In this document: positions 1 through 64,000 of the stretch, piece by piece
Position numbering within the stretch: the stretch's first letter is position 1
Layout: every line of letters starts with the position of its first letter
Source: an uncultured Actinomycetes bacterium
GTDB lineage: Bacteria; Actinomycetota; UBA4738; HRBIN12
Direction of reading: 5' to 3'
Length of the DNA: 64,000 nucleotides
Assembly: GCA_963810915.1 (NCBI GenBank)
Contig: CAWEPH010000004.1
Coordinates: 216,027 to 280,026, forward strand
Translations under genes and position numbers: made by a program
Notes under the pieces: generated by a model
What the model was told of the DNA's origin: nothing
The model's database searches: none
What the model saw: only the letters and a program-made list of their open reading frames with translations

Positions 1-156
1 GTGCAGCGCAGGATCTATCGGCTCCCCGGGCACGTGCGACGCTGGGCGGAACTGGGGCGGCTCGTCGAGCCCTACGTGATCGAGTTCTACCGGCGCTGGT
101 ACGACACGCCCGTGGAGCCCGCCTATCTCTACAACCCGCGGACACCGCCGGCCTAG
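1..156 (+). CDS. 3' end of an upstream gene (partial, product unknown)
   Basis: Frame 1 is open from the window edge to TAG at 154-156 (..YVIEFYRRWYDTPVEPAYLYNPRTPPA*). Too short to assign a family. Confidence 0.3.
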   Translation: MQRRIYRLPGHVRRWAELGRLVEPYVIEFYRRWYDTPVEPAYLYNPRTPPA

Positions 157-1169
157 GCGTCGACCAGGCCGAGGACCCGCGCGACGTTGTCGCCCATGAT
201 CCCGTCGAGCTTCTGCTGGGCGATCGGCTCCATCCGGAGAGCGTCCGCCTCGTCGTTCACGGTCATCAGTTTCTCGCGCAGCGCGACCGGGTCGTACAGG
301 AAGCCCGGGTAGTCCGTGCCGAAGAAGAGCTTCTCCAGCGGGACGAACATCGGCTCGCATCGCGAGAGGAGGAGGAACAGGTCGCGTCGCGTGAGCGTGG
401 CGATCAGATAGGAGAGTTCCGCGAAGAAGTTCGGGTGCTTGGTCAGCAGGAACAAAGCCTCGTCGACCCAGGGGAGGCCGCAGTGCGCGATGATCACCTG
501 CAGGTCGCGGAACTCGCGTCCGATGTCGTCGAGCATGGCCGGACGGCCCAGCTCGAGGCTCGCGTCGATCCGCGTGGAGCCCGCCTGGTGGATCATCACG
601 GGGATGCCGAGCTCCTGGGCCTTCGCGTAGATCGGGAACGCGAGCCCGGGATCGTTCGCGGCCCAGTGCTGATACATGGGGTAGAGCTTCAGCCCGGCGA
701 GGCCGAGGTCGGTCACGGCGCGCTCGAGTTCCTCTACGGCGGTCTCGACGCCTCGGTACGCGGGGTTCACGGAGGCGAACCCGATGAACCGCTCGGGGTC
801 GGCGCGCACGACGCCGGCGATCGCGTCGTTGCAGCGCTCCGGATCCTTCGGCCCGTCGAGGCCCAGCAGGTCCGTCGGATCCACGGTGCCGATGAGGCGT
901 CCCTCGAGGATCTGCGGCGAGACCGCGAGGACGACGACCTTGTCGAACCCCGGGTGATCGCGGAGCGACTCCTCGGGGCCGATCACCGGCCATCCCTTGC
1001 GCGTGTACCCGCTCGCCTCCCACTCGTCGTCGGTGGGCATGCGATGCGACGGCAGGAGCCCCATCGATCGGTAGATGCAGAGCGATCCCTCGCGCCCGTA
1101 CGCGAGGGTGAACTCCGGATCCTCGGCGAGGCTGAGGATGTGGCTGTGCGCGTCGATGATGAGGCTCAT
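153..1169 (-). CDS. Amidohydrolase-2 family metal-dependent hydrolase
   Basis: MSLIIDAHSHI N-terminus and a C-terminal FGTDYPG motif, typical of PF04909-type amidohydrolases. GGAGA lies 7 nt upstream of ATG 1169. The track ORF extends to 1208. Confidence 0.8.
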   Translation of the reverse strand: MSLIIDAHSHILSLAEDPEFTLAYGREGSLCIYRSMGLLPSHRMPTDDEWEASGYTRKGWPVIGPEESLRDHPGFDKVVVLAVSPQILEGRLIGTVDPTDLLGLDGPKDPERCNDAIAGVVRADPERFIGFASVNPAYRGVETAVEELERAVTDLGLAGLKLYPMYQHWAANDPGLAFPIYAKAQELGIPVMIHQAGSTRIDASLELGRPAMLDDIGREFRDLQVIIAHCGLPWVDEALFLLTKHPNFFAELSYLIATLTRRDLFLLLSRCEPMFVPLEKLFFGTDYPGFLYDPVALREKLMTVNDEADALRMEPIAQQKLDGIMGDNVARVLGLVDA

Positions 1170-1280
1170 GCGGGTCTCCGGCGTCCACGCGATGGCGAAC
1201 GCCGGCATCCTATCCCGAGCGTCGGGGCGGCCACCGATCGAGCCGTTGACCGGAACCAGGTCCCATGGTCAGCTCATGGG

Positions 1281-1646
1281 ATGCGGACCGTCGATCCCGC
1301 GCTCCGACAGCGGTTGCGGCTGCTCGCCGTCTGGGTTGTCGCCGCGATCTCGGCGTGGGCGATCCGATCCTCGGGGGTCCCGGACGACTGGCGCGGTCGC
1401 ATGATCGTGTGCTTGGTCGTGGGGACGGGCGTGCAGTTCGCGATCCTCACGCTGGTGCGGGCCGAGCGGAGCCTGGCACGTGCCGAAGCTGCCGTAGCGG
1501 CCGGCACGCTCGCGGCGGCGCTCGTGACCCCCATGCTCACCTCGGTCATCCCGCGAACCATCCCAAGCATGACGTTGATCCTCGCCCTCATCGGTGTGTT
1601 GGCGCTCAGCCGCGTGGATGAGGCGCGGACACGAGAGCCATCGTGA
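1281..1646 (+). CDS. Small integral membrane protein (hypothetical)
   Basis: ATG at 1281 followed by about 4 hydrophobic segments (LLAVWVVAAISAWAI, MIVCLVVGTGVQFAILTLV, ...). The upstream part of track ORF 435..1646 is a shadow of the amidohydrolase gene. Confidence 0.55.
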   Translation: MRTVDPALRQRLRLLAVWVVAAISAWAIRSSGVPDDWRGRMIVCLVVGTGVQFAILTLVRAERSLARAEAAVAAGTLAAALVTPMLTSVIPRTIPSMTLILALIGVLALSRVDEARTREPS

Positions 1647-1912
1647 GGACGACGATCCGCCTCATGCTGGTCACCGTCACGGCCGCGACGCTGGCCCTCG
1701 TCTCGGTTGGGCGGCTGGACGACACGGTCCCGGCGCGCTCCGCGCCCGCCGTTCCCGCTTTCTGCATGGATGGTCCTCAAGCCATCCCGCTCCTCCAGGT
1801 GCTCCCTGTCGATCGCGCCTCGCGGCGCGCATTCAGGATGCAGGAGCGGACTCAGCGGGAGCTCGAGCACGCGCAGGCCAGGATGTGCGCCGCGCTCGAC
1901 CGGACCTCCTAG
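1643..1912 (+). CDS. Hypothetical small protein with N-terminal signal/anchor
   Basis: GTG 1643 overlaps the preceding stop (GTGA), suggesting translational coupling. Hydrophobic N-terminus MLVTVTAATLALVSV. Confidence 0.4.
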   Translation: MRTTIRLMLVTVTAATLALVSVGRLDDTVPARSAPAVPAFCMDGPQAIPLLQVLPVDRASRRAFRMQERTQRELEHAQARMCAALDRTS

Positions 1913-2213
1913 TCGTACCTCTAGCCCGCCGACCCCTCCCGTTCATCTTGGGCCGTAGCGTCGCGGCGATCGGCCGCTCGCGGTGCCTCGCGGTTGGTGC
2001 GCTCGGCGGCCGCTGGACGTACGTCCGCTATTCACGGGCGAGGAGGAGCTCCACGACCTCGACGCCGACCCGTGGCAGCCTCTCCAGCCTTGATGCGGAT
2101 CCCGCCCGCGCGGAGCAGAAGCAGGCAGTCCTGGATCTCACGCGCAGGCTCTGCTCGCCGCCCCCACCCGACTTCAACTGGGGGTAGGCCGGATGTGTCC
2201 GCAGGGACCGGGT

Positions 2214-2633
2214 TCAGAAGTCACGGCGCCCGTCGAAGTGCGTGGCGGCCTCGGGACGGGTCAGCTGGTAGAGCGCGAGGCGATGTCCGCCAGGCGTCCG
2301 GAACGAGCAGCACGGTCCGTGCGGGATCTCGAAGCTGCGCTCGCGTTCCCATCCGGCATGCTCCTGGCGCGCGAGCGTCGTCTCCAGGTCCTCAACGCGA
2401 TAGACGAGGATCGGCCGCTCACCCTCGACGTGATCGGTGAGCAGGATCAACGGAGGACTCGTCGCGAGTTCGATCGCGGCCACCCGAGCGCCCATGCCCT
2501 CCACCGCGAAGACGATGCGACCTCCGAGCACGTCCGCGTGGTAGGTCATGTCGGCCGCGACGTCGATGCTCGGCGTGTAGATGAAGTCGAGCCCCAGGAA
2601 CGGGGGCGGCTCAGCGGCATGGGTGTTGGTCAC
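2214..2633 (-). CDS. VOC / glyoxalase-bleomycin resistance family protein
   Basis: GTG at 2633. 139 aa with a VOC-like layout (LGLDFIYTPS..., GGRIVFAVEG..., FRTPGGHRLALYQ). The rest of track ORF 2214..3110 is Arg-rich shadow. Confidence 0.7.
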   Translation of the reverse strand: MTNTHAAEPPPFLGLDFIYTPSIDVAADMTYHADVLGGRIVFAVEGMGARVAAIELATSPPLILLTDHVEGERPILVYRVEDLETTLARQEHAGWERERSFEIPHGPCCSFRTPGGHRLALYQLTRPEAATHFDGRRDF

Positions 2634-2738
2634 GCGATCCAGCTTGGCACGGTTCCCGGATGTACGAGCGGCGTGGGGTAGCCTCGGAGCGACGTTGCCG
2701 GGTCGCAGAGGCCGCGGCCCGCGGATAGGAGGTTCGCC

Positions 2739-3119
2739 ATGCGCTGGATCGTGACGATGATGATCGCCCTGGGGTTGCTCGCGGTGCCGGTGACGGCGAG
2801 CGCGCACCACCGACCCACCACCTACTGCAGCCCGACGGGGGATATCTGCGAGAGCGCCGCGAACGTGCACGGCATCAGGACGCTCAGCATCTCGCTCGCG
2901 GCGCGCTACTTCACGAAGTACCGCCTCTGCGTGACGGCGCCCGACGACACCGTCACCTGCCATGGCTTCCGCGTCCACAAGCACGGCCCCATCTTCACGT
3001 CGTCGATCAAGTGGGCGGCGCAGTTCCCGCCGAGCGGCCACGGCGCCTACGAGGTGGAGTGGAAGTCGATGCCGGGCGCGGTGCGCGTGGGGAAGATCCT
3101 CGGATTCCACGTGATCTGA
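2739..3119 (+). CDS. Secreted hypothetical protein
   Basis: AGGAGG lies 6 nt upstream of the ATG. Signal peptide MRWIVTMMIALGLLAVPVTASA|HH. Four Cys in the mature part. Confidence 0.7.
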   Translation: MRWIVTMMIALGLLAVPVTASAHHRPTTYCSPTGDICESAANVHGIRTLSISLAARYFTKYRLCVTAPDDTVTCHGFRVHKHGPIFTSSIKWAAQFPPSGHGAYEVEWKSMPGAVRVGKILGFHVI

Positions 3120-3130
3120 GGGGAGCCGTC

Positions 3131-4126
3131 GTGACGCGCGGGATCCTGGAGCGGCTCTCGGACGGGCCCGTGCTCGGTGACGGCGGATACCTGCTCGAAC
3201 TGGAGAAGCGAGGCTACGTGCAGGCCGGTCCGTTCACACCCGAGGTCGTGATCGACCATCCCGAGGCGCTCGTCGAGCTCCACCGGGAGTTCCTGCGCGC
3301 CGGTGTCGACGTGCTCCAGACCATGACCTTCTACGCGAGCGACGACAAACTCGCTACGGTGGGGCTGGACGGCAAGGTCGACGAGATCAACCGGGATGCG
3401 GTGCGGATCGCGCGCTCCGTCGCCGCGGAGGGCGATGCGCTCGTGGCCGGCAACCTCTCGCTCACGTGGGCCTACGACCCCGAGGATCCGGCGAGCGCCG
3501 ACCACGTGCGCGCGCTCTTCGACCGTCAGCTCCAGGCCCAGATCGACGCGGGCGGGGTGGACTTCTGGATCGGTGAGACGTTCTCGTACCTGCAGGAGGC
3601 TCTGCTGTTCGTCGAGCGTGCCAAGACCACGGGCCAGCCCGTGATGGTGACGATGTCCTACGAACGGCTGCCGGCGCGCTCCTACGAGGGCGATACGCCG
3701 GCCGCGTGCGCGAAGGCCCTCGTCGACGCGGGCGCGGACATCGTTGGCGTGAACTGCCTCAACGGGCCGGCGCAGCAGCTCCCCATCGCGTTGGAGATGC
3801 TCGCCGCCGTCGACGGATACGTGGCGGCGCAGCCCGTCGCGTACCGGACCACGGACGCGAAGCCCGACTTCACATCGTTCGAGAACTTCCCCTTCGCCAT
3901 GGACGCGATGCAGCTCACGCGGCACGAGATGGCCGGCTTCGCGAGGGATGCCCATGCGGCGGGCGTCGGATTCATCGGCTCGTGCTGCGGTTCCGTCGCC
4001 GGTCACGTGCGCGCGATGGCGAAGACCCTCGGGAAGCTCCCCGAAGCGGAACGCCCGTGGAGATCCGCGAGCGGCAAGCCGATGTCCGCGTACGAGTACT
4101 ACGCGCACGCCGAGACCGAGATCTAA
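3131..4126 (+). CDS. Homocysteine S-methyltransferase family protein (BHMT-like)
   Basis: GTG 3131 after GAGGGGA. GDGGYLLELEKRGY..., DVLQTMTFYAS and a C-terminal GSCCGS zinc-site motif match the S-methyl_trans domain. Confidence 0.85.
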   Translation: MTRGILERLSDGPVLGDGGYLLELEKRGYVQAGPFTPEVVIDHPEALVELHREFLRAGVDVLQTMTFYASDDKLATVGLDGKVDEINRDAVRIARSVAAEGDALVAGNLSLTWAYDPEDPASADHVRALFDRQLQAQIDAGGVDFWIGETFSYLQEALLFVERAKTTGQPVMVTMSYERLPARSYEGDTPAACAKALVDAGADIVGVNCLNGPAQQLPIALEMLAAVDGYVAAQPVAYRTTDAKPDFTSFENFPFAMDAMQLTRHEMAGFARDAHAAGVGFIGSCCGSVAGHVRAMAKTLGKLPEAERPWRSASGKPMSAYEYYAHAETEI

Positions 4127-4194
4127 GCAGGATGTGGGATGCCGTCGGGTGGATCCCGCGAGCCGGGTTGACTCCTCGACTTGGCTCCGTCACG

Positions 4195-4200
4195 TAACGT
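4195..4200 (+). promoter_or_regulatory. -10-like hexamer TAACGT, 7 nt before ATG 4208 (leaderless candidate)
   Basis: TANNNT box directly upstream of the start codon, and no Shine-Dalgarno sequence. Confidence 0.3.
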
Positions 4201-4207
4201 GCGCGGC

Positions 4208-5005
4208 ATGCCTGAGCTGGATCCAGAGGGATTGCGAGAGGCGTACGACGCGCAGCTGCGTGCCTTCGTCCCCCCGCGGTTGCCGGACGGCGTGGAGGTC
4301 GAGCGTGACGGACCACTGCTGCGCTACACGGGATTCGAGAACGGCGGATTCGTGGGCTACCGCGACCTCGGCGGATTCGAAGGTGCCGCCCTCGACGCGC
4401 TGATCGCGCGGCAGGTGCAGATCTTCGCCGTGCGCCGCGAGGCGTTCGAATGGAAGGTGCACGCGCACGACCACCCGCCCGACCTCGCCGAACGGCTGCG
4501 TGAACACGGCTTCGTGGCGGAGGAAACGGAGACCGTGGTGATCGCGCCTGTCGACTCCATCGCCGCGCCGCCGTCGCTCCCTGCCGGCGTGACGTTGCGT
4601 GAGGTGACGGAGCGCCCGGACTTCGATCGCATCCAGGCCATGGAGGAGGAGATCTGGTCCGACGACCAGAGCTGGATGGCCGCGAGCCTCGAGGCCGAAC
4701 GTGCGGCGGACGCCACTGCGCTCACGATCGCGGTCGCGGAGGCAGCCGACACGGTCGTGTGCGCCGCATGGGTGCGTTACTTCGCCGGCACCGACTTCGC
4801 GACGCTCTGGGGTGGCGCGACCCTGCCCGCGTGGCGCGGACGCGGCATCTATCGCGGGCTCGTGGCCTACCGTGCGAACCTGGCCGCCGACCGCGGGTTC
4901 CGCTACTTGGAGGTCGACGCCTCCGACGACAGCCGCCCGATCCTCGAGCGTCTGGGGTTCGTCCCGGTCACGACGACCACCCCATTCATCTGGTCGCCCC
5001 CCTAG
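4208..5005 (+). CDS. GNAT family N-acetyltransferase
   Basis: C-terminal acetyl-CoA motif WRGRGIYRGLVAYRANLAADRGFRYLEVDAS. The track ORF begins at TTG 4181, but ATG 4208 is preferred because of the -10 box. Confidence 0.75.
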   Translation: MPELDPEGLREAYDAQLRAFVPPRLPDGVEVERDGPLLRYTGFENGGFVGYRDLGGFEGAALDALIARQVQIFAVRREAFEWKVHAHDHPPDLAERLREHGFVAEETETVVIAPVDSIAAPPSLPAGVTLREVTERPDFDRIQAMEEEIWSDDQSWMAASLEAERAADATALTIAVAEAADTVVCAAWVRYFAGTDFATLWGGATLPAWRGRGIYRGLVAYRANLAADRGFRYLEVDASDDSRPILERLGFVPVTTTTPFIWSPP

Positions 5006-5391
5006 CGGGCGAGTCGCGCGCGGATCGCCGTCTCGATCTCCGAGGCGACCTCGGGCATCTGCGCGCGCATCGCGTCGAATTCACGCGCGTGCATCACGAT
5101 CGCGCGGACGGGCGTGGTCGCCATGACGCTCGCCGTGCGTCGCTCGTGCTCCACCAGCGCGATCTCACCGAAGAAGTCGCCCGGCCCCAGATCGGTGAGG
5201 TGCTTGCCGTCCTGGCGGACCTCGACGGTGCCCTCGAGCATGACGAAGAACTCGTGGGCGAGCCGCCCCTGATCCAGCATGTGGTAGCCGGCGGGCTCGT
5301 CGATCTCGTCCGCCCACTGCGCGATACGTTTGCGATCCTTCTTCGACAGCTTCTCGAACAGCGGCACGTCGTCCAGGGTGTTCGCGTCCAC
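5002..5391 (-). CDS. Stand-alone cyclic nucleotide-binding domain protein
   Basis: 129 aa with the cNMP-binding signature GDFFGEIALVEHERRTASV. GTG start with GGGAGGA upstream. Confidence 0.85.
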   Translation of the reverse strand: MDANTLDDVPLFEKLSKKDRKRIAQWADEIDEPAGYHMLDQGRLAHEFFVMLEGTVEVRQDGKHLTDLGPGDFFGEIALVEHERRTASVMATTPVRAIVMHAREFDAMRAQMPEVASEIETAIRARLAR

Positions 5392-5485
5392 CGGCGTGCA
5401 TCCTCCCGGGTCGGTTGCACCGCCATCGTGCCACGCCAGCCCGCGAACGGACCACCCCGGCTCACGGCGATCGTAGGGCGTCCGG

Positions 5486-5869
5486 TTAGTGCTTGGTCGT
5501 TTTGACCGTCCTGCTGGACGCCGGCTTGCAATCGGGCGTCCGATTCACGTGGGCGTAGAACTTGCCGGAGAGCCCGGTGTTCCCGGTCGACCACGCGTAG
5601 CGGTCTCCGCTGAGGTCTGCGGTGTCGCTCGCGACCTTCTTGTCGACGCTGAGGTTCTGTTGCGCGCCCTTCTGCTTGTAGAGCACGACCTTGCGTCCCT
5701 TCGCGCACTTCAGCGGTCGCGGGCTGTCGATGTAACCCGAGAAATCACCTGACTGCGCCTTGATGGTGAGCGTCGTCACCGCGGCGGTGCCTGCGCTCGC
5801 CATCCCGGCAAGGCTCAACGCCGCGGCAACAGCGAGGGCGAGGGCGGTCGGAAGCAGCTTCGATCTCAA
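5486..5869 (-). CDS. Secreted hypothetical protein
   Basis: GGAGGAGGAGAG lies upstream of TTG 5869. Signal peptide LLPTALALAVAAALSLAGMASA. The upstream part of track ORF 5486..6250 looks non-coding. Confidence 0.6.
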   Translation of the reverse strand: MRSKLLPTALALAVAAALSLAGMASAGTAAVTTLTIKAQSGDFSGYIDSPRPLKCAKGRKVVLYKQKGAQQNLSVDKKVASDTADLSGDRYAWSTGNTGLSGKFYAHVNRTPDCKPASSRTVKTTKH

Positions 5870-6014
5870 CGGTCTCTCCTCCTCCGCAGAGCATCCAACC
5901 CTGGGAGTCTCGTCCGCGGTGCCCGGTAGGTCAAACGGGCCGCTGGCGTCCGGCACGGACCTGGGCATAGATTCGGAGCCTCGAGCGCACTTCGCATGCC
6001 CAGGAGGGGGGCCC

Positions 6015-7601
6015 ATGTCCGTCGACGTCGCATCATCCACCGACCCGCGTGTCCCGTTCGCGAGCGGGAACGATCTGGGGCCTCTCCCGGGCTTCGCCCG
6101 CCCGCTGGTGGATTGGGTGGCGCGCATCCGCGCCACGGTGCACATGAAGCTCCTCGCGGGATTCCTGCTGATCGCGCTCCTGCTCCTGTCCATGGGCGCG
6201 CTCAGCATCGTCGTGGTGAACCGGATCAACGACCAGGTCGACAGGCTCACCGCGTTGAGCGATCAGACCGATCAAGCGCGGGAGATGATCTACGCGGTCA
6301 CCGCGCAGAGCCATTACCGCGCGATGGCGCTGCTCACCCACGATCCCTCGTACGTGGACAAGATCTATGCCGCCAAGGACACGTTCGCGGCGGATCTGGC
6401 GAACATCCGCGCGTACGCCATCCCGCAGCAGCCCGAGCTCTTCGACCAACTTGCGCAGACCAACGACCTCTTCACCGCGTCGAGCGACGAGGTCACGAGG
6501 CTCTACAACGAGAAGCACGTGCGCGAGGCGCTGGAGCTTCATATCGCCGAGGAGCACACGATCTCGCATGCGCTCGAGGACTCCTTGAACGTGTTGATCG
6601 CCGAGTCGGAGCGGCTCGTCGAAGCGGAGACACAGTCCTTCAACAGGCACCGGCGATTCCTCACGATCGCGGTGGCGACCTTCTCGGGGGTGAGCCTGTT
6701 GGGCGCCTTGGCGCTCGGAGCCGTCCTGAGCTGGTCGCTGATCCGGCCGGTCCGTCGCGTGGACGTAGCGCTCGAACGCATCGCCGACGGAGACTTCGAC
6801 ACGCGGGTCGAGGTGCCGAACCGCGACGAGTTCGGGAACCTGACGAAGAACCTCAACCGGACCACCGAGCAGCTATCGGGTCTGTACAAGAACCTGGAAT
6901 CGCTGAACGCGGGGCTGCAGGAGACGGTGGAGGCCAAGGTGAACGAGATCGAGCGCGTCTCGCGCCTCAAGCGCTACCTCTCACCGAGCGTCGCCGAGTC
7001 GATCGTGAGCGAAGAGCGCGACCTGACCCTCGCGCCCAGACGCAAGTTCCTCACGACGTTCTTCTCCGATGTCCGTGGGTTCACGTCGGCGTCGGAGCGC
7101 ATGGAACCCGAGGAACTCGTGGACCAGCTGAACGACTACCTCTCGGAGATGACCGAGATCGTGTTCCGGCACGGGGGCACGCTGGACAAGTACGTCGGGG
7201 ATGCGCTGATGGTGTTCTTCGGCGATCCGCTCCCACAGCCCGACCACGCCTTGCGAGCTGTACGGATGGCGTTCGACATGCAACGGCGGATGTCGGAGCT
7301 CGAGCGTGAATGGTCGGGGAAGCACCGAGATCCCTTCAGGATCGGGATCGGCATCGCGACCGGCTGGGTCACGGTGGGCGACATCGGTCCCGCCGAGCGG
7401 AGCGACTACACGGTGCTCGGCAACGAGGTGAACCTCGCATCGCGCCTCGCCGACCGCGCCGCCGCGGGACAGATCCTCGCCACGGAGCGCACCCTGGCCG
7501 AGGTGGGCGACGCCGTAGAAGCGACGCCCGTCGACGTCACGGGTCTCAAAGGCGTGAGCCGGGACATCAGCATCTTCGAGATCGTCCCGAAGAGCACCTA
7601 G
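6015..7601 (+). CDS. Membrane HAMP-domain class III adenylate/guanylate cyclase
   Basis: AGGAGGGGGG precedes ATG 6015. Two TM segments, a HAMP region (PVRRVDVALERIADGDFDTRVEV) and a cyclase core (FFSDVRGFTS...KYVGDALMVFFGDP). Confidence 0.9.
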   Translation: MSVDVASSTDPRVPFASGNDLGPLPGFARPLVDWVARIRATVHMKLLAGFLLIALLLLSMGALSIVVVNRINDQVDRLTALSDQTDQAREMIYAVTAQSHYRAMALLTHDPSYVDKIYAAKDTFAADLANIRAYAIPQQPELFDQLAQTNDLFTASSDEVTRLYNEKHVREALELHIAEEHTISHALEDSLNVLIAESERLVEAETQSFNRHRRFLTIAVATFSGVSLLGALALGAVLSWSLIRPVRRVDVALERIADGDFDTRVEVPNRDEFGNLTKNLNRTTEQLSGLYKNLESLNAGLQETVEAKVNEIERVSRLKRYLSPSVAESIVSEERDLTLAPRRKFLTTFFSDVRGFTSASERMEPEELVDQLNDYLSEMTEIVFRHGGTLDKYVGDALMVFFGDPLPQPDHALRAVRMAFDMQRRMSELEREWSGKHRDPFRIGIGIATGWVTVGDIGPAERSDYTVLGNEVNLASRLADRAAAGQILATERTLAEVGDAVEATPVDVTGLKGVSRDISIFEIVPKST

Positions 7602-7605
7602 GCGC

Positions 7606-8728
7606 ATGTCGCAGGGCACGATCGAAGGGACCGGCGCGGTCGTCGACGCGGCCGGCGGGCCCGTCCGGATCGAGCGGATCCTCGTCGACCCTCCGGGCCC
7701 CGGCGAGGTGCGGGTTCGGCTGACGGCGAGCGGCGTCTGTCACAGCGATCGCTGGGCGATGCACCACGGGAACTGGGGTGCACCCTTCCCGATGCTGTTG
7801 GGCCACGAGGGCGCCGGCGTCGTGGTGGACGTGGGCGACGGGGTGGACGATCTCATCGCCGGCGATCGCGTGCTGCTCGCATGGGCGGTGCCCTGCGGCA
7901 GCTGTGCGACGTGCCGTCGCGGGATGCCTCGCAAGTGTGCGCACGCCTGGAGACAGCCGCCCCGGATCACGCGGCGGAGCACGGGCCAGCTGCTCGAGGG
8001 CACGCTCTCCCTCGGCACGCTCGCCACGGCCACGGTGGTGCATGCGGCCCAGGCGATCCGCGTTCCCGACGCCGCCGACCTCTCGCGCGTGTGCCTCCTC
8101 GGCTGTGGCGCTTCGACCGGCATCGGTGCGGCCGTGAACACCGCCGGGGTGTGGCCCGGTGCCTCCGTGGCCGTCGTCGGGCTCGGCGGGATCGGTCTGG
8201 CGGCACTCCAGGGCGCGCGGATCGCCGGAGCGACCCGATCGATCGCGATCGACCTCGTGCCCGCGAAGCTCGAGCAGGGGGGCGCGTTGGGAGCCACCGA
8301 CACGATCGACGCGAGCACGGTCGATCCGGTACAGGCGGTGCGCGCGCTCACCGGAGACGCCGGCGTCGACGTCGCGATCGAGGCCACCGGCGTCCCGGCG
8401 GTCGTGAGCCAGGCCGTCGCGATGCTCGGAACCGCGGGCGTCGCCGTGGCGATCGGCGTACCGCCGCCCGGCAGCCGCGTGACGCTCGACTGGAGCGAGG
8501 GGCCGGGCGCGGCGTACCCCAACAAGGCGTCCCTGCTCGTGACCGACGGCGGTGACGCCTTGCTCGAGGACTTCGCGACCTGGTTGGAGTGGGCGGTGGA
8601 CGGAACGCTCGACCTCGAGGCGATGGTCTCTCGCGAAGGCGGCCTCACCGAGTCCGGACATCGCGGAGGCGTTCCGCGCGATGCTGGCCGGCGAGGTCGT
8701 CCGCACCGTGATCCGCATCTCGACCTGA
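7606..8728 (+). pseudogene. Zn-dependent alcohol dehydrogenase (class III / mycothiol-type-like), frameshifted near 8650-8655
   Basis: The N-terminal ~348 aa are ADH-like (GVCHSDRW, GHEGAGVV, CGSCATCRRG). The canonical C-terminus PDIAEAFRAMLAGEVVRTVIRIST* is in the +1 frame and ends at TGA 8726-8728. Confidence 0.7.
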
Positions 8729-8808
8729 TCCGTCCCTCTCGGGAGGAACCGGTTCAGGTGAGGCCCCGGCGCGCCGATACCTGTTCGGAACCGTCTGAGG
8801 GGACGAAC

Positions 8809-9198
8809 GTGTCGCGCGTACTGGTGATCGACGATGAGAGCGTGGTCGGGACCGTCCTTCGGTACGCCGTCGCGGGGGCCGGGCACGAGGTCGTGATGGC
8901 TGAAGGGGGCAGATCCGGCATCGACATGGCCCGCTCGGCCCACCCCGACCTCATCGTGCTCGACCTGATGATGCCCGCGGTCAGTGGCTACGACGTCCTG
9001 GAGACCCTGCGCCACGACGACGCCACGCGCGAGGTGCCGATCCTCGTGCTGACGGCCGTGGTGATGTCTCGCGAGCGCGAGCGGTGCCTCTCCGAGGGCG
9101 CCGACATGGTGATGACGAAGCCCTTCGACCCGAAGGACGTCGCCGAAGCCGTCGAGATCCTCCTCGCGCCGCGCGAACCGAGCGCCACGGCAGGCTGA
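8809..9198 (+). CDS. Single-domain response regulator (CheY-like receiver)
   Basis: GTG 8809 after GAGGGGA. VLVIDDE..., DLIVLDLMMP and a conserved K in MTKPF. There is no output domain. Confidence 0.85.
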   Translation: MSRVLVIDDESVVGTVLRYAVAGAGHEVVMAEGGRSGIDMARSAHPDLIVLDLMMPAVSGYDVLETLRHDDATREVPILVLTAVVMSRERERCLSEGADMVMTKPFDPKDVAEAVEILLAPREPSATAG

Positions 9199-9209
9199 AG
9201 CCTCGATCT

Positions 9210-9230
9210 GGCTCGCGCGGAACGCGAGCC
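9210..9230. terminator. Hairpin between convergent genes
   Basis: GGCTCGCG-cggaa-CGCGAGCC (8 bp stem), between the receiver stop (9198) and the flavodoxin stop (9268). Confidence 0.35.
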
Positions 9231-9267
9231 TAACCAGGGTGGATCGAGCGAGCGTGGCCCGTCTTCC

Positions 9268-9795
9268 CTAGCCCGTGGACGGGACGGCGCAGCGCTCGGC
9301 GAGCTCATAGGCCCATGCGCGAGCACGCTCGGCCTCGCCTTCCTCCAGGGTGCTCTGCTTGGTCACGAGGAAGCTTCCCGGCTCTCCCACCGTCTGGAAG
9401 CCATGTTGCTGCAGCCGCTGGGTGATGCCCTTGGCGGCCGAGCCGGTGAGGGCCTTGGGGCCGTGCATCCGTGTGTCGAACGCCGCTGCGAGGCGGCCTT
9501 CCCCCGGTGGGACCTGCTCCGTCCATGCCCGCAGCCCATGACCGCGGGTGGGATCCTCGAAGGTGTTCTTCCCGTCCCTCAAGGCTTGCTCGCGGGTGCC
9601 GTCGCGGGTCATGCCGTGGGCGTGCGTCGGCCCTCCCACGACGAGCAGGTCCATCCCCGCCGCAGCCGTGGGATCGACGTCGTCGACCTGATCGATGACC
9701 GTCTCGATGCCGCCCTCATCCAGTCCTTGCCCGATCGCCTCGGCGATCCGCGCCGTGTTGCCGTACATCGACTCGTACACCACCAGCGCCTTCAT
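9268..9795 (-). CDS. Flavodoxin-like protein
   Basis: MKALVVYESMYGNTARIAEAI N-terminus is typical of flavodoxin-fold FMN proteins. GGGAGGAGG lies upstream. Confidence 0.8.
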   Translation of the reverse strand: MKALVVYESMYGNTARIAEAIGQGLDEGGIETVIDQVDDVDPTAAAGMDLLVVGGPTHAHGMTRDGTREQALRDGKNTFEDPTRGHGLRAWTEQVPPGEGRLAAAFDTRMHGPKALTGSAAKGITQRLQQHGFQTVGEPGSFLVTKQSTLEEGEAERARAWAYELAERCAVPSTG

Positions 9796-9987
9796 CTCAG
9801 CCTCCTCCCGCGTCCCGGTGCCGCCGCGGACGAGAGCGGCGCCCTCGAGTCCTATCGCGATCGTCGCGCGCCGGCGGCAAGCGAGCCCCGGCCGTCCGTC
9901 CCACTACCGGAGGGTCGGGCGGGTCGTGGCTCGACCGGGTGCGGAGGCGGGCGCCGCGGCGCATCATGGAGGTAGGGGTGAGGTTCT

Positions 9988-11076
9988 GTGCCGGTCGCGG
10001 AGAGCGCGTACCCGACCACCTGGTGGCATCGCCTCGATGACGGGCGGATCCGTTGCGACGTCTGCCCGCGCGGATGCGCGCTGCACGAAGGGCAGCGCGG
10101 GCTCTGCTTCGTGCGCAGGCGCGAAGGGAACGCCGTCGTCCTCACGACCTACGGCCGCTCCTCGGGCTTCTGCGTCGACCCGATCGAGAAGAAGCCGCTC
10201 GACCACTTCCTGCCGGGCACCTCCGTGCTCTCCTTCGGAACGGCCGGGTGCAATCTCGCGTGCCGCTTCTGCCAGAACTGGGACATCTCCAGGTCGCGTG
10301 ACGTCGACACCCTCGCCGATGAGGCATCGCCGGAGGCGATCGCCGAGATGGCAGAGCGGCTGGGCTGCCGTTCGGTCGCCCTCACCTACAACGACCCGGT
10401 GATCTTCCTCGAGTACGCGATCGACGTCGCAGACGCGTGTCGCGCGCGCGGGATCCGCACGGTCGCGGTGACGGCGGGCTACGTGAACGCCGGGCCGGCC
10501 CGCTCGCTCTTCGCGCACATGGACGCCGCCAACGTCGATCTCAAAGGGTTCACGGAGCGCTTCTACCACGACGTCTGCGCCGGGAAGCTCGCTCCGGTGC
10601 TTGCGACGCTCGAGTACCTCGCCCACGAGACCGCCGTCTGGTTCGAGCTCACCACGCTCGTGATCCCGGGCCTGAACGACGGCGATGTCGAGCTGGACCG
10701 GATGACGCGCTGGGTGGTGGCGCATCTCGGTCCGGACGTGCCGATGCACTTCACCGCGTTCCATCCCGACTGGAAGATGCGCGATCGCCCGCCGACGCAG
10801 CCACGGATGCTCGTTAGGGCGCGATCGATCGCGATCGACAACGGTGTCCGTTACGCGTACACGGGCAACGTGGTCGATCCCGAAGGGCAGTCCACACGCT
10901 GTCACGCCTGCGACGCGCTGCTGGTGGGGCGCGACGGCTACCGGATCACGTCGTGGGGTCTCGCCGCGACGGGGCGCTGCCTGGCCTGCGGCACGCCCTG
11001 CGCCGGGGTCTTCGACGCGGGGCCGGGCACCTGGGGGCCGCGGCGGCTACCGCTGCCACGGGTGGGTGCAGGCTGA
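9988..11076 (+). CDS. amrS: AmmeMemoRadiSam system radical SAM enzyme
   Basis: N-terminal extra Cys cluster (CDVCPRGC), the radical SAM motif CNLACRFCQNW and a C-terminal Cys cluster. Directly coupled to a Memo-like gene. Confidence 0.85.
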   Translation: MPVAESAYPTTWWHRLDDGRIRCDVCPRGCALHEGQRGLCFVRRREGNAVVLTTYGRSSGFCVDPIEKKPLDHFLPGTSVLSFGTAGCNLACRFCQNWDISRSRDVDTLADEASPEAIAEMAERLGCRSVALTYNDPVIFLEYAIDVADACRARGIRTVAVTAGYVNAGPARSLFAHMDAANVDLKGFTERFYHDVCAGKLAPVLATLEYLAHETAVWFELTTLVIPGLNDGDVELDRMTRWVVAHLGPDVPMHFTAFHPDWKMRDRPPTQPRMLVRARSIAIDNGVRYAYTGNVVDPEGQSTRCHACDALLVGRDGYRITSWGLAATGRCLACGTPCAGVFDAGPGTWGPRRLPLPRVGAG

Positions 11077-11864
11077 TGGCCGCCATCGTGCGCGCTCCGG
11101 CAGCCGTCGGCACGTTCTATCCGGGCGTGCGCGCGCACCTGGTCGAGGCCGTCGACCTGCTGTTGCAGGGCGTGGAGCCGCGGGAGGGGGCGCGACCGAG
11201 GGGCCTCATCGCCCCGCATGCCGGCTACGTCTACTCGGGGCCGGTGGCCGCCAGCGCCTACGTGGCCCTTCGTCCGTGGGTGGATGAGGTCTCCCGAGTC
11301 CTCGTGCTCGGGCCGGCGCACTTCGCGCCGCTCGTCGGCATGGCCGTTCCCTTCGCTTCCGCCTGGCAGACGCCCCTCGGCGACGTGCCGGTCGATCCCG
11401 AGCTGCACGAGGCCGCCGTGGACGCCGGCTGCATGGTCGACGACGAGACGCACGCGCCGGAGCACGCCGTCGAGGTCCAGCTGCCGTTCTTGCAACGCCT
11501 GGTCGAGGACCGGCTACGGTTCCTCCCGGTGGCGGTGGGCGAGACCGATGCGGAGGAGGTCGCGCGCCTCCTGCAGGTGCTGGAACCGCTCGTGGATCTG
11601 GTCGTCGTCAGCACGGATCTCAGCCACTACGAGGACATCGAAACAGCACGGACGCTCGACCGCCGCACCGCGGACGCCATCCTCGCGCGCGACCCCTCAG
11701 CGCTCCACCGATCGGCCGCGTGCGGCGTCTTCGCGCTCCGTGGCGCCCTCACGTTCGCGCGCGTCGCGTCGCTCGACGTGCGTCTGCTCGACCTCCGGAA
11801 CTCCGGGGACACCGCCGGCGATCCCGAGCGCGTGGTGGGCTACGGCGCGTTCACCCTCACGTGA
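11076..11864 (+). CDS. amrB: AmmeMemoRadiSam system protein B (MEMO1-like)
   Basis: ATG 11076 overlaps the amrS stop (TGATG). APHAGYVYSG motif. DLSHY motif. Confidence 0.85.
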   Translation: MAAIVRAPAAVGTFYPGVRAHLVEAVDLLLQGVEPREGARPRGLIAPHAGYVYSGPVAASAYVALRPWVDEVSRVLVLGPAHFAPLVGMAVPFASAWQTPLGDVPVDPELHEAAVDAGCMVDDETHAPEHAVEVQLPFLQRLVEDRLRFLPVAVGETDAEEVARLLQVLEPLVDLVVVSTDLSHYEDIETARTLDRRTADAILARDPSALHRSAACGVFALRGALTFARVASLDVRLLDLRNSGDTAGDPERVVGYGAFTLT

Positions 11865-11876
11865 TCGTCCATCGCG

Positions 11877-12353
11877 CTAGGAACGTCCCTCGTTCCAGAC
11901 CTCGGCGATCTGCGCGAACCGGACGGATTGCGCGTCGAACAGCGGCTTCGCTTCGACCTTCACGGACTCGGTCTGTGTCCCCGCCGCGAAGATCACGGGA
12001 CCGTGGTCGTGCACGGTCGGGTCGACGATCGTGTCGACGCCCAGCAAGGGCGCCACCGGAGGCAGCGATCCCAGCTCGAACCCGCCGAAGTCATGCGTGA
12101 TCTCGTCCTCGTCGGCGAGCGACGCGTTCGGATCCTCGAGGACGCTGCGCACGAGCGCCATATCGAGCCGCTCGCCGCCCGGCAGCACCAGGGCCACGTG
12201 GCGGCCGCCGGTGTCGACGATCACGGTCTTCAGCACCTCGTCGGCCTCGATCCCCAGCGCGTGGGCCTCCGCGATGCCCGTGAACGTCCGGTCGTGTCTG
12301 AGGATCTCGTACTCGATCCCCTGACGTTCCAGGTAGTCCGTCAACGTGGTCAT
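11877..12353 (-). CDS. YbaK/EbsC-type aminoacyl-tRNA editing domain protein
   Basis: MTTLTDYLERQGIEYE... and KTVIVDTGG..VALVLPG resemble the tRNA_edit domain. GGGGTGAGG lies upstream of ATG 12353. Confidence 0.7.
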   Translation of the reverse strand: MTTLTDYLERQGIEYEILRHDRTFTGIAEAHALGIEADEVLKTVIVDTGGRHVALVLPGGERLDMALVRSVLEDPNASLADEDEITHDFGGFELGSLPPVAPLLGVDTIVDPTVHDHGPVIFAAGTQTESVKVEAKPLFDAQSVRFAQIAEVWNEGRS

Positions 12354-12443
12354 GGACCTCACCCCCAACGCCATGCAACCGCAACGGGCGTAGATCTCGC
12401 AGCGCTCCCTGGCCCGCCGCGGCAGGGACCTTCGGGCGACGGG

Positions 12444-12965
12444 CTAGCGACCGAACGTGTCGAGGAGCAGCCACCCCGTCCCGGCCAGCCACGTGACCGC
12501 GGCCACCGGCGCCACGACGGCGACGCCGCGCCGCCACCGCATGGCCGTGAGCCCGATCGCGAGTGCGCCGAACGTCGCGAGGTCCTTCACGACCGCGCGA
12601 TCGGTGGCCGGGAAGCGCCGGGCGCGCGCCACGTCGATGCAGAGATCGAAGTTCGGATCGAGGTGCGCCCCGGCCGGGCAGGCGTTGGTCGGGAATCCGC
12701 CCACGATCAGCCAGGCACCCAACACGAACAGCGCGGACAGGCCCCACATCCACCCGGTCTCGCCGTCGGGCTCCACGGGGCGCATCTGCACGGATCGCAG
12801 GATGGCGACGGCGAGCGCCGTGACGCCGGCCGCCGTCATCCACACGAGCGCCGAGAAGCTGGGCGACATCGAACAGGACCGGGTGCAGAGCGCGTCGTCC
12901 GTGGTCGTGACGAGGTAGGCGAGGCCGGTCGCGAGGAGACATCCCCCGGTCGTGAACCCGGCCAC
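12444..12965 (-). CDS. Integral membrane protein (hypothetical)
   Basis: Several hydrophobic helices. The start is uncertain: GTG 12965, or upstream as far as 13103. Confidence 0.5.
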   Translation of the reverse strand: MAGFTTGGCLLATGLAYLVTTTDDALCTRSCSMSPSFSALVWMTAAGVTALAVAILRSVQMRPVEPDGETGWMWGLSALFVLGAWLIVGGFPTNACPAGAHLDPNFDLCIDVARARRFPATDRAVVKDLATFGALAIGLTAMRWRRGVAVVAPVAAVTWLAGTGWLLLDTFGR

Positions 12966-13056
12966 GCGGCCGGCGGGAGCGATGGGCTCGGACGTCGAGA
13001 CCTCCTGGAAGGCAGGGCGAGCGGGCGTGCTCAGTCTAGTGACGTTCGCGGAGCAG

Positions 13057-13881
13057 CTACGGGGCCGAAGACGCGGGTCGGGGCTCGCTGCCCTCGACCA
13101 CAAGGCGGAGCAAGCGATCGCGCTCCAGGACGAGCGCCATCTGGTTGCAGAATGCCTCGAGCACGCGACGCTCCGATGGGACCAGCGGACTCCGATGCCC
13201 CCGGAGCACGATCAATCCGAGGTTCCTGCGGCCCACGTTCAGCGTGAGCCGCTCCTCGATCATCTCGCCGCTCTCGATCGGGTCCACCCGGATCACGGAC
13301 GCCTCCTCGAGGCCGCCCAGGTCCGCGCGCGGAGAGATGAAGAGCGTGCCCTCCTCGAACCCGAACTTCATCACGATCAATCGCATCACGGGGTCGTAGG
13401 TCTCCCCGGCGGGACGGGGGTCCACGAGGGCGTACGTGAGGTCCTGCTGCAGGCGCAGTTCGCGCTCGCGCCGCTCGGCGGCCTCGGCTCGCGACCGCGC
13501 GTTCGCGAAGAGCTCCGAGATCAGGATCGAGAGCCCCAGGAAGACGAAGAGCACGACGACGTGCTCCGCTTCCGCGATGCGGAACGTGTCGTAAGGCGGG
13601 ATGAAGAAGAAGTTGAACGCGAGGAAGCCCAACACGGACGCGGTGATACCGGGGCCGAGGCCACCCACGGCCACGGTGACGACCACGAGGGTGAGGAAGG
13701 CGAACCCCTCGGTGATGGGATCGAGGTCATCGCGGAACGGGTGGAAGAGAGCGACGAGGGCGACGGTCCCGAGGGTCGCGAGGAGGTATCCGGCCACCAG
13801 ACGTCCGCGTCCCGGGGACAGGAACGCGCGCGTCGGGGAGTCCAGCGCCCCCTGGGCGGAGTCGGTTCCACGGTCTGTCAT
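13057..13881 (-). CDS. KdpD-like sensor stub: DUF4118 membrane domain + GAF-like domain, no kinase core
   Basis: The helices LVAGYLLATLGTVALVALF..GFAFLTLVVVTVAVGGLGPG..FNFFFIPPY are typical of DUF4118. The C-terminal ~130 aa are GAF-like. No HisKA or HATPase motifs are present. Confidence 0.65.
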   Translation of the reverse strand: MTDRGTDSAQGALDSPTRAFLSPGRGRLVAGYLLATLGTVALVALFHPFRDDLDPITEGFAFLTLVVVTVAVGGLGPGITASVLGFLAFNFFFIPPYDTFRIAEAEHVVVLFVFLGLSILISELFANARSRAEAAERRERELRLQQDLTYALVDPRPAGETYDPVMRLIVMKFGFEEGTLFISPRADLGGLEEASVIRVDPIESGEMIEERLTLNVGRRNLGLIVLRGHRSPLVPSERRVLEAFCNQMALVLERDRLLRLVVEGSEPRPASSAP

Positions 13882-13965
13882 CCGGATATCCTCGCTCGCC
13901 TCCGCCAACAGCATAGGCTCGCCCGACGGGCGGGGGCGCTTCCGTGGAGCGAAGGCTGCCGTCGG

Positions 13966-16900
13966 CTACAGGCTCGCGATCCTCGCGCGGGCCGCCGCGG
14001 CGGCGACGACGTTCTCCTTCGCCTCGAAGAGCGCGAGCGCCTCCTCCAACGCCGCGTGTGCGCCGTCGAGGTCCGAGGCCCTGCGCAACGCGTCCGCCAG
14101 CGCCTCGCGGGCCTCGGCTCGCATGTTCAGGTCGTCGCTCTCGTCGGCGAGCCCCACGGCCTCTCGGCAGGACCGCTCACCCTCCGCCAGCTCGCCGCGC
14201 GCCGCCATCGCCCGCCCACGCACCCCGCGCAGCAACACCTGGGTGGCCAGGTCGTCCTCCGCGGCCGCCTCAGCGCTCTCCTGGATGAGCGCTTCGGCCT
14301 CTTCCGTCCGCCCCTCATCGAGCAAGCCGCGCGCGAGCAGCGCCGCGACCGTCGCGAGGAACCCCCGTTCGCCCAGCTTCTCGCTCACCTCGTAGCCCGC
14401 GCGCAGCGCGGCCTCCGCGGCGTCGGCGTCTCCCGCCAGGTCCTCGACATAGGCGACCGTCTCCGAGACGAAGGCGGCGCGCAGCCAGAGCCCGAGGTCT
14501 TCGAGGATGCCGACGGAGCGCGCCGCGAGCGAGCGCGCCTCGTCGAACCGCCCCTCCATCGCCCGCAGGGCGGCCAGGGCGCGCAGCACGAGCGCCTCCA
14601 CGACGTGGTTCGTCCGCGCGGTCGCCTGCACGGCCTCGCACCGGGCCACCGCCTGCGGCACCGGCGTCGGGCCGAGCACGGCGGTGCCCATCTGGAGCCC
14701 GAGGCTCTCTCCCTCCACCCACGGCGCGCCCGCGCGTCGAGCGTGCGCGATCGCGCGTTCGAGCGCTTCGTCCACGTCCGCGTAGCGGGCCTGCGTCCAG
14801 CGCACGTCGGCCGTGAGGCGCCACGCACGTGCGAGCCCGAGGTCGTCGCCGAGCGCCTCGAAGACGGGGATGACCCGCTCGAGCTCGCGCAGGGCGGCCT
14901 CGGTGCGCTCCTTGGGGTCGGTGGATTCCATCAGCAGCAGGCGCACGACGGTCGCGTGGCCTGCCAACCCACGGTCGCCGATCGCGTCGGCTCCGCTCAG
15001 CGCCTCGTCGAGGATGAGGTCGGCGCGCGCGAGGTCGCCCGTGTCCGCCAGGGCCACGCCGAGATCGGGCAGCAGCGCGAGGCGCTCGGGAGTGCCGGCT
15101 CCGCGCAGCGCGGCCGCGCGTTCCAGCAGGTTCGCGGCGGCGGCCATGTCGCCTCCGGCGAGCGCGCGCCGGCCCGCGACGGTGAGGCGGTCGGAGGCGC
15201 GCGCGCCCAACACACGCACGCGCTCGTCGGGAGCGGACAGTTCCCCCCGGTACCGATACGCCTGTTCGAGGTGGTACCCGACGACCTCCTCGTACTCCAC
15301 GAGGCGGTCCCCGCTGTGCCCCTCGATCCACCCCGCGAAGCGCTCGTGCAGCTCGGCGCGGCGCTCCTTGGGCAAGCCCTGGTAGGCGGCCTCCAGGATC
15401 AGGATGTGGTGGAACCGGAAGGCGTCCTCGCCCGCGAGCGTGGACCGCTCGGGGAGGATCAACCCCTTGCGCACGAGGGTCTGCAAGTGCCCTCCGACGC
15501 GCGGTTGCACTTCCTCGGGTGCCAGCTCGGCGACCGCACCCCACCAGAACTCCTTGCCGATCACCGCCGCGGTCCCGATCACCGCCTTCTCCTCGACGCT
15601 CAAGCGATCGAGCCGCGCCGCCAGGAGGGCCTGGATCGTGGCGGGCACCGCGACCTCGGCGAGATCGCCCACGACCCGCCAGCCGGCGTCCTCGCGTACG
15701 AGCCACCCGTCGTCCTCGAGCATCCGCAGCATCTCCTCGACGAAGAGCGGGTTGCCCTCCGCGGCCTCGACGATCCGCGCGGAGTCCGACGCGTCGAGCG
15801 GGGAGGCACCGAGGAGGTTCGCGATCAGCTCCACGCTCTCGTCGTCGCTGAGCGGCGCGAGCTCCAACGTGCGCGCGGACGCGAGGGCGCCTGTCCAGCT
15901 CGGCCGTACGTCGAGGAGGTCGAGGCGTGCGAGGCAGAGCAGCAAGACCCGGGCGTCGCGCGTCCATCCCGCGAGGTATTCCACGAGGTCCAGGAACGTG
16001 GGCTCCGCCCACTGGATGTCGTCGAAGAGCACCACGAGGGGCCGCTCCGTCTGCAAACACTCCAGGAACCGGCGTATCGCCCAGAAGGTCTCCTGCATCC
16101 CGCCCGGTGACTCCGCGAACCCCGAGACGGCCGCCACGCGCGCGGCGATCAGCTCCGCCTGGTCCGAACCCGCCAGAGCGCGTTCGATCTTCGCGCGCGC
16201 GGCCTCACGCGAGTCCTCCGTCGTGATGCCGCACGCGTCCTTCACCAGCTCGGCGACCGGCCAGAAGGTGATGCCGTCCCCGTACGGCAGGCAGCGGCCC
16301 CGCGCGACGCGGACCTCGTCGCCCAGGCTGTCGGCGAACTCGTGAGCGAGCCGGGACTTGCCGACCCCGGCGGCGCCGAGCACCGTCATCAGCTCGCAGC
16401 GCGCGTCGTGGGCGCTCACATCGAGGGCCTCGCGCAGCGCCGCGAGCTCCCGCCCACGTCCGACGAAGGTGGGGTGCTGTCGGTGGGGTGCGTCCGAACC
16501 GGGCTCGACGTCGAGGAGCCGGTACCCCGTCACGGGATCGGCCTTCCCCTTCAGGGAGAGCGCGCTGCCCTCGTCGACCGTGACGCTCGCCCGCACGAGC
16601 GCGTAGGTCTCGGGACCCAGCAACACCTCGCCGGGCGCGGCCGTCTGTTCCAGGCGCGCGGCCACGTTCACCGCGTCGCTCACCACGAGCGCGCCTCCCT
16701 GGGTTGCGCCCCCCACGACCACCTCGCCGGTGTTGACCCCGATCCGCGTGCGCAGCGAGACCCCCCAGGCGGGCTCCAACTCCCCGTTCAGCGTCTGGAG
16801 GGCCTGGCCCATCTCCGCGGCTGCGCGGACCGCCCGCAGGGCGTCGTCCTCGTGGAGCACCGGGGTGCCGAAGAACGCCACCACGGCGTCGCCGATGTAC

Positions 16901-17154
16901 TTCTCGACCGTGCCGCCGTGTCGTTCGATCACGGCACGCATCTCTTCGAAGAAGCGGGTCATGACCCGGCGCACCGACTCCGGCTCCAGCCGCTCGCCGA
17001 GGGGCGTCGAGCCGACCACGTCGCAGAACAGAACCGTCACGGTCTTGCGGGCGTCCCCGGCCATCGGCGCGGGGGTGGGCAAGGGCGCCGCGCAGGACAT
17101 GCAGAACCGGGCGCGGGCGGGGTTCGTCTCCCCGCAGGAGGTGCAAACCGGCAT
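13966..17154 (-). CDS. Zinc-ribbon + class III cyclase + AAA/STAND ATPase + TPR protein
   Basis: MPVCTSCGETNPARARFCMSC, then VLFCDVVGST..KYIGDAVVAFFG (cyclase), GAAGVGKSRL (P-loop) and a long helical-repeat C-terminus. Confidence 0.9.
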   Translation of the reverse strand: MPVCTSCGETNPARARFCMSCAAPLPTPAPMAGDARKTVTVLFCDVVGSTPLGERLEPESVRRVMTRFFEEMRAVIERHGGTVEKYIGDAVVAFFGTPVLHEDDALRAVRAAAEMGQALQTLNGELEPAWGVSLRTRIGVNTGEVVVGGATQGGALVVSDAVNVAARLEQTAAPGEVLLGPETYALVRASVTVDEGSALSLKGKADPVTGYRLLDVEPGSDAPHRQHPTFVGRGRELAALREALDVSAHDARCELMTVLGAAGVGKSRLAHEFADSLGDEVRVARGRCLPYGDGITFWPVAELVKDACGITTEDSREAARAKIERALAGSDQAELIAARVAAVSGFAESPGGMQETFWAIRRFLECLQTERPLVVLFDDIQWAEPTFLDLVEYLAGWTRDARVLLLCLARLDLLDVRPSWTGALASARTLELAPLSDDESVELIANLLGASPLDASDSARIVEAAEGNPLFVEEMLRMLEDDGWLVREDAGWRVVGDLAEVAVPATIQALLAARLDRLSVEEKAVIGTAAVIGKEFWWGAVAELAPEEVQPRVGGHLQTLVRKGLILPERSTLAGEDAFRFHHILILEAAYQGLPKERRAELHERFAGWIEGHSGDRLVEYEEVVGYHLEQAYRYRGELSAPDERVRVLGARASDRLTVAGRRALAGGDMAAAANLLERAAALRGAGTPERLALLPDLGVALADTGDLARADLILDEALSGADAIGDRGLAGHATVVRLLLMESTDPKERTEAALRELERVIPVFEALGDDLGLARAWRLTADVRWTQARYADVDEALERAIAHARRAGAPWVEGESLGLQMGTAVLGPTPVPQAVARCEAVQATARTNHVVEALVLRALAALRAMEGRFDEARSLAARSVGILEDLGLWLRAAFVSETVAYVEDLAGDADAAEAALRAGYEVSEKLGERGFLATVAALLARGLLDEGRTEEAEALIQESAEAAAEDDLATQVLLRGVRGRAMAARGELAEGERSCREAVGLADESDDLNMRAEAREALADALRRASDLDGAHAALEEALALFEAKENVVAAAAARARIASL

Positions 17155-17160
17155 GGGGCG

Positions 17161-17166
17161 AGTGTA
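17161..17166 (-). promoter_or_regulatory. -10-like hexamer TACACT, 6 nt before ATG 17154 (leaderless candidate)
   Basis: The reverse complement of 17161-17166 is TACACT. There is no SD sequence. Confidence 0.3.
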
Positions 17167-17245
17167 GGCCACTCCCACCGTGACCTTGCTCGCATGCTCA
17201 ACAGGCGCGTAGGCTCGGCCGCATAGGCGAGTCGAGGGGGTCACG

Positions 17246-17653
17246 ATGGCGAAAGAAGTGACGTTCAGCATGCGGAAGGGAGCCACGTTCAGTTTCGTGA
17301 CGGACGACGAGGAAGGCGCGGAGGATCTGCTCGACGCCGAGCCGGGAACCATCAGGCCGATCCACCTTCCCCTGTTCGCCATCACGGATGACGAAACCTG
17401 GGCCTATGACTCCGAGCCCGTCGGAACCCTGCACGGGTTCGTGGTCGTGACCGGCGGCCGGCACGCCGTTTGCCACCTCGTCTTCGCGATGGGGGAAGAC
17501 ACCGTGGTGGCGACCGGCGTGCTGCCCACGGGATCCTCGACCGTGAGCGATGGATGGATCGCCGTGACGGGTGGTACCGGCAGCCTCTTCCGTGCGTCGG
17601 GCGCCTGCCAGGTCACGACGAGGAATCCGAAGCGCTGGGACATCTTCATCTAG
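17246..17653 (+). CDS. Hypothetical protein, possibly dirigent / allene-oxide-cyclase-like beta-barrel
   Basis: GAGGGGG lies upstream. AVTGGTGSLFRASG resembles the GGTG motif of dirigent/AOC barrels. The family call is tentative. Confidence 0.55.
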   Translation: MAKEVTFSMRKGATFSFVTDDEEGAEDLLDAEPGTIRPIHLPLFAITDDETWAYDSEPVGTLHGFVVVTGGRHAVCHLVFAMGEDTVVATGVLPTGSSTVSDGWIAVTGGTGSLFRASGACQVTTRNPKRWDIFI

Positions 17654-17732
17654 CTCGCAGGAGCGCCCAGACGCATCGGCGACGTCGGGTCGGCATCGCT
17701 GAGCGTTCCGTCCATTCGTCCCGCGCATCGCG

Positions 17733-18590
17733 GTGAGCTGGGACGATGGAAGCAGACCCATGACGGCAGAGACGAAGATCGAAGACGCCACGCCGCGCGC
17801 CTGGACCGAAGGCGACGCGCCGATGCCCGCCCTGTACCTCGGCCACGGCGCGCCGCCCCTCCTCGACGATCGGTTGTGGACGTCGCAGCTCGCGGCCTGG
17901 GCGAGAGATCTCCCGAAGCCTCGCAGTGTGCTCATCGTCTCCGCGCACTGGGAGTCGGCGCCCCTGACGGTGGGGGCGACGCGCGACGCGGCGCCGCTCA
18001 CCTACGACTTCTACGGCTTCCCCGATCGGTTCTACCGCATGACGTATCCGTCGCCGGGCGCGCCCGACCTCGCGGCGCGCGTCGCGGCGTTGATGCCCGA
18101 CACCGAACGGGTCACCGAGCAGCCCGATCGAGGCCTCGATCACGGCGCGTACGTCCCGCTGATGGTGATGTACCCCAAGGCCGACGTCCCGGTCCTCCAG
18201 ATGTCGATGCCGACGCTCGATCCGGCGCGCCTCTTCGACCTCGGGAGGCGATTGCGTCCCTTGCGCGAGGAGGGCGTGCTCGTGGTCGGATCCGGGTTCC
18301 TCACGCACGGCCTGCCGTTCCTGACGGACTTCCGGCCCGACGCGACGCCGCCCGGGTGGTCGCGGGACTTCGACGACTGGGCTGCCGAGGCACTGGCTCG
18401 CGGCGACGTCGACCAGCTGATGGATTTCCGTCGCGCGGCGCCGGGCATGCCGTACGCACATCCGACGGTCGAGCACTTCGCGCCGCTGTTCGTGACGCTG
18501 GGCGCCGCCGACGATCCGGAGCGCGCGCCCGAGACCGAGATCGCGGGATTCTTCCTGGGTCTCGCGAAGCGATCGTTCCAGGTCGCCTGA
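17733..18590 (+). CDS. LigB-type class III extradiol dioxygenase (4,5-DOPA dioxygenase family)
   Basis: MPALYLGHGAP, SAHW, YDFYGFP and LDHGAYVPL motifs. The start is uncertain between 17733 and 17820. Confidence 0.85.
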   Translation: MSWDDGSRPMTAETKIEDATPRAWTEGDAPMPALYLGHGAPPLLDDRLWTSQLAAWARDLPKPRSVLIVSAHWESAPLTVGATRDAAPLTYDFYGFPDRFYRMTYPSPGAPDLAARVAALMPDTERVTEQPDRGLDHGAYVPLMVMYPKADVPVLQMSMPTLDPARLFDLGRRLRPLREEGVLVVGSGFLTHGLPFLTDFRPDATPPGWSRDFDDWAAEALARGDVDQLMDFRRAAPGMPYAHPTVEHFAPLFVTLGAADDPERAPETEIAGFFLGLAKRSFQVA

Positions 18591-18627
18591 GATCCGCCCG
18601 CTTGGCCGATCGCGGGACGCGCTCCGG

Positions 18628-18633
18628 TATCGT
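18628..18633 (+). promoter_or_regulatory. -10-like hexamer TATCGT, 6 nt before GTG 18640 (leaderless candidate)
   Basis: TANNNT box directly upstream of the start codon. Confidence 0.3.
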
Positions 18634-18639
18634 AGGCGG

Positions 18640-20550
18640 GTGACCTTCCCCCGTCCCATCCTCCCCTTGGTGCTGGGCGCCCTCCTCACGGTGGCGCCTC
18701 TGCCCGCTCGCGCCGCGACCAAGACGACCCCGGGGATCGACGTGTCCCGGTGGCAGAGCACGATCGATTGGCCCCGCGTTGCCTCGACCGACGTGCGGTA
18801 CGTGATCATGAAGGCCACCCAGGGCATCCACGAGGTGGATCCCTTCTACGCCACGAACCTCGCCGGGGCGAGCGCGAACCACCTCGCGGTGGGCTCGTAC
18901 CACGTCGCCGAGCCGGGGACCGCGAAGGACGACGCGGTGAACGAGGCCGATCATTTCCTGGCGATCGCGCGCAACGCCCCCGGCGACATCCTGCCCGTGC
19001 TCGACATCGAACATCCCACGCTGCCGGTGGCCCGCCTTCAGGCGTGGGTGCAGGACTGGGTCACGCGGGTCAATGCGCGGCTCGGCGTGCGTCCCCTGAT
19101 CTACGCGAGCCCGTATTTCTGGCGCACGTACATGGGCGACTCCCACTGGTTCGCGGATCACGGCTATCCGCTCTGGATCGCGCACTGGCACGTGAGGTCA
19201 CCGGATGTGCCCGCGGCCGACTGGGGCGGCCGGAGCTGGTCGCATTGGCAGTACTCGAACACCGGGCACGTCCGGGGCATCACGACGGCCGTCGACCGCG
19301 ATCACTTCGCCGGCTCCAACCTCGGGGCCACGAAGATCGCGCGGCTCAGCATCAAGAACGATGGCGGGGGCACGGTGACGGGGCCGCGGATCGCCTGCGG
19401 CGGCGGCTCGGCCGATTGCTCGCGGCTCGCCAGCCCCGGTGATGCCCTCACCCTCACCGCGGACCCGGCGTCCGGCGCCACGTTCGTGCGTTGGTCGGGT
19501 GCGTGCACCTCGGCCGGCGCGTCCCCTACCTGCACCGTGACGACGCGCGGGAACAAGACGGCCACCGCCGTCTTCGGCTACCCGCTCGACGTGGCCGTGC
19601 AGGGGACCGGCGGCGGGCAGGTGACGTCGGCACCGAGCGGGATCGCGTGCGGCGGCGCCTGCGCCAAGGTCTTCGCGTACGGGCGGCAGGTCACCCTCAC
19701 CGAGGAGCCCGACTCCGCGTCGGGCTTCGGAGCATGGGGCGGGGCGTGCGGCGGGTCGGGGCCTACCTGCACGGTGAGCCTCACCGCACCGGTCCACGTC
19801 AGTGCGCGGTTCGACGCGGCCGTCGCGCTGCAGGAGGACGGCGCGGGGACGCGGTTCGCATGGGCGCGTCGGGGCGAACCCGAGGCCGCGGGCGGAGCCT
19901 TCCTGTACGACAGACGCGGGGGTGCCTCGGTGACGTTCGGATTCACGGGGCCGAAGGTGACCCTTTCCACGATGGCCGGGCCCGGGTACGGCAGAGCGAC
20001 GATCGCGATAGACGGCGCGCAGGTGGCCACCTTCGACGGCTACGCTCGCTCGCTCCGAGCCGGCGTCGCCCACCGCTTCAGCGCGCTCGGCGGCGGCGCA
20101 CACACGATCACGATCGCGGCCCTCGGCACCCACAGCACGCGCGCGAACGGGACGGGGGTCGGGGTGGATGCCGTGCGCGCCGGCGGCACGCTCCATGCCA
20201 ACCCCAAGCCGCGAGACACCACGTGGGGTCGGGCCACCTCACCCGACGCGGCCGACGGCGTGTACGTCTTCGACGACGTGGCGGGGGCGAGCGCGTCGCT
20301 GCGGTTCACGGGAACCGGCGCTACGTGGGTCACCGCCCGCGGCCCATCGATGGGCATCGCGCAGATCTGGGTCGACGGGAAGCGGCTGAAGACCGTCGAC
20401 CTCTACGCGGGGACCCGCACCTTCGGCGTCCAGCGCACCGTCTCCGGTCTGGCCGACCGTGCACACGTCATGAAGATCGTGGTGCTCGGGACCCACGCGC
20501 GCGCGAGCGCGGGTACGACGGTCGTGACCGACGGTTGGATCGTGCGGTAG
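18640..20550 (+). CDS. Secreted GH25 muramidase with two InlB-B-repeat-like domains and two C-terminal beta-sandwich modules
   Basis: Signal peptide, then GIDVSRWQSTIDW (GH25). Two GGG.VT..P.GI.CGG.C repeats, followed by a duplicated ~100 aa module. Confidence 0.85.
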   Translation: MTFPRPILPLVLGALLTVAPLPARAATKTTPGIDVSRWQSTIDWPRVASTDVRYVIMKATQGIHEVDPFYATNLAGASANHLAVGSYHVAEPGTAKDDAVNEADHFLAIARNAPGDILPVLDIEHPTLPVARLQAWVQDWVTRVNARLGVRPLIYASPYFWRTYMGDSHWFADHGYPLWIAHWHVRSPDVPAADWGGRSWSHWQYSNTGHVRGITTAVDRDHFAGSNLGATKIARLSIKNDGGGTVTGPRIACGGGSADCSRLASPGDALTLTADPASGATFVRWSGACTSAGASPTCTVTTRGNKTATAVFGYPLDVAVQGTGGGQVTSAPSGIACGGACAKVFAYGRQVTLTEEPDSASGFGAWGGACGGSGPTCTVSLTAPVHVSARFDAAVALQEDGAGTRFAWARRGEPEAAGGAFLYDRRGGASVTFGFTGPKVTLSTMAGPGYGRATIAIDGAQVATFDGYARSLRAGVAHRFSALGGGAHTITIAALGTHSTRANGTGVGVDAVRAGGTLHANPKPRDTTWGRATSPDAADGVYVFDDVAGASASLRFTGTGATWVTARGPSMGIAQIWVDGKRLKTVDLYAGTRTFGVQRTVSGLADRAHVMKIVVLGTHARASAGTTVVTDGWIVR

Positions 20551-20558
20551 CGCTCGCG

Positions 20559-21224
20559 CTAGCTCGCTACGGGGTGGATCGAGGGGAAGTAGGCGGGGGG
20601 ATCCGGCGTGCGAGGCTGCCTGAACAGCCACGTCACGGCCTCGAAGGGGATCGGGTCGACCGCGTACTGGTCCAGCAACCTCGACCGCAGGGCGTCGGGG
20701 CTCAGGTTCGTGATCTTGGTGCGGCGGCCGTCGGGAACCTCGATGCCCCCGCGGTGGAGCGCGCAGAGGGGGTAGAGGAGTCCCACGAACCCGTGCACGA
20801 CCTCGGGGATGCCGGGCCCCGGCTCGAACCAGGCGCACATCGCGCAGACGAGGCCGAGGCGCGAGGGGTACGCGAAGCGGCCGCGCCAGCCCCGCTCGTG
20901 CTCGATGACCGTTCCCCACAGCGCGACGGTCCCCACCACGGGTGGCGGCGGCCATGCCGGCCGTGGCCTATCGAAGACCTCGAGCGAACGGCTCGCGTAG
21001 ATGCCGCAACGGCAGGAGGGCTCGGGTGCGGCATGCGGACCCCGACCCAAGGAGAGCAGCGACGGGGCGCCGCAGCGAGCCTCCACCGGCCGTCGCGGCG
21101 GCCACGAGTCGACGCCCGACCCGGCGGGGCGCAGCAGGGGTCCCCGTGCGTCCTCGGAGAGGTTCCAGATGCGCCAGCCTTCGATCGGCTCGTTCGCTTC
21201 GTCGATGGGAAGGCCCATCACCAT
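20559..21224 (-). CDS. Hypothetical protein (Cys/Trp-rich)
   Basis: 221 aa ORF with coding-like composition (GWRIWNL..CRCGIYA..VALWGTVIEHERGWRG). No family recognised. Confidence 0.55.
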   Translation of the reverse strand: MVMGLPIDEANEPIEGWRIWNLSEDARGPLLRPAGSGVDSWPPRRPVEARCGAPSLLSLGRGPHAAPEPSCRCGIYASRSLEVFDRPRPAWPPPPVVGTVALWGTVIEHERGWRGRFAYPSRLGLVCAMCAWFEPGPGIPEVVHGFVGLLYPLCALHRGGIEVPDGRRTKITNLSPDALRSRLLDQYAVDPIPFEAVTWLFRQPRTPDPPAYFPSIHPVAS

Positions 21225-21299
21225 ATGGTCCGACCGGTCGCGGGTTCGCGCAACCGAAGGACCGGCTCGGAGGACCCCCTTCCGGCCCCGCCGAGCGGC

Positions 21300-21305
21300 T
21301 AGGCT
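21300..21305 (+). promoter_or_regulatory. -10-like hexamer TAGGCT, 8 nt before GTG 21314
   Basis: TANNNT box upstream of the first plausible in-frame start. Confidence 0.25.
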
Positions 21306-21313
21306 TATGCGTC

Positions 21314-22873
21314 GTGAGTGGGAACCTCGTCGACGACGACGTCGAGCGCGGTGAGAGCGCGCTCGCGCGCCTCAGTACCTTCTCGGACGCGGTGTTCGCG
21401 ATCGCGATGACGTTGCTGGTGCTGGACATCCCGCGTCCCCCGGAGGCCTCCTCCGGGAGCGCGGTGCCCTTCGACCTGACGGCATTCCTCTCGCCGCACC
21501 AGGGCAAGTTCATCGCCTACCTGATCAGCTTCTGGGTGATCGCGCTGTTCTGGATGGGACATCATCGGCTCTTCCGCTACCTCCGCGCCTACGACCTCGG
21601 TGTGGTGCTGCTCAACCTCGCGCTCCTGTTCTGCATCGCGTTCCTGCCGTATCCGAGCGCGATCCTCGGCGACCACGGAGACGACGTCGGCTCCGTGGTC
21701 TTCTATGCGCTCTGCATCTCCGTGACCGGGATCGCCTCCGCCACCCTCACGTGGTACGCGGTGATCCACCGGCGATTCACGGCGCCCCTGCCCACGGCCA
21801 TGGCCTGGTACCACGTGTCCCGCGGTCTGGTGGCGCCGGCGGTCTTCCTCATCAGCATCCCGGTGGCCTTCGTGAACACCTACGCGGCCATGGCCCTGTG
21901 GCTGCTCTCGTTCGTGCTCCAGCCCGTCGCACGCAGGATCGCCGAGAACCGTTCGGCGCCGATCCCTGCGGAAGGACGGCTGATCGTGGTGGACGCGACG
22001 CGCTTCGTCGTCCGGACCTCCGACGGCCGTTCGCTCGACGTCGACGTGTCCGGGCCGGGCGACGGGCTGCCGCTCGTCTTCCATCACGGCACACCCAGCT
22101 CGGGGGTGCAGTTCCCGCCGATGGCGCGGCAGCTCCACGAGCGCGGCCTCCGGCTCGTTACCTACTCACGTCCCGGGTACGGGTGCTCCACGCGACAGCC
22201 GGACAGAGCGGTGGTGGACTGCGCCGCCGACGTCGCGGCGATCCTCGATGCGCTCGGCGCCGAGACCTGCCTCACGGCCGGCGCGTCGGGTGGCGGCCCG
22301 CACGCGCTCGCCTGTGCGGCCCGCCTTCCCGATCGCGTGCGCGCATGCGCCTCGGTCGCCGGGGTGGCGCCCTTCGCAGCCGCGGGTCTCGACTTCCTCG
22401 CGGGCATGGGCGAGGACAACGTCCGGGAGTTCTCCATGGCGCTCGACGACCACGACGGCCTCGTGGCCTACATGCACACGTACGAGGAGGCGGTCGCGGT
22501 GGCCACGCCGGAGGCCGTCATCGAGGCGCTGCACACGCTGCTGTCTCCGGTCGACGTCGCAGCGCTCTCGGGAGAGCTCGGCGCGTTCTTCGTAGCCAAC
22601 GGGCAGGAGGCCTTCGTGGAGGGGATCGACGGTTGGTTCGACGACGACCTCGCCTTCGTGCGTCCCTGGGGCTTCGACCTCGACTCCCTCTCGGTCCCCG
22701 TCACGATCTGGCAGGGGGCGCAGGATCTCATGGTCCCGTTCGCCCACGGGGAGTGGCTCGCGGCCCACGTTGCGGGCGCACGCGCCCAGCTTCATCCCGA
22801 CGAGGGCCACATCACGATCGGGTTCGCGCGGCTCGGCGACATCGTCGACGACCTGCTCGCTAACGCGCTCTGA
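21314..22873 (+). CDS. TMEM175/DUF1211-like channel domain fused to an alpha/beta hydrolase
   Basis: N-terminus has RLSTFSDAVFAIAMTLLVLDI plus 5 more helices. C-terminus has LPLVFHHGTPSS, GASGGG (nucleophile elbow) and HPDEGH. There is no stop between the two halves. Confidence 0.7.
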   Translation: MSGNLVDDDVERGESALARLSTFSDAVFAIAMTLLVLDIPRPPEASSGSAVPFDLTAFLSPHQGKFIAYLISFWVIALFWMGHHRLFRYLRAYDLGVVLLNLALLFCIAFLPYPSAILGDHGDDVGSVVFYALCISVTGIASATLTWYAVIHRRFTAPLPTAMAWYHVSRGLVAPAVFLISIPVAFVNTYAAMALWLLSFVLQPVARRIAENRSAPIPAEGRLIVVDATRFVVRTSDGRSLDVDVSGPGDGLPLVFHHGTPSSGVQFPPMARQLHERGLRLVTYSRPGYGCSTRQPDRAVVDCAADVAAILDALGAETCLTAGASGGGPHALACAARLPDRVRACASVAGVAPFAAAGLDFLAGMGEDNVREFSMALDDHDGLVAYMHTYEEAVAVATPEAVIEALHTLLSPVDVAALSGELGAFFVANGQEAFVEGIDGWFDDDLAFVRPWGFDLDSLSVPVTIWQGAQDLMVPFAHGEWLAAHVAGARAQLHPDEGHITIGFARLGDIVDDLLANAL

Positions 22874-23849
22874 GGTCCTCGAGGAGGGCGTCGCGGATCG
22901 AGCTGCGGGAGCCGAACACCAGCAGGAAGAGGGCCTCGCGGGCGAGCCGCTGTGCGTCGTGGTCCGCGAGGATCGCGCGGCCCCCGTCGTGGACGATGAG
23001 CGCCGTCGCGGCGCGCACGGCGAACTCGGACGCGTGTGCGCGCGCGGCGGGAAGGGTCGCAGGCGTTCCCTGGTCGAGAGCACGGCGGACCTCGGCCAGC
23101 TCGGCGTCGAGCGCCCCGGCGCCCATCAGCGCGCAGCATCGCGACGCGACCCCGAGGGCGAGGGAGCCGTTCGTGCGCAGGGTCATCGGATCGCGCGCCG
23201 TCACGTCCGCCAGCGACTCCTCTTCGACGATCCGCTCTGCCGGGATGGGGTGGTCGCGGAAGCGCAGCGTGTAGGTCCCGCTCGCGTCGGCGCCCACCAG
23301 GCGGAGGCGCTCGACCTCGAGCGTCCGGGCCTCGTGAGCGTCGATGAGCGCTCGCACCACCATCTCGCCCTCGCGCGCCGCCACCAGGAGGACGTCGATC
23401 CGACCCCAGCCCGTCACCCACGGCGCCTCGCCGTTCACGATCAAGCCCCCGTCGCTCCGGCGCTCGGCTCGGAGGCGTGGCGGCCCGGGGATCTCGCCTG
23501 CCCGCGCGATGCCTCCGCGGACCTCGCCTCGGCACATCGGGGCGAGCCAGGTCTCACGCAGGCCAGGGGTCTGCGAGCCGGCCACAGCGCGTACGCCGCT
23601 GTGGTGCTGGATCCAGACGAACGTCGTGGTCAGGCACCCGGAGGCGACCGTCTCGATGACCGTCTGCCGTGTGGCCTCGTCGAGATCGAGCCCTCCTGCC
23701 TCCACCGGACCGTCCATCCCGTAGAACCCTTCGCGTGCGAGGAGGTCCAGCGAGGGGACTGGCACGAGATCCGACGCATCCGTAGCGAGGGCGGCGGGGA
23801 ACAGAACGTCGTCGGCGATCGCGCGTGCACGCTGCAGGATGGGATCCAT
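22860..23849 (-). CDS. Acyl-CoA dehydrogenase family protein
   Basis: MDPILQRARAIADDVLFPAA.. and the overall ACAD-like layout. The start is uncertain (23849 or 23897). Confidence 0.65.
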   Translation of the reverse strand: MDPILQRARAIADDVLFPAALATDASDLVPVPSLDLLAREGFYGMDGPVEAGGLDLDEATRQTVIETVASGCLTTTFVWIQHHSGVRAVAGSQTPGLRETWLAPMCRGEVRGGIARAGEIPGPPRLRAERRSDGGLIVNGEAPWVTGWGRIDVLLVAAREGEMVVRALIDAHEARTLEVERLRLVGADASGTYTLRFRDHPIPAERIVEEESLADVTARDPMTLRTNGSLALGVASRCCALMGAGALDAELAEVRRALDQGTPATLPAARAHASEFAVRAATALIVHDGGRAILADHDAQRLAREALFLLVFGSRSSIRDALLEDLRAR

Positions 23850-23985
23850 CGGTGGACGGTAGCCGTGCCTCCTCCACGACGGCAACGGCCGGGTCATCGG
23901 TCGGCGGTGCGCTCCGCCACGCCGGAGTAGGGTGAGGTCGGCGGGGTCGTGCGAAGGCCGGACCGAGCTAGGAGGAGGATCGACG

Positions 23986-24198
23986 ATGACGGACAGCATC
24001 TACCGGGTGACCGAGGTGATCGGCACGAGCACGGAGTCCTGGGAGGACGCCACGCGCAAGGCGGTCGAGACGGCCGCGGCCTCGCTCCGGGACCTCCGGA
24101 TCGGCGAGGTCGTCAAGCTCGACGTGACGATCGACGAGGGCAGGGTGACGCACTTCCGCTCGCGCGTGAACATCTCGTTCAAGTACGAAGCCGACTGA
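23986..24198 (+). CDS. Dodecin family flavin-binding protein
   Basis: AGGAGGAGG lies upstream. MTDSIYRVTEVIGTSTESWEDATRKAVETA..RIGEV is a typical dodecin sequence. Confidence 0.8.
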   Translation: MTDSIYRVTEVIGTSTESWEDATRKAVETAAASLRDLRIGEVVKLDVTIDEGRVTHFRSRVNISFKYEAD

Positions 24199-24280
24199 CG
24201 CCGAGGCGTGACCTGAGCGCCGCCCCTTCCCGGTACCACCGGGTGATGTGCGAGACTCATCAGGCCATGAAGGGGGTCCC

Positions 24281-24757
24281 TTGAGCGCCTGGGTGTTGCT
24301 CGGGCACGTGGCGGTCGCCTTCTGGTTCGTCGCAGGCTTGGTCGGGCGCGACGTCACGCTCGCGATGGCGCGCCGGAGCGACCGGATCGACGTGGTGAGC
24401 GCGTTGGCGGCACTCGCGGGGCGCTTCGACCGCTGGATGGTGATCCCGGGATCGATGGCGGTGCTGGTCCTCGGCATCCTCACCGCCTGGGCCCGCGGGG
24501 TGAGCTTCACCGCGACCGAGAGCCGTTGGCTCCCGCTCGCGCTCCTCCTCTTCCTTTCCATGATCCCTCTGGTGCCGCTCGTCTTCGTGCCCAGGGGGAA
24601 GGTCTTCGACGCCGCGCTCGCTCAGGCCCAGGAGGTCGGCGCCGTCACGCCAGAACTCACGTCCGCCTTCGCGGACCGAGCGGTCCTGGGCGCCCGGATG
24701 TACGAGCGCATCGCCGTGTCGCTGATCATCGTGCTGATGGTCGTGAAGCCGTTCTGA
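24281..24757 (+). CDS. DUF2269-like integral membrane protein
   Basis: AAGGGGG lies upstream of TTG 24281. Four hydrophobic helices. The family call is by overall resemblance only. Confidence 0.6.
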   Translation: MSAWVLLGHVAVAFWFVAGLVGRDVTLAMARRSDRIDVVSALAALAGRFDRWMVIPGSMAVLVLGILTAWARGVSFTATESRWLPLALLLFLSMIPLVPLVFVPRGKVFDAALAQAQEVGAVTPELTSAFADRAVLGARMYERIAVSLIIVLMVVKPF

Positions 24758-24820
24758 GTCGCAGCAGCCCAACGGTCGTTCGAACAGCACGTGACGTTCG
24801 ATCGTGCCCGGCGACGGAGC

Positions 24821-27637
24821 TCATCGCTGGTCCGGCTTGGTCGCGGCGAGCTCGTCGCGGCCGGATACGCCGAGCTTGCGGTAGATGTGCGCGAGGTGCG
24901 ACTCGATCGTACGCGGGCTGAGGTGCAGGTCATCGGCCATCTGCCGCACGCTCAACCCTCGGCGTGCGAGCGCCGCGACCTCGCGCTCACGAGCCGTCAA
25001 CGCGCCGATCGTTTGCGCCGCTCGGCGGCCTCCTCCTCCCTCCGCCCGGAGCGCGCCCGCGACCCGGGCCTCGAGGGCATCAGCCGGGAAGGATGCGTAC
25101 CGACGACCGGCGCGGGTCCATGCCGCGATCCGCTCTTCGCCTCCGAGCACGTGGCCCAGTCGTTCGGCGGCCCGAGCTTCGATCAGTCCGGCCCCGAGAC
25201 CGGCGGCCGCGTCCTGGGCGCCTCGCAACATCGCCTCCGCTTCCGCGGCCCGTGAGCGCGCGTGGGCGAGCAGGCCTCGGGCGTAGCGGCGCCCCACGTC
25301 CGAGAGCGGATCGCCCGCCCGGTCGGCGGCCTCGTTCAAGGCGTCCAGGTCGTTCGCAGCGCGTTCGAGCTCGCCGATCGCGATCCGCACCTCGACGAGA
25401 TCGGGGAGCATCTGTGCGAGGACCGGCCAGGCGCCCATCGATCCCGCTCGGTCGCACGCGCGCGCCATCAGCGCGGCCGCCCCGTCGAGATCGCCCACGA
25501 ACCAGCGGACCCATCCGGCCGCCCAACGGTGGTTGGCCGAGAAGATGTAGAACTCGCGGTCGCCGTAGATGCGGTCGGCGAGGCGGACGAGCGGGCCGGC
25601 TTCCCTCTGACGTCCCATCCCGGCGAGCAGGGCGCCGGCCAGCGTGAGGGTCCAGGCCGAGTGGATCGACGGGGACACGGGGTGCATGGCCTGGATCGCT
25701 CGGCAGTCGGAGAGGGCCTGCGCCCAGCGTCCGAGGTGCCAGTTCAGGCGCGCTCGCGATAAGTACGCGACGTCGCTGGGGTTCGGTTCGACGAGCAGCG
25801 TGTCGAGCTCCGCCCGCGCTTCCATCAGCCTGCCGCCGTTCATGAGCGAGTCCGCCAATGCCCCCACATGCCAGCCGATCTGATCCGGCTGGGACGACGT
25901 CCGCGCGGTCTCCAAGGCCCGCCGGCTGGCGGTCTCAGCCTCGTCCGCACGGCCGACGAGCCCCAGCGCGTGCGCGTGCGCACCGCGCGCGTGCATCGCG
26001 GTGATGGTGTCACCTCCGCGCTCCGCGAGACGGATCGCCTCCCCGCTCCCTTCGATCTGGGCGCGGAGATCCCCACCCTCCCCCTTGATCCACGCCAGCT
26101 CGTTCAAGACCTTGGGGAACTCGTCGTCGAGGCCGCCCGCGGCGATCAGTCGCACCGCCTCGTCGGCCGCCTCGGCGGCGGCGTCCAGGTCGCCCGCGCC
26201 CGTGGCGAGGAAGGAGGCGAGCTGCCGCTTCAGTGCGGCGAGCTCGCGCGGGTCCGCGTGCAGGAGTGGTTCCAACGCGACGAGCGCCGGGATGCCGACC
26301 GTATGGTCGGAGGCCACGCCGGCCTGCCACGCGATCTCGCGGAGGAGGTCGATCCGTTCCGCACCGCCGTCTGGGTCGTCGGGGTCCAGGAGTCTGAGCG
26401 CCGCTTGGAGGTGGACGAGTGCCTCACGATGCGAGCCGTTCACTTCGTCATGGCGCGCGGCCTCGCGCAACAACGCCACCGCGTCCGCGTCGCCGGGCAG
26501 CGCCCCGCGCGCCACGTGGTAGGCCCGGACGTCGATCGGTTCGTGGAGTGACCGCTTCGCCACCGCGGCATGCAGGCGGCGGCGGGTGGCGGCCCCGATC
26601 GCGTCGTACGTCGCCTCCTGGACCAGCGGGTGCACGAAGTCGTAGCGGACGACCCCGTCCTCCATGCGGGTCGTGAGCAGTCCACCACGAACGAGGTCGT
26701 CCAGCCGCTGCTCGTCCTCAGGTACCTCGACGAGCGCCGCGATGGTCTCGAGGGCGAACGAGTGCCCGAGCACCGCGGCGAGTTCCAGAACCTCGCGCTC
26801 CTCCGCTCCGAGCGGACCGGCCAAGCGGCCCGCGCGCTGCTTCACCCCGACCGGCACCTCGCGCGAGGCCGGATCGTCGTCGAGCTCCTCGATCAGCGCG
26901 ACCGTGAGGAGCGGATTGCCCCGGGCGCGCTCCCAGAGCCAGTCGGCCAGCTCGGCCTCGAGGCGTCCGGGCGGCATCGCACCCTCGATGAGGTCATCGA
27001 TCTCGCCACGGCTGAGCGGGCGGAGCGAGAGTCCCTGGGCGAGCTCGTCCTTCAGCAACGCGTCGAACAGCGCCGTCAGCTCGGGATCCGTCGCCAGGGC
27101 CTCGGTGCGCGCGGACGCCACCAGCAGGACGGGAGCCTGCGGCGGGTTGCGCGCCAGGTAGTCCAGCGCCTCGCGCGTGGACGGGTCCGCCTGGTGCACG
27201 TCGTCGAGGGCGGCCACCAGCGGCCCGTCTTCGGCGAGCGATTCGAGGGCCGCAGCGAAGGCGTCGAGCATGGCGATCCGCCCGAACGTCCCGTCCGCCC
27301 CGGAACCCGGCCCCATGGCGGGTGCGACGCCGACGAGGGGTCGACCTCGCCCCTCAGCGAGGCGAGTCAACCGCTCGGGCATCAGCCGCCGCAGCCCCGG
27401 ATCCAGCGTCTCCACCAAGAGTGAGAAGGGAACCGCGCGCCCTCGGGCGGACCCGCGTCCAAGCAGGAACCCCGTGCGGGAGGGAAGGGCCGCCCCGAAC
27501 TCGGTGAGCAGCCGGGTCTTCCCGACCCCCGCGTCGCCCGTCACCACGACGACGCCCGCCCCGCTCTTCGTGCGTCGGAGCGCGTTCCCGAGCGTCGCGA
27601 GCTCGTCATCCCGGCCGACCAGCGGGGTCGTGGGCAT
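24821..27637 (-). CDS. Large ATP-binding LuxR-family regulator (LAL/MalT-like)
   Basis: P-loop GDAGVGKTRLL near the N-terminus, a long helical-repeat middle and a C-terminal LuxR HTH (LTAREREVAALARRGLSVRQMADDLHLSPRTIESHL). Confidence 0.9.
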   Translation of the reverse strand: MPTTPLVGRDDELATLGNALRRTKSGAGVVVVTGDAGVGKTRLLTEFGAALPSRTGFLLGRGSARGRAVPFSLLVETLDPGLRRLMPERLTRLAEGRGRPLVGVAPAMGPGSGADGTFGRIAMLDAFAAALESLAEDGPLVAALDDVHQADPSTREALDYLARNPPQAPVLLVASARTEALATDPELTALFDALLKDELAQGLSLRPLSRGEIDDLIEGAMPPGRLEAELADWLWERARGNPLLTVALIEELDDDPASREVPVGVKQRAGRLAGPLGAEEREVLELAAVLGHSFALETIAALVEVPEDEQRLDDLVRGGLLTTRMEDGVVRYDFVHPLVQEATYDAIGAATRRRLHAAVAKRSLHEPIDVRAYHVARGALPGDADAVALLREAARHDEVNGSHREALVHLQAALRLLDPDDPDGGAERIDLLREIAWQAGVASDHTVGIPALVALEPLLHADPRELAALKRQLASFLATGAGDLDAAAEAADEAVRLIAAGGLDDEFPKVLNELAWIKGEGGDLRAQIEGSGEAIRLAERGGDTITAMHARGAHAHALGLVGRADEAETASRRALETARTSSQPDQIGWHVGALADSLMNGGRLMEARAELDTLLVEPNPSDVAYLSRARLNWHLGRWAQALSDCRAIQAMHPVSPSIHSAWTLTLAGALLAGMGRQREAGPLVRLADRIYGDREFYIFSANHRWAAGWVRWFVGDLDGAAALMARACDRAGSMGAWPVLAQMLPDLVEVRIAIGELERAANDLDALNEAADRAGDPLSDVGRRYARGLLAHARSRAAEAEAMLRGAQDAAAGLGAGLIEARAAERLGHVLGGEERIAAWTRAGRRYASFPADALEARVAGALRAEGGGGRRAAQTIGALTAREREVAALARRGLSVRQMADDLHLSPRTIESHLAHIYRKLGVSGRDELAATKPDQR

Positions 27638-27642
27638 GGGCG

Positions 27643-27648
27643 ATTGTA
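27643..27648 (-). promoter_or_regulatory. -10 hexamer TACAAT, 5 nt before ATG 27637 (leaderless candidate)
   Basis: The reverse complement of 27643-27648 is TACAAT. Confidence 0.35.
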
Positions 27649-27785
27649 GGCGCGCGACCGCACGACGTGACCGACCTCCGCCGGTTCCGTACCCGGTTCC
27701 GTACCCATCACGGATGGCGTCGATATCCAGATGCGTGAGTCTGGCGCTGAGGCCGCGATGGTCGCGGCGGGAAGGAGGGAACCCG

Positions 27786-28055
27786 ATGGGCGTCCTGGTG
27801 CAGATGCGCGTGGCCGCGTCGGATGTCGAGCGGTTCGTTGCCACCGCGAAGCGCTTCGAGCCGCGGTTCGCCGAGCTGGGGGCGGAGCGGCAGTCCATCT
27901 ACCAGGTGGACGGCTCGGACGAGGTCAGCCTGTTCGCCGAGTGGGCGTCGCACGACGCGATGCACGCAGCCACCGAAGCGCTCGGAGAGCGGTTCAACGA
28001 CGAGGCCGGCACGCAAGGCCTCATCTGGGAGACGCGGATCTGGCGCCGGCGCTGA
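27786..28055 (+). CDS. ABM (antibiotic biosynthesis monooxygenase)-like small protein
   Basis: GGAAGGAGGGA lies upstream. 89 aa with a ferredoxin-like ABM pattern (LFAEWASHDAMHAATE). Confidence 0.6.
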   Translation: MGVLVQMRVAASDVERFVATAKRFEPRFAELGAERQSIYQVDGSDEVSLFAEWASHDAMHAATEALGERFNDEAGTQGLIWETRIWRRR

Positions 28056-28096
28056 GCGCCTCGCGGGCCGCAACGATGCGAAGGAAGGGGAGCGAG

Positions 28097-28321
28097 ATGC
28101 CACTGATCAACGTGAAGGTCATCGAGGGCGTGTTCACCGACACGCAGAAGCACGACATGGTCGAGCGCCTCACGGACGCGATGGTCTCGATCGAGGGCGA
28201 GAACATGCGCGGAGTCACCTGGTGCGTGGTGGAGGAGGTGCACGGCGGCGATTGGGGGATCGGCGGCACCCCGCTCACGGCCGCCGACGTCAAGGCGCGC
28301 GCCGCGGGCACCGCCGGCTGA
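28097..28321 (+). CDS. 4-oxalocrotonate tautomerase family protein
   Basis: MPLINVKVIEG with the catalytic Pro2. 74 aa. Confidence 0.8.
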   Translation: MPLINVKVIEGVFTDTQKHDMVERLTDAMVSIEGENMRGVTWCVVEEVHGGDWGIGGTPLTAADVKARAAGTAG

Positions 28322-28337
28322 CCCACTCGGGTGCGCA

Positions 28338-28364
28338 CGAGGCCCGGCCTCCGGCCGGGCCTCG
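28338..28364. terminator. Strong hairpin between convergent genes
   Basis: CGAGGCCCGGCC-tcc-GGCCGGGCCTCG, a 12 bp perfect stem. Confidence 0.5.
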
Positions 28365-28384
28365 TCGATGCTCAGGCCGGATGC

Positions 28385-28598
28385 TCAACCACCGCAGGCG
28401 CACGCTCCCCCGCAGGCGCAGCCGCCCCCGCTGGTGCGCGTCCGAGGCGCCGCCCGTCGCGAAGAGGGAGAACCGCCGCCGAACCCGGTCGCCGCCGCAC
28501 GCGGGGCACCGCAGCGCCGTGTCCACGGTGGCCGTCATGGAACGCCGCTCCTCGAAGGGGTGTTCGCAGGCCAGGCAGACGTACTCGTAGGTAGGCAT
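28385..28598 (-). pseudogene. FmdB-family zinc-ribbon protein, apparent frameshift near 28440
   Basis: MPTYEYVCLACEHPFE...CPACGG is the FmdB signature. The expected Gly/Cys tail (SGGGCACGGACACGG*) is in another frame and ends at 28385. The in-frame reading runs on as Arg-rich sequence to 28290. Confidence 0.55.
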
Positions 28599-28656
28599 CG
28601 TCCCGTTAACCGTACGTGTTCGCGGCGACACGAGCCAGCCCTCGCAGCGCCGGGGC

Positions 28657-28662
28657 TATCCT
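28657..28662 (+). promoter_or_regulatory. -10-like hexamer TATCCT, 6 nt before GTG 28669 (leaderless candidate)
   Basis: TANNNT box directly upstream of the start codon. Confidence 0.3.
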
Positions 28663-28668
28663 CCCGAT

Positions 28669-29244
28669 GTGGCTACCCTCACGGACGACGCCGACAGCGT
28701 GCTGGTCGTGATCGACGCCCAGCCCGGGTTCCTGGGCAAGCTCCGGCCCCCGGACGCCGACGCCGTCGTCGACCGGATCCGCTGGTTGGTGCGCCTCGCC
28801 ACGCTCCTGGACGTCCCCATCCTGGTGACCGAGGAGCAGCCCGAGCGCAACGGCTCCACGGCGGCCCCGATCGACGCCGCCTTGCCCACCGGGGCGTCAC
28901 GACACACGAAACCGGCGTTCGGGCTGGCCGCGTGCCCCCCGATCGTGGCGGCGTTGGAACGATACGGGCGGCGGACCGCGGTGCTGTGCGGGCTGGAGAC
29001 CGACGTCTGCGTGGCGCAGTCGGCCATCGGCTTGAAGGATGCCGGGTGGAAGGTCGTCGCGGTGGAGGATGCGGCCGCCTCGCCGGGCCCCGCACATGCA
29101 CAGGGACTCGCGCGGATGCGTGCGGCCGGCGTAGAGGTGGCCGGGGTCAAGGCGCTGGCCTACGAGTGGCTCCGTACGGTCGAGCGGACGGAGCGCGTGG
29201 AGCGGTTCCTCGAGACCGACGTCCCCATCGGCATCGTCCTGTGA
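28669..29244 (+). CDS. Isochorismatase-family cysteine hydrolase
   Basis: VLVVIDAQPGF, K in HTKPAF, and CGLETDVCV with the catalytic Cys. Confidence 0.85.
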   Translation: MATLTDDADSVLVVIDAQPGFLGKLRPPDADAVVDRIRWLVRLATLLDVPILVTEEQPERNGSTAAPIDAALPTGASRHTKPAFGLAACPPIVAALERYGRRTAVLCGLETDVCVAQSAIGLKDAGWKVVAVEDAAASPGPAHAQGLARMRAAGVEVAGVKALAYEWLRTVERTERVERFLETDVPIGIVL

Positions 29245-29293
29245 GGATGACCGCCGCTCGCGGCGCCCTGCCGGTTGTGGGACCTGCTCGAGA

Positions 29294-29821
29294 TCAGGCA
29301 GGAGCCTCGAGGCTCCGTGGGGTCACGAATCGGCTGATCGCGCCTGCGCCCGGTGCGAGCGACGCCCACGACCCGTCGGGCACGTCGATGCCCACGAGCG
29401 CGCCCGTCGGCAGTTTCTCCGCGACGGCGGCCCGCGCGGGTCCGCCCGGCGCGAGCATCAACGCGAGGTCCTGGAGGGCGGGGTTGTGACCCACCACCAT
29501 CACCGAGGTGACGGCGTCATCGATCTGGCGGAGACGTTCGAGCACGACCTCCGCGTCGAACGTGTAGAGGCCGGGTTCGATCCGCACCTCGAGCTCGGGC
29601 CCGAGCGAGGCGACGACCGCCGCGAGCGTCTGGCGTGCCCGCAGCCCCGATGAGCAGAGCACGAGCGCGGGGTTGATACCCGCGCTCGAGAGGTAGGCGG
29701 ACATCGCCGCCGCGGCGCGCGCGCCACGAGGGGCGAGCGGGCGGTCCTCGTCGGGGAGCGATGCGTCGTCCCAACTCGATTTCGCGTGACGCAGCAGCCA
29801 GATGTGTCGCATCAGGTGCAT
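29294..29821 (-). CDS. Histidine phosphatase family protein (SixA-like)
   Basis: LLRHAKSSW (RHG-type motif) and VVGHNP. Confidence 0.8.
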   Translation of the reverse strand: MHLMRHIWLLRHAKSSWDDASLPDEDRPLAPRGARAAAAMSAYLSSAGINPALVLCSSGLRARQTLAAVVASLGPELEVRIEPGLYTFDAEVVLERLRQIDDAVTSVMVVGHNPALQDLALMLAPGGPARAAVAEKLPTGALVGIDVPDGSWASLAPGAGAISRFVTPRSLEAPA

Positions 29822-29899
29822 CTCCTCCCGCGGCGGCCCTCATGCTGATAATGCCCTCATGCGTCACCGCCTGCCCATCCTCGCCGCACGAGACCGGTC

Positions 29900-30328
29900 G
29901 TGACGGGACCGCTGCGGATCACCCGGTCGGTGGTCGTTCCGGAGGGGGAGCTCCGCTGGCGATTCAGTCGCTCCTCCGGTCCCGGCGGTCAGTCCGTCAA
30001 CACCGCGGATTCTCGCGTGGAGCTCAGCCTGAACGTGGCGACCACGACAGCGCTCGGTCCCACGCAACGCACGCGGGCGCTCTCACGGCTCGCCGATCGT
30101 CTGGTCGACGGGGTGCTCACCGTGACCGCCTCAGAACACCGCTCGCAACTCCGGAACCGCGAGGCGGCCTCCGAGCGCCTCGCCGCACTCCTGCGGGCCG
30201 CGATCGCACCGCCTCCACCTGCGCGCAAGCCGACGAAGGCAACGCGCGCGGCCACCGAGCGACGCTTGGCAGCCAAGCGCCGCCGTGCCCGTACGAAGCG
30301 CCTGCGTCGCTCCGACGACGAAGACTGA
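29900..30328 (+). CDS. arfB: Alternative ribosome rescue factor ArfB (peptidyl-tRNA hydrolase)
   Basis: GPGGQSVN (GGQ) motif plus a basic C-terminal tail (KRRRARTKRLRR). Confidence 0.85.
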   Translation: MTGPLRITRSVVVPEGELRWRFSRSSGPGGQSVNTADSRVELSLNVATTTALGPTQRTRALSRLADRLVDGVLTVTASEHRSQLRNREAASERLAALLRAAIAPPPPARKPTKATRAATERRLAAKRRRARTKRLRRSDDED

Positions 30329-30381
30329 GCCCGCCGAGCCACCCGGCTGCCCGAAGGACCCTAGGGCGGCCGGCGGCCCGA

Positions 30382-32379
30382 TCAGGCCAGGACGGCGACC
30401 CCGTCGATCGAGAACGAGGGGTGCCCGCGAGAGCCCACGTTCACGAGACGGATCGTGTGCGCGCCCGTGCGGGTCCAGCTCAGCCGGAAGGTGACCTGTC
30501 GGTAGCCGTTGCGACGCGCGCGCTGGGAAAACGTCCCGCCGCGATGTCCGTCGACGACGACCCGCACCGATCCGAATCGCGGGCCGACGCGAGCCAGGAC
30601 GGCGACGGCCCTCCCGGACACGTGGAGCACCGCGGTGGCCCTCGCGCGCGTCGTGAGCCGGTACGTGTTGCCGAGCGCCTGGCGGTCGTGACGCTTCGAC
30701 CAACGGCCCTCGTAGGAGAGGCGCTTGTCGGCGAGCGTCGAGAGCGAGATCGCCGGGGCCGCGGTCCAGGCACTGGCGTTGCCCCACCCGTCGAGCGCCC
30801 GCACCTCCACGGCATAGGTGTGCCCGGGCGCCGCCGCGATCGTCGTGGAGGTCGACATGTCGTCGGTCGCGAGCGTCGACCACGCGCCGCCGTCGGTCGA
30901 CGTCCGGACGTCGTAACCGTTCACCGAGTCCGCGGCATCCTTGGCGGCCCAGACGACGCGCACCGACGCAGGCTTCCCTCGCTTCGGGAGCTGCTGCGGC
31001 GAGGCGAACGAGATCCGCGGGGCCATCGTGAAGGTGGGTGGGGTGGCGTCGGGCGGCTTGGCCACCGTCACGGTGGCTCCGCTCGGCTTCAGGTCGTCCA
31101 CGCGGATCGCCCAGTTCGTGGCGGGATCCACCCAGGCGTGGCCGGGGCGCAGGACGGCGTTCGTGACGTCGCCGTCGGCGGGCGTCATGTCGAGGAAGTC
31201 CGAACCACCGTTGCTCACGTCGGGTAGGTGCAACAGCACACCGGTCGTCGCACCGGCCGGGAGCCAGGAGTCGATCCCGCTCGCCCGTCGATACTCGATC
31301 CAGATGTCGTGTGGCGTTCCCGGCAATCGCAGCCCCTGGATCGCCTCGGTTCGTTGTTCCAACGGCGCGATCAGATAGGTCCCGCCTCCGCTGTCGGCGG
31401 TCTGCTTGCGGCCCTGCATCCAGCCCAGTCGGTTGGCCTGCGATGCATTGAACCGACCTACACCACCCCAGAACGATCCACCCATCGCGTCGAACGGATC
31501 GCCGTACTCGCTGAGCGTGCAGGACGTCGACCAGGGCACAGCCGTGCTCGCCTGGGTGCAGGCGACCGAGTGCGCGTGATACAGCCCGAGGTTGTGGCCG
31601 AGCTCGTGCACGGTTACGCGCGTGTCGAGGTAGCCGTTGATCCAGACCTGACCCCACCCGACGCCCGCCATACCGGCGAACCCGCAGTCAGACGTGTACG
31701 GGAAGTAGACGAGCAGGTGGTCGTACGTGCCCAGGTTCCATCCGGCGCTCGTCGCCGCCGACTGAGCGTTCGACATGATGCTGCCGGTCGCACAGCCGCT
31801 GGGCGTCGGGATCGTGAGCCAGTTCGTGGCGGATGCGGTCATCCGTACCTGGCCGTAGGAGGCGTCGTCGTACCAGGCGTCGTTCACGTCCTTGAGCTGG
31901 TGGACGGCCGACGTCGGTGTCACCGAGTCGGGTGCCGTCCAGTCGACGAGGATCGCGAGCACCGAGTGGGTGACGGGCGCCAGTCGCGCGGCGGCGGGCG
32001 CAGCCGTGCTCTGGGTGGCGGCGCCCGCGACCGGTACGACCGAGTCCGCGTCCAGTCGGGAGCCGCTCAGGGTGCCGTCGACCTCGACGCGCGTGCCTGA
32101 GGGGAAGTTCGGGGGATCGCCGCCGCGTTGCAGCAGGTACGACGTGCCGCCGGCGACGACGTAGTGATCCGTGCGGCCCCAGTCGTATCCGTCCACGGCC
32201 ACGGCACGGTAGGTGCCCGTGAGATGCACACGACGGGGTCCCGCGGAGGCTTCCTGCACGCCGGCGAGCAGCAGGACGAGCACCGCGCAGACGGCGGCGA
32301 CGGTCGTTGGTGGGCGCACGCGCGTGCGGCGCAGGGGGGACGCTCCCACGATCACCTCTCTCCCAGAGTGTGTCGACAA
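30382..32379 (-). CDS. Secreted metzincin metalloprotease (gametolysin/M11-like) with FN3 and a C-terminal beta-sandwich module
   Basis: Signal/anchor, HELGHNLGLYH zinc motif, an FN3-like segment, and a C-terminal module related to the GH25 protein tail. Confidence 0.8.
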   Translation of the reverse strand: MSTHSGREVIVGASPLRRTRVRPPTTVAAVCAVLVLLLAGVQEASAGPRRVHLTGTYRAVAVDGYDWGRTDHYVVAGGTSYLLQRGGDPPNFPSGTRVEVDGTLSGSRLDADSVVPVAGAATQSTAAPAAARLAPVTHSVLAILVDWTAPDSVTPTSAVHQLKDVNDAWYDDASYGQVRMTASATNWLTIPTPSGCATGSIMSNAQSAATSAGWNLGTYDHLLVYFPYTSDCGFAGMAGVGWGQVWINGYLDTRVTVHELGHNLGLYHAHSVACTQASTAVPWSTSCTLSEYGDPFDAMGGSFWGGVGRFNASQANRLGWMQGRKQTADSGGGTYLIAPLEQRTEAIQGLRLPGTPHDIWIEYRRASGIDSWLPAGATTGVLLHLPDVSNGGSDFLDMTPADGDVTNAVLRPGHAWVDPATNWAIRVDDLKPSGATVTVAKPPDATPPTFTMAPRISFASPQQLPKRGKPASVRVVWAAKDAADSVNGYDVRTSTDGGAWSTLATDDMSTSTTIAAAPGHTYAVEVRALDGWGNASAWTAAPAISLSTLADKRLSYEGRWSKRHDRQALGNTYRLTTRARATAVLHVSGRAVAVLARVGPRFGSVRVVVDGHRGGTFSQRARRNGYRQVTFRLSWTRTGAHTIRLVNVGSRGHPSFSIDGVAVLA

Positions 32380-32483
32380 TCCGCGCCCGATTCCTTAGCG
32401 GCGCGTCAGGCGGGATCCCGATCCCCATCCGCGGGATGGAGGCCGCCGACGATGTGGGCACGCGACGCCCCGACCTCGGCGCC

Positions 32484-32489
32484 TAGACT
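32484..32489 (+). promoter_or_regulatory. -10-like hexamer TAGACT, 6 nt before ATG 32496 (leaderless candidate)
   Basis: TANNNT box directly upstream of the start codon. Confidence 0.35.
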
Positions 32490-32495
32490 CCGGGC

Positions 32496-33461
32496 ATGTC
32501 GACATCGACCGATGAGAACGAGCTGCTCGTGCTCGGGCGGTCCGAACTCGAGAACCTCGAGATCACGTGGAACGAGGTCGTGGACGTGCTCGACGACGCG
32601 TTCGGCCAGAAGGCGGCGGGCCTCGTGCAGAACCCGCCCAAGCCCGCGGTGCGACCCAGACCGGACGCGTTCATCAACGCGATGCCCGCGTACCTGGGCG
32701 GCTCTGATCGGGTGGGGATCAAGTGGGTCGCGGGCTTCGAGGGTAACCGGGCGAAGGGTCTCCCCTACATCTACGGGGTCTTCCTCCTCAGCGACGCCGA
32801 GACGGGACGGCCCCAGGCCCTGATCGACGGCGGCTGGATCACCGAGATGCGGACCGCCGGCGCCTCGGGCGTCGTCATGCGGCACATCGTTGACCAGCCG
32901 CGGCGGCTCGCGATCGTCGGCGCGGGTGTCCAGGGCCTTCGCCACCTCGATCTCTTGCTCGAGATGCGACCGGGTATCGAGGAGGTGCGCGTGTTCGACG
33001 CACGTGCCGGGGCGTCGGCACGCATGCTGGCGCGTGTCGGCGACAGGAACGTGGTCGTCGCCGATACGCCGGGTGATGCGCTCGATGGCGCCGACCTCGT
33101 GATGACCGCCGTCACCGTGCCGCTCGATCCTCGCCTCGATGCGGGGGCCACCCATCCCGATGCGGTCCTGTTGCCGATCGACTACGACGATGCGCTCGGA
33201 GCGCCGGCCGCGAACGGCTCCGCCCTGTTCGTCGTGGACGACCTCGGGCAATACGCGTCGGTGTCGGATCTGCACTTCACGGGGTTCCGCGAGCCCGACG
33301 GGGAACTCGCGCAGGTGGTGAGCGGCGCCCTGCCGGTGCCGAGCAGCGGGCGACGGGTGTTCCTGAACATGGGGATCGCGATGGACGACGTTGCGCTCGG
33401 AGCCCTGTGCCACGAGCGTGCGCGCGAGCGCGGGATCGGGAGGATCGTCCGGTTCCCCTGA
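32496..33461 (+). CDS. Ornithine cyclodeaminase / mu-crystallin family protein
   Basis: MPAYL..., WITEMRTAGASG and a Rossmann motif LAIVGAGVQG. Confidence 0.85.
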   Translation: MSTSTDENELLVLGRSELENLEITWNEVVDVLDDAFGQKAAGLVQNPPKPAVRPRPDAFINAMPAYLGGSDRVGIKWVAGFEGNRAKGLPYIYGVFLLSDAETGRPQALIDGGWITEMRTAGASGVVMRHIVDQPRRLAIVGAGVQGLRHLDLLLEMRPGIEEVRVFDARAGASARMLARVGDRNVVVADTPGDALDGADLVMTAVTVPLDPRLDAGATHPDAVLLPIDYDDALGAPAANGSALFVVDDLGQYASVSDLHFTGFREPDGELAQVVSGALPVPSSGRRVFLNMGIAMDDVALGALCHERARERGIGRIVRFP

Positions 33462-33540
33462 TATCCGTTGCCCTGGAGTCACCGCCGAGGCCGGTGGTAG
33501 GGTCGGAAGGGCGGACCACGCACGTACGGAGGGATCCAGC

Positions 33541-34206
33541 ATGAACCGCATCCGTCGGGTGCTCGGCGCCTCGGTGGTGGTGTCGACGGCGCTCTTCCTG
33601 GTGGGCGCCCCACCCGTCGTCGCGGCCTCGAGGGTGGCGTGGTGGCACATGAACGCGGCCACCGGTCCGATGATCGACGCATCCGGGTCGGGGAACGACG
33701 GCACGCTCGAGGGCATCCGGCGGGTCGCGCCCGGCTACAACGGGAGGGGGCGCGCCTACCGCTTCAACGGCAGGAGCTCGCGCGTCGTGGTCGTCAACGA
33801 TGCCAGCCTCAACCCCGGCACGAGGAACATCACGCTCATCGCGCACGTGAAGACGAGCGTGCAGCCGCCGCCCTCGGTCGGGGACTACGACGTGGTGCGC
33901 AAGGGCAGCGGCATCTACAAGATGGAGATCATGGGCTCGGGCCAGGCCTCCTGCAGGTTCGAAGGGTCGAGCGGCGGTGTCTCCATCCAGGCGGGACCGA
34001 ACGTCGCGGACGGGCATTGGCACGCAGTCACGTGCCGGAAGTCTCGGTCGCGGATCACGCTCACGGTGGATGGTAGGTCCTGGTCGAACGAAGGCCGCGC
34101 GGGATCCATCTCGAGTCGCTCGTCCCTGGTCCTCGGAGGGAAGCCGAACGCATCGGGTGACTGGTACCGCGGCGTGATGGACGAGGTCAGCATCGCGATC
34201 GGCTGA
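33541..34206 (+). CDS. Secreted LamG / concanavalin-A-like lectin domain protein
   Basis: GGAGGGA lies upstream. Signal peptide, then WWHMN...GSGNDGTL...GHWHAVTC...GVMDEVSI, typical of Laminin_G_3. Confidence 0.75.
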   Translation: MNRIRRVLGASVVVSTALFLVGAPPVVAASRVAWWHMNAATGPMIDASGSGNDGTLEGIRRVAPGYNGRGRAYRFNGRSSRVVVVNDASLNPGTRNITLIAHVKTSVQPPPSVGDYDVVRKGSGIYKMEIMGSGQASCRFEGSSGGVSIQAGPNVADGHWHAVTCRKSRSRITLTVDGRSWSNEGRAGSISSRSSLVLGGKPNASGDWYRGVMDEVSIAIG

Positions 34207-34331
34207 GCCCACTGTTCAAGTTCGGTCGATCCGGACCCGCAGGGGTGATTCGGGTCATGGTTTCCCACCTTTGACATGGATCGGGGAGCGCGCTCAGAGG
34301 GCTTCAAGGCACGCTTAGGCCCGGCGCGGGG

Positions 34332-35510
34332 TCAGGCGCCCAGTCGGCGCTCGAGCGGCGTGGTGAACCGGGGCCTGATCCGGACGTCGCCGAACCACGC
34401 GGCCAGGCGGTCGCGCTCGGCATCCAGCATCTCCACGACGCGCGGTGCGACGGGCTCCAACAGGTGCATGCGGATCTCCCCGTCCCGGGCCTGGCTCCAC
34501 CCGCCGATCGCGCGGCCGTCCGACCACACCGTCGGCCCCGCGTTCCCGTTGCGGTCGAACAGGACCTCGGCGTGAGGGCCGAGATACCACGATCGTTCCT
34601 TCCATCCCATCGCCGTGGGATCCAGAGCGGGGAGGAACGCCACCCACGGCCTCGGCGCTCGCGCCTTCCCGAGATCGTCGGGAAGCACGAAGCCGATCCC
34701 TTCGTCGAGCTCGACCTCGATGGCGTCGAGCGCACGCAACGTGGCCTTCGTCAGGCGCTGCGTCCAGCCCGTCCACCACGCGATGTCGATGAGGGTCGCA
34801 GGCCCGAAGGACCGGAGCCAGCGGGCGAGGAGCGCGCGGCAGGCGTCGGCGTGGGGGATCAGGGGCAAGCCGCCGCTCAGCCAACGCTCCGTGCGCGTCC
34901 AACGGTACTGGCCGGAGGTCCACCGTCCCCGGGGGCGGGCCCGCACGACCCGGCCCTCCGTCGCGAGCAAGAAGAGCACGCGCGTGGACACTCCCATCGT
35001 TCCGCCCCAAGACTTCCCCTCCCCGAAGTGCAGCTTGATGCCCAGCTCCGGCACCCGACGGGTCAGCTCCGCCGCCGCCGCCTCCCCGGCCGCGTCGAGC
35101 GCCTCGAGCGTGCGCCGTGAAACGTCACCGAGCCACGCGCCCCCGTCTTCGGCCACGCCCTGATCCTCGAGCAGACGGATCAGCCGCGTTCGCTGCGCGG
35201 GGGCCAGCGCCTTGGTGCAGGCCGCATCCATCACGCCCGCGAGCTCTCGCGGGACGACGAAGAGCGTGCGACGCATCCCAAGCATCCGTACGAGGCTTCG
35301 CCGCTCATACAGGGCGTCCTCCAGGTCTTCGGGCACGAAGCGGCGCACGCGCGCGCGGGCCGAGAGGAAGACGGAGGCCGGGTCGCTCGAGTGCAGCGCA
35401 ACCATCGCCTCGGTCGCTTCACCCACGGACCGTGCCGGGCGCGCGAGGGCGTGGCGGACGCCCAGGCGCGCGCGACGCTCGTCGACCCCGATCTTCCGCA
35501 CGGAGCACAA
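34332..35510 (-). CDS. Winged-helix DNA-binding protein, YcaQ/DUF1006 family (crosslink-repair glycosylase-like)
   Basis: Overall match to the YcaQ family (ALHSSDPASVFLS..., LVRMLGMRRTLFVVP...). The start is TTG 35510 or GTG 35501; the latter is preceded by TAGGTT. Confidence 0.75.
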   Translation of the reverse strand: MCSVRKIGVDERRARLGVRHALARPARSVGEATEAMVALHSSDPASVFLSARARVRRFVPEDLEDALYERRSLVRMLGMRRTLFVVPRELAGVMDAACTKALAPAQRTRLIRLLEDQGVAEDGGAWLGDVSRRTLEALDAAGEAAAAELTRRVPELGIKLHFGEGKSWGGTMGVSTRVLFLLATEGRVVRARPRGRWTSGQYRWTRTERWLSGGLPLIPHADACRALLARWLRSFGPATLIDIAWWTGWTQRLTKATLRALDAIEVELDEGIGFVLPDDLGKARAPRPWVAFLPALDPTAMGWKERSWYLGPHAEVLFDRNGNAGPTVWSDGRAIGGWSQARDGEIRMHLLEPVAPRVVEMLDAERDRLAAWFGDVRIRPRFTTPLERRLGA

Positions 35511-35543
35511 CCTACCGTGAGCCGAGCCGAGGCCCGCTCCGTG

Positions 35544-35549
35544 TAGCGT
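35544..35549 (+). promoter_or_regulatory. -10-like hexamer TAGCGT, 7 nt before GTG 35557 (leaderless candidate)
   Basis: TANNNT box directly upstream of the start codon. Confidence 0.3.
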
Positions 35550-35556
35550 CCTGCGA

Positions 35557-36282
35557 GTGAACGCACCGGAGGTCGGTCATGCGACGAACGAGCGCGGCGA
35601 TCGCTCGATCCCGAAGTTCATCTCACGTCCCGGCCTCGCGTGGGCGCTCGCGTGTGCGTTCGCCCTGGGCGTGTGGATCCTCGCGCTCGCCGTGAACCTC
35701 CGTGGAGGCCGGCCGTTCGCGGTCGACACCGCGTGGTTGCGCAGGATGCTCGACCTCCGCGACCCCGTGGCCACCGCGGTGGCCGACGTGTTGAACGTCG
35801 TGGGAAGAGCCCCCACGAGCTGGCTGATCCGTGGAGCCGTCACCCTGTGGCTGCTCTTGGGTCGACGGAGGTGGGCCGCGCTCGCCTTCGCACTGACCTG
35901 GCTCGGAGCCGCCCTCACATCCACCGTCGTCAAAGCGCTCGTCGACCGCCCGCGGCCGCCGGCGTCGCTCTCCTTGGTGCACGTGGGTTCGGCGAGCTTC
36001 CCGTCGGGCCACGTCCTGGCGATGGCCTCGAGCGTCCTCGTCCTCGTGCTGGTCCTGGTGCCGCCCGGGCGGCGCACCTGGTGGTTCGTCCTGATCGCCG
36101 TCGCCACGATGACGATGGCATGGTCGCGCACCTACCTCGGCGTGCATTGGCTGACCGATACGGCCGCCGGCGCGCTCCTCGGCTGGACGCTGGCCCTCGT
36201 CGCCACGCTCCTGACGCAGGGCCTGCGCGTGCGTCGACCTAGCGAGAGCCTCGCTCGTCGAACCGCCGTCCCGCCGCCGTGA
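35557..36282 (+). CDS. PAP2 family membrane phosphatase
   Basis: KALVDRPRP, PSGH and SRTYLGVHWLTD, the three PAP2 motifs. Confidence 0.8.
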   Translation: MNAPEVGHATNERGDRSIPKFISRPGLAWALACAFALGVWILALAVNLRGGRPFAVDTAWLRRMLDLRDPVATAVADVLNVVGRAPTSWLIRGAVTLWLLLGRRRWAALAFALTWLGAALTSTVVKALVDRPRPPASLSLVHVGSASFPSGHVLAMASSVLVLVLVLVPPGRRTWWFVLIAVATMTMAWSRTYLGVHWLTDTAAGALLGWTLALVATLLTQGLRVRRPSESLARRTAVPPP

Positions 36283-36826
36283 CCGTCTTGCCACAGGCGC
36301 TCCCCAGCAACGCGCCGGCCACCACGTCCCCAGGGAAATGCACGCCCGTGTGCACCCGTGAGTACGCGACGGCGAGCGCAAGCAGGCGGAGTGGGATCCA
36401 CAGCAAGGGCAACCGCGCCCCCACGGCGGAGCTGAACGCGTACGCGGATGCGGCATGCCCCGAAGGGAACGACGTGGAGGTGGGCATGCGGACCGACCGT
36501 TCCACGGGGAAGGGTCGGTCGTCGCGCTCGCGGATGGGCCGCGGCCGGTCGGCCAGGTTCTTGGCGGCCAGGTTCGCGACCGACGACGCCAACCCGATCG
36601 CCGCGACGCCCTCCAGCGCTGCCCGCCGTCCTCGACGTCCACCCACGACGGCCAGGGCTGCCGCGATCCCCAGCCATAACTTCGAGTGGTTCGCGAGATC
36701 CGAGAGATCGGCGAGCGTCTCGTCGAGGGCATCCGTCGGGGTGCTCGCGACCGCCTCGTACACGGCGCCGTCGATCTGGTCGACCTGCGTGAGGATCTCG
36801 CGCCAGAGCTCGGGGCTGTCGTTCAT
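36239..36826 (-). CDS. PAP2 family membrane phosphatase (second copy)
   Basis: KNLADRPRP, PSGH and SRVHTGVHFPGD. ATG 36826 overlaps the upstream stop (ATGA). Confidence 0.8.
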   Translation of the reverse strand: MNDSPELWREILTQVDQIDGAVYEAVASTPTDALDETLADLSDLANHSKLWLGIAAALAVVGGRRGRRAALEGVAAIGLASSVANLAAKNLADRPRPIRERDDRPFPVERSVRMPTSTSFPSGHAASAYAFSSAVGARLPLLWIPLRLLALAVAYSRVHTGVHFPGDVVAGALLGSACGKTVTAAGRRFDERGSR

Positions 36827-38154
36827 CCGCCGGTATGCGCAGAGCGCCCGAGCGCGACGGCCCACAGGTCCTTCAGCGTCTCCACGGAGCCGGAGCGCGG
36901 CGGCGGTGGGAGGCCCGGACGATCGTGCGGCAGCCGGATCCTGAGGACGCCGGGACGCACGCTCACCTCGAGAGGAGAAGGGAACTGGAGGTACTCGCCG
37001 TCGACGCCGGCCGCGATCGTCTCGGCGGCGGAGTCGATCGTGATCGACGCGGCGGTCCATCGCGTGAGGCCGGTGGCATCGGCACCTGCCCCGCGTTCGA
37101 GCGCACCCACCATCCGCGAGAGTTCACGCGGTGTGTCGTAGCTGATCACGTCGATCCCTAGCTCTCCGGTGTCGAGGCGGGGACGGGTGCCCGCGGTCTT
37201 CACGCCCCGGTACTCGTAGGGATTGTTCGCGAGTTGGATGAGCTGCGGCGACTTCACCGTGTCGCCCTCGGGGGTCTGGACGCGGAGCCCGCTGTCGGAC
37301 TCCGGCGCGGCGACCTGTGGGAGCTTAGCGAGGACGGTCGTGAGTTTGGCGTCGCGGTACTCGGGGCTGCTGATGATCTCGGCGTAGATCCCCAGCGAGA
37401 CGTTGTTGACGAACGGTCTACCCGCGATCTGCCCCAGATCGACCCGGATCTCCACGCCCTCCTCGCCGAGCGCCTCGAGCGCCTTGCGCGGGTCGTCCCG
37501 ATCGAGTCCCAGGTCGAGGGCGAAGTGGTTCCGGGTTCCAGCGGGGATCACGAGGACGGGCAGGTCGTGCGCCACGGCCACCTCCGCGACGAGCGCCTGC
37601 GTCCCGTCGCCGCCGGCCGCCCCCAGCAGGTCCGCCCCTTGAGCGACCGCCTCCTCGAGCGCCCCCACCACGTCGAGGCCCCGCTCCAACAGCACGACCT
37701 CGCCACCCTTGGCCCGCGCCATCTCGTCGAGCCCGAAGTCCCCGACCTTGCCCCCTCCGGACTTCGGGTTCATCAGGAAGAACGGCTTGGAGGGGGGCGG
37801 CGTGCGGACCTCGGGCGGACGGTAGGGGTCACGGTGGAGCGCGCGTGCGGCGAGTGCCTGAGCGACGACGATCAGCAGGAGCACGGCGATGATCGCGCGG
37901 CCGAGTTCGCCGGCGAACAGCGCCCCGATCGCGATGGCGATCGCGAGGATGAGCACCACCACCCCCACGATCCGTCGTCCGCCCGTGTGCGTGACCGCCT
38001 CGAGGAGGCCCCCGGTGCCGACCGAGATCGCGACGAGCGCGAGGACGACGGCCAGAGGTTCGGCCACGATGTTGGCGAACCCGACCAGGAAGGCAGCGAG
38101 GTACAGGAGGAAGGCCGCAAGGGCGTAGAGCCGACGCTTCAGGGGTGCGTGCAT
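36823..38154 (-). CDS. Membrane-anchored diacylglycerol/lipid kinase family protein
   Basis: N-terminal TM helices, then the DAGK catalytic pattern (FFLMNPKSGGG, GGDGT, IPAGTRNHFA). Confidence 0.8.
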   Translation of the reverse strand: MHAPLKRRLYALAAFLLYLAAFLVGFANIVAEPLAVVLALVAISVGTGGLLEAVTHTGGRRIVGVVVLILAIAIAIGALFAGELGRAIIAVLLLIVVAQALAARALHRDPYRPPEVRTPPPSKPFFLMNPKSGGGKVGDFGLDEMARAKGGEVVLLERGLDVVGALEEAVAQGADLLGAAGGDGTQALVAEVAVAHDLPVLVIPAGTRNHFALDLGLDRDDPRKALEALGEEGVEIRVDLGQIAGRPFVNNVSLGIYAEIISSPEYRDAKLTTVLAKLPQVAAPESDSGLRVQTPEGDTVKSPQLIQLANNPYEYRGVKTAGTRPRLDTGELGIDVISYDTPRELSRMVGALERGAGADATGLTRWTAASITIDSAAETIAAGVDGEYLQFPSPLEVSVRPGVLRIRLPHDRPGLPPPPRSGSVETLKDLWAVALGRSAHTGG

Positions 38155-38424
38155 CGGTCGCTCACCGCCCTCGCGCCGCTCGTCGTCCGCATGGGTCCGG
38201 AGGGTACGCGGGGCGGGTGGACCTGGCAAAATGACAGGAGTCCGCACGCGGCCCCTACCCGGCTTCGTCGAGGTCCCGATGGTTGCCTCGATCGCCATCT
38301 CCGCTGCGCCACCGCGAATCCGGGCCCAGGGCGTCGCCTGCCGCGCGAAAAGGCTTAACTCCAGCTTGGAGGGGACCTAAGGCAGGGTTGGGGCCGAGAC
38401 GGGCCGAATCGCTCCTCGTTGCTC

Positions 38425-38430
38425 TAGGCT
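38425..38430 (+). promoter_or_regulatory. -10-like hexamer TAGGCT, 6 nt before GTG 38437 (leaderless candidate)
   Basis: TANNNT box directly upstream of the start codon. Confidence 0.3.
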
Positions 38431-38436
38431 TATCGG

Positions 38437-39505
38437 GTGCTGAGGTTCCTGTGGATCGGGTTGGCGGCGGTCATCGCGCTGAACGTGCTGTTCGTGGCGT
38501 GGCTCGCCTTCCTGTCGATGCTGCAGCGTCGCCGTCGGCCGGAAGAGCCCGCGAACGTCCGCGAGTTCCCCAGGACGCACACCGTGCCTCCTCTGATGGA
38601 TCGACACGCGACCCGACGCGTCGTGGGCGCCGCGACCCTAGTCGCCATGCTCTTCGCGGGCACGGCGTTCGCCAGCCCGCACGCTCGCCAGGTCGCGGCG
38701 TCCGTGCTGGACTCGGTCGCCCGCGGCTTACAGATCGGCCCCAGCGAGCAGGCAAGCGTACGCGGCGGCCCCGGTGGGGGCGGCCGCCGAATCGAAACAC
38801 ACCGACCTGGGCCCGACGACCCCAGCCGCGCCGTCGCGCGGGTCCGGGGCGCCCGCCTCGTCCTCGGCCGTCCACGGCGGCGGGGGTCACGGAACGCACA
38901 CCGCCGGCCACCCTCCTGCGATCCCGACCGCAGTCACCGCCTCCGCCGTATCCTCCACGGCCATCTCGATCGGCTGGTCCGACGTGGCCGCGGAGACCGG
39001 GTATCGCATCGAGCGCTCGAAGGACGGAGCCACGGACTGGATGCAGCTGGACACCACGTCGGGGGGCACCACTACGTACAGCGACAACGGGCTCGACCAG
39101 GGCACGACCTACTTCTATCGGGTGGTCGCGAGGAACGCGGTCGGCGAGTCGGCGCCTTCGGACATCGCCTCGGCCACGACCAGCACGGATCCGGCGAGCC
39201 CCACCACCGTCACCGCCTCCCCGCTCACCTCGTCCTCGATCGGGCTGAACTGGGCGAACGTCGCGTCCGAGACCGGGTATCGCGTGGAGCGCTCGGCCGA
39301 CGGCGTGAGCGGATGGGTCGTCCTCACGACCACGGGCCAGGACGTGACCGCCTACACGGACGCGGGCCTGCAGGCGGGCACCACGTACTACTACCGGGTC
39401 TTCGCGACGAACGCGGGCGGGGATTCGCCTTCCTCCGACGTGGTCTCGGCCACCACGACCGTCGACGCTCCCAGCCCTGCCGCGGTACTCCCGACGTCTC
39501 CGTGA
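38437..39505 (+). pseudogene. Membrane-anchored/secreted protein with two fibronectin type III domains, apparent frameshift near 38765-38785
   Basis: Frame 1 encodes a TM helix plus a signal-like segment (VVGAATLVAMLFAGTAFASP) and then turns into Arg-rich junk. Frame 2 from 38774 encodes two clean FN3 repeats (ISIGWSDVAAETGYRIERS..YFYRVVA and IGLNWANVASETGYRVERS..YYYRVFA) but has no signal peptide. Confidence 0.6.
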
Positions 39506-39553
39506 CAGCGCGAGCGGTCAAGGATCCGTCCATCGCGGCCGACCATTAGCGGC

Positions 39554-40276
39554 ATGGACCCGCGCCCCCTCCTCACGGCCGACCAAGCCCGACGCGCCAT
39601 CTACCTCGACGTCGAGGGTCGCCCCCACGAGGCTCCCGTGCTGCTCGGAACGCTGTGGGTCTCTCGGCAGGGTCAAGATCCGATGCTCCGGCGCCACGTC
39701 GTGGATCCGGCGTTCGCCTCGGCGGCCGTCGCCACGGGCCTCGGCCGGTCGTCGCTGCGCGGCGAGATCCGATCGCTCGTGGGACGGGCAGAGCGCCAAC
39801 ACCGCGTCCTGGTGGGTTGGAGCGAGCACGAGGTGCGCGTGGTGCGCGCCTACGCTCCCGAGTTCGCCGACGCCTTCGACGATCTGTACCGGGATGCGCG
39901 CGCGCTCGCCCGCCGGTGGCGGAAGAAGATCCACCCCGACTACGAGGTGCTCCGCGACGCGCGGGGCCGCAAGCACAGCCTCGCGGCCTACCTGTCGCTC
40001 GCGGGCTACGACCTCCCGCCGGAGTACGCCGGCGGCCACGTGGGCAAGACGATCCGTTCACTGCGCGACGCGCTGGAGCTCAAGGGGTCCTACGACGCCG
40101 TAGGGCCGAAGTTGCAGGTGCGCTGGCTCGAGGTCCTCGGACACAACGAGCACGATCTGCGTGCCACGCGCGCCATCTGTCTCGCCGCGCTCGGCGAGCT
40201 GGCGGACACGGAGCTGCGGAACCGGCGCGAGCGGAAGAAGCGCCGCAAGGGGTCCGCGCGCCGCGCGGTCGCCTGA
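39554..40276 (+). CDS. Hypothetical protein, possible RNase H-like fold
   Basis: 240 aa. IYLDVEG near the N-terminus and HNEHDLRAT near the C-terminus weakly resemble DEDD/RNase H-like exonuclease motifs. Basic tail. Confidence 0.45.
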   Translation: MDPRPLLTADQARRAIYLDVEGRPHEAPVLLGTLWVSRQGQDPMLRRHVVDPAFASAAVATGLGRSSLRGEIRSLVGRAERQHRVLVGWSEHEVRVVRAYAPEFADAFDDLYRDARALARRWRKKIHPDYEVLRDARGRKHSLAAYLSLAGYDLPPEYAGGHVGKTIRSLRDALELKGSYDAVGPKLQVRWLEVLGHNEHDLRATRAICLAALGELADTELRNRRERKKRRKGSARRAVA

Positions 40277-40286
40277 GCCGTCGGGC

Positions 40287-41300
40287 CTAGCCCCGGTATC
40301 GCGCCACGAGCCTGGTGAACGCCCAGGGCTGCTGGCGGATGCCACTGCAGGCATCCCCGCTCCGGAGCCCTCCGCACGGTCTGTCGCGGTTCAGTGACCA
40401 GAACGTGAATCGCGCCAGGTGGTGGGCACGCACGTAGCGCAGCATCGTGCGGAAGTCGCGGAGCCTCACCGTCTCGTCGGCCTCGTCGGTCTGCCCGTTC
40501 ATCGAGGAGATCCCCATGCTTCGGTAGGCCGTGCGCGCGCCCATGCCGTAGGCCGTCATGAGATCCGCCTTCAGGCCCTCGGCCGCCCGGACCGAGACGT
40601 GGCCCATGTCGCGGATCGGCCGGCCGAAGTCGAACGGCATGATCGTCCACCCGTCCACGATGAGCCCGGCCGCGGCGGCCCTCGTGATCAGATCCCGGGC
40701 CGGCCCGTCGGGTCCGTCGGTCGCGGTCCCGATCGTCACGTAGATCTCGATGGGGCGTGTCTCATCCGCGCGCACCAGGTTCAGCGCGTCCACGACCCGC
40801 TGACGCACGGTGCCCGTGGCGATCTCCGTGTGTTCGATATCGATGTCGATCGCCTTCAGCCGATAAGCGTCGATCACCTTCTCGTACGCCCCCGCGAGCG
40901 CGGCCGGAGTGGCACACCGCTCGCCGAGTTTCTGACCGCTCCAGCCGCCGAAGCTCACCACGACGTCGCCGCCCGCCCTGCGGATCGCGTGGATCGTGGC
41001 GAGATCACGCCCGCCCCGGAGCGGTCGCTCGCCGTCCCACATCGGCCGGCACCCGCCGTCGGACAGAACGAACGCCAGCGTGAAGTCCCGCACGCCCGTG
41101 CGGTGCATCACCTTCATCGCCGACGGGGGCCGACCCCACCCCAGGTACAGGTATGGCGCGACCCTCCCCGCAGGCCTCCGAGCCTGCGCGCCGTCGTACC
41201 GCGGAAGGGAGACCGCGGACGGCCCCGACGGGGCCACGCTCATCGCGAGCGCGACCGCGAGCGCGAGCCCCAGCATCACGACGATGGATCGGTGGCGCAT
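40287..41300 (-). CDS. Secreted GH18 (chitinase-like) glycoside hydrolase
   Basis: GGAGGAG lies upstream of ATG 41300. Signal peptide. FGGW and the catalytic AIDIDIEH (DxxDxDxE) motif. Confidence 0.8.
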   Translation of the reverse strand: MRHRSIVVMLGLALAVALAMSVAPSGPSAVSLPRYDGAQARRPAGRVAPYLYLGWGRPPSAMKVMHRTGVRDFTLAFVLSDGGCRPMWDGERPLRGGRDLATIHAIRRAGGDVVVSFGGWSGQKLGERCATPAALAGAYEKVIDAYRLKAIDIDIEHTEIATGTVRQRVVDALNLVRADETRPIEIYVTIGTATDGPDGPARDLITRAAAAGLIVDGWTIMPFDFGRPIRDMGHVSVRAAEGLKADLMTAYGMGARTAYRSMGISSMNGQTDEADETVRLRDFRTMLRYVRAHHLARFTFWSLNRDRPCGGLRSGDACSGIRQQPWAFTRLVARYRG

Positions 41301-41451
41301 GACGGCTCCTCCGGGTCGGGAAGCGTGCATCGTAGCGAGGCGCTCAACGTCCGGCGAGCAGGTCGGCGACCACGCGTCGACGGAGGAACGCATCGCGGCG
41401 CCCGCGTGGCCGGCGCGTTCGTGTCGGTGGCGGTGTGCAAGATGCAGGGAC

Positions 41452-42249
41452 ATGACGACCTCCCCCGGAGCGATCGCGCGAGCGATCGGACTCGCGACGT
41501 TGATGCTGACGGCCTGCACCCTCACGAGGTCCGTGCCCTCCGATCCGACGGCGCCCCCGACGCCGGCCACACGGATACATCCGGCCTCCGTCGTCGCGTC
41601 GTCTTCAGCGCCTCGTGGCGAAGACGGCGCGGCGAGCCGGTCGGGCTCCGATGGGACCTTCGGTGCTGATCCCATCCCCGGGGCGTCCGCGCTCGTCGTC
41701 TCCACGGTCGACGGCGACACCGTCCACGTGCGCTATCACGGACGCACCCTCGACGTCCGCCTGATCGGCGTCGACACGCCGGAGACGGTCGATCCGTCGC
41801 AACCGGTCCAGTGCTTCGGGGAGGCCGCCTCTCGATTCACGGCGCGTCGGCTCACCGGCCGCCGGATCCATCTGGAGTTCGACGTGGAACGCCGCGACCG
41901 CTACGGACGCACCCTCGCCTACGTGTGGCTCGGCGACCGCCTCTTCAACCGGCGGCTGGTGGCCGGAGGCTACGCCACGGTCAGCACGTACCCCCCCGAC
42001 GTGCGATACGTCGCCCGGTTCGAAGCGGCGCAGCGCGCGGCGCGCGCGGCGCACCGCGGCCTCTGGCACGCGTGCGCTGCGGGTCACGGGAGCGGCCGAC
42101 GCTGCGATCCCGCCTACCCGGGCGTGTGCATCCCCTCGCCACCTCCCGACCTCGACTGCGCCGACGTCCGCTTCCATGACTTCCGCGTGCTGCCGCCGGA
42201 TCCGCAGAACTTCGACGGGGACCGGAACGGCCGCGGCTGCGAGACGTGA
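41452..42249 (+). CDS. Thermonuclease (SNase) family lipoprotein with Cys-rich C-terminal tail
   Basis: Lipobox LMLTAC. VDGDTVHV..VRLIGVDTPE...RYGRTLAYV is the SNase core. The C-terminal CDP..C..PPPDLDC..GDRNGRGCE tail is excalibur-like. Confidence 0.85.
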   Translation: MTTSPGAIARAIGLATLMLTACTLTRSVPSDPTAPPTPATRIHPASVVASSSAPRGEDGAASRSGSDGTFGADPIPGASALVVSTVDGDTVHVRYHGRTLDVRLIGVDTPETVDPSQPVQCFGEAASRFTARRLTGRRIHLEFDVERRDRYGRTLAYVWLGDRLFNRRLVAGGYATVSTYPPDVRYVARFEAAQRAARAAHRGLWHACAAGHGSGRRCDPAYPGVCIPSPPPDLDCADVRFHDFRVLPPDPQNFDGDRNGRGCET

Positions 42250-42303
42250 GTACCGAACGGTCGCCGGGTGGAGCGCCCGGTCGCCCGGTACCCTTCCTCG
42301 GCG

Positions 42304-42867
42304 ATGCGTGTCGACACCCATCTGGAACCCATCCTCACCGAACGCCTGCGCTTGCGACGCTCGATGCCCGAGGACGCCGGGGACATCTCGGCATATCGCA
42401 GCGATCCCGACGTCCATCGTTATCAGGGCTGGGAGCGGACGGACCCCGCGGGGATCCGGGCCGAGATCGAGGCGATGGCCGCACGCGTGCCCGGCGAGAA
42501 CGGGGGCTGGGTGCAGTTCTCGGTGGAGGAGCGCGAACGCGGCCGCCTCGTGGGCGACGTCGGGCTGAGTCCGGCCGAGGAGGAGCCGGGCGTGATCAAG
42601 GTCGGCTACACGATCGCCCCGGCGTTCCAGGGTCGCGGCTACGCGACCGAGGCGGTGGGCGCGCTCGTGCGGTACGCGTTCGACGTGCTGGAGGCCGATG
42701 TGGTGCGCGCGTACGCGAGCGCCGAGAACGTCCCGTCGATCCGCGTGGCAGAGAAGGTGGGCATGCGCCTCATGGAGCGCTTCGAGCATCGTTACGAGGA
42801 CGAGGTCTGGTTCGGCGTGCGGTACGAGATCGCCCGGGCCGATCGCGTCGTGGGCCGGGGGGAGTAG
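42304..42867 (+). CDS. GNAT N-acetyltransferase (RimJ/RimL-like)
   Basis: LTERLRLRR N-terminus and QGRGYATEAVGALVRYAF. An alternative start is GTG 42268. Confidence 0.8.
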   Translation: MRVDTHLEPILTERLRLRRSMPEDAGDISAYRSDPDVHRYQGWERTDPAGIRAEIEAMAARVPGENGGWVQFSVEERERGRLVGDVGLSPAEEEPGVIKVGYTIAPAFQGRGYATEAVGALVRYAFDVLEADVVRAYASAENVPSIRVAEKVGMRLMERFEHRYEDEVWFGVRYEIARADRVVGRGE

Positions 42868-42869
42868 AC

Positions 42870-43289
42870 GTGTCCGACAGTGGAGACTGGAACACGAGCA
42901 TCGTCGAGGAGTTCCACGCCAATCACGGGAAGGTCGGCGGGATGTTCGAGGGGAAACCGATCCTGCTCCTCACCCATACGGGAGCCAGAACGGGCACGGT
43001 GCGCACGAATCCGTTGATGTACCTGTCCGACGGCGATCGATACGTCGTATTCGCCTCAAAGGGTGGTGCTCCGAGCCACCCGGACTGGTACCGCAACCTG
43101 AAGGCCCATCCCAAGGTCACCGTCGAGGTCGGGGACGAGTCGTTCCCCGCCGTCGCGACCGAGGTCACGGGCGAGGAGCGCGACGCCCTCTACGCTGAGC
43201 AAGCCACGCGCCACCCGCAGTTCGCGCAGTACCAGGCCAACACGGATCGCCTGATCCCGGTCATGGTCCTCGAGCGGACCGACCGCTAG
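42870..43289 (+). CDS. Deazaflavin (F420)-dependent nitroreductase family (DDN-like) oxidoreductase
   Basis: NTSIVEEFHANHGKVGG..LLLTHTGARTGTVRTNPLMY..HPDWYRNL is the family signature. GTG lies 3 nt after the previous stop. Confidence 0.8.
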   Translation: MSDSGDWNTSIVEEFHANHGKVGGMFEGKPILLLTHTGARTGTVRTNPLMYLSDGDRYVVFASKGGAPSHPDWYRNLKAHPKVTVEVGDESFPAVATEVTGEERDALYAEQATRHPQFAQYQANTDRLIPVMVLERTDR

Positions 43290-43316
43290 CGCAGCCGGCG
43301 AACCGGCAGGACACGG

Positions 43317-43348
43317 CGAACGCCGCCCGGCGGGCCGGGCGGCGTTCG
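43317..43348. terminator. Bidirectional intrinsic-terminator-like hairpin
   Basis: CGAACGCCGCCCGG-cggg-CCGGGCGGCGTTCG (14 bp perfect stem), between convergent genes. Confidence 0.6.
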
Positions 43349-43369
43349 TGGTTCCCTCGGTCTCGAGTC

Positions 43370-43957
43370 TCAGGCGTTCGCGGTCGCGAACTCCTTCTTC
43401 TCGTCCGACTCGGGGATCGTCACCTTGCCGACCTTGCTCGCGTGCACGAACCCGAGGATCGCCAACACCAGCAGGACGATGCCCGCGCCGACCAGGACAT
43501 AGCCCGCGTACAGGGCGATCGTCGCCACGGTCCACCAGCCGTAGGCGTTCAACATGATCGAACGGAGCGTCTCACCCTTGAACAGGGTGTCCGCCTTCTC
43601 GGACAGATCCGCGGCCACCTTGGGGTCCAGTCCCTCGACGCGCGCGGCGGCGCTCGTCTCCGCGTAGGTCTTGCCGTCGTTGATGAACACGAGGTGTCCG
43701 GCGATGTAGCGCGCGAAGGCCTCCGCCTGCGGGCCCGTCGTGACCTGCTGTCCCGCGAACTCACCAACGGACTGCTGCTCCTCGGGGCTCATCGCGTCGT
43801 ACGGCGCGAAGGTGACGTTCTCCGGCTCGAGCCGGTCGCGCACGTTGTTCTGCCCGAAGTTCCCGCCGTAGATCGCGAGCCCGCCCACGACGATCAGGGC
43901 GATGGCAACCACGAGGGCGGCGGTGCTGACCAGTCGGTCCCACGCCTTCCTCTCCAT
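43370..43957 (-). CDS. Hypothetical membrane protein (N- and C-terminal TM helices)
   Basis: 195 aa with coding-like composition. TM at residues 10-30 and two helices near the C-terminus. Confidence 0.65.
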   Translation of the reverse strand: MERKAWDRLVSTAALVVAIALIVVGGLAIYGGNFGQNNVRDRLEPENVTFAPYDAMSPEEQQSVGEFAGQQVTTGPQAEAFARYIAGHLVFINDGKTYAETSAAARVEGLDPKVAADLSEKADTLFKGETLRSIMLNAYGWWTVATIALYAGYVLVGAGIVLLVLAILGFVHASKVGKVTIPESDEKKEFATANA

Positions 43958-44161
43958 GACGTACCCCTTTCCTCCACTCCCGCGCTCTCATCGCGCGGAA
44001 CATGGGCATAGAGTCCTCGCTCACGTGGCCCCAGACATGGTCCGAGCGGCTCCATCCCCGCGGGACCTGCCCAGCTCGGGCGGGACTAAGGTCCCGACCG
44101 CCCGACGGGCTTCTTCACCCGATCGTTACACGCAGGACCCCTTCCCCGGCCCGGCGGTCGG

Positions 44162-44167
44162 TAGGCT
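44162..44167 (+). promoter_or_regulatory. -10-like hexamer TAGGCT, 6 nt before ATG 44174 (leaderless candidate)
   Basis: TANNNT box directly upstream of the start codon. Confidence 0.35.
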
Positions 44168-44173
44168 CGATGC

Positions 44174-44629
44174 ATGCAGAACGAGCTCAACGAGATCGGT
44201 GTACCGGGTGGTTCCAACCGCAGGGCCGTGCTGGCTCTCGTCGCCCACGACGGGAAGAAGGACGACCTCCTGCGTCTCGCGAACCAGCACCGGACGACGC
44301 TCGCACGACTGCACCTCCTTGCCACCGCCCACACGGGTGGTCAGCTCGTCGACGAGCTCGGGCTCTCGGTCGAGCGCATGCGCAGCGGTCCCGAAGGCGG
44401 CGATATGCAGATCGGCGCACGCATCGTCGAGGGCGACGTCGACGCCGTCGTGTTCCTGCGGGATCCGCTCACGGCCCATCCGCACGAGCCGGACATCCAG
44501 GCGCTCCTGAAGGTGTGTGACGTGCACGGCGTGCCCGTCGCCACCAACCCGGCGTCGGCCGAGATCCTGCTGCGGTCGCTGGCCCAGGCCACGTACTGGG
44601 GTCGCGACGCCGCGGCCATCCACTCCTGA
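44174..44629 (+). CDS. mgsA: Methylglyoxal synthase
   Basis: LALVAHDGKKDDL, ATAHTGG, GPEGGDMQIGA and DPLTAHPHEPDIQALL. Confidence 0.9.
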   Translation: MQNELNEIGVPGGSNRRAVLALVAHDGKKDDLLRLANQHRTTLARLHLLATAHTGGQLVDELGLSVERMRSGPEGGDMQIGARIVEGDVDAVVFLRDPLTAHPHEPDIQALLKVCDVHGVPVATNPASAEILLRSLAQATYWGRDAAAIHS

Positions 44630-44640
44630 CGGGGGGGCCG

Positions 44641-45659
44641 TCAGCCCTCGTCAACCACGAGCGCGAGCGCGCCGCGCACCGCGCCGGAGCGCAGCACCGC
44701 GAGCGCCTCGTTCGCCGCATGCAGCGGGAACGCGCGCACGTGTGTGCGAACCGGCACCGTGGGCGCGAACGCGAGGAACTCCACCCCGTCGGCGCGCGTG
44801 AGGTTGGCCACGGAGCGGATCACCCGCTCGTGCCACAGCAGGTCGTACGGGAACGAGGGGATATCGCTCATGTGGATCTCCGCACATACGACGCTGCCGC
44901 CGGGCGCCACGGCGCTCAATGCGGCGGGAACGAGCTCGCCCGCCGCCGCGAACAGGATGGCCGCGTCGAGGGCGGCCGGAGGCCGATCACCCGAGCTTCC
45001 GGCCCAGACGGCGCCCACCTCCAGCGCGAAGGCTTGCGCACTCCGGTCGCCCTCGCGGGTGAACGCGAAGACCTCACGTCCCTGGTGGCGTGCCACCTGG
45101 GTCAGGATGTGCGCCGCCGCACCGAAGCCGTAGATCCCGAGGCGCGCGCCGGCACCGGCGAGCTTCAGCGCGCGCCAGCCGATCAACCCGGCGCACAGGA
45201 GCGGAGCGGCCTGGAGGTCGGGGTAGCCCTCGGGGATCGGGAAGCAGAAGCGGGCGTCGGCGACCGTCTCCCGCGCGTAGCCCCCGTCCACCTGGTAGCC
45301 CGTGAAGCGTCGCTTCGGTGCAGAGGTTCTCACGACCGCTGAGACAGAACGGAGCAGGCTCCGCACGTCCAGCCGAGCCACGGCACGCCCACCCGAGCGC
45401 CGATCTCGAGATCGTCGACGCCGGCGCCCACGGCGTCCACCACGCCGACGATCTGGTGGCCGGGCACGAGCGGGAGGGCGGGATCGGGAAGGTCGCCGTC
45501 GATCACGTGGAGGTCGGTGCGGCAGATCCCGCAGGTCCGCACGCGCAGCCGCACCTGGCCCGGACCGGGCTCGACCGATCCCTGCGCCTCGGGGATCAAC
45601 GGGCCCCCGCGCCCCCGTAGCACCATCGCGTCGACCGTGGCATCCATCTCCGCATCCAC
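44641..45659 (-). pseudogene. Zn-dependent alcohol dehydrogenase with two +1 frameshifts (extra bases at about 45350 and about 45310)
   Basis: Three frames join into a colinear canonical sequence: ..VPWLGWTCGACS | FCLSGRENLCTEA | RFTGYQVDGGYARETV... The N-terminus has CGICRTDLH and GHQIVG. The C-terminus has a Rossmann motif IYGFGAAAH. Confidence 0.75.
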
Positions 45660-45785
45660 GGTAGCGTCGGGCGGACGGATCTCGCTGAGGGTGCGCGCCG
45701 ACGGTGGTGCATCGGGAGTCGCCCACGCACGGCCCCGACGCAGGAACTGACGTACATATGTTCAGGGCCGACCGACCGAGGGGCG

Positions 45786-48563
45786 ATGGCGAGGACGATC
45801 GAACGCGGAGATGCGCGCAGTCTGGGGTCCTCGAGCAGGCCCGCGTGGCGGAAGGCCCCTACCCGCCTCCTCCGTCGGCCCGTCTTGTTCGCGGCGCTGG
45901 CGGCGGCCTCGCTGCTCGTCGCGCTCACGGTGGCCACCTTCCCCCTGTTCCTGTCCGCGGCGCAGAGCGAGCTGCTCACCGCGACGCTGAACGACCCCAG
46001 CTACACGCGCTACGGCGCCGGGATCACCTATCGGGTGAACGACGTGCAGTACGGCGCGGCCGACCCGAACGGCTCGTCGCTCCTCGCCGAGCGCGCGGGC
46101 GCCTTCGCGAAGGAGACCGCGCGCAGCCCGGAGCTGGATCCGGCGATCGAGAGCCTCGCCGGCACGGGCATCTTGGTCACGGGCCCGGACGGGAAGGACC
46201 CGGCCTCCGGGCCCGTGAGCGGCCGTCTCTTCTTCGGCGACGACGACCTCGCCCACGTACGGGTGATCTCCGGCACCGAGGGCAACGGTGTCTGGTTGCC
46301 CGACTACATCGCGGACCCGCTGCACCTCGGCCCCGGCGATCACGTCATGCTCCACGACGGGGGCGACACCGTCCTCGTGCCGATCGACGGGATCTACGCC
46401 GCCATCTTCGCGGCCCCGCGCGAAGGCTACTGGCAGCCGTGGAGCGAGGACATCTACCAGTTTCCTTCTGGCTGTGTCGACTGTCCGGTGCCGCCACCGT
46501 TCATCTTCGCCGACCGCACGCAGCTCCTGGACCTGCAGGCCAAGCTGCACGACCTCCGGGTCGATCAGGCGCTCGTGGCGCCTGTGCGCGCCGCCCCTCA
46601 GCTCACGATCGACGAGGTGCAGACCCTCGGCCGTTTCGCCGACGCGCTCGAGGGACGGATGCAGACCCACACGGGGAGCCTCGGATCGCTCTTCGCCTGC
46701 TGCGGACGGTTCCAGGTGAGCACATCCGGGTTCGGCCCCGTCGATACCATCTATCGGAGCGCGATCGGGGGCGTCGTCCGGGTCGCGGATCAGCGCGCGA
46801 CGGGGGTACGTGGACCGGCGTACGTGTTGCTGATCGCCGGTCTCGCCATCGCGTTCGCCGCGATCGCGGCCGCGGCCGTATTCGCCTACGCCTCCCGCCC
46901 GGATGAGGCGGGGATGCTGCGGGTGCGTGGGTGGGGACCGGCCGGCGTCGGTGCGCGCGCCGCGCTCGAGTCCGTCCTGCCGGTCCTGGCGGGCGCGTGC
47001 ATGGGTGCCGTGCTCGCCTTCGTCCTCGTCGGGGCCTTCGGGCCCAACGGCAGGATCGGCACGCAGGCGCGCCGCGCTGCGGTGGTGGGCACCGTGCTCG
47101 CGGCCCTGGCCGCCATCGTACTCGTGGCGTGCGTTACGGCAGCTTCGTACGCCGCGAGTCACGAGCATCGAGGTCGGGTCTCGCGCGTGCTGACCTGGGT
47201 CCCCTGGGAGGCGCTCGCGTTCGCCGCCGCGCTCGTGTGGGGGCGCGCGTTGCGTACGGGCGGGGGCGTCTCGGAGGTCGGCCCCGTCCGCGAACCCCGC
47301 CCGGCCGTCTTCCTCTACCCTCTCGCGCTCGCCCTCGGGATCGGGATCCTCGGGGCGCGGATCCTCGCCGTGGGCGTCGCCCGTCGGGCCCGTGCGGACG
47401 GCACCGGGCGGGTCTCGGCCGGCTGGCTGGCGACGCGGCGCTTCTCGGCTTCCTCGCGACTGGGGGTGGCGTTCGTCGTGGCGGCGACCCTCGCGGTCGC
47501 GGTCTTCGTCTCGGCGCAGGGACTCGTCGGATCCCTACGGACCACCGTGGACGCGAAGGCGAAGACCTTCGTGGGGAGCGACGTGTCGGTCCAGATCGTC
47601 CCGGGTGGCTCGGGCCCGACGCGGTTCCCGTTCCCGCTGACGGTGGTCCAGCGGGCGCTCGCGGCCGGGACGTTCGACGAGGACACCTCGCACTTCGATC
47701 TCCTCGTCGTCGACCCCTCCTCCTTCGCCTCGGCCGCGTTCTGGGACGACGCGCTATCGCCCGAGAGCCTGCCCGATCTCATGGCACGCCTCGACCGGAC
47801 GGACGGCCGCGCGGTGCCCGTCATCCTGGCGAACGCGGGCGATCGGGTGCCCGCCACGATCACGCTCAACACGACCGAGGCGCCGGTCGAGGTCGTCGGG
47901 CGCGCGGTGAGCTTCCCGGGGGCGGCGTCGCACGCTCCCATCGTGGTGATGAGCCGCGATGCTCTCGCGGCGACGTTCCACCTCCAGCCGTACCGCGTCT
48001 CGTCGTCCAACTCGAACACGGAGCTGTGGATCCGTGGACCCACCGCCGACGTCGTGGACGCGGTCACCGCCGACCCCGAGATCGACGTCTTCCTGATGAT
48101 CACGGCCGATCAGGTGCGTGACGTGCCGCTGATCAAGGCGGCGGTCAACACCTTCCTCGTGCTCGACATCCTGGGTCTGGTGGCCCTACTGTTGATCGTG
48201 GTCCTGGCCGTCGTGTACCTCCAGGCGCGCCAGCGCTCGCGGGTGGTGGCGTCGACCCTCTCGGCGCGGATGGGTATGAGCGCACGCGTCGCACGCGCCT
48301 CGCTCGTCCTCGAGCTGGGGGGAGCGTTGCTGATCGCGGTCGGCCTCGGTGCGCTCGCCGCGCTCGTGGCGACCCCCGTGGTGGTGGCCTCGCTCGATCC
48401 GATCCCGTCGATCCCTCCGCCGCCGTTCACCGTGCTGCCATGGGTCGCGATCCCGGCCGCCGGCCTGCTGCTGATCCTCGCCGCGTGCGTCGGTGGCTGG
48501 CTGGCCGATCGCGCCGCCCGGCGGGGGTCGCTCGGGGAGGTGATGCGCGTTGCGGGATGGTGA
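45786..48563 (+). CDS. Large FtsX/MacB-type ABC transporter permease
   Basis: 925 aa with an N-terminal TM, a large extracytoplasmic domain, and two clusters of FtsX-like helices. Confidence 0.75.
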   Translation: MARTIERGDARSLGSSSRPAWRKAPTRLLRRPVLFAALAAASLLVALTVATFPLFLSAAQSELLTATLNDPSYTRYGAGITYRVNDVQYGAADPNGSSLLAERAGAFAKETARSPELDPAIESLAGTGILVTGPDGKDPASGPVSGRLFFGDDDLAHVRVISGTEGNGVWLPDYIADPLHLGPGDHVMLHDGGDTVLVPIDGIYAAIFAAPREGYWQPWSEDIYQFPSGCVDCPVPPPFIFADRTQLLDLQAKLHDLRVDQALVAPVRAAPQLTIDEVQTLGRFADALEGRMQTHTGSLGSLFACCGRFQVSTSGFGPVDTIYRSAIGGVVRVADQRATGVRGPAYVLLIAGLAIAFAAIAAAAVFAYASRPDEAGMLRVRGWGPAGVGARAALESVLPVLAGACMGAVLAFVLVGAFGPNGRIGTQARRAAVVGTVLAALAAIVLVACVTAASYAASHEHRGRVSRVLTWVPWEALAFAAALVWGRALRTGGGVSEVGPVREPRPAVFLYPLALALGIGILGARILAVGVARRARADGTGRVSAGWLATRRFSASSRLGVAFVVAATLAVAVFVSAQGLVGSLRTTVDAKAKTFVGSDVSVQIVPGGSGPTRFPFPLTVVQRALAAGTFDEDTSHFDLLVVDPSSFASAAFWDDALSPESLPDLMARLDRTDGRAVPVILANAGDRVPATITLNTTEAPVEVVGRAVSFPGAASHAPIVVMSRDALAATFHLQPYRVSSSNSNTELWIRGPTADVVDAVTADPEIDVFLMITADQVRDVPLIKAAVNTFLVLDILGLVALLLIVVLAVVYLQARQRSRVVASTLSARMGMSARVARASLVLELGGALLIAVGLGALAALVATPVVVASLDPIPSIPPPPFTVLPWVAIPAAGLLLILAACVGGWLADRAARRGSLGEVMRVAGW

Positions 48564-49995
48564 GGCCGTCGGATTCGAGCAGCTCGTCCGCACGTACCGG
48601 ACACCAACCGGCGAGGTGCCGGCGCTCCGCGGCGTCAGCGGCTCCCTCCCGCGGGGGATGGTGAGCGCGGTCGTGGGGCCCTCGGGCAGCGGCAAGTCAT
48701 CGTTGCTGCGCGTGATCGCGGGCCTGGACCGCCCGAGCGCGGGTCGCGTCGTCGTGGATGGACACGAGATCGGCGGCGCTTCGGCGCGGACCCGGCGGCG
48801 CCTCCTACGCGACGCGGTGGGGTACGTCTATCAGCGTCCGGCCGCGAACTTCCTCGCGGACATGACGGTCGGAGAGCACCTGCGCCTCGCGGCGGGGCCG
48901 GGTGGGGCCACGGATGACCTCGAAGCCCTGCTGGATGCCCTCGGGATCGCGCAGCGCGCCGACCACCTGCCCCAGGAGCTCTCCGGGGGTGAGCAGCAGC
49001 GAGCGGCGTTCGCGCAGGCCCTCGCCACCGGCGCCCGCATCGTGGTGGCCGACGAGCCGACGGCCGAGCTCGACACGGTATCGGGCGCGCACGTCCTGGA
49101 GCGCGTGCGGGCCCTCACCGCCGCCGGCATCACGGTCGTGCTCGCGACGCACGATCCCGACGTGATCGCGACGGCGGACGCGATCCTGGAGCTCGACCAC
49201 GGCCGTGTCGGCCGCAGCCCCGCGCCGGGACACCTGGTGGCGCTCGACGATCAACCCTCCGGGCCCCTGATCTGGCCCGGCCACGAAGCGCCGCTCTGGC
49301 TCACCGACGCACCCGCCGACCCCGAAGGCGTCGTGCACCTCAGCGGCGTCAGCAAGACCTACGGTGGTGGCGACGAGCACGTGCACGCGCTGCGGGACGT
49401 GGATCTGCAGGCGCGAGCCGGAGAGATCGTGGGGATCGTCGGACGCTCCGGCTCGGGCAAGACGACCCTGCTGAACGTGATCGCGGGTTGGGAGGAGCCC
49501 GACGACGGCGCCATCCGCGCGCCGGGCGGGGGGGCGCCCGGCTGGTCCGATATCGCCTTCCTGCCGCAGCGCCTCGGATTGATGGATGAGCTCAGTATCC
49601 GCGAGAACGTGGAGTATCCGGCGCGGCTCGCGGGAGACCTCATCGAGCGCCGCGGGCTCGCGGAGAGCCTCCTCGAGCGGCTGGGGCTCGCCGGGCTGGC
49701 GCGGCGCTATCCGACCGAGGTCTCGCTCGGGGAGCAGCAGCGGACGGCGCTGGCGCGCGCGGTCGTGTCGGGTCCGAGCCTCCTGATCGCGGACGAGCCC
49801 ACCGGCCACCAGGACGCCGGCTGGGCCGAGCGGATCTTCGGGGTGCTGGCGGAGGCCGCCGCCGCGGGGTCCTGCTGCTTGATCGCCACGCACGACGCCG
49901 GACTCACGCCGTTCCTCGACCGGACCCTGACGATGTCTGACGGCGCCCTGTCCGGGAGTGAGGAAGCTAGTGGCGGGGCTTCAGCCCGGTGGTGA
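48550..49995 (+). CDS. Tandem (two-NBD) ABC transporter ATP-binding protein
   Basis: NBD1 has GPSGSGKS, LSGGEQQR and IVVADEP. NBD2 has GRSGSGKT, SLGEQQR and LLIADEP. TTG 48550 overlaps the permease end. Confidence 0.85.
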   Translation: MRDGEAVGFEQLVRTYRTPTGEVPALRGVSGSLPRGMVSAVVGPSGSGKSSLLRVIAGLDRPSAGRVVVDGHEIGGASARTRRRLLRDAVGYVYQRPAANFLADMTVGEHLRLAAGPGGATDDLEALLDALGIAQRADHLPQELSGGEQQRAAFAQALATGARIVVADEPTAELDTVSGAHVLERVRALTAAGITVVLATHDPDVIATADAILELDHGRVGRSPAPGHLVALDDQPSGPLIWPGHEAPLWLTDAPADPEGVVHLSGVSKTYGGGDEHVHALRDVDLQARAGEIVGIVGRSGSGKTTLLNVIAGWEEPDDGAIRAPGGGAPGWSDIAFLPQRLGLMDELSIRENVEYPARLAGDLIERRGLAESLLERLGLAGLARRYPTEVSLGEQQRTALARAVVSGPSLLIADEPTGHQDAGWAERIFGVLAEAAAAGSCCLIATHDAGLTPFLDRTLTMSDGALSGSEEASGGASARW

Positions 49996-50524
49996 GCATC
50001 TCGCAGATGTCGTCGCCGTGACCGATCCGGGTCTGTGAGACGACCTTCATCTGCAACGTCTTCGGATCGAGGATGCCGCGAGAGATCACGACCCCCTGGA
50101 ACCAGGTGAGGCTCGGCTTGCCCGTGTGCCGGCCGTCGTCGATCGCGACGAACCAGCTCCCGCGCTGGATCTCGGTCCAGATGCCCCGGGGTCCAGGCAC
50201 GAAGGACGAGTGGACGTCCGCCTCGATCGGGATCGTGGTCTTGGTCACTCCGTGCGTGAACTCGATCACGGTGTCGCCGGTGAGCTCTTGCCAGCGGATG
50301 CCACCCCGGGCGTCGTACGCGGTGGTGAGCGTGAGCCCGCCGCGGTCGGTCGCGGTCACGGGGAACGGGCAGACGCCGTCGACGGGTGCGTTCGCCTGGG
50401 CGGGGAAGGGCTGCTGGACGATCGTGAGCCGGGACGCCGCGCGTCCGGCGGCGATCGCCGCCCCACCGGGCGCCGCGATCGCCAGGAGACCACAGAGCGC
50501 GAGGATCGCGGACAGGCGACGCAT
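49967..50524 (-). CDS. Secreted hypothetical protein
   Basis: AAGGAGGGG lies upstream of ATG 50524. Signal peptide MRRLSAILALCGLLAIAAPGGAAIAA. Confidence 0.6.
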   Translation of the reverse strand: MRRLSAILALCGLLAIAAPGGAAIAAGRAASRLTIVQQPFPAQANAPVDGVCPFPVTATDRGGLTLTTAYDARGGIRWQELTGDTVIEFTHGVTKTTIPIEADVHSSFVPGPRGIWTEIQRGSWFVAIDDGRHTGKPSLTWFQGVVISRGILDPKTLQMKVVSQTRIGHGDDICEMLTTGLKPRH

Positions 50525-50638
50525 GGACCCCTCCTTCGCTGCCTGCGCGGGCGGGACCATCACCGCCGTCTTGGGGGGCGCAGGCATCAGCCATGCATGC
50601 TCTCACGCGGGCGGCCCCGAGCGCCAGGGGTTCCGCCG

Positions 50639-51274
50639 CTAGGGCTGGACGGGCTCCGTGCTCTGAAGGAACGATGCGTGGACGGCCTCGAGGAGGCTGC
50701 CGGCACGCTCTCGGAGGGAGGCGCAGGTCTCCGAGAGCTCGGCCCGTCGCTCGGACTCGGCGATCGCGAACGCGTTGATCTCGATGTCGGCGAGCGCCGC
50801 GAACATCGCGGCATGGAGGGCGGCCGCCCCGCTCAGCCCGTCCGCTGCCGTGTTCGGGTCGCCGCCCCGGGTCACCTCCTCGGCGAGGCCCATCAGGTAG
50901 ACCGCGCGGCGTGCCATCTGTAGCTGTCCGTCGATCGTGGCCTCGAGGGCATCGCGCAGCTCACGCAGACGCGTGGTCCGCTGCTCATCGGTCGTCGGCG
51001 CCATCGCGTGCACCGCGAGGAACGCTCCGTACGCCTCCGCGTTGGTGTCCGCAGCCTGCACGAAGGACGCGCGAGCGCCGTCCGCCTCGTCCTGGATCTC
51101 CTGCATCCGCGTGGCCTCGGGTGCGTTCCCGAGCCGTTTCAGCGTGCGGCGGGCGACGGCTCCGATCAGCGCAGCTCCGGCGGCGGCGGAGAACGCACCG
51201 AAGGCCCCTCCCGCGGGCTCGACGAGATCGGTCGCCAGGGCGTCCAGCCAGAGGTCGAGCGGTTGTCCGGCCAT
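50639..51274 (-). CDS. Cyclodeaminase/cyclohydrolase family protein (FTCD C-terminal-like)
   Basis: LDALATDLVEPAGGAFGAFSAAAGAALIGAVARRT is the typical N-terminal motif of this all-helical family. Confidence 0.65.
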   Translation of the reverse strand: MAGQPLDLWLDALATDLVEPAGGAFGAFSAAAGAALIGAVARRTLKRLGNAPEATRMQEIQDEADGARASFVQAADTNAEAYGAFLAVHAMAPTTDEQRTTRLRELRDALEATIDGQLQMARRAVYLMGLAEEVTRGGDPNTAADGLSGAAALHAAMFAALADIEINAFAIAESERRAELSETCASLRERAGSLLEAVHASFLQSTEPVQP

Positions 51275-51450
51275 CGTGCGCCGATCGCTCACGTGGCGAC
51301 CTCGGCGGACGTGGACCCGAACAGCATGGCTCAGGGTCTCCCGGGCTCCGGCCCAGGTCAAGCGTCCGCGGTGAAGGGCTCAACTTTGGGGGTCCAGTTG
51401 GTCGATATGGACTGCATCGCATCCGAAGGAGCGAGCAGAGGGGGCACCGC

Positions 51451-51870
51451 ATGAACAAGCGTTCCGCGATGGTGGTGGCGGGCGGCCTGATCCTCACCAT
51501 GGTGATCTGCGCCGTGGCCTTGACCGTCGGCATCGGTGGCGCGTCCGACGCCGCGGCCGGCACCGGTCCGAGAGCCGGGCGTCGACCCGTGGTCAAGACC
51601 ATCACGAACACGGTGAAGGTGCACCGGCCCGCACCCGGGACACCGCTCGAGGGGGGCGCGACGACCGTGATCACCTCAGGTGGCGACGCCGAGAGCTCCT
51701 CCGCGGCACCACACGGGACGCACGGGCACCACCATCATCCGGGCGGCCATCCCCCATCCGGGTCGGGCGGAACGCCGTCGCCGGGTGGCTCCGGCGGGGG
51801 CGGCGACGACCACTCCGAGAGCCCGGGCCCCTCATCGTCCCCGACCCCCCCGGGCGAGGACGATGACTGA
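51451..51870 (+). CDS. Small membrane-anchored protein with His/Gly/Ser-rich tail (pair A, gene 1)
   Basis: AGAGGGGG lies upstream. MNKRSAMVVAGGLILTMVICAVAL anchor, and a HGTHGHHHHPGGHPPSGSGG tail. Confidence 0.55.
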   Translation: MNKRSAMVVAGGLILTMVICAVALTVGIGGASDAAAGTGPRAGRRPVVKTITNTVKVHRPAPGTPLEGGATTVITSGGDAESSSAAPHGTHGHHHHPGGHPPSGSGGTPSPGGSGGGGDDHSESPGPSSSPTPPGEDDD

Positions 51871-52312
51871 AGGGACGCCGTCGCGCGCTCGTTGGTCCAG
51901 GAACGGTATCCGGGCGCTGGCCTGGCTCAGCGGAGGTGCGACCGTCGTGGCGAGCGGCGTCGCGCTCGCTGTGGCGCCCAAACCCGGCACCCCGGCATCC
52001 GATGAGTCGTCGAAGCGACAGCATCGGCCGCCGCCGCGCAGGGTGATCGTGCACCACGTCGTGAGGCGCGTGATCGTGTACGACGGCCCGGGCGCCGGCT
52101 CGAGCGCTTCGGGCGCGTACTACGCCGCAGGCTCCGGTTCCACGGGTTCGAGTTCGTCCGCGGCCTCGGGCTCGTCGGGCACGTCCTCCGGTTCTTCCGG
52201 CGGCTCGTCGTCGGGGGGTTCCTCCGGTGGTGGGTCGTCGGGCGGGGGAGCGGTGGCGCCGCCGCCTCCTCCTCCACCGCCCCCCACGGGGACCGGCGGA
52301 TCGGCCCCCTGA
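51863..52312 (+). CDS. Membrane-anchored Ser/Gly/Pro-rich protein (pair A, gene 2)
   Basis: The ATG overlaps the previous gene by 8 nt (ATGACTGA). IRALAWLSGGATVVASGVALAVAP anchor. Poly-Ser/Gly then poly-Pro, ending in TGTGGSAP. Confidence 0.55.
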   Translation: MTEGTPSRARWSRNGIRALAWLSGGATVVASGVALAVAPKPGTPASDESSKRQHRPPPRRVIVHHVVRRVIVYDGPGAGSSASGAYYAAGSGSTGSSSSAASGSSGTSSGSSGGSSSGGSSGGGSSGGGAVAPPPPPPPPPTGTGGSAP

Positions 52313-52381
52313 CCTGCGGTTACGTCGAAGCTGACCACGGGGTCGCGCGCCGCCCCGTTCCCCATGGTAGGGTTCTCGAAA

Positions 52382-52416
52382 CCTCGCGGATGCTTAGAAG
52401 TCCGCGAGGCTTTTCC
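52382..52416 (+). terminator. Intrinsic terminator
   Basis: CCTCGCGGA-10 nt loop-TCCGCGAGG followed by CTTTTCC. Confidence 0.55.
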
Positions 52417-52492
52417 ATGTCCGGGATCATGGAAGGAGGTCCACCAAGATAGCTGACGGAGCTCGATCACCCGACAGGAAAGGAGCAGTCCC

Positions 52493-52828
52493 ATGCGAAA
52501 GCTGAGCATCTTCCTTCTCCTGCCTCTGATGTCCATCCCCTTCCGCTTCACCGCGGACCTCAGGAACCGGATCGCTGAGCGCGGTCCCTGGGACCTGACG
52601 AGAGGCGATCTGACCGCGTTCATCACGCAGTTCGCGCAGCAGTGCTTCCAGGCACCGCGCCGGCTGCTCACCCACTCGGCCACGGCCCAGGAGATCCAGG
52701 TGATCGCCGCCAAGGCCGACGCCGAGGCCACGACCACGGCCAAGCCACCCGCACGCCGTCGCGTCGCGCATCGCGTCACCCGGCGGGTCCTGCCCGCGGC
52801 TCCGCGCGTGCACCCTCAGACGACGTAG
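52493..52828 (+). CDS. Hypothetical protein (possible ribbon-helix-helix-like N-terminus)
   Basis: GAAAGGAG lies upstream. IPFRFTADLRNRIAERG looks like an RHH strand-helix. The C-terminus is basic. An alternative start is ATG 52529. Confidence 0.45.
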   Translation: MRKLSIFLLLPLMSIPFRFTADLRNRIAERGPWDLTRGDLTAFITQFAQQCFQAPRRLLTHSATAQEIQVIAAKADAEATTTAKPPARRRVAHRVTRRVLPAAPRVHPQTT

Positions 52829-52949
52829 ATCCTCGTTCGAACACCACCCGCCCTTCCTTGCGTGCTCAAGCACGCCCCCGTTACGCGCCGATGCTCACGG
52901 GAGGGGTGGATACCGACGTGAGCGTCGGATCGAACGGAGGATCCAAACC

Positions 52950-53876
52950 ATGACGTACGCCGATCAACTCGATCGTCGAGAGTTCCTGAAGAAGGCCGCC
53001 GTCGCCGGTACCGCGACCGCCGGCCTCGGTTGGCTCACCTACGCCGACCTGCAGCACGAGGCGGTCGCGAAGGGCCGTCACTGCAAGTGGGGCGCCCTCT
53101 CTCTGAAGGGGTCGAGCCAGGAGAGCGCCATGCGGGCTCTGGAGCACCAGGTCGGCAGGAAGTTCGACACCACGCACTACCGCATGCCGTGGGACTCCGA
53201 TCTCGTGAACAAGTTCACGCGGTGGAGCGCGCACACGGGCCATACGCCGATCCTGTCCTGGTTCGCTCGGACGAAAGGCGGGCCCGTCAGCTGGCGAGGG
53301 ATCGCGCAGGGCCAGCACGACGCCTGGATCACGAAGCAGGCGCGCAGCCTCAGGGCCTCGGGCTGGAACGGCTACTTCTGCTTCCACAAGGAGCCCGAGG
53401 ACGAGGGCAACTCCACCGATTGGAAGGCCGCGTACAACCGCGTCCACAAGATCTTCCACAACGTCGGCGTGAGGAAGTTCCGTTGGGTCGTGGCGTTGAT
53501 GGCGTCGACCTATCAGGCGGGCGAAGCCGGGCAGTGGCTCCCTCGCAACTACGACCTGCTGGGGGTGGATGGCTACAACCGCTACCACTGTCGCAACACC
53601 CCGTGGCGGCCGTTCAACGAGATCTTCTCCCCGGCGCGCGCGTTCGCCCGGTCCCACAAGCGCTCCCTCTACGTCGTGGAAGCGGGGTGCGTCGAAGGGG
53701 AGCCCGGCCGCAAGGCGGACTGGTTCAGGGGAGCCAGGGCCACGATCAAGACGTGGCCGGAGATCGTGGGCTTCTCCTACAACAACGAGGACACCGACTG
53801 CACCTACTACGTGGATTCCTCGTCGTCCGCGCTGTCGTCGTTCCGCGCGATGGGGCGCGACGCCTACTTCCGGTGA
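52950..53876 (+). CDS. Tat-signal GH26-like glycoside hydrolase
   Basis: ACGGAGGA lies upstream. RREFLKKAAVAGTATAG is a Tat signal. The pattern WGA..GRKFD..PILSW..GQHDAWI..FCFHKEPE..WVVA..YDLLGVDGYN is GH26-like. Confidence 0.7.
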   Translation: MTYADQLDRREFLKKAAVAGTATAGLGWLTYADLQHEAVAKGRHCKWGALSLKGSSQESAMRALEHQVGRKFDTTHYRMPWDSDLVNKFTRWSAHTGHTPILSWFARTKGGPVSWRGIAQGQHDAWITKQARSLRASGWNGYFCFHKEPEDEGNSTDWKAAYNRVHKIFHNVGVRKFRWVVALMASTYQAGEAGQWLPRNYDLLGVDGYNRYHCRNTPWRPFNEIFSPARAFARSHKRSLYVVEAGCVEGEPGRKADWFRGARATIKTWPEIVGFSYNNEDTDCTYYVDSSSSALSSFRAMGRDAYFR

Positions 53877-53889
53877 GCGTCCGGGCCGT

Positions 53890-53914
53890 GGTGGGGGCGT
53901 GCGTCGCCCCCACC
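53890..53914 (+). terminator. Hairpin after the GH26-like gene
   Basis: GGTGGGGGCG-tgcgt-CGCCCCCACC (10 bp stem). No T tract. Confidence 0.4.
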
Positions 53915-53922
53915 CGCCCGCG

Positions 53923-53951
53923 TTGACGCCGGCACCCGCCTCCCCTAGGCT
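53923..53951 (+). promoter_or_regulatory. Putative sigma70-type promoter of the 54.0-57.9 kb operon
   Basis: TTGACG - 17 nt - TAGGCT, about 70 nt upstream of ATG 54023. Confidence 0.3.
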
Positions 53952-54022
53952 CCGGCGGCATCGAGCCAGGACGCATCCTCGGGAACCAACGTTGACCCCT
54001 CGAGCCACGCACCCCCCAGGCG

Positions 54023-54688
54023 ATGAGGCCTGAGATCCTCGCCCCGCTGTTCTTCCTCGCCGCCGGGCTGCTCGTGGTCGCCGGCTCGGGCAAGCTCGTG
54101 CGCCCGGAGTCGACCGCGCAGGCCCTCTACGGCGCGGGGTTGCCCGGATCGGCCTGGACGGCCCGCGGCCTCGCCGCCGCGGAGGTGCTGGTGGGTTTCG
54201 CGGCGCTCGCCCGGCCGTCATGGCTCACGGCCCTCGGTGTCGCTAGCGCCTACCTCGCGTTCGCCGGGTTCGTCGCCTACCTGAAGGTGGCCCGCCCGGC
54301 ATCGACCTCGTGCGGATGCGCGGGCGGGCACGATGTGCCGCCGAGCTGGGTCCACGTGTTCCTGAACCTGCTCGCTGTCACCGTCGCCGTGGCGGCTGCG
54401 GTCGTGGGGCTACCGAACGCCTGGGCGTTCGCGTCGTCCCTCGGTTGGGCGGCCGCCCCGGTCATCGTGGGCCTCGCCGTCGCCGGATGGCTCCTCGCCG
54501 TGGTCGTGGCGGAGGTGCCCGCGGCGCTGTCGGTTTGGACGGCGCCCTCGCATCACGAGCGGGAGGTCTTCGACCCGGACCGCCACCGACGTGCCGACGT
54601 CGCGCTCTCCACGGCCGGTGTCGGACCCGGCCACGCGAGCCTGTGGCCGCAGACGGACGTCCCGCACCCGGGGGACCTGCCGGCATGA
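54023..54688 (+). CDS. MauE/DoxX-family redox-associated membrane protein
   Basis: N-terminus FFLAAGLLVVAGSGKLVRP, a central SCGCAG motif and 4-5 helices, as in the MauE family. Confidence 0.8.
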   Translation: MRPEILAPLFFLAAGLLVVAGSGKLVRPESTAQALYGAGLPGSAWTARGLAAAEVLVGFAALARPSWLTALGVASAYLAFAGFVAYLKVARPASTSCGCAGGHDVPPSWVHVFLNLLAVTVAVAAAVVGLPNAWAFASSLGWAAAPVIVGLAVAGWLLAVVVAEVPAALSVWTAPSHHEREVFDPDRHRRADVALSTAGVGPGHASLWPQTDVPHPGDLPA

Positions 54689-55272
54689 GCGTTACCGAAC
54701 GGGCGATGCGCGTGGCGACGAGGATCGTGGGGCGCCGCGATGCCGACGATGGTTCGCGTCGCGCCGCCATCTCGGCCGCCGCCTTGGCCGTGGCGCCCGT
54801 GCGCTACGCGACACGACCGGTCGAGGCCGAGTCGCTCCTGCGCGCCTCCTGTAGCAGCTGTCCACCCGGTTCGCGCTGCTGCGGCGGCTACACCGCGTTC
54901 TGCTGCACGCTGCCCGGCGGCTCCAACTTCGGCTGTCCGGAGAACACGTTCGTGGGCGGCTGGTGGCAGTGCAGCTACGGGGGGAGCGGCCTCTGCGGCA
55001 CCACGAACGTCCGCTACTACCTCGACTGCAGCATCGACCCGGGGAAGGCGTGTCCCGGCGGGTGCCACTGCGGCGGTGACGACTGCTCCAACTTCAAGAC
55101 GTGCTGCGTGGTCTTCCGCTACGGGCAGTGCAACACGCAGATCGCGGCGGTCACGCCGATCCAATGTCGGCTGGTCACGTGCGTGTTGCCCTGCCAGATC
55201 GAGTGCCTGAACTGCCACTGTTCCTCGGCCGTCGACCAGTACACCTGCACCCACGAGGCGGGATGCCTGTGA
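54685..55272 (+). CDS. Tat-signal, extremely Cys-rich secreted protein (25 Cys), MauA-like in context
   Basis: ATGA overlap with the mauE-like gene. Long leader with SRRAAISAAALAVAP. The mature part has CSSCPPG, CCGG, FCC, GGWWQC, and more. Confidence 0.7.
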   Translation: MSVTERAMRVATRIVGRRDADDGSRRAAISAAALAVAPVRYATRPVEAESLLRASCSSCPPGSRCCGGYTAFCCTLPGGSNFGCPENTFVGGWWQCSYGGSGLCGTTNVRYYLDCSIDPGKACPGGCHCGGDDCSNFKTCCVVFRYGQCNTQIAAVTPIQCRLVTCVLPCQIECLNCHCSSAVDQYTCTHEAGCL

Positions 55273-55949
55273 ACGGGCTCACCGTGCTCGTGACGGTCGA
55301 GACGGTGCTGCTCGTCCTGCTGAGCGTGGTCGTGGTCGGGCTCCTGCGGAGCCACGCCGAGATCCTTCGTCGCCTGCCCGAGGAGGAGGCGCCGGCGGCC
55401 CGCTCCGGACCCCGCTCCGTCGCGCTCGAGGATCGACGCGCCGACGCGCGGCCGTCCGCGGATGCACCGCGCGTCCCCTCGCACCTTCCGGGGCCTCGAG
55501 CGAGGGTTACGCCCGCCTACGACCTGACCGGGCGAAGCCTCGACGGCGCCGCGCTCGTGCTCCCCGTGGCCACGGCCGGCACGCCGACGCTCGTCGCGTT
55601 CCTGTCCAGCGGGTGCCTCACGTGCCGGACGTTCTGGCAAGGCCTGCGCGACGGCGCCCACCTGCCGATGCCGGACGACGCCCGGGTCGTCGCCGTCACG
55701 AAGGACCGGGAGATGGAGAGCCCGTCCCGCCTGCTCGATCTCGCACCTCCGGACGTGCCCGTCGTGATGTCGTCCGACGCGTGGGGGAGCTACGGCGTCA
55801 GCGTGTCCCCCTACTTCGTGATGGTGGGCGCCGACGGCGAGGTCCGAGGCGAGGGGGCCGCCAGCTCGTGGGAGCAGGTGCGATCCCTCCTCGCCGATGC
55901 CGTCGCCGACGAGGCGCTCGCGCGCGCGGAGCAGGAAGGCGCGCGATGA
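55263..55949 (+). CDS. Membrane-anchored thioredoxin-fold protein (TlpA/MauD-like), CxxC
   Basis: N-terminal TM (LTVLVTVETVLLVLLSVVVVGLL). LVAFLSSGCLTCRTFW active site. The start is ATG 55263, or GTG 55269 in a GTGA overlap. Confidence 0.75.
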   Translation: MPVNGLTVLVTVETVLLVLLSVVVVGLLRSHAEILRRLPEEEAPAARSGPRSVALEDRRADARPSADAPRVPSHLPGPRARVTPAYDLTGRSLDGAALVLPVATAGTPTLVAFLSSGCLTCRTFWQGLRDGAHLPMPDDARVVAVTKDREMESPSRLLDLAPPDVPVVMSSDAWGSYGVSVSPYFVMVGADGEVRGEGAASSWEQVRSLLADAVADEALARAEQEGAR

Positions 55950-56029
55950 GCACGTCGCAGGGCGTCTTCCTGGGACTCGCGCTGGGTCTCGCAGTGGCAG
56001 CAGCCGTCCGATCGACCTGGTCGCCCTGA
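55946..56029 (+). CDS. 27-codon hydrophobic micro-ORF, in frame with the next gene across a TGA
   Basis: ATGA overlap with the previous gene. MSTSQGVFLGLALGLAVAAAVRSTWSP followed by TGA. The next ATG (56039) is 3 codons later in the same frame. Confidence 0.35.
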   Translation: MSTSQGVFLGLALGLAVAAAVRSTWSP

Positions 56030-56038
56030 GGGACGTCG

Positions 56039-56632
56039 ATGCTGGGAAGCATCACCCCGCTCGGGCAGCGGGCACGCGGATCCCGGTTCTGGCCGACGGC
56101 CACGGCCTACATGGTGGCGTCCGCGTTCGCCGGAGCGGCGGTCGGCGTCGCGCTCGGGTCTCTCGGCGCGCCGCTGTTCGGATCGCTCTCGTGGACGGCG
56201 CGCGTCGCGATCCTGGGCTCCGGAGCGCTCGTGGGGGTCGCGTTCGATCTCGGCATCGCGGGGCTGCGACTGCCGACCGTCCACCGCCAGGTGAACGAGG
56301 AGTGGATGCAGCGCTACCGAGGGCCCGTGTTCGGTGCGGGGTTCGGGTTCCAGCTGGGCGCCGGTGTGGTGACGATCGTCACCACCTCGGCGATCTACGC
56401 CACGCTCCTGGCCGAGACCCTCGCGGGGAGCGTGGTCCCGGCCGCCGTCATCGGGCTCGTGTTCGGCACGGCGCGCGCACTCCCGATCCTCGTCGTCTCG
56501 CGGGTGCGCGAGCCCCGCCAGCTCGGACGCGTGCAGGGTGCGTTGCAGCGCTGGGGCCGTCCGGTGCGCAACGGCGTCCTGTGGGCGCAGTCGGGCCTCG
56601 CCGTGGCGGCGGCGGTGGTGGTGCTGCGATGA
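56039..56632 (+). CDS. Polytopic membrane protein (unknown family, no Cys)
   Basis: 197 aa with 5-6 helices and a GFGFQLGAGVVT motif. It may be the C-terminal part of a 228-residue protein that starts at 55946. Confidence 0.65.
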   Translation: MLGSITPLGQRARGSRFWPTATAYMVASAFAGAAVGVALGSLGAPLFGSLSWTARVAILGSGALVGVAFDLGIAGLRLPTVHRQVNEEWMQRYRGPVFGAGFGFQLGAGVVTIVTTSAIYATLLAETLAGSVVPAAVIGLVFGTARALPILVVSRVREPRQLGRVQGALQRWGRPVRNGVLWAQSGLAVAAAVVVLR

Positions 56633-57087
56633 CGATCCTGGCCGACCAGGGCCTCTCCGTGGACGTGCCACCGGGCTGGGAGGGACGGATCTTCACCCCG
56701 GAGCTGCCGCCGCCGGCCCAGAACCACCCGGTGCTCCATCTCGCCGACGTGCGCCTCCCGCTGGAACGCAGCTCCTACGTCGAATCCACGACGACCCTGC
56801 ACCGCGCCCGCGGCGGCCTCGTGTGCTCCCTCGTCAGCTTCGGCCCGGATCTCGCGGACGTCGGGCTCTACGCCCCGCAGGGCGTGCCCCGGATCCATCT
56901 TCATGACCTCGACCCGCGCGCGTTGCAGGTTCCCGCGCACGACCAGGCGGGCGTCCAACGGTTCTTCTCGGTCGCCGGCGTCGCGTTCAGCCTGTACGCG
57001 GTGGCCTCGGTCGATCTCCACACCGCGGCGCGCCTGCGTGCCATGAACCGTGCACTCGCGTCGTTGCAGGTGGAGGGCGCCTCGTGA
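56629..57087 (+). CDS. Hypothetical soluble protein
   Basis: ATGA overlap with the previous gene. 152 aa with no signal peptide. Confidence 0.6.
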   Translation: MTILADQGLSVDVPPGWEGRIFTPELPPPAQNHPVLHLADVRLPLERSSYVESTTTLHRARGGLVCSLVSFGPDLADVGLYAPQGVPRIHLHDLDPRALQVPAHDQAGVQRFFSVAGVAFSLYAVASVDLHTAARLRAMNRALASLQVEGAS

Positions 57088-57665
57088 CCTGGCTCCCGTG
57101 GGTCCTCGTCCTCGCGCTCGCCGTCGCCGTCGGCTTGCTGCTGCTCGCGCTCCGCGGCGCGGACCAGACGATCGCCGAGCTCCGTGCAGACGCCGGCGTC
57201 GATGACGTCGCCCATCTCTCATCGGGGATCCCGGCGGGGAGCCGGGCGCCGTGGTTCGATGCGGGGGCGGCCGAGGGCGGGCGGTTCGACGCGAAGGAGC
57301 TGGCGGGGCTCCGGCACCTGATCCTGTTCGCCGATCCCGGGTGCCTGTCGTGTGCCGAGCTCGTGCCCCAGGTGCTGGCCGCCGCGGCGCAGCGCGTCCT
57401 GCCCAACGTCGTGGTGGTGAGCCAGGGCCCCCCGGGAGCGCAACCGGAGGCCTGGATCGGGGCCGAGCGCTCGCGACTGGTGATCGAGGAGGGGACCACC
57501 GTGTCCGATGCCTTCGCCGTCGACGTGACGCCGACGGCGTTCGTCATCGACGAGGGTGGGTGGGTCGTGGCCGGCGGCCCGGTCCGCTCGGCCGGGGAGG
57601 TCATCGACCTCGCGTCCGATGCCGAAGGCGTGCGGATCGTCGGGGAGGCCGTCGGCGATGGATGA
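57084..57665 (+). CDS. Membrane-anchored thioredoxin-fold protein (second copy), CxxC
   Basis: GTGA overlap. TM WLPWVLVLALAVAVGLLLLAL. ILFADPGCLSCAEL active site. Confidence 0.75.
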   Translation: MTWLPWVLVLALAVAVGLLLLALRGADQTIAELRADAGVDDVAHLSSGIPAGSRAPWFDAGAAEGGRFDAKELAGLRHLILFADPGCLSCAELVPQVLAAAAQRVLPNVVVVSQGPPGAQPEAWIGAERSRLVIEEGTTVSDAFAVDVTPTAFVIDEGGWVVAGGPVRSAGEVIDLASDAEGVRIVGEAVGDG

Positions 57666-57942
57666 GCGCGACGGACCCCAGCATGTGCTCACCCGCCGAT
57701 CGTTCGTGACGAGAGCCTCCCTCGCCGCGTTCGGCGCCTACGCCGTCATCGCGGGGTCGGATGCCTCCCGGGCGGTCGCGCGCCCGGTTCCGGACCCTTG
57801 CAAGGTGGGGTGCGAACCCATCAGCCGCACGGGGTGTGCGTGCGGCGGGAACCTCTATCGATGTGAAGGATGCGGTCGCTCGTATCACGCCTGCATCGAG
57901 GGTCGCGCCTATCGCGGCTTCTGTCTGCGGCGGAAGTGCTGA
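57658..57942 (+). CDS. Small Tat-signal Cys-rich secreted protein (9 Cys in about 50 aa)
   Basis: 8 nt overlap (ATGGATGA). TRRSFVTRASLAAFGAYAV is a Tat signal. The mature part is PCKVGCEPISRTGCACGGNLYRCEGCGRSYHACIEGRAYRGFCLRRKC. Confidence 0.65.
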   Translation: MDERDGPQHVLTRRSFVTRASLAAFGAYAVIAGSDASRAVARPVPDPCKVGCEPISRTGCACGGNLYRCEGCGRSYHACIEGRAYRGFCLRRKC

Positions 57943-57948
57943 TCTACC

Positions 57949-59244
57949 TCAGCCCTGGCCTGAGCGCGAGCGCAGACCGTAGTCGAGGAAGGACGGGTCG
58001 CGGGCGTTCCAGATCACGACCCGCGTCGTCGCGTCCGTCATGGCGAGCGACGGCGACTCGTTCACCGGGGGCCCGGCGTTCGCCGGGTTCAGCCGGACGG
58101 GAGAGGTCCACGACCCGCCGTGATCGGAGGAGATCGTGGCGAACACGTCGATCCGCGCGCCGCGTCGGGTGGAAGCGCAAGGATCGGTGAGGGCGCTCAC
58201 CCGACACGCTCCGAAGACGAGGGTGAGGTCCCCGTTGCCGGAGGGCTGCACCGCGGGGCCGTAGGCGCCCGCGTAGCTCACCCCGCCGAGGCTCGTCGGC
58301 CACGGGCCGCTCAGCACCTCGCGTTCGCCCCCGAACGACGACCCGTCGAACGTGCGCACGGCGAGCCCCGCGTCGGTCGAGTAGGCCACCACGACGTCGT
58401 TGGAGATGCCGTCGGTGGCGCCACGGGCATTCGCGTAGTGGAAGCCGTCGTTGGGGCTGGGCGTGGTGAGGGTGTCGGGGCTGATGCCCGCGAGGTCCCC
58501 GCCTCCCGTGCTCGATCCCTTCGCCACCTGGGTGCCGGCGTCGTCCGCGAACCACGTCACCACCACGTTCGTGCCGCTCGCGCCGACGACCGGATAGCCC
58601 GCGAACCCCTCCGCTCCGGTCGGGCGCGCGGTGGTCGTGCCGATCGTGGCGATGCTCCAGTGGGCCCCCGCGTCCGTGCTCGAGGCGAAGCGGATCGCAC
58701 CCGTGTCCGCCGCGGTCCAGACGGCATACGCGGTCGATCCGGTCATCGCGATGGTCGGGTAGTCGACGCGGGACCGCTTCGGCGAGAGGCGGATCGGCGC
58801 GGACCATCGGCGGCCCGCATCGATGCTGCGGCGCACGTAGAAGACCCTCGGCGCCCGCGGACGGTACCGCCGATACGACGTCTGCGTGACCCACCCGGCC
58901 AGGACGCGCGCGCCGGAGGCGGCGACGGTGGCCCGCTCGGCCTGGGCGCGACGTTGCGAGATGCGCACGGGCTTGGCCCATCCGCCCGCGTGATGGCGCT
59001 GGGCGAAGACGCCCATGTACGGACCCTTGTCTCGCGCGCAGCGTCCTTTGGGGGGAGGGCAATCGCTCGACCAGACCATCACGAGGCCTCTCGACGTGCC
59101 GACCAGGGCGTTGCCGGGGTTCCATATCGAGGGAGGCCCCACCGTGCGCGTCGACCCCCAGGTGACGGCCGCCCGTGCGGGCGCCGCGGCCGACATGAGG
59201 AGCGCGAGGGCGACGGGCACGACGAGGCGCAGGCGGGCGATCAT
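57949..59244 (-). CDS. Secreted BNR/Asp-box (sialidase-like) beta-propeller protein
   Basis: Signal peptide. Asp-boxes SIDAGRRWS, STDAGAHWS and SSDHGGSWT. Confidence 0.8.
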   Translation of the reverse strand: MIARLRLVVPVALALLMSAAAPARAAVTWGSTRTVGPPSIWNPGNALVGTSRGLVMVWSSDCPPPKGRCARDKGPYMGVFAQRHHAGGWAKPVRISQRRAQAERATVAASGARVLAGWVTQTSYRRYRPRAPRVFYVRRSIDAGRRWSAPIRLSPKRSRVDYPTIAMTGSTAYAVWTAADTGAIRFASSTDAGAHWSIATIGTTTARPTGAEGFAGYPVVGASGTNVVVTWFADDAGTQVAKGSSTGGGDLAGISPDTLTTPSPNDGFHYANARGATDGISNDVVVAYSTDAGLAVRTFDGSSFGGEREVLSGPWPTSLGGVSYAGAYGPAVQPSGNGDLTLVFGACRVSALTDPCASTRRGARIDVFATISSDHGGSWTSPVRLNPANAGPPVNESPSLAMTDATTRVVIWNARDPSFLDYGLRSRSGQG

Positions 59245-59426
59245 GGACCCAGATAGTAGCGGGACCCCACGGCGCGGCCTCGCCCGAGGCGCCGGTGCCC
59301 GCCGTCACACAACCACCACGGGCCGCTGGTCGTTCCGTCGCGTGCGGTTATCCCGCGCTTATCTAGCGTGGACGAACAATGGGGTGAGCAGATCCCGACG
59401 GGATCGCTCGACGGAAGGGACGAGAC

Positions 59427-59612
59427 ATGAAGCGCACCTCAGCGATGATCATCTCGGCAGGCCTGGTCTTCGCGCTGGTCGCGGGGACCATCACGAGGGT
59501 CGTCACGCTGCGCCAGACCGCGGCGACGGCGGCCCCGGTGCGGATCGTGGTCCAGACGGCCGCGCCGCAGGTCGCGCCCGTCACCGCCTCGACGTTCACG
59601 GAGAGGGACTGA
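59427..59612 (+). CDS. Small membrane-anchored protein (pair B, gene 1)
   Basis: GGAAGGGA lies upstream. MKRTSAMIISAGLVFALVAG parallels the N-terminus of the gene at 51451. Confidence 0.5.
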   Translation: MKRTSAMIISAGLVFALVAGTITRVVTLRQTAATAAPVRIVVQTAAPQVAPVTASTFTERD

Positions 59613-59617
59613 TCGCG

Positions 59618-59920
59618 ATGGAAGCCAAGAAGAAGCGGTTCAGCAAACCGGCCCTGCGCGCGCTGGCATGGGCGTCGGGCGCCGTCGCGTTCGGCCTGCC
59701 GTGGGCCGTTTTCCAGCTTGCTCCCTCCGCGACCACGGGCGCTCAGGCCCCCCCGGCCCAACAGGTGGTGGTCGTCCCCGCCGGCAGCCGGGTCGTCCTC
59801 GTCAAGGCCCCGAACGGCACCACCGGCGTCAAGGTGCTGAAGACGAAGGGCGGCTCGATCGCTGCGCCCACCACCGCGGCTCCGGTGACCACGACGGGCG
59901 GCTCTGCACCCCCTCCCTAA
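59618..59920 (+). CDS. Membrane-anchored protein (pair B, gene 2)
   Basis: GAGAGGGA lies upstream. LRALAWASGAVAFGLPWAVFQLAP, ending in TTTGGSAPPP. This parallels the gene at 51863. Confidence 0.5.
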   Translation: MEAKKKRFSKPALRALAWASGAVAFGLPWAVFQLAPSATTGAQAPPAQQVVVVPAGSRVVLVKAPNGTTGVKVLKTKGGSIAAPTTAAPVTTTGGSAPPP

Positions 59921-59950
59921 CGCCGGCCTCATCCGGGATACCCCGAGCCG

Positions 59951-59973
59951 AGGGCCCGGCGCGTCCGGGCCCT
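59951..59973 (+). terminator. Hairpin after pair B
   Basis: AGGGCCCGG-cgcgt-CCGGGCCCT (9 bp stem). Confidence 0.4.
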
Positions 59974-60140
59974 TCGGCCTCATCCGAGGGCGGGGCGCGA
60001 GCGCGACGCTGGGAGTGAGGTTCCAGCGCTCCCGGGCCGGAACGCCCCGGCCGACGAGGAGACGGGAGGCTCCATGCGGGGGGGCGCCGCTTCCTGAACG
60101 GACACGCAGGTGCTACCTGCTGATCTGAAGGGAGCACATC

Positions 60141-60848
60141 ATGAAGAAGTTCGTCACCGCCCTGGCGGCGTTCGCGCTGCTGGCGGCCCTGGGAGGCGCC
60201 GCGATCCCGGCCAGCTCGCACCAGGCGACACCCAAGCTCAAGCTGGTCGCCTCGGGGAACGCCGAGATCGGCTGGGCGATCGGGCCGGACTCTCCGCTCG
60301 ACAAGGGGCGGTCGGCCCTGAACATGGCCATCAACGGCCCGACAGACGGCATCAACTACACCAACGCCTACAACAACAAGTGGCTGACCAAGGATGACGG
60401 CGGACTCACGAAGGTCCCGATCGGGTCCATCCGCAACCTGTCGTTCGACTTCCTGAACACGGCTGGTGGCGGCTACGTGGCAGGCGGTGCCCCCCGCATC
60501 AGCATCGTCTTCACGAACGGCCCCACGGCGTTCCTGCAGGCCGGGGACTGCGACAACGTCATCTCCGGTAGCGGTGGCACGTGGAGCCGCGCCGACTTCA
60601 CCGGTCAGACGGCCATCGGGTGCAGGATCTATTCGGCTGGCCAGTACTACGCCTCCGACGGGACCCACTCCGCCTGGTACACCTTCGTCGCCGCCCACCC
60701 CGGGCTGTACGCGGACTACGGCGTCGTCGTGCAGGACGAGAGCGACTCGGGCCCCATGCGCGCCCGGATCGATCGCATCGCCATGCGGAACTACATGCAG
60801 GAGAGCGCGACCCGCGTCGTGAAGTGCCCGCTCGAGAGCAGCTGCTGA
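60141..60848 (+). CDS. Secreted hypothetical protein
   Basis: GAAGGGAG lies upstream. Signal peptide MKKFVTALAAFALLAALGGAAIPASS. 235 aa, with two Cys pairs. Confidence 0.7.
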   Translation: MKKFVTALAAFALLAALGGAAIPASSHQATPKLKLVASGNAEIGWAIGPDSPLDKGRSALNMAINGPTDGINYTNAYNNKWLTKDDGGLTKVPIGSIRNLSFDFLNTAGGGYVAGGAPRISIVFTNGPTAFLQAGDCDNVISGSGGTWSRADFTGQTAIGCRIYSAGQYYASDGTHSAWYTFVAAHPGLYADYGVVVQDESDSGPMRARIDRIAMRNYMQESATRVVKCPLESSC

Positions 60849-60864
60849 GACAGCCGCTCGTCAG

Positions 60865-60900
60865 GATCGAACGGCCCGGAGACCTCCGGGCCGTTCGATC
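60865..60900 (+). terminator. Strong intrinsic-terminator-like hairpin
   Basis: GATCGAACGGCCCGGA-gacc-TCCGGGCCGTTCGATC (16 bp perfect stem). Confidence 0.65.
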
Positions 60901-60930
60901 GTCTCTGGGCTCGGGTCCGGTCATCGGGAC

Positions 60931-60936
60931 TAGGCT
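60931..60936 (+). promoter_or_regulatory. -10-like hexamer TAGGCT, 6 nt before ATG 60943 (leaderless candidate)
   Basis: TANNNT box directly upstream of the start codon. Confidence 0.35.
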
Positions 60937-60942
60937 GCACCG

Positions 60943-62022
60943 ATGGAGACCGACGAAGAACGGATCGCCCTCTTCCTGGACTACGAGAACCTCGCGATCG
61001 GGGCGCGGGATCATCTGAGCGGAGCCCAGTTCGACCTGCGCCCCGTGCTGGACGCGCTCGCCGAGCGCGGGCGGGTGATCGCCCGGAAGGCCTACGCGGA
61101 CTGGTCCTACTTCGACGAGGATCGCCGGCGGCTCACGCGCAGCCACGTCGAGTTGATCGAGATCCCGCAGCGCATGGGGGCCTCGCGCAAGAACGCGGCG
61201 GACATCAAGCTCTCCGTCGATGCGCTCGAGATGGCGTTCGAGCGCGACTACGTCACCACCTTCGTGATCTGCACGGGCGACAGCGACTTCACCCCGCTCG
61301 TGCACAAGCTGCGCGAGCTGAACAAGCGCGTGATCGGGGTGGGCATCAAGGACTCGACCTCCGCGCTGCTCCCACCCGCCTGCGACGAGTTCCTGTTCTA
61401 CGAGACCCTCGAGGGCGTGGACGTGCAGGCCCGGACCCGCCCGCGCAGGGGCGGGCGCTCGCAACGACCGGCGGCGGTGGAGCCCGAGCCGCCCGAGCCC
61501 GATGAGGAGGAAGACGAGGCCGCGGGCCCCGCCAACATCGACGAGCTCGCGATCGCGATCGCGCAGACCCTCGCGGGGCTCCAGCGCTCCTCGGGCGGGG
61601 CCGTGCGGGCCTCCTCCATCAAGCGGGCGCTGCTGCGCAAGGACCCCACCTTCAGCGAGGACGACTACGGCTTCCGCGCGTTCGGCGAGTTGCTCCGTCA
61701 CCTGGCGGAGCGCAACGTCGTGGAGCTCAGCGAGGGGGCCGCCAACGGCGACCCCGAGGTGTCGCTCCCGTCCCACGGCGGGGACGCCGAGGCGTTCGCG
61801 CTCCTCGTGCAGGTCGTCAGGGATCTCCAGGCGCGTGGCGGCCCGCCGCATCTGTCGGGGCTCAAGAACCAGGTGCGCAAGGTCCAGCCCGACTTCAGCG
61901 AGAAGAAGTTCGGGTACCGCGGGTTCCTGCAGTTCTGCAAGGCCGCGGAGACGAGGGGCTTGATCGCGCTCCGCTGGGATCCCGAGGACGAGGACTACGA
62001 GGTGAGCGTCCCCGAGGTGTGA
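60943..62022 (+). CDS. NYN (LabA/DUF88) nuclease-domain protein with two OST-HTH/LOTUS-like domains
   Basis: IALFLDYENL...ADIKLSVDA...FVICTGDSDFTPLVHKLRE is the NYN core. An acidic linker follows, then two helical modules with GF(R/Y)..F..L..., typical of OST-HTH. Confidence 0.8.
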   Translation: METDEERIALFLDYENLAIGARDHLSGAQFDLRPVLDALAERGRVIARKAYADWSYFDEDRRRLTRSHVELIEIPQRMGASRKNAADIKLSVDALEMAFERDYVTTFVICTGDSDFTPLVHKLRELNKRVIGVGIKDSTSALLPPACDEFLFYETLEGVDVQARTRPRRGGRSQRPAAVEPEPPEPDEEEDEAAGPANIDELAIAIAQTLAGLQRSSGGAVRASSIKRALLRKDPTFSEDDYGFRAFGELLRHLAERNVVELSEGAANGDPEVSLPSHGGDAEAFALLVQVVRDLQARGGPPHLSGLKNQVRKVQPDFSEKKFGYRGFLQFCKAAETRGLIALRWDPEDEDYEVSVPEV

Positions 62023-62086
62023 ACGCCGGTTCCCTCCCGCGCGTCGGCCCGGGGTAGGCTCCGGCGGTCCGCACGAAAGGGGAGCG

Positions 62087-63694
62087 ATGCCGCCGGCCAA
62101 CAGCTACGACGCGATCGTGATCGGCGGTGGCCACAACGGCCTCGTGGCCGCCGCGTATCTGGCGAAGTACGGGAAACGGGTCGTCGTCCTCGAGGCGCGC
62201 CACAAGACGGGCGGGGCCGCGGATACGAGCAGCCCGTGGCCCGAGGCGCCGCAGTTCAAGGTCATGACGCTCAGCTACACGATGAGCCTGATGCCGAGCT
62301 ACATCATCGAGGACCTGAAGCTCCGCGATCACGGGTACAAGATCAATCCCCTCGGCCTCGGCTACACGCCGCATCCCGACGGGCGTTCGCTGATCGAAGG
62401 CGACGACGACCGCTCATACCGGTCCTACCTCCAGTACTCGAAGAAGGACGCCGACGCGGTCGGTCCTTACTACGCATGGATCGAGCGCATCGGGAAGCTG
62501 ATGCACCCGCTCCTGGACCGCACGCCGCCCCATGTCTCCGGCACCAAGCTGAAGGACATGAAGGACGTCGGGCAGCTGGGCTGGGCATTGCGCAAGGATC
62601 TCGACGAGCAGACCGTCGCCGACATCACCCGCCTGTTCACGATGAGCGCGGCCGATCTGCTCGAGCGGTGGTTCGAGGATCCCGTCGTGATCGGGATCCA
62701 GTCGGTGAACGGGATCATCGGAACGTGGGCGGGCCCCATGACGCCGGGCACCGCGTACGTGTTGATGCACCACTCGGTGGGTGAGGAGAGCGAGGGTCAG
62801 GTGGCCTCGTGGGGGATGCCGGAAGGCGGCATGGGCGCCGTCTCCGACGCGATCCGCGCGGCGGCCGAGGGCTTCGGCGCGCAGATCCGCGTGAACGCCC
62901 CGGTGGAGAAGGTGCTCGTGGAAGGCGGGAGGGCGCGGGGAGCCGTGCTGATAGGCGGCGAGGAGTTCCACGCCCCCGTGGTGATCACGGCATGCCATCC
63001 GCAGATCACCTTCCTGCGCCAGATCGACAGGGGAGAGCTGCCGGAGCCGTTCGTGCACGACATCGAGCACTGGCGGTCGCGCTCCGGAACCGTGAAGATC
63101 AACCTCGCGCTCGACGGGCTCCCGGACTTCACCGCGGATCCCGGCTTCGACCCTGCCGTGCAGGGCGGCGCGATGAGCATCATGGACGACCTCGAGTATC
63201 TCGAGACGGCGTTCCAGGAGGCGCGCGCCGGCCGTCCGGCCACGCTCCCGTTCGCGGACTGCGAGATCCCCACCGTGTTCGACCGAACGCTGGCGCCCGA
63301 GGGCAAGCACGTGATGTCGATGTTCACCCAGTGGGTGCCGGACAGCTGGAGCGACGAGCCCCACCGCGGCGAGCTCGAGGCGTACGCGGACCGGCTGATG
63401 GATCGATTCGAGCTGGTGGCCCCCGGGTTCAAGGACCTGATCCTGCATCGGCAGATCATCGGCCCCTACGACATGGAGCAGGAGTACGGGCTGATCGGCG
63501 GCAACATCTTCCACGGGGAGCTCACGGTGGATCAGCTCTTCCACATGCGCCCGGCGCCGGGGTTCGCGGACTACCGGACGCCGATCCGCGGCCTGTATCA
63601 GGCGTCGAGCGCGACCCACGCGGGAGGCGGCGTGAACGGACTCCCCGGCCACCACGTGGTCCGCGAGATCCGCAAGGACAAGGCGTTGCGTTGA
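62087..63694 (+). CDS. Phytoene-desaturase-family FAD-dependent oxidoreductase
   Basis: YDAIVIGGGHNGLVAAAYLAK dinucleotide-binding motif. A C-terminal GGNIFHGE...HAGGGV pattern typical of CrtI-related proteins. Confidence 0.85.
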   Translation: MPPANSYDAIVIGGGHNGLVAAAYLAKYGKRVVVLEARHKTGGAADTSSPWPEAPQFKVMTLSYTMSLMPSYIIEDLKLRDHGYKINPLGLGYTPHPDGRSLIEGDDDRSYRSYLQYSKKDADAVGPYYAWIERIGKLMHPLLDRTPPHVSGTKLKDMKDVGQLGWALRKDLDEQTVADITRLFTMSAADLLERWFEDPVVIGIQSVNGIIGTWAGPMTPGTAYVLMHHSVGEESEGQVASWGMPEGGMGAVSDAIRAAAEGFGAQIRVNAPVEKVLVEGGRARGAVLIGGEEFHAPVVITACHPQITFLRQIDRGELPEPFVHDIEHWRSRSGTVKINLALDGLPDFTADPGFDPAVQGGAMSIMDDLEYLETAFQEARAGRPATLPFADCEIPTVFDRTLAPEGKHVMSMFTQWVPDSWSDEPHRGELEAYADRLMDRFELVAPGFKDLILHRQIIGPYDMEQEYGLIGGNIFHGELTVDQLFHMRPAPGFADYRTPIRGLYQASSATHAGGGVNGLPGHHVVREIRKDKALR

Positions 63695-63781
63695 AGCGAT
63701 ACACGACCCGGTCGCTCGGTACGATAGCCTGCGCGCGGCGGCGCCGGGTGGTGACGCCGTATCGAGTTGGAGGGAGGCACC

Positions 63782-64000
63782 TTGCTAGCTGACTGGAGCT
63801 TCGGCGACATGCTCTGGACGCTGATCGTCGTGTTCTTCATGGTCGTGTACTTCTTCATCCTGTTCGGCGTGATCATGGACATCTTCCGTGACCACGAACT
63901 CTCGGGATGGTGGAAAGCCGTCTGGCTGCTCGCCCTGTTGATCTTCCCGCTGATCACGTTGCTGATCTACCTGATCGCACGCGGCGACGGCATGGCGCAC
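63782..64000 (+). CDS. PLD-nuclease N-terminal (PLDc_N) domain membrane protein, partial at window edge
   Basis: GGAGGGAGG lies upstream of TTG 63782. The frame is open to the end of the window. [53 protein letters not shown] matches PLDc_N. Confidence 0.7.

Follow-up and report, generated by a model that had tools for sequence, protein, structure and literature searches.

The window analyzed here, a 64-kb stretch of actinobacterial DNA, contains seven overlapping cistrons (g1–g7) on the + strand between positions 54023 and 57942. All the overlapping junctions that had been read in a first-pass annotation are present: ATGA at 54685–54688, ATG at 55263 with TGA at 55270–55272, ATGA at 55946–55949 and again at 56629–56632, GTGA at 57084–57087, and ATGGATGA at 57658–57665. 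The seven cistrons do sit on one strand, but the fourth (55946–56632) is not the plain open reading frame it had been taken for, because it carries an in-frame TGA at 56027–56029. GC3 values of 0.79–0.91 for all seven frames are typical of coding sequence, in a genome with a GC content of 71%. The strong hairpin that had been noted ahead of the operon is real (53872–53935, + strand; -43.8 kcal/mol, z = -3.2 against shuffles). Since it lies directly 3' of the stop codon of an upstream Tat-signal gene (52950–53876), it is probably the terminator of that gene, and it marks the 5' limit of the operon. Neither a T-run terminator nor a sigma-70 consensus promoter was detected between 53700 and 58200; the TTGACG-N17-TAGGCT element proposed earlier fails the consensus scan, which returned no promoter-like site in this interval.

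Five protein families travel together: MauE, a hyper-cysteine protein with a Tat leader, an anchored CxxC thioredoxin, a membrane protein with six transmembrane (TM) helices and the motif WSP[C/U]G, and a protein of 150 residues. Synteny of this five-gene core extends to 80 or more actinobacterial MAGs at species level. In a set of 82 related loci, g1–g5 are syntenic in essentially all, g6 in 39, and g7 in 34. The module occurs in two gene orders, and the permuted order surrounds the form of the six-TM protein with cysteine at the UGA site (Cys form) in 26 of 38 long metagenome loci. The arrangement of g1–g7 is well beyond chance.

The first gene, g1 (54023–54688, +), encodes a membrane protein of 221 residues that belongs to the MauE family, as had been suggested (PF07291, 50.6 bits; Pfam cut-off 27). 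This protein contains two cysteines in all (C97-G-C99) and the motif AGVGPGHASLWP in its C-terminal tail; unlike in the usual MauE, the CGC is followed by AG instead of FG. MauE has been described as a DsbB-like disulfide-forming protein that is independent of methylamine dehydrogenase; the CXC motif is its experimentally defined active site, by way of which MauE complements E. coli dsbB and can substitute for DsbB (bioRxiv 10.64898/2026.03.05.709764). Fusions or pairings of MauE with thioredoxin-fold proteins are frequent, its distribution does not depend on that of MauA, and it commonly occurs without MauA, MauB, or MauG (Gonzalez et al., bioRxiv 2026, 10.64898/2026.03.05.709764). The present locus shares with mau clusters a PF07291 membrane protein whose loop carries CXC (here CGC), a partner of the CxxC thioredoxin fold that is associated with the membrane, and a small, Cys-rich client with a Tat leader. 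Unlike in mau clusters, the client belongs to a new family instead of being MauA, and two constant components are added, namely the six-TM protein with a single Sec or Cys and the 150-residue protein. A scan of 46 ORFs over the whole 64 kb returned no MauB, MauG, or amicyanin, all three already reported as missing.

The two membrane thioredoxins of the first-pass annotation are encoded by g3 (55263–55949, +; thioredoxin fold anchored at its N terminus; GCLTC motif; 80 of the 82 loci) and g6 (57084–57665, +; GCLSC motif; 39 loci), the latter a clade-specific addition. MauD (TIGR02661) is the best match for both, with weak scores of 23 bits (g3, 23.4) and 21 bits (g6), and unlike MauD both fall far under the equivalog cut-off of 188.6. 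The g6 protein also gives weak matches to Thioredoxin_2, AhpC-TSA, and Redoxin. Both proteins contain two cysteines, all within the CxxC motif, and those of g3 (C118 and C121) are invariant in the alignment. Hence g1, g3, and g6 alike hold a single redox motif and no other cysteine. In the thioredoxin anchors, the segment preceding the TM helix lacks positive charges, whereas several follow the helix. Under the positive-inside rule the thioredoxin domain would be cytoplasmic, and a DsbA-like role would then be hard to reconcile with its location, provided that the rule holds for these proteins.

The fifth gene, g5 (56629–57087, +), encodes 152 residues without a signal peptide and found no match in Pfam, NCBIfam, or PDB searches. 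It occurs in 73 of the 82 loci and in 26 of 38 long Cys-form loci, and is a conserved core component in both Sec-form and Cys-form lineages, a status missed when it was listed only as a soluble unknown. The last cistron, g7 (57658–57942, +; 34 loci), is clade-specific and encodes a 94-residue Tat-signal protein (TRRSFV) whose nine cysteines lie in a mature domain of about 47 residues. Its cysteine pattern is conserved among 35 aligned homologues (PCR-VRCEPISRTGCxCGGNLYRCxGC..FHAC....FCLRRxC). Convergent to the cassette lies g8 (57949–59244, - strand), which codes for a secreted, weakly BNR-like protein (BNR_2, 23 bits; cut-off 31.4); BNR is a type of beta-propeller repeat. A link between this gene and the operon had been called speculative, which understates the case: within the clade g8 adjoins the cassette, in 29 loci, and does so even after switching sides, being relocated upstream of MauE in loci L033, L034, and L036. 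Cys-form lineages have the Cys-rich domain and a propeller-like repeat domain joined in one fusion protein, and in the five-gene form of Solirubrobacterales the propeller gene is not adjacent. We take g8 to be a probable partner or substrate of the cassette.

The second gene, g2 (54685–55272, +), encodes an exported protein of 195 residues with a Tat-type RR leader. The cysteine counts given earlier for g2 (25) and g7 (9) are correct. About 18 of the 25 cysteines are conserved family-wide, the motifs GGWW, RYYLDC, and FRYGQC are invariant, and the only tryptophans, W93 and W94, are both invariant. With 297 homologues, every one unnamed or "hypothetical", and 265 species genomes containing relatives, this Cys-rich frame is indeed conserved and syntenic with MauE. 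Searches of Pfam, NCBIfam, and the PDB returned no relatives, and judged by its sequence g2 is a new protein family.

The first-pass annotation had called g2 MauA-like. The tryptophan-derived quinone TTQ is the cofactor of MauA, and its two tryptophans lie about 50 residues apart. We considered that g2 may be such a quinoprotein light chain with a Trp-derived cofactor, matured by the MauE and MauD homologues, with the propeller (g8 or the fused domain) as the heavy chain of a dehydrogenase, for amines or another substrate, of non-canonical type. A small Cys-rich protein with a Tat leader, accompanied by MauE and a MauD-like protein, recalls the mauEDA gene set, the sole tryptophans of g2 are an invariant pair, and the recurrent propeller association is comparable to the way a light chain sits on its beta-propeller heavy chain. 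More generally, g2 resembles PF02975 amine dehydrogenase light chains and the QHNDH gamma subunit in being small, exported, and presumably extremely rich in disulfides or cross-links, with a long Tat-type leader, and the locus resembles theirs in its probable beta-propeller partner and dedicated redox accessory genes. The odd cysteine number (25) in the window clade would also leave room for a cross-link. However, no sequence, profile, or fold similarity to these proteins is detectable: PF02975 is unmatched at E ≤ 1, amine dehydrogenase light chains (the MADH, AADH, and QHNDH small subunits) are unmatched in PDB sequence and profile searches, and a confident AF2 model of g2 (pLDDT 79.4, pTM 0.74) gives no Foldseek match in the PDB at E ≤ 0.001. 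The invariant tryptophans are adjacent, unlike the TTQ pair, the cysteine that follows WW is not conserved in Cys-form fusions, and the five-gene Solirubrobacterales form has no propeller next to it. Cofactor-forming enzymes of the MauG, QhpD/QhpG, or LodB type are absent from the cassette and the window. We regard a light-chain identity for g2 as very improbable.

The fourth gene, g4 (55946–56632, +), comprises 228 codons for a six-TM membrane protein, with UGA as codon 28 (56027–56029, +). The first-pass annotation overlooked this in-frame TGA and described a plain polytopic membrane protein. In every public record examined the gene call is truncated to a product of 197 residues that begins at the methionine after the UGA. 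The candidate selenocysteine codon lies within the invariant motif R-S-T-W-S-P-U-G-x-S-M-L, and g4 contains no cysteine. In 81 of 81 related loci the codon at this site is TGA, never TAA or TAG. All 23 contiguous relatives that were aligned hold cysteine in exactly this column, and the invariant motif extends to either side of it; among unique Cys-form loci, 76 of 76 have TGC or TGT. Over the more than 95 contiguous relatives examined, the sole exception to cysteine is one metagenome variant (P0155) with TGG, coding for tryptophan. The three codons from the UGA to the next methionine retain the family-invariant glycine and serine and show no indels across loci.

Downstream of the UGA, synonymous sites from +9 to +44 are frozen in the Sec forms only. 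Within the 70 Sec-form sequences, the codons TCG, AGC, CCG, and CGG are each fixed (70 of 70) and CTC nearly so (69 of 70), and these sequences show free variation at codons -2, -1, +1, and +12. This region can form two hairpins. HP1 (56038–56053, +; +11 to +26, counting from the U in UGA) has six base pairs, a four-nucleotide loop (GGGA), and a folding energy of -8.5 kcal/mol; the serine codons TCG and AGC are frozen at this hairpin, and the complete set of six pairs is available to 67 of 70 Sec forms versus 3 of 76 Cys forms. HP2 (56056–56072, +; +29 to +45) has six base pairs, a five-nucleotide loop (CGGGC), and an energy of -9.6 kcal/mol, with all pairs formed in 69 of 70 Sec forms versus 1 of 76 Cys forms. 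Its pair 29–45 covaries (CG 46, UG 18, UA 7), with a score reached by none of 500 shuffles. The folding energy is -22.3 kcal/mol for Sec forms versus -14.1 kcal/mol for Cys forms. A bacterial SECIS is a hairpin that directs Sec insertion, and HP2 satisfies all four published constraints on such elements.

The same features could also serve a genuine stop codon without involvement of selenium, where g4 would encode a TM peptide of 27 residues and, once ribosomes had terminated and re-initiated at an AUG lying 9 nt further on, a five-TM protein of 197 residues, with the hairpins serving this coupling. All public gene calls begin at this methionine. The sequence UGAGG provides a Shine–Dalgarno-like GAGG core 7 nt before the AUG, so that such re-initiation is mechanistically possible, and since HP1 includes the AUG, a terminating ribosome could unmask it. 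Genes for the Sec machinery (selA, selB, selC, selD) were found neither in the 64-kb window nor in 1.6 Mb of related loci. On the other hand, the methionine, the glycine after the UGA, and the serine before the methionine are invariant in the contiguous Cys forms too, so coding constraint explains the apparent Shine–Dalgarno sequence and start. Further against a stop are its invariable identity as TGA and a UGA–AUG spacing of exactly 9 nt without indels in 81 loci; HP2 lies well downstream of the AUG, is not needed for re-initiation, and agrees with the bSECIS model. Finally, the split would strip the protein body of the only redox residue of the family. A genuine stop thus appears unlikely. 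Cultured strains of the genera Solirubrobacter, Patulibacter, and Conexibacter possess SelD, SelA, and SelB. Taken together, the conserved TGA, the cysteine in relatives, and the UGA-specific hairpins make g4 a candidate new selenoprotein family, and with high probability a true selenoprotein, distantly related to DsbD_2 and with a single redox residue.

No NCBIfam model matches the g4 family, which is also absent from a 2026 catalogue of 119 families. Like CcdA/DsbD (PF02683) and DsbD_2 (PF13386), g4 has about six TM helices, a motif of the S-P-C type (WSP[C/U]G....TP) where TM1 ends, and genomic pairing with extracytoplasmic thioredoxin-fold proteins. The link to DsbD_2 is weak: 3 of 25 relatives match PF13386, with E values down to 7e-5, and the window protein matches nothing in Pfam, nor CcdA in a PDB profile search. 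Unlike CcdA/DsbD, g4 has one redox residue, UGA-encoded in the window lineage, and no second cysteine in TM4. Known membrane or redox selenoproteins include the rhodanese/DsbD fusion-like TsoB, the SO_0444 Cu/Zn efflux transporter, a putative mercuric transport protein, YeeE/YedE, and UGC-containing TlpA-family proteins (PMC13188914, Table 1). With these the candidate shares a predicted Sec in place of a functional cysteine, Sec/Cys homologue pairs, a putative SECIS hairpin after the UGA, and truncation in every database record examined. Unlike them, g4 has its own family and motif (WSPUG, single Sec), sits in a MauE module, and is hosted by high-GC soil Actinomycetota (Solirubrobacterales, Gaiellales, and further classes), which, from their lineage, we assume to be aerobic.

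Some of these known proteins, such as the mercuric transport protein and the SO_0444 family, use Sec as a metal ligand in the membrane, and relatives of g4 are annotated as TauE/SafE, CcdA, or MFS. If the system handled metals instead of disulfides, g4, as a presumed member of the LysE/DsbD/TauE/NicO superfamily, would move a soft metal or chalcogen species with Sec or Cys as ligand. The exported g2 and g7 would bind metal (as metallothionein-like or cluster-binding proteins), and the thioredoxins would keep their ligands reduced. The CxC...CxxC...HxC spacing of g7 is in keeping with this idea, as is Tat export, which usually means folding or cofactor loading in the cytoplasm. Against it, MauE, a constant member of the module, has demonstrated disulfide-forming activity (bioRxiv 10.64898/2026.03.05.709764), and the even number of conserved cysteines in g2 of the five-gene clade (18) fits nine disulfides. 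Moreover, the cassette has no constant neighbor that is a metallochaperone, P-type ATPase, or metal regulator, and HMM searches matched no metal-binding family. Metal handling therefore seems improbable.

We consider that the locus probably exemplifies a thiol-redox module that is widespread in actinobacteria and still uncharacterised. The earlier proposal, that such a system folds exported Cys-rich proteins oxidatively, agrees with what was published on MauE in 2026 (bioRxiv 10.64898/2026.03.05.709764), and we lean slightly toward such a role for the module as a whole. It would mature exported, extremely Cys-rich proteins outside the cytoplasmic membrane. In this scheme MauE would act as a DsbB-like, quinone-linked oxidase via its C97-G-C99 loop and re-oxidize the tethered g3, a MauD/DsbA-like carrier that would introduce about nine or more disulfides into g2 after export. 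The UGA of g4 would be read as selenocysteine. Its single redox residue makes the canonical two-cysteine CcdA/DsbD relay inapplicable; instead, the lone Sec (or Cys) might form a transient selenenylsulfide with a partner thiol on a thioredoxin, MauE, or the substrate and so provide the half-reaction, be it reduction, isomerisation, or resolution, that 18–25 cysteines in one protein call for. A helper role in the cytoplasm, for example as chaperone of the leader or substrate, may fall to g5, and in the window clade the second thioredoxin g6 may serve g7 as a second small Cys-rich Tat protein. The mature Cys-rich proteins would work with a beta-propeller-type partner, g8 here and the fused repeat domain in Cys-form lineages. 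If the Sec residue of g4 is true, it would represent a Sec/Cys membrane partner inside a MauE oxidative-folding module.

The operon at 54023–57942 consists of seven forward-strand cistrons, g1 to g7, and every junction between them overlaps as the first-pass annotation had listed. GC3 across the seven cistrons is 0.79–0.91. They encode, in order, a MauE protein (g1, PF07291) whose only cysteines are C97-G-C99; a 195-aa protein (g2) with 25 cysteines and with W93 and W94 as its sole tryptophans; a membrane-anchored thioredoxin (g3, GCLTC); a polytopic membrane protein (g4); a 152-aa protein from a family without known match (g5); a second anchored thioredoxin (g6, GCLSC); and a 94-aa protein (g7) with a TRRSFV leader and nine cysteines. 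The cysteine totals of g2 and g7 are those reported before. What had been missed is an in-frame TGA within g4, at 56027–56029.

We traced this TGA first in two distant loci, by exact-protein look-up, and afterwards in every one of the 81 loci containing g4. At the position flanked by W-S-P and G-x-S-M-L, each of them has TGA and never TAA, TAG or a sense codon. Coding is kept in the same frame on both sides, with a transmembrane helix and RSTWSP preceding the codon and GxSMLxSITPLG following it. Given this conservation in 81 species-level loci, we reject the reading of g4 as a pseudogene. Public gene calls begin at the Met three codons past the TGA, and for this reason nearly all database relatives are entered with lengths of 194–200 aa. 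The database entries related to g4 number more than 2,000; among the matches listed, 120 of 120 are gene calls truncated to about 195 aa, as are the 119 Sec-form entries (relatives with the in-frame TGA) of an earlier g4 search. When the search was seeded with g4 from Solirubrobacterales, the matches listed comprised only metagenome and MAG proteins, and none from a cultured strain in which the Sec trait is documented.

An exhaustive phmmer search seeded with the one contiguous variant, the metagenome protein P0155, returned 1,585 relatives, including 23 contiguous full-length representatives of 219–294 aa. All 23 carry Cys at the exact UGA column, within an invariant motif R-S-T-W-S-P-C-G-x-S-M-L-S-x-I-T-P-L. 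A metagenome scan with a profile of these Cys forms gave 506 confirmed loci, and in the 76 unique ones that we analysed the site codon is TGC or TGT without exception. P0155 itself (224 aa, on a 1,040-bp contig) has TGG (Trp) where all others have TGA, and is the only contiguous homologue resembling the Sec clade that was found; its Trp codon could stem from an error in sequencing, mark an allele that has lost its function, or be an adaptation in a host without Sec.

Next to the TGA, the stretch GAGG-N7-ATG has the appearance of a ribosome-binding site plus start, as would be expected if the UGA were a stop in a lineage-wide split gene, with termination followed by re-initiation. Yet the Gly after the site and the subsequent Ser and Met are invariant in the Cys forms too, so that this stretch is explained by coding constraint. 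The three codons between TGA and Met are free of indels in every locus; a split gene leaves their preserved coding unaccounted for, as it does the invariance of the TGA.

Comparison of synonymous sites between 70 unique Sec-form and 76 Cys-form sequences pointed to constraint on the RNA as well. In the Sec forms Ser +3 is TCG in 70/70 (Cys forms: TCG 48, TCC 27), Ser +7 is AGC in 70/70 (variable in Cys forms), Pro +10 is CCG in 70/70 (53/76), Leu +11 is CTC in 69/70 (variable) and Arg +14 is CGG in 70/70 (19/76). Codons −2, −1, +1 and +12 vary freely within the same 70 Sec-form sequences. Counting nucleotides from the U of UGA as 0, the frozen bases form two hairpins: HP1 (+11 to +26; 6 bp, 4-nt loop) and HP2 (+29 to +45; 6 bp, 5-nt loop C-G-G-N-S). 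All six pairs of HP1 are present in 67/70 Sec forms but in only 3/76 Cys forms, and all six pairs of HP2 in 69/70 versus 1/76. The mean folding energy from +3 to +47 is −22.3 kcal/mol for Sec forms and −14.1 kcal/mol for Cys forms. Pair 29–45 covaries (CG 46, UG 18, UA 7, other 1), a level of covariation reached by none of 500 shuffles, and sliding the hairpin partners lowers pairing from 99.5% to 39–58%. Both the first RNAalifold proposal and the single-sequence minimum-energy fold, a long hairpin in which GA of the UGA pairs with CUC, were set aside; since pair 29–45 is the only one that covaries, we prefer two separate hairpins.

[quoted passage not shown] HP2 lies within all of these limits (6-bp stem, loop CGGGC, 32-nt spacing, −9.6 kcal/mol), and HP1 (−8.5 kcal/mol) departs from them only in its spacing of 14 nt. 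The split-gene explanation leaves HP2, too, without a role, and we consider it unlikely. Judged from these sequence patterns, g4 is a good candidate for a selenoprotein, with its UGA probably read as Sec.

No tRNA-Sec was detected by ARAGORN in the window and 165 loci, no SelA, SelD or SelB by motif scans of 1.6 Mb of related loci, and no Sec machinery by Pfam among 46 ORFs scanned in the window. A scan, itself insensitive, for other TGA-interrupted frames in the Sec-form loci gave no convincing second selenoprotein. Within the coding sequence of g4 in one related locus (L019, 8537–8615) ARAGORN did return a "tRNA-???", whose anticodon has two bases; this is almost certainly a false positive. 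SelD, SelA and SelB are on record for the cultured Solirubrobacter soli and Solirubrobacter sp. URHD0082 (Peng et al. 2016, PMC5029168), and also for Patulibacter americanus, Conexibacter woesei Iso977N and Rubrobacter xylanophilus (PMC5029168). These records from cultured strains indicate that the Sec trait exists in this part of the phylum.

Once the N-terminal helix is included, the number of TM segments in g4 is six. Its W-S-P-[C/U]-G...T-P stretch resembles what we take to be the S-P-C...P motif in TM1 of CcdA and DsbD. The formal tie to these transporters is weak. Pfam gave no match for g4 of the window; PF13386 (DsbD_2) was matched by 3 of 25 relatives (best E = 7e-5), and about a fifth of the g4 database homologues carry a precomputed match to it. 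Searches against NCBIfam models and PDB profiles found no match. In CcdA and DsbD two conserved Cys, in TM1 and TM4, form a relay disulfide, whereas the g4 family has one conserved redox column only, and g4 of the window contains one UGA and no Cys at all. With a single redox residue, the two-Cys relay of CcdA and DsbD cannot apply. No equivalent of g4 is present in a 2026 inventory of 119 prokaryotic selenoprotein families, and full-text literature searches found no paper linking selenoproteins with MauE or DoxX.

The earlier assignment of g1 to MauE is borne out by PF07291 (score 50.6 bits, cut-off 27; residues 10–126, 128-position profile), and the homologue in the Cys-form locus L084 scores 46.3 bits. 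The CXC motif of g1 (SCGCAG) is the only Cys pair of the protein. In the MauE family CXC sits in the loop after TM3 and is usually followed by FG; g1 has AG instead. This CXC is an experimentally defined active-site motif, and it is required when MauE homologues substitute for DsbB in E. coli; quinone binding is predicted for these homologues, their distribution does not follow that of MauA, and in ~8% of cases they are fused to thioredoxin-fold domains (bioRxiv 10.64898/2026.03.05.709764).

For g3 and g6 the best NCBIfam match is MauD (TIGR02661), at 23.4 and 21.3 bits. Both scores are far below the cut-off of 188.6 bits, and MauD equivalog status therefore fails; weak matches to Thioredoxin_2, AhpC-TSA and Redoxin were also found in Pfam and NCBIfam. 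The CxxC of the anchored thioredoxin is invariant in an alignment of six homologues. The thioredoxin anchors lack N-terminal positive charges, and by the positive-inside rule the domains would be placed in the cytoplasm. A tail motif, AAGI-PGHPSLYP, forms the C-terminus of g3 in most loci, among them the Cys-form loci L083 and L084; in the window clade it ends the 5-TM MauE instead (..STAGVGPGHASLWPQ..; window 54608–54650). The PGHPSLYP tail also lies at ~11330–11400 in the related locus L001 and at ~11200–11240 in L002. The shared motif fits a placement of the MauE and g3 tails both outside, an argument against the cytoplasmic placement. It seems that this linear motif has moved from one component of the module to another, and it may be a docking site.

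The proposal that g2 is MauA-like found no support. Neither PF02975 nor any other Pfam or NCBIfam model matches g2 at E ≤ 1, and no amine dehydrogenase chain was recovered from all PDB chains by phmmer or with a 20-sequence profile. AF2 gave a pLDDT of 39 for full-length g2 with a 20-sequence alignment, and a pLDDT of 79.4 with a pTM of 0.74 for the mature domain with a 116-sequence alignment. Foldseek found no PDB match at E ≤ 0.001, a search that is weak on small, irregular, disulfide-rich folds. In MauA two distant Trp form TTQ, made by the di-haem MauG, whereas the invariant Trp pair of g2 (W93, W94) is adjacent. None of the 297 database relatives of g2 has a Pfam domain, and all are unnamed or "hypothetical" except one, P0056, which NCBI names a Tat-signal-domain protein. 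The TAT_signal HMM matches neither g2 nor g7, and hits only a 308-aa protein upstream; by eye, Tat-like leaders can be discerned in g7 (TRRSFV) and in the g2 family (consensus SRRxxL, then an A-rich h-region). The g2 proteins represent a new family of exported proteins with 18–25 Cys in about 140 residues, and the predicted fold appears to have no solved relative.

In a scan of one genome per species, 265 genomes contain g2 relatives; each of the best 80 is an actinomycetotal MAG, from Solirubrobacterales, Gaiellales, Thermoleophilia and unnamed "Actinomycetes". By tblastn of the window products against 82 loci, g2 is matched in 82/82, g3 and g4 in 80/82 each, g5 in 73/82 and the more divergent g1 in 61/82. 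The first-pass annotation had staked its proposal on homologues of the Cys-rich ORFs and on their synteny with MauE; for g2, the 297 relatives and these counts provide both. Matches to g6 (39/82), g7 (34/82) and the convergent BNR-like gene g8 (29/82; 57949–59244 (−) in the window) are restricted to the clade nearer the window, and the Cys pattern of g7 is kept in 35 homologues. The unit is therefore made of a five-gene core and a clade-specific trio of second thioredoxin, second small Cys-rich protein and propeller. The arrangement is not due to chance. No PDB profile matches g5, and its homologues have no Pfam match.

Two complete TGA-form cassettes (g1–g8) occur in MAG MFD09126.bin.1.74, on contigs CAVXYE010000012 and CAVXYE010000015 (loci L009 and L011); either the module is duplicated within the genome or, alternatively, the bin mixes two strains. 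In L001 a gene for a MeaB/ArgK-type G3E GTPase (PF03308, 8701–9519) overlaps the start of MauE, and in 25 Solirubrobacterales-type loci a member of this family again lies upstream of the cassette. In the five-gene clade the module may thus be co-transcribed with a metallochaperone-like GTPase. A tRNA-Leu(UAA) gene lies 1.5–2 kb beyond the BNR-like gene in many loci of the wider clade of the window (for example L012, 12204–12288, and L020, 11532–11615); none was seen in the window.

Two Cys-form loci on long contigs, L083 and L084, share the order thioredoxin, g5-like protein, MauE, 456–462-aa protein, membrane protein. The 456–462-aa protein carries a g2-family domain with Tat leader (GGWW, PRYY[IM]DC, FRYGQC), followed by a Pro-rich linker and then five or six ~40-aa repeats of the form GYW[LV]....G.....GDA.F.G. 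The fusion protein has no Pfam match and its repeat domain no PDB profile match. In L083 the fusion gene (6615–7985) contains ~60 mid-gene codons, rich in R, P and H, that are without family similarity before the similarity resumes; the L084 orthologue is intact, and the stretch has the look of a frameshift that was later compensated, or of a fault in the assembly. Among 38 metagenome Cys-form loci of at least 6 kb, the Cys-rich gene was found in 26, thioredoxin in 25, the g5-like gene in 26, MauE in 23 and the repeat domain in 21. This co-occurrence indicates that the five families form a unit across the Sec and Cys lineages.

A link to the propeller had been called speculative. It gains from the adjacency of g8 in 29 of the 82 loci, with the gene shifted to the other side of the cassette yet still adjacent in L033, L034 and L036, and from the fusion in the Cys forms; the propeller assignment itself is below threshold (BNR_2 at 23.2 bits against the Pfam cut-off of 31.4), and g8 has no PDB relative by sequence or profile search. 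These arrangements suggest that the Cys-rich domain associates repeatedly with a propeller-type domain, either fused to it or, in the window clade, as the neighbouring g8.

As claimed before, the window shows no MauB, MauG or amicyanin among 46 ORFs scanned across its 64 kb (Pfam), in keeping with the view that this is not a canonical MADH cluster; nor is there any other cytochrome-c-peroxidase-type gene in the 64 kb. None of the three lies beside the cassette in L001 or L002, and of these two neighbourhoods only L001 has a single Copper-bind gene, 6 kb away. The hairpin described upstream of the operon is real (−43.8 kcal/mol, z = −3.2) and is probably the terminator of the preceding gene, because it abuts the stop of that gene. 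The promoter candidate fails a consensus scan, and an Rfam scan of 53800–58100 returned no family, only chance snoRNA-level matches. The 308-aa protein directly upstream (52950–53876 (+)) matches a single family, the Tat signal TIGR01409, and does so clearly; conservation extends no further than the closest relative, L003, so the protein is probably outside the module. Elsewhere in the window, a 143-aa ORF at 45333–45761 (−) matches zinc alcohol dehydrogenases solely in their N-terminal GroES-like domain and overlaps the start of the stop-to-stop frame of a large FtsX-type permease gene (from 45621); truncation or a frameshift may have produced it. Overlapping radical-SAM and Memo-like genes at 9982–11864 (+), an AmmeMemoRadiSam-type pair, and a LigB-family dioxygenase at 17703–18590 are unrelated to the operon.

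How might these components work together? An uncharacterised oxidative-folding system, as the first-pass annotation had put it, is still the best-supported frame, although its MauA-like element is unsupported by any PF02975 or PDB match. In such a system g1 would oxidise the tethered thioredoxin g3, which in turn would oxidise g2 after export. A client with 18–25 Cys would need proofreading, and the lone Sec or Cys of g4 could pair transiently, as a selenenylsulfide, with thioredoxin, with MauE or with the client, giving a reducing or resolving half-reaction. On this reading the cysteines of g2 would be joined in disulfides, although they may instead bind metal. Since g5 has no signal peptide it is possibly a cytoplasmic helper, and g6 and g7 would duplicate the carrier–client pair. 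A MauE-centred thiol-redox pathway and a Sec/Cys oxidoreductase pair are both known in kind, and the system is not categorically new. A bolder alternative, which we regard as improbable, is that the MauE oxidase and the membrane selenoprotein, with its single Sec placed at the surface of the membrane, jointly build a new cross-linked or cofactor-bearing extracellular redox protein, in which the Cys-rich "light" domain with its invariant adjacent Trp pair docks on or fuses to a β-propeller. If true, actinobacteria would have in this protein their own counterpart to the quinoprotein dehydrogenases, produced by another chemistry, with selenium used for the maturation step itself.

Under the oxidative-folding reading, the newly recognised MauE disulfide pathway would acquire a specific family of natural clients, along with two constant partners that had not been expected, and a five-component testable system replaces the two-component analogy with DsbA/DsbB. 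The g4 proteins constitute a candidate selenoprotein family beyond the 2026 catalogue and the NCBI annotation models. As redox membrane proteins with one Sec or Cys in place of a Cys pair they cannot operate as CcdA and DsbD do, and the natural Sec and Cys versions allow comparison. If g4 is a selenoprotein, it would be one of a polytopic membrane type in abundant, uncultured soil Actinomycetota, and would bear on the use of selenium in soil.
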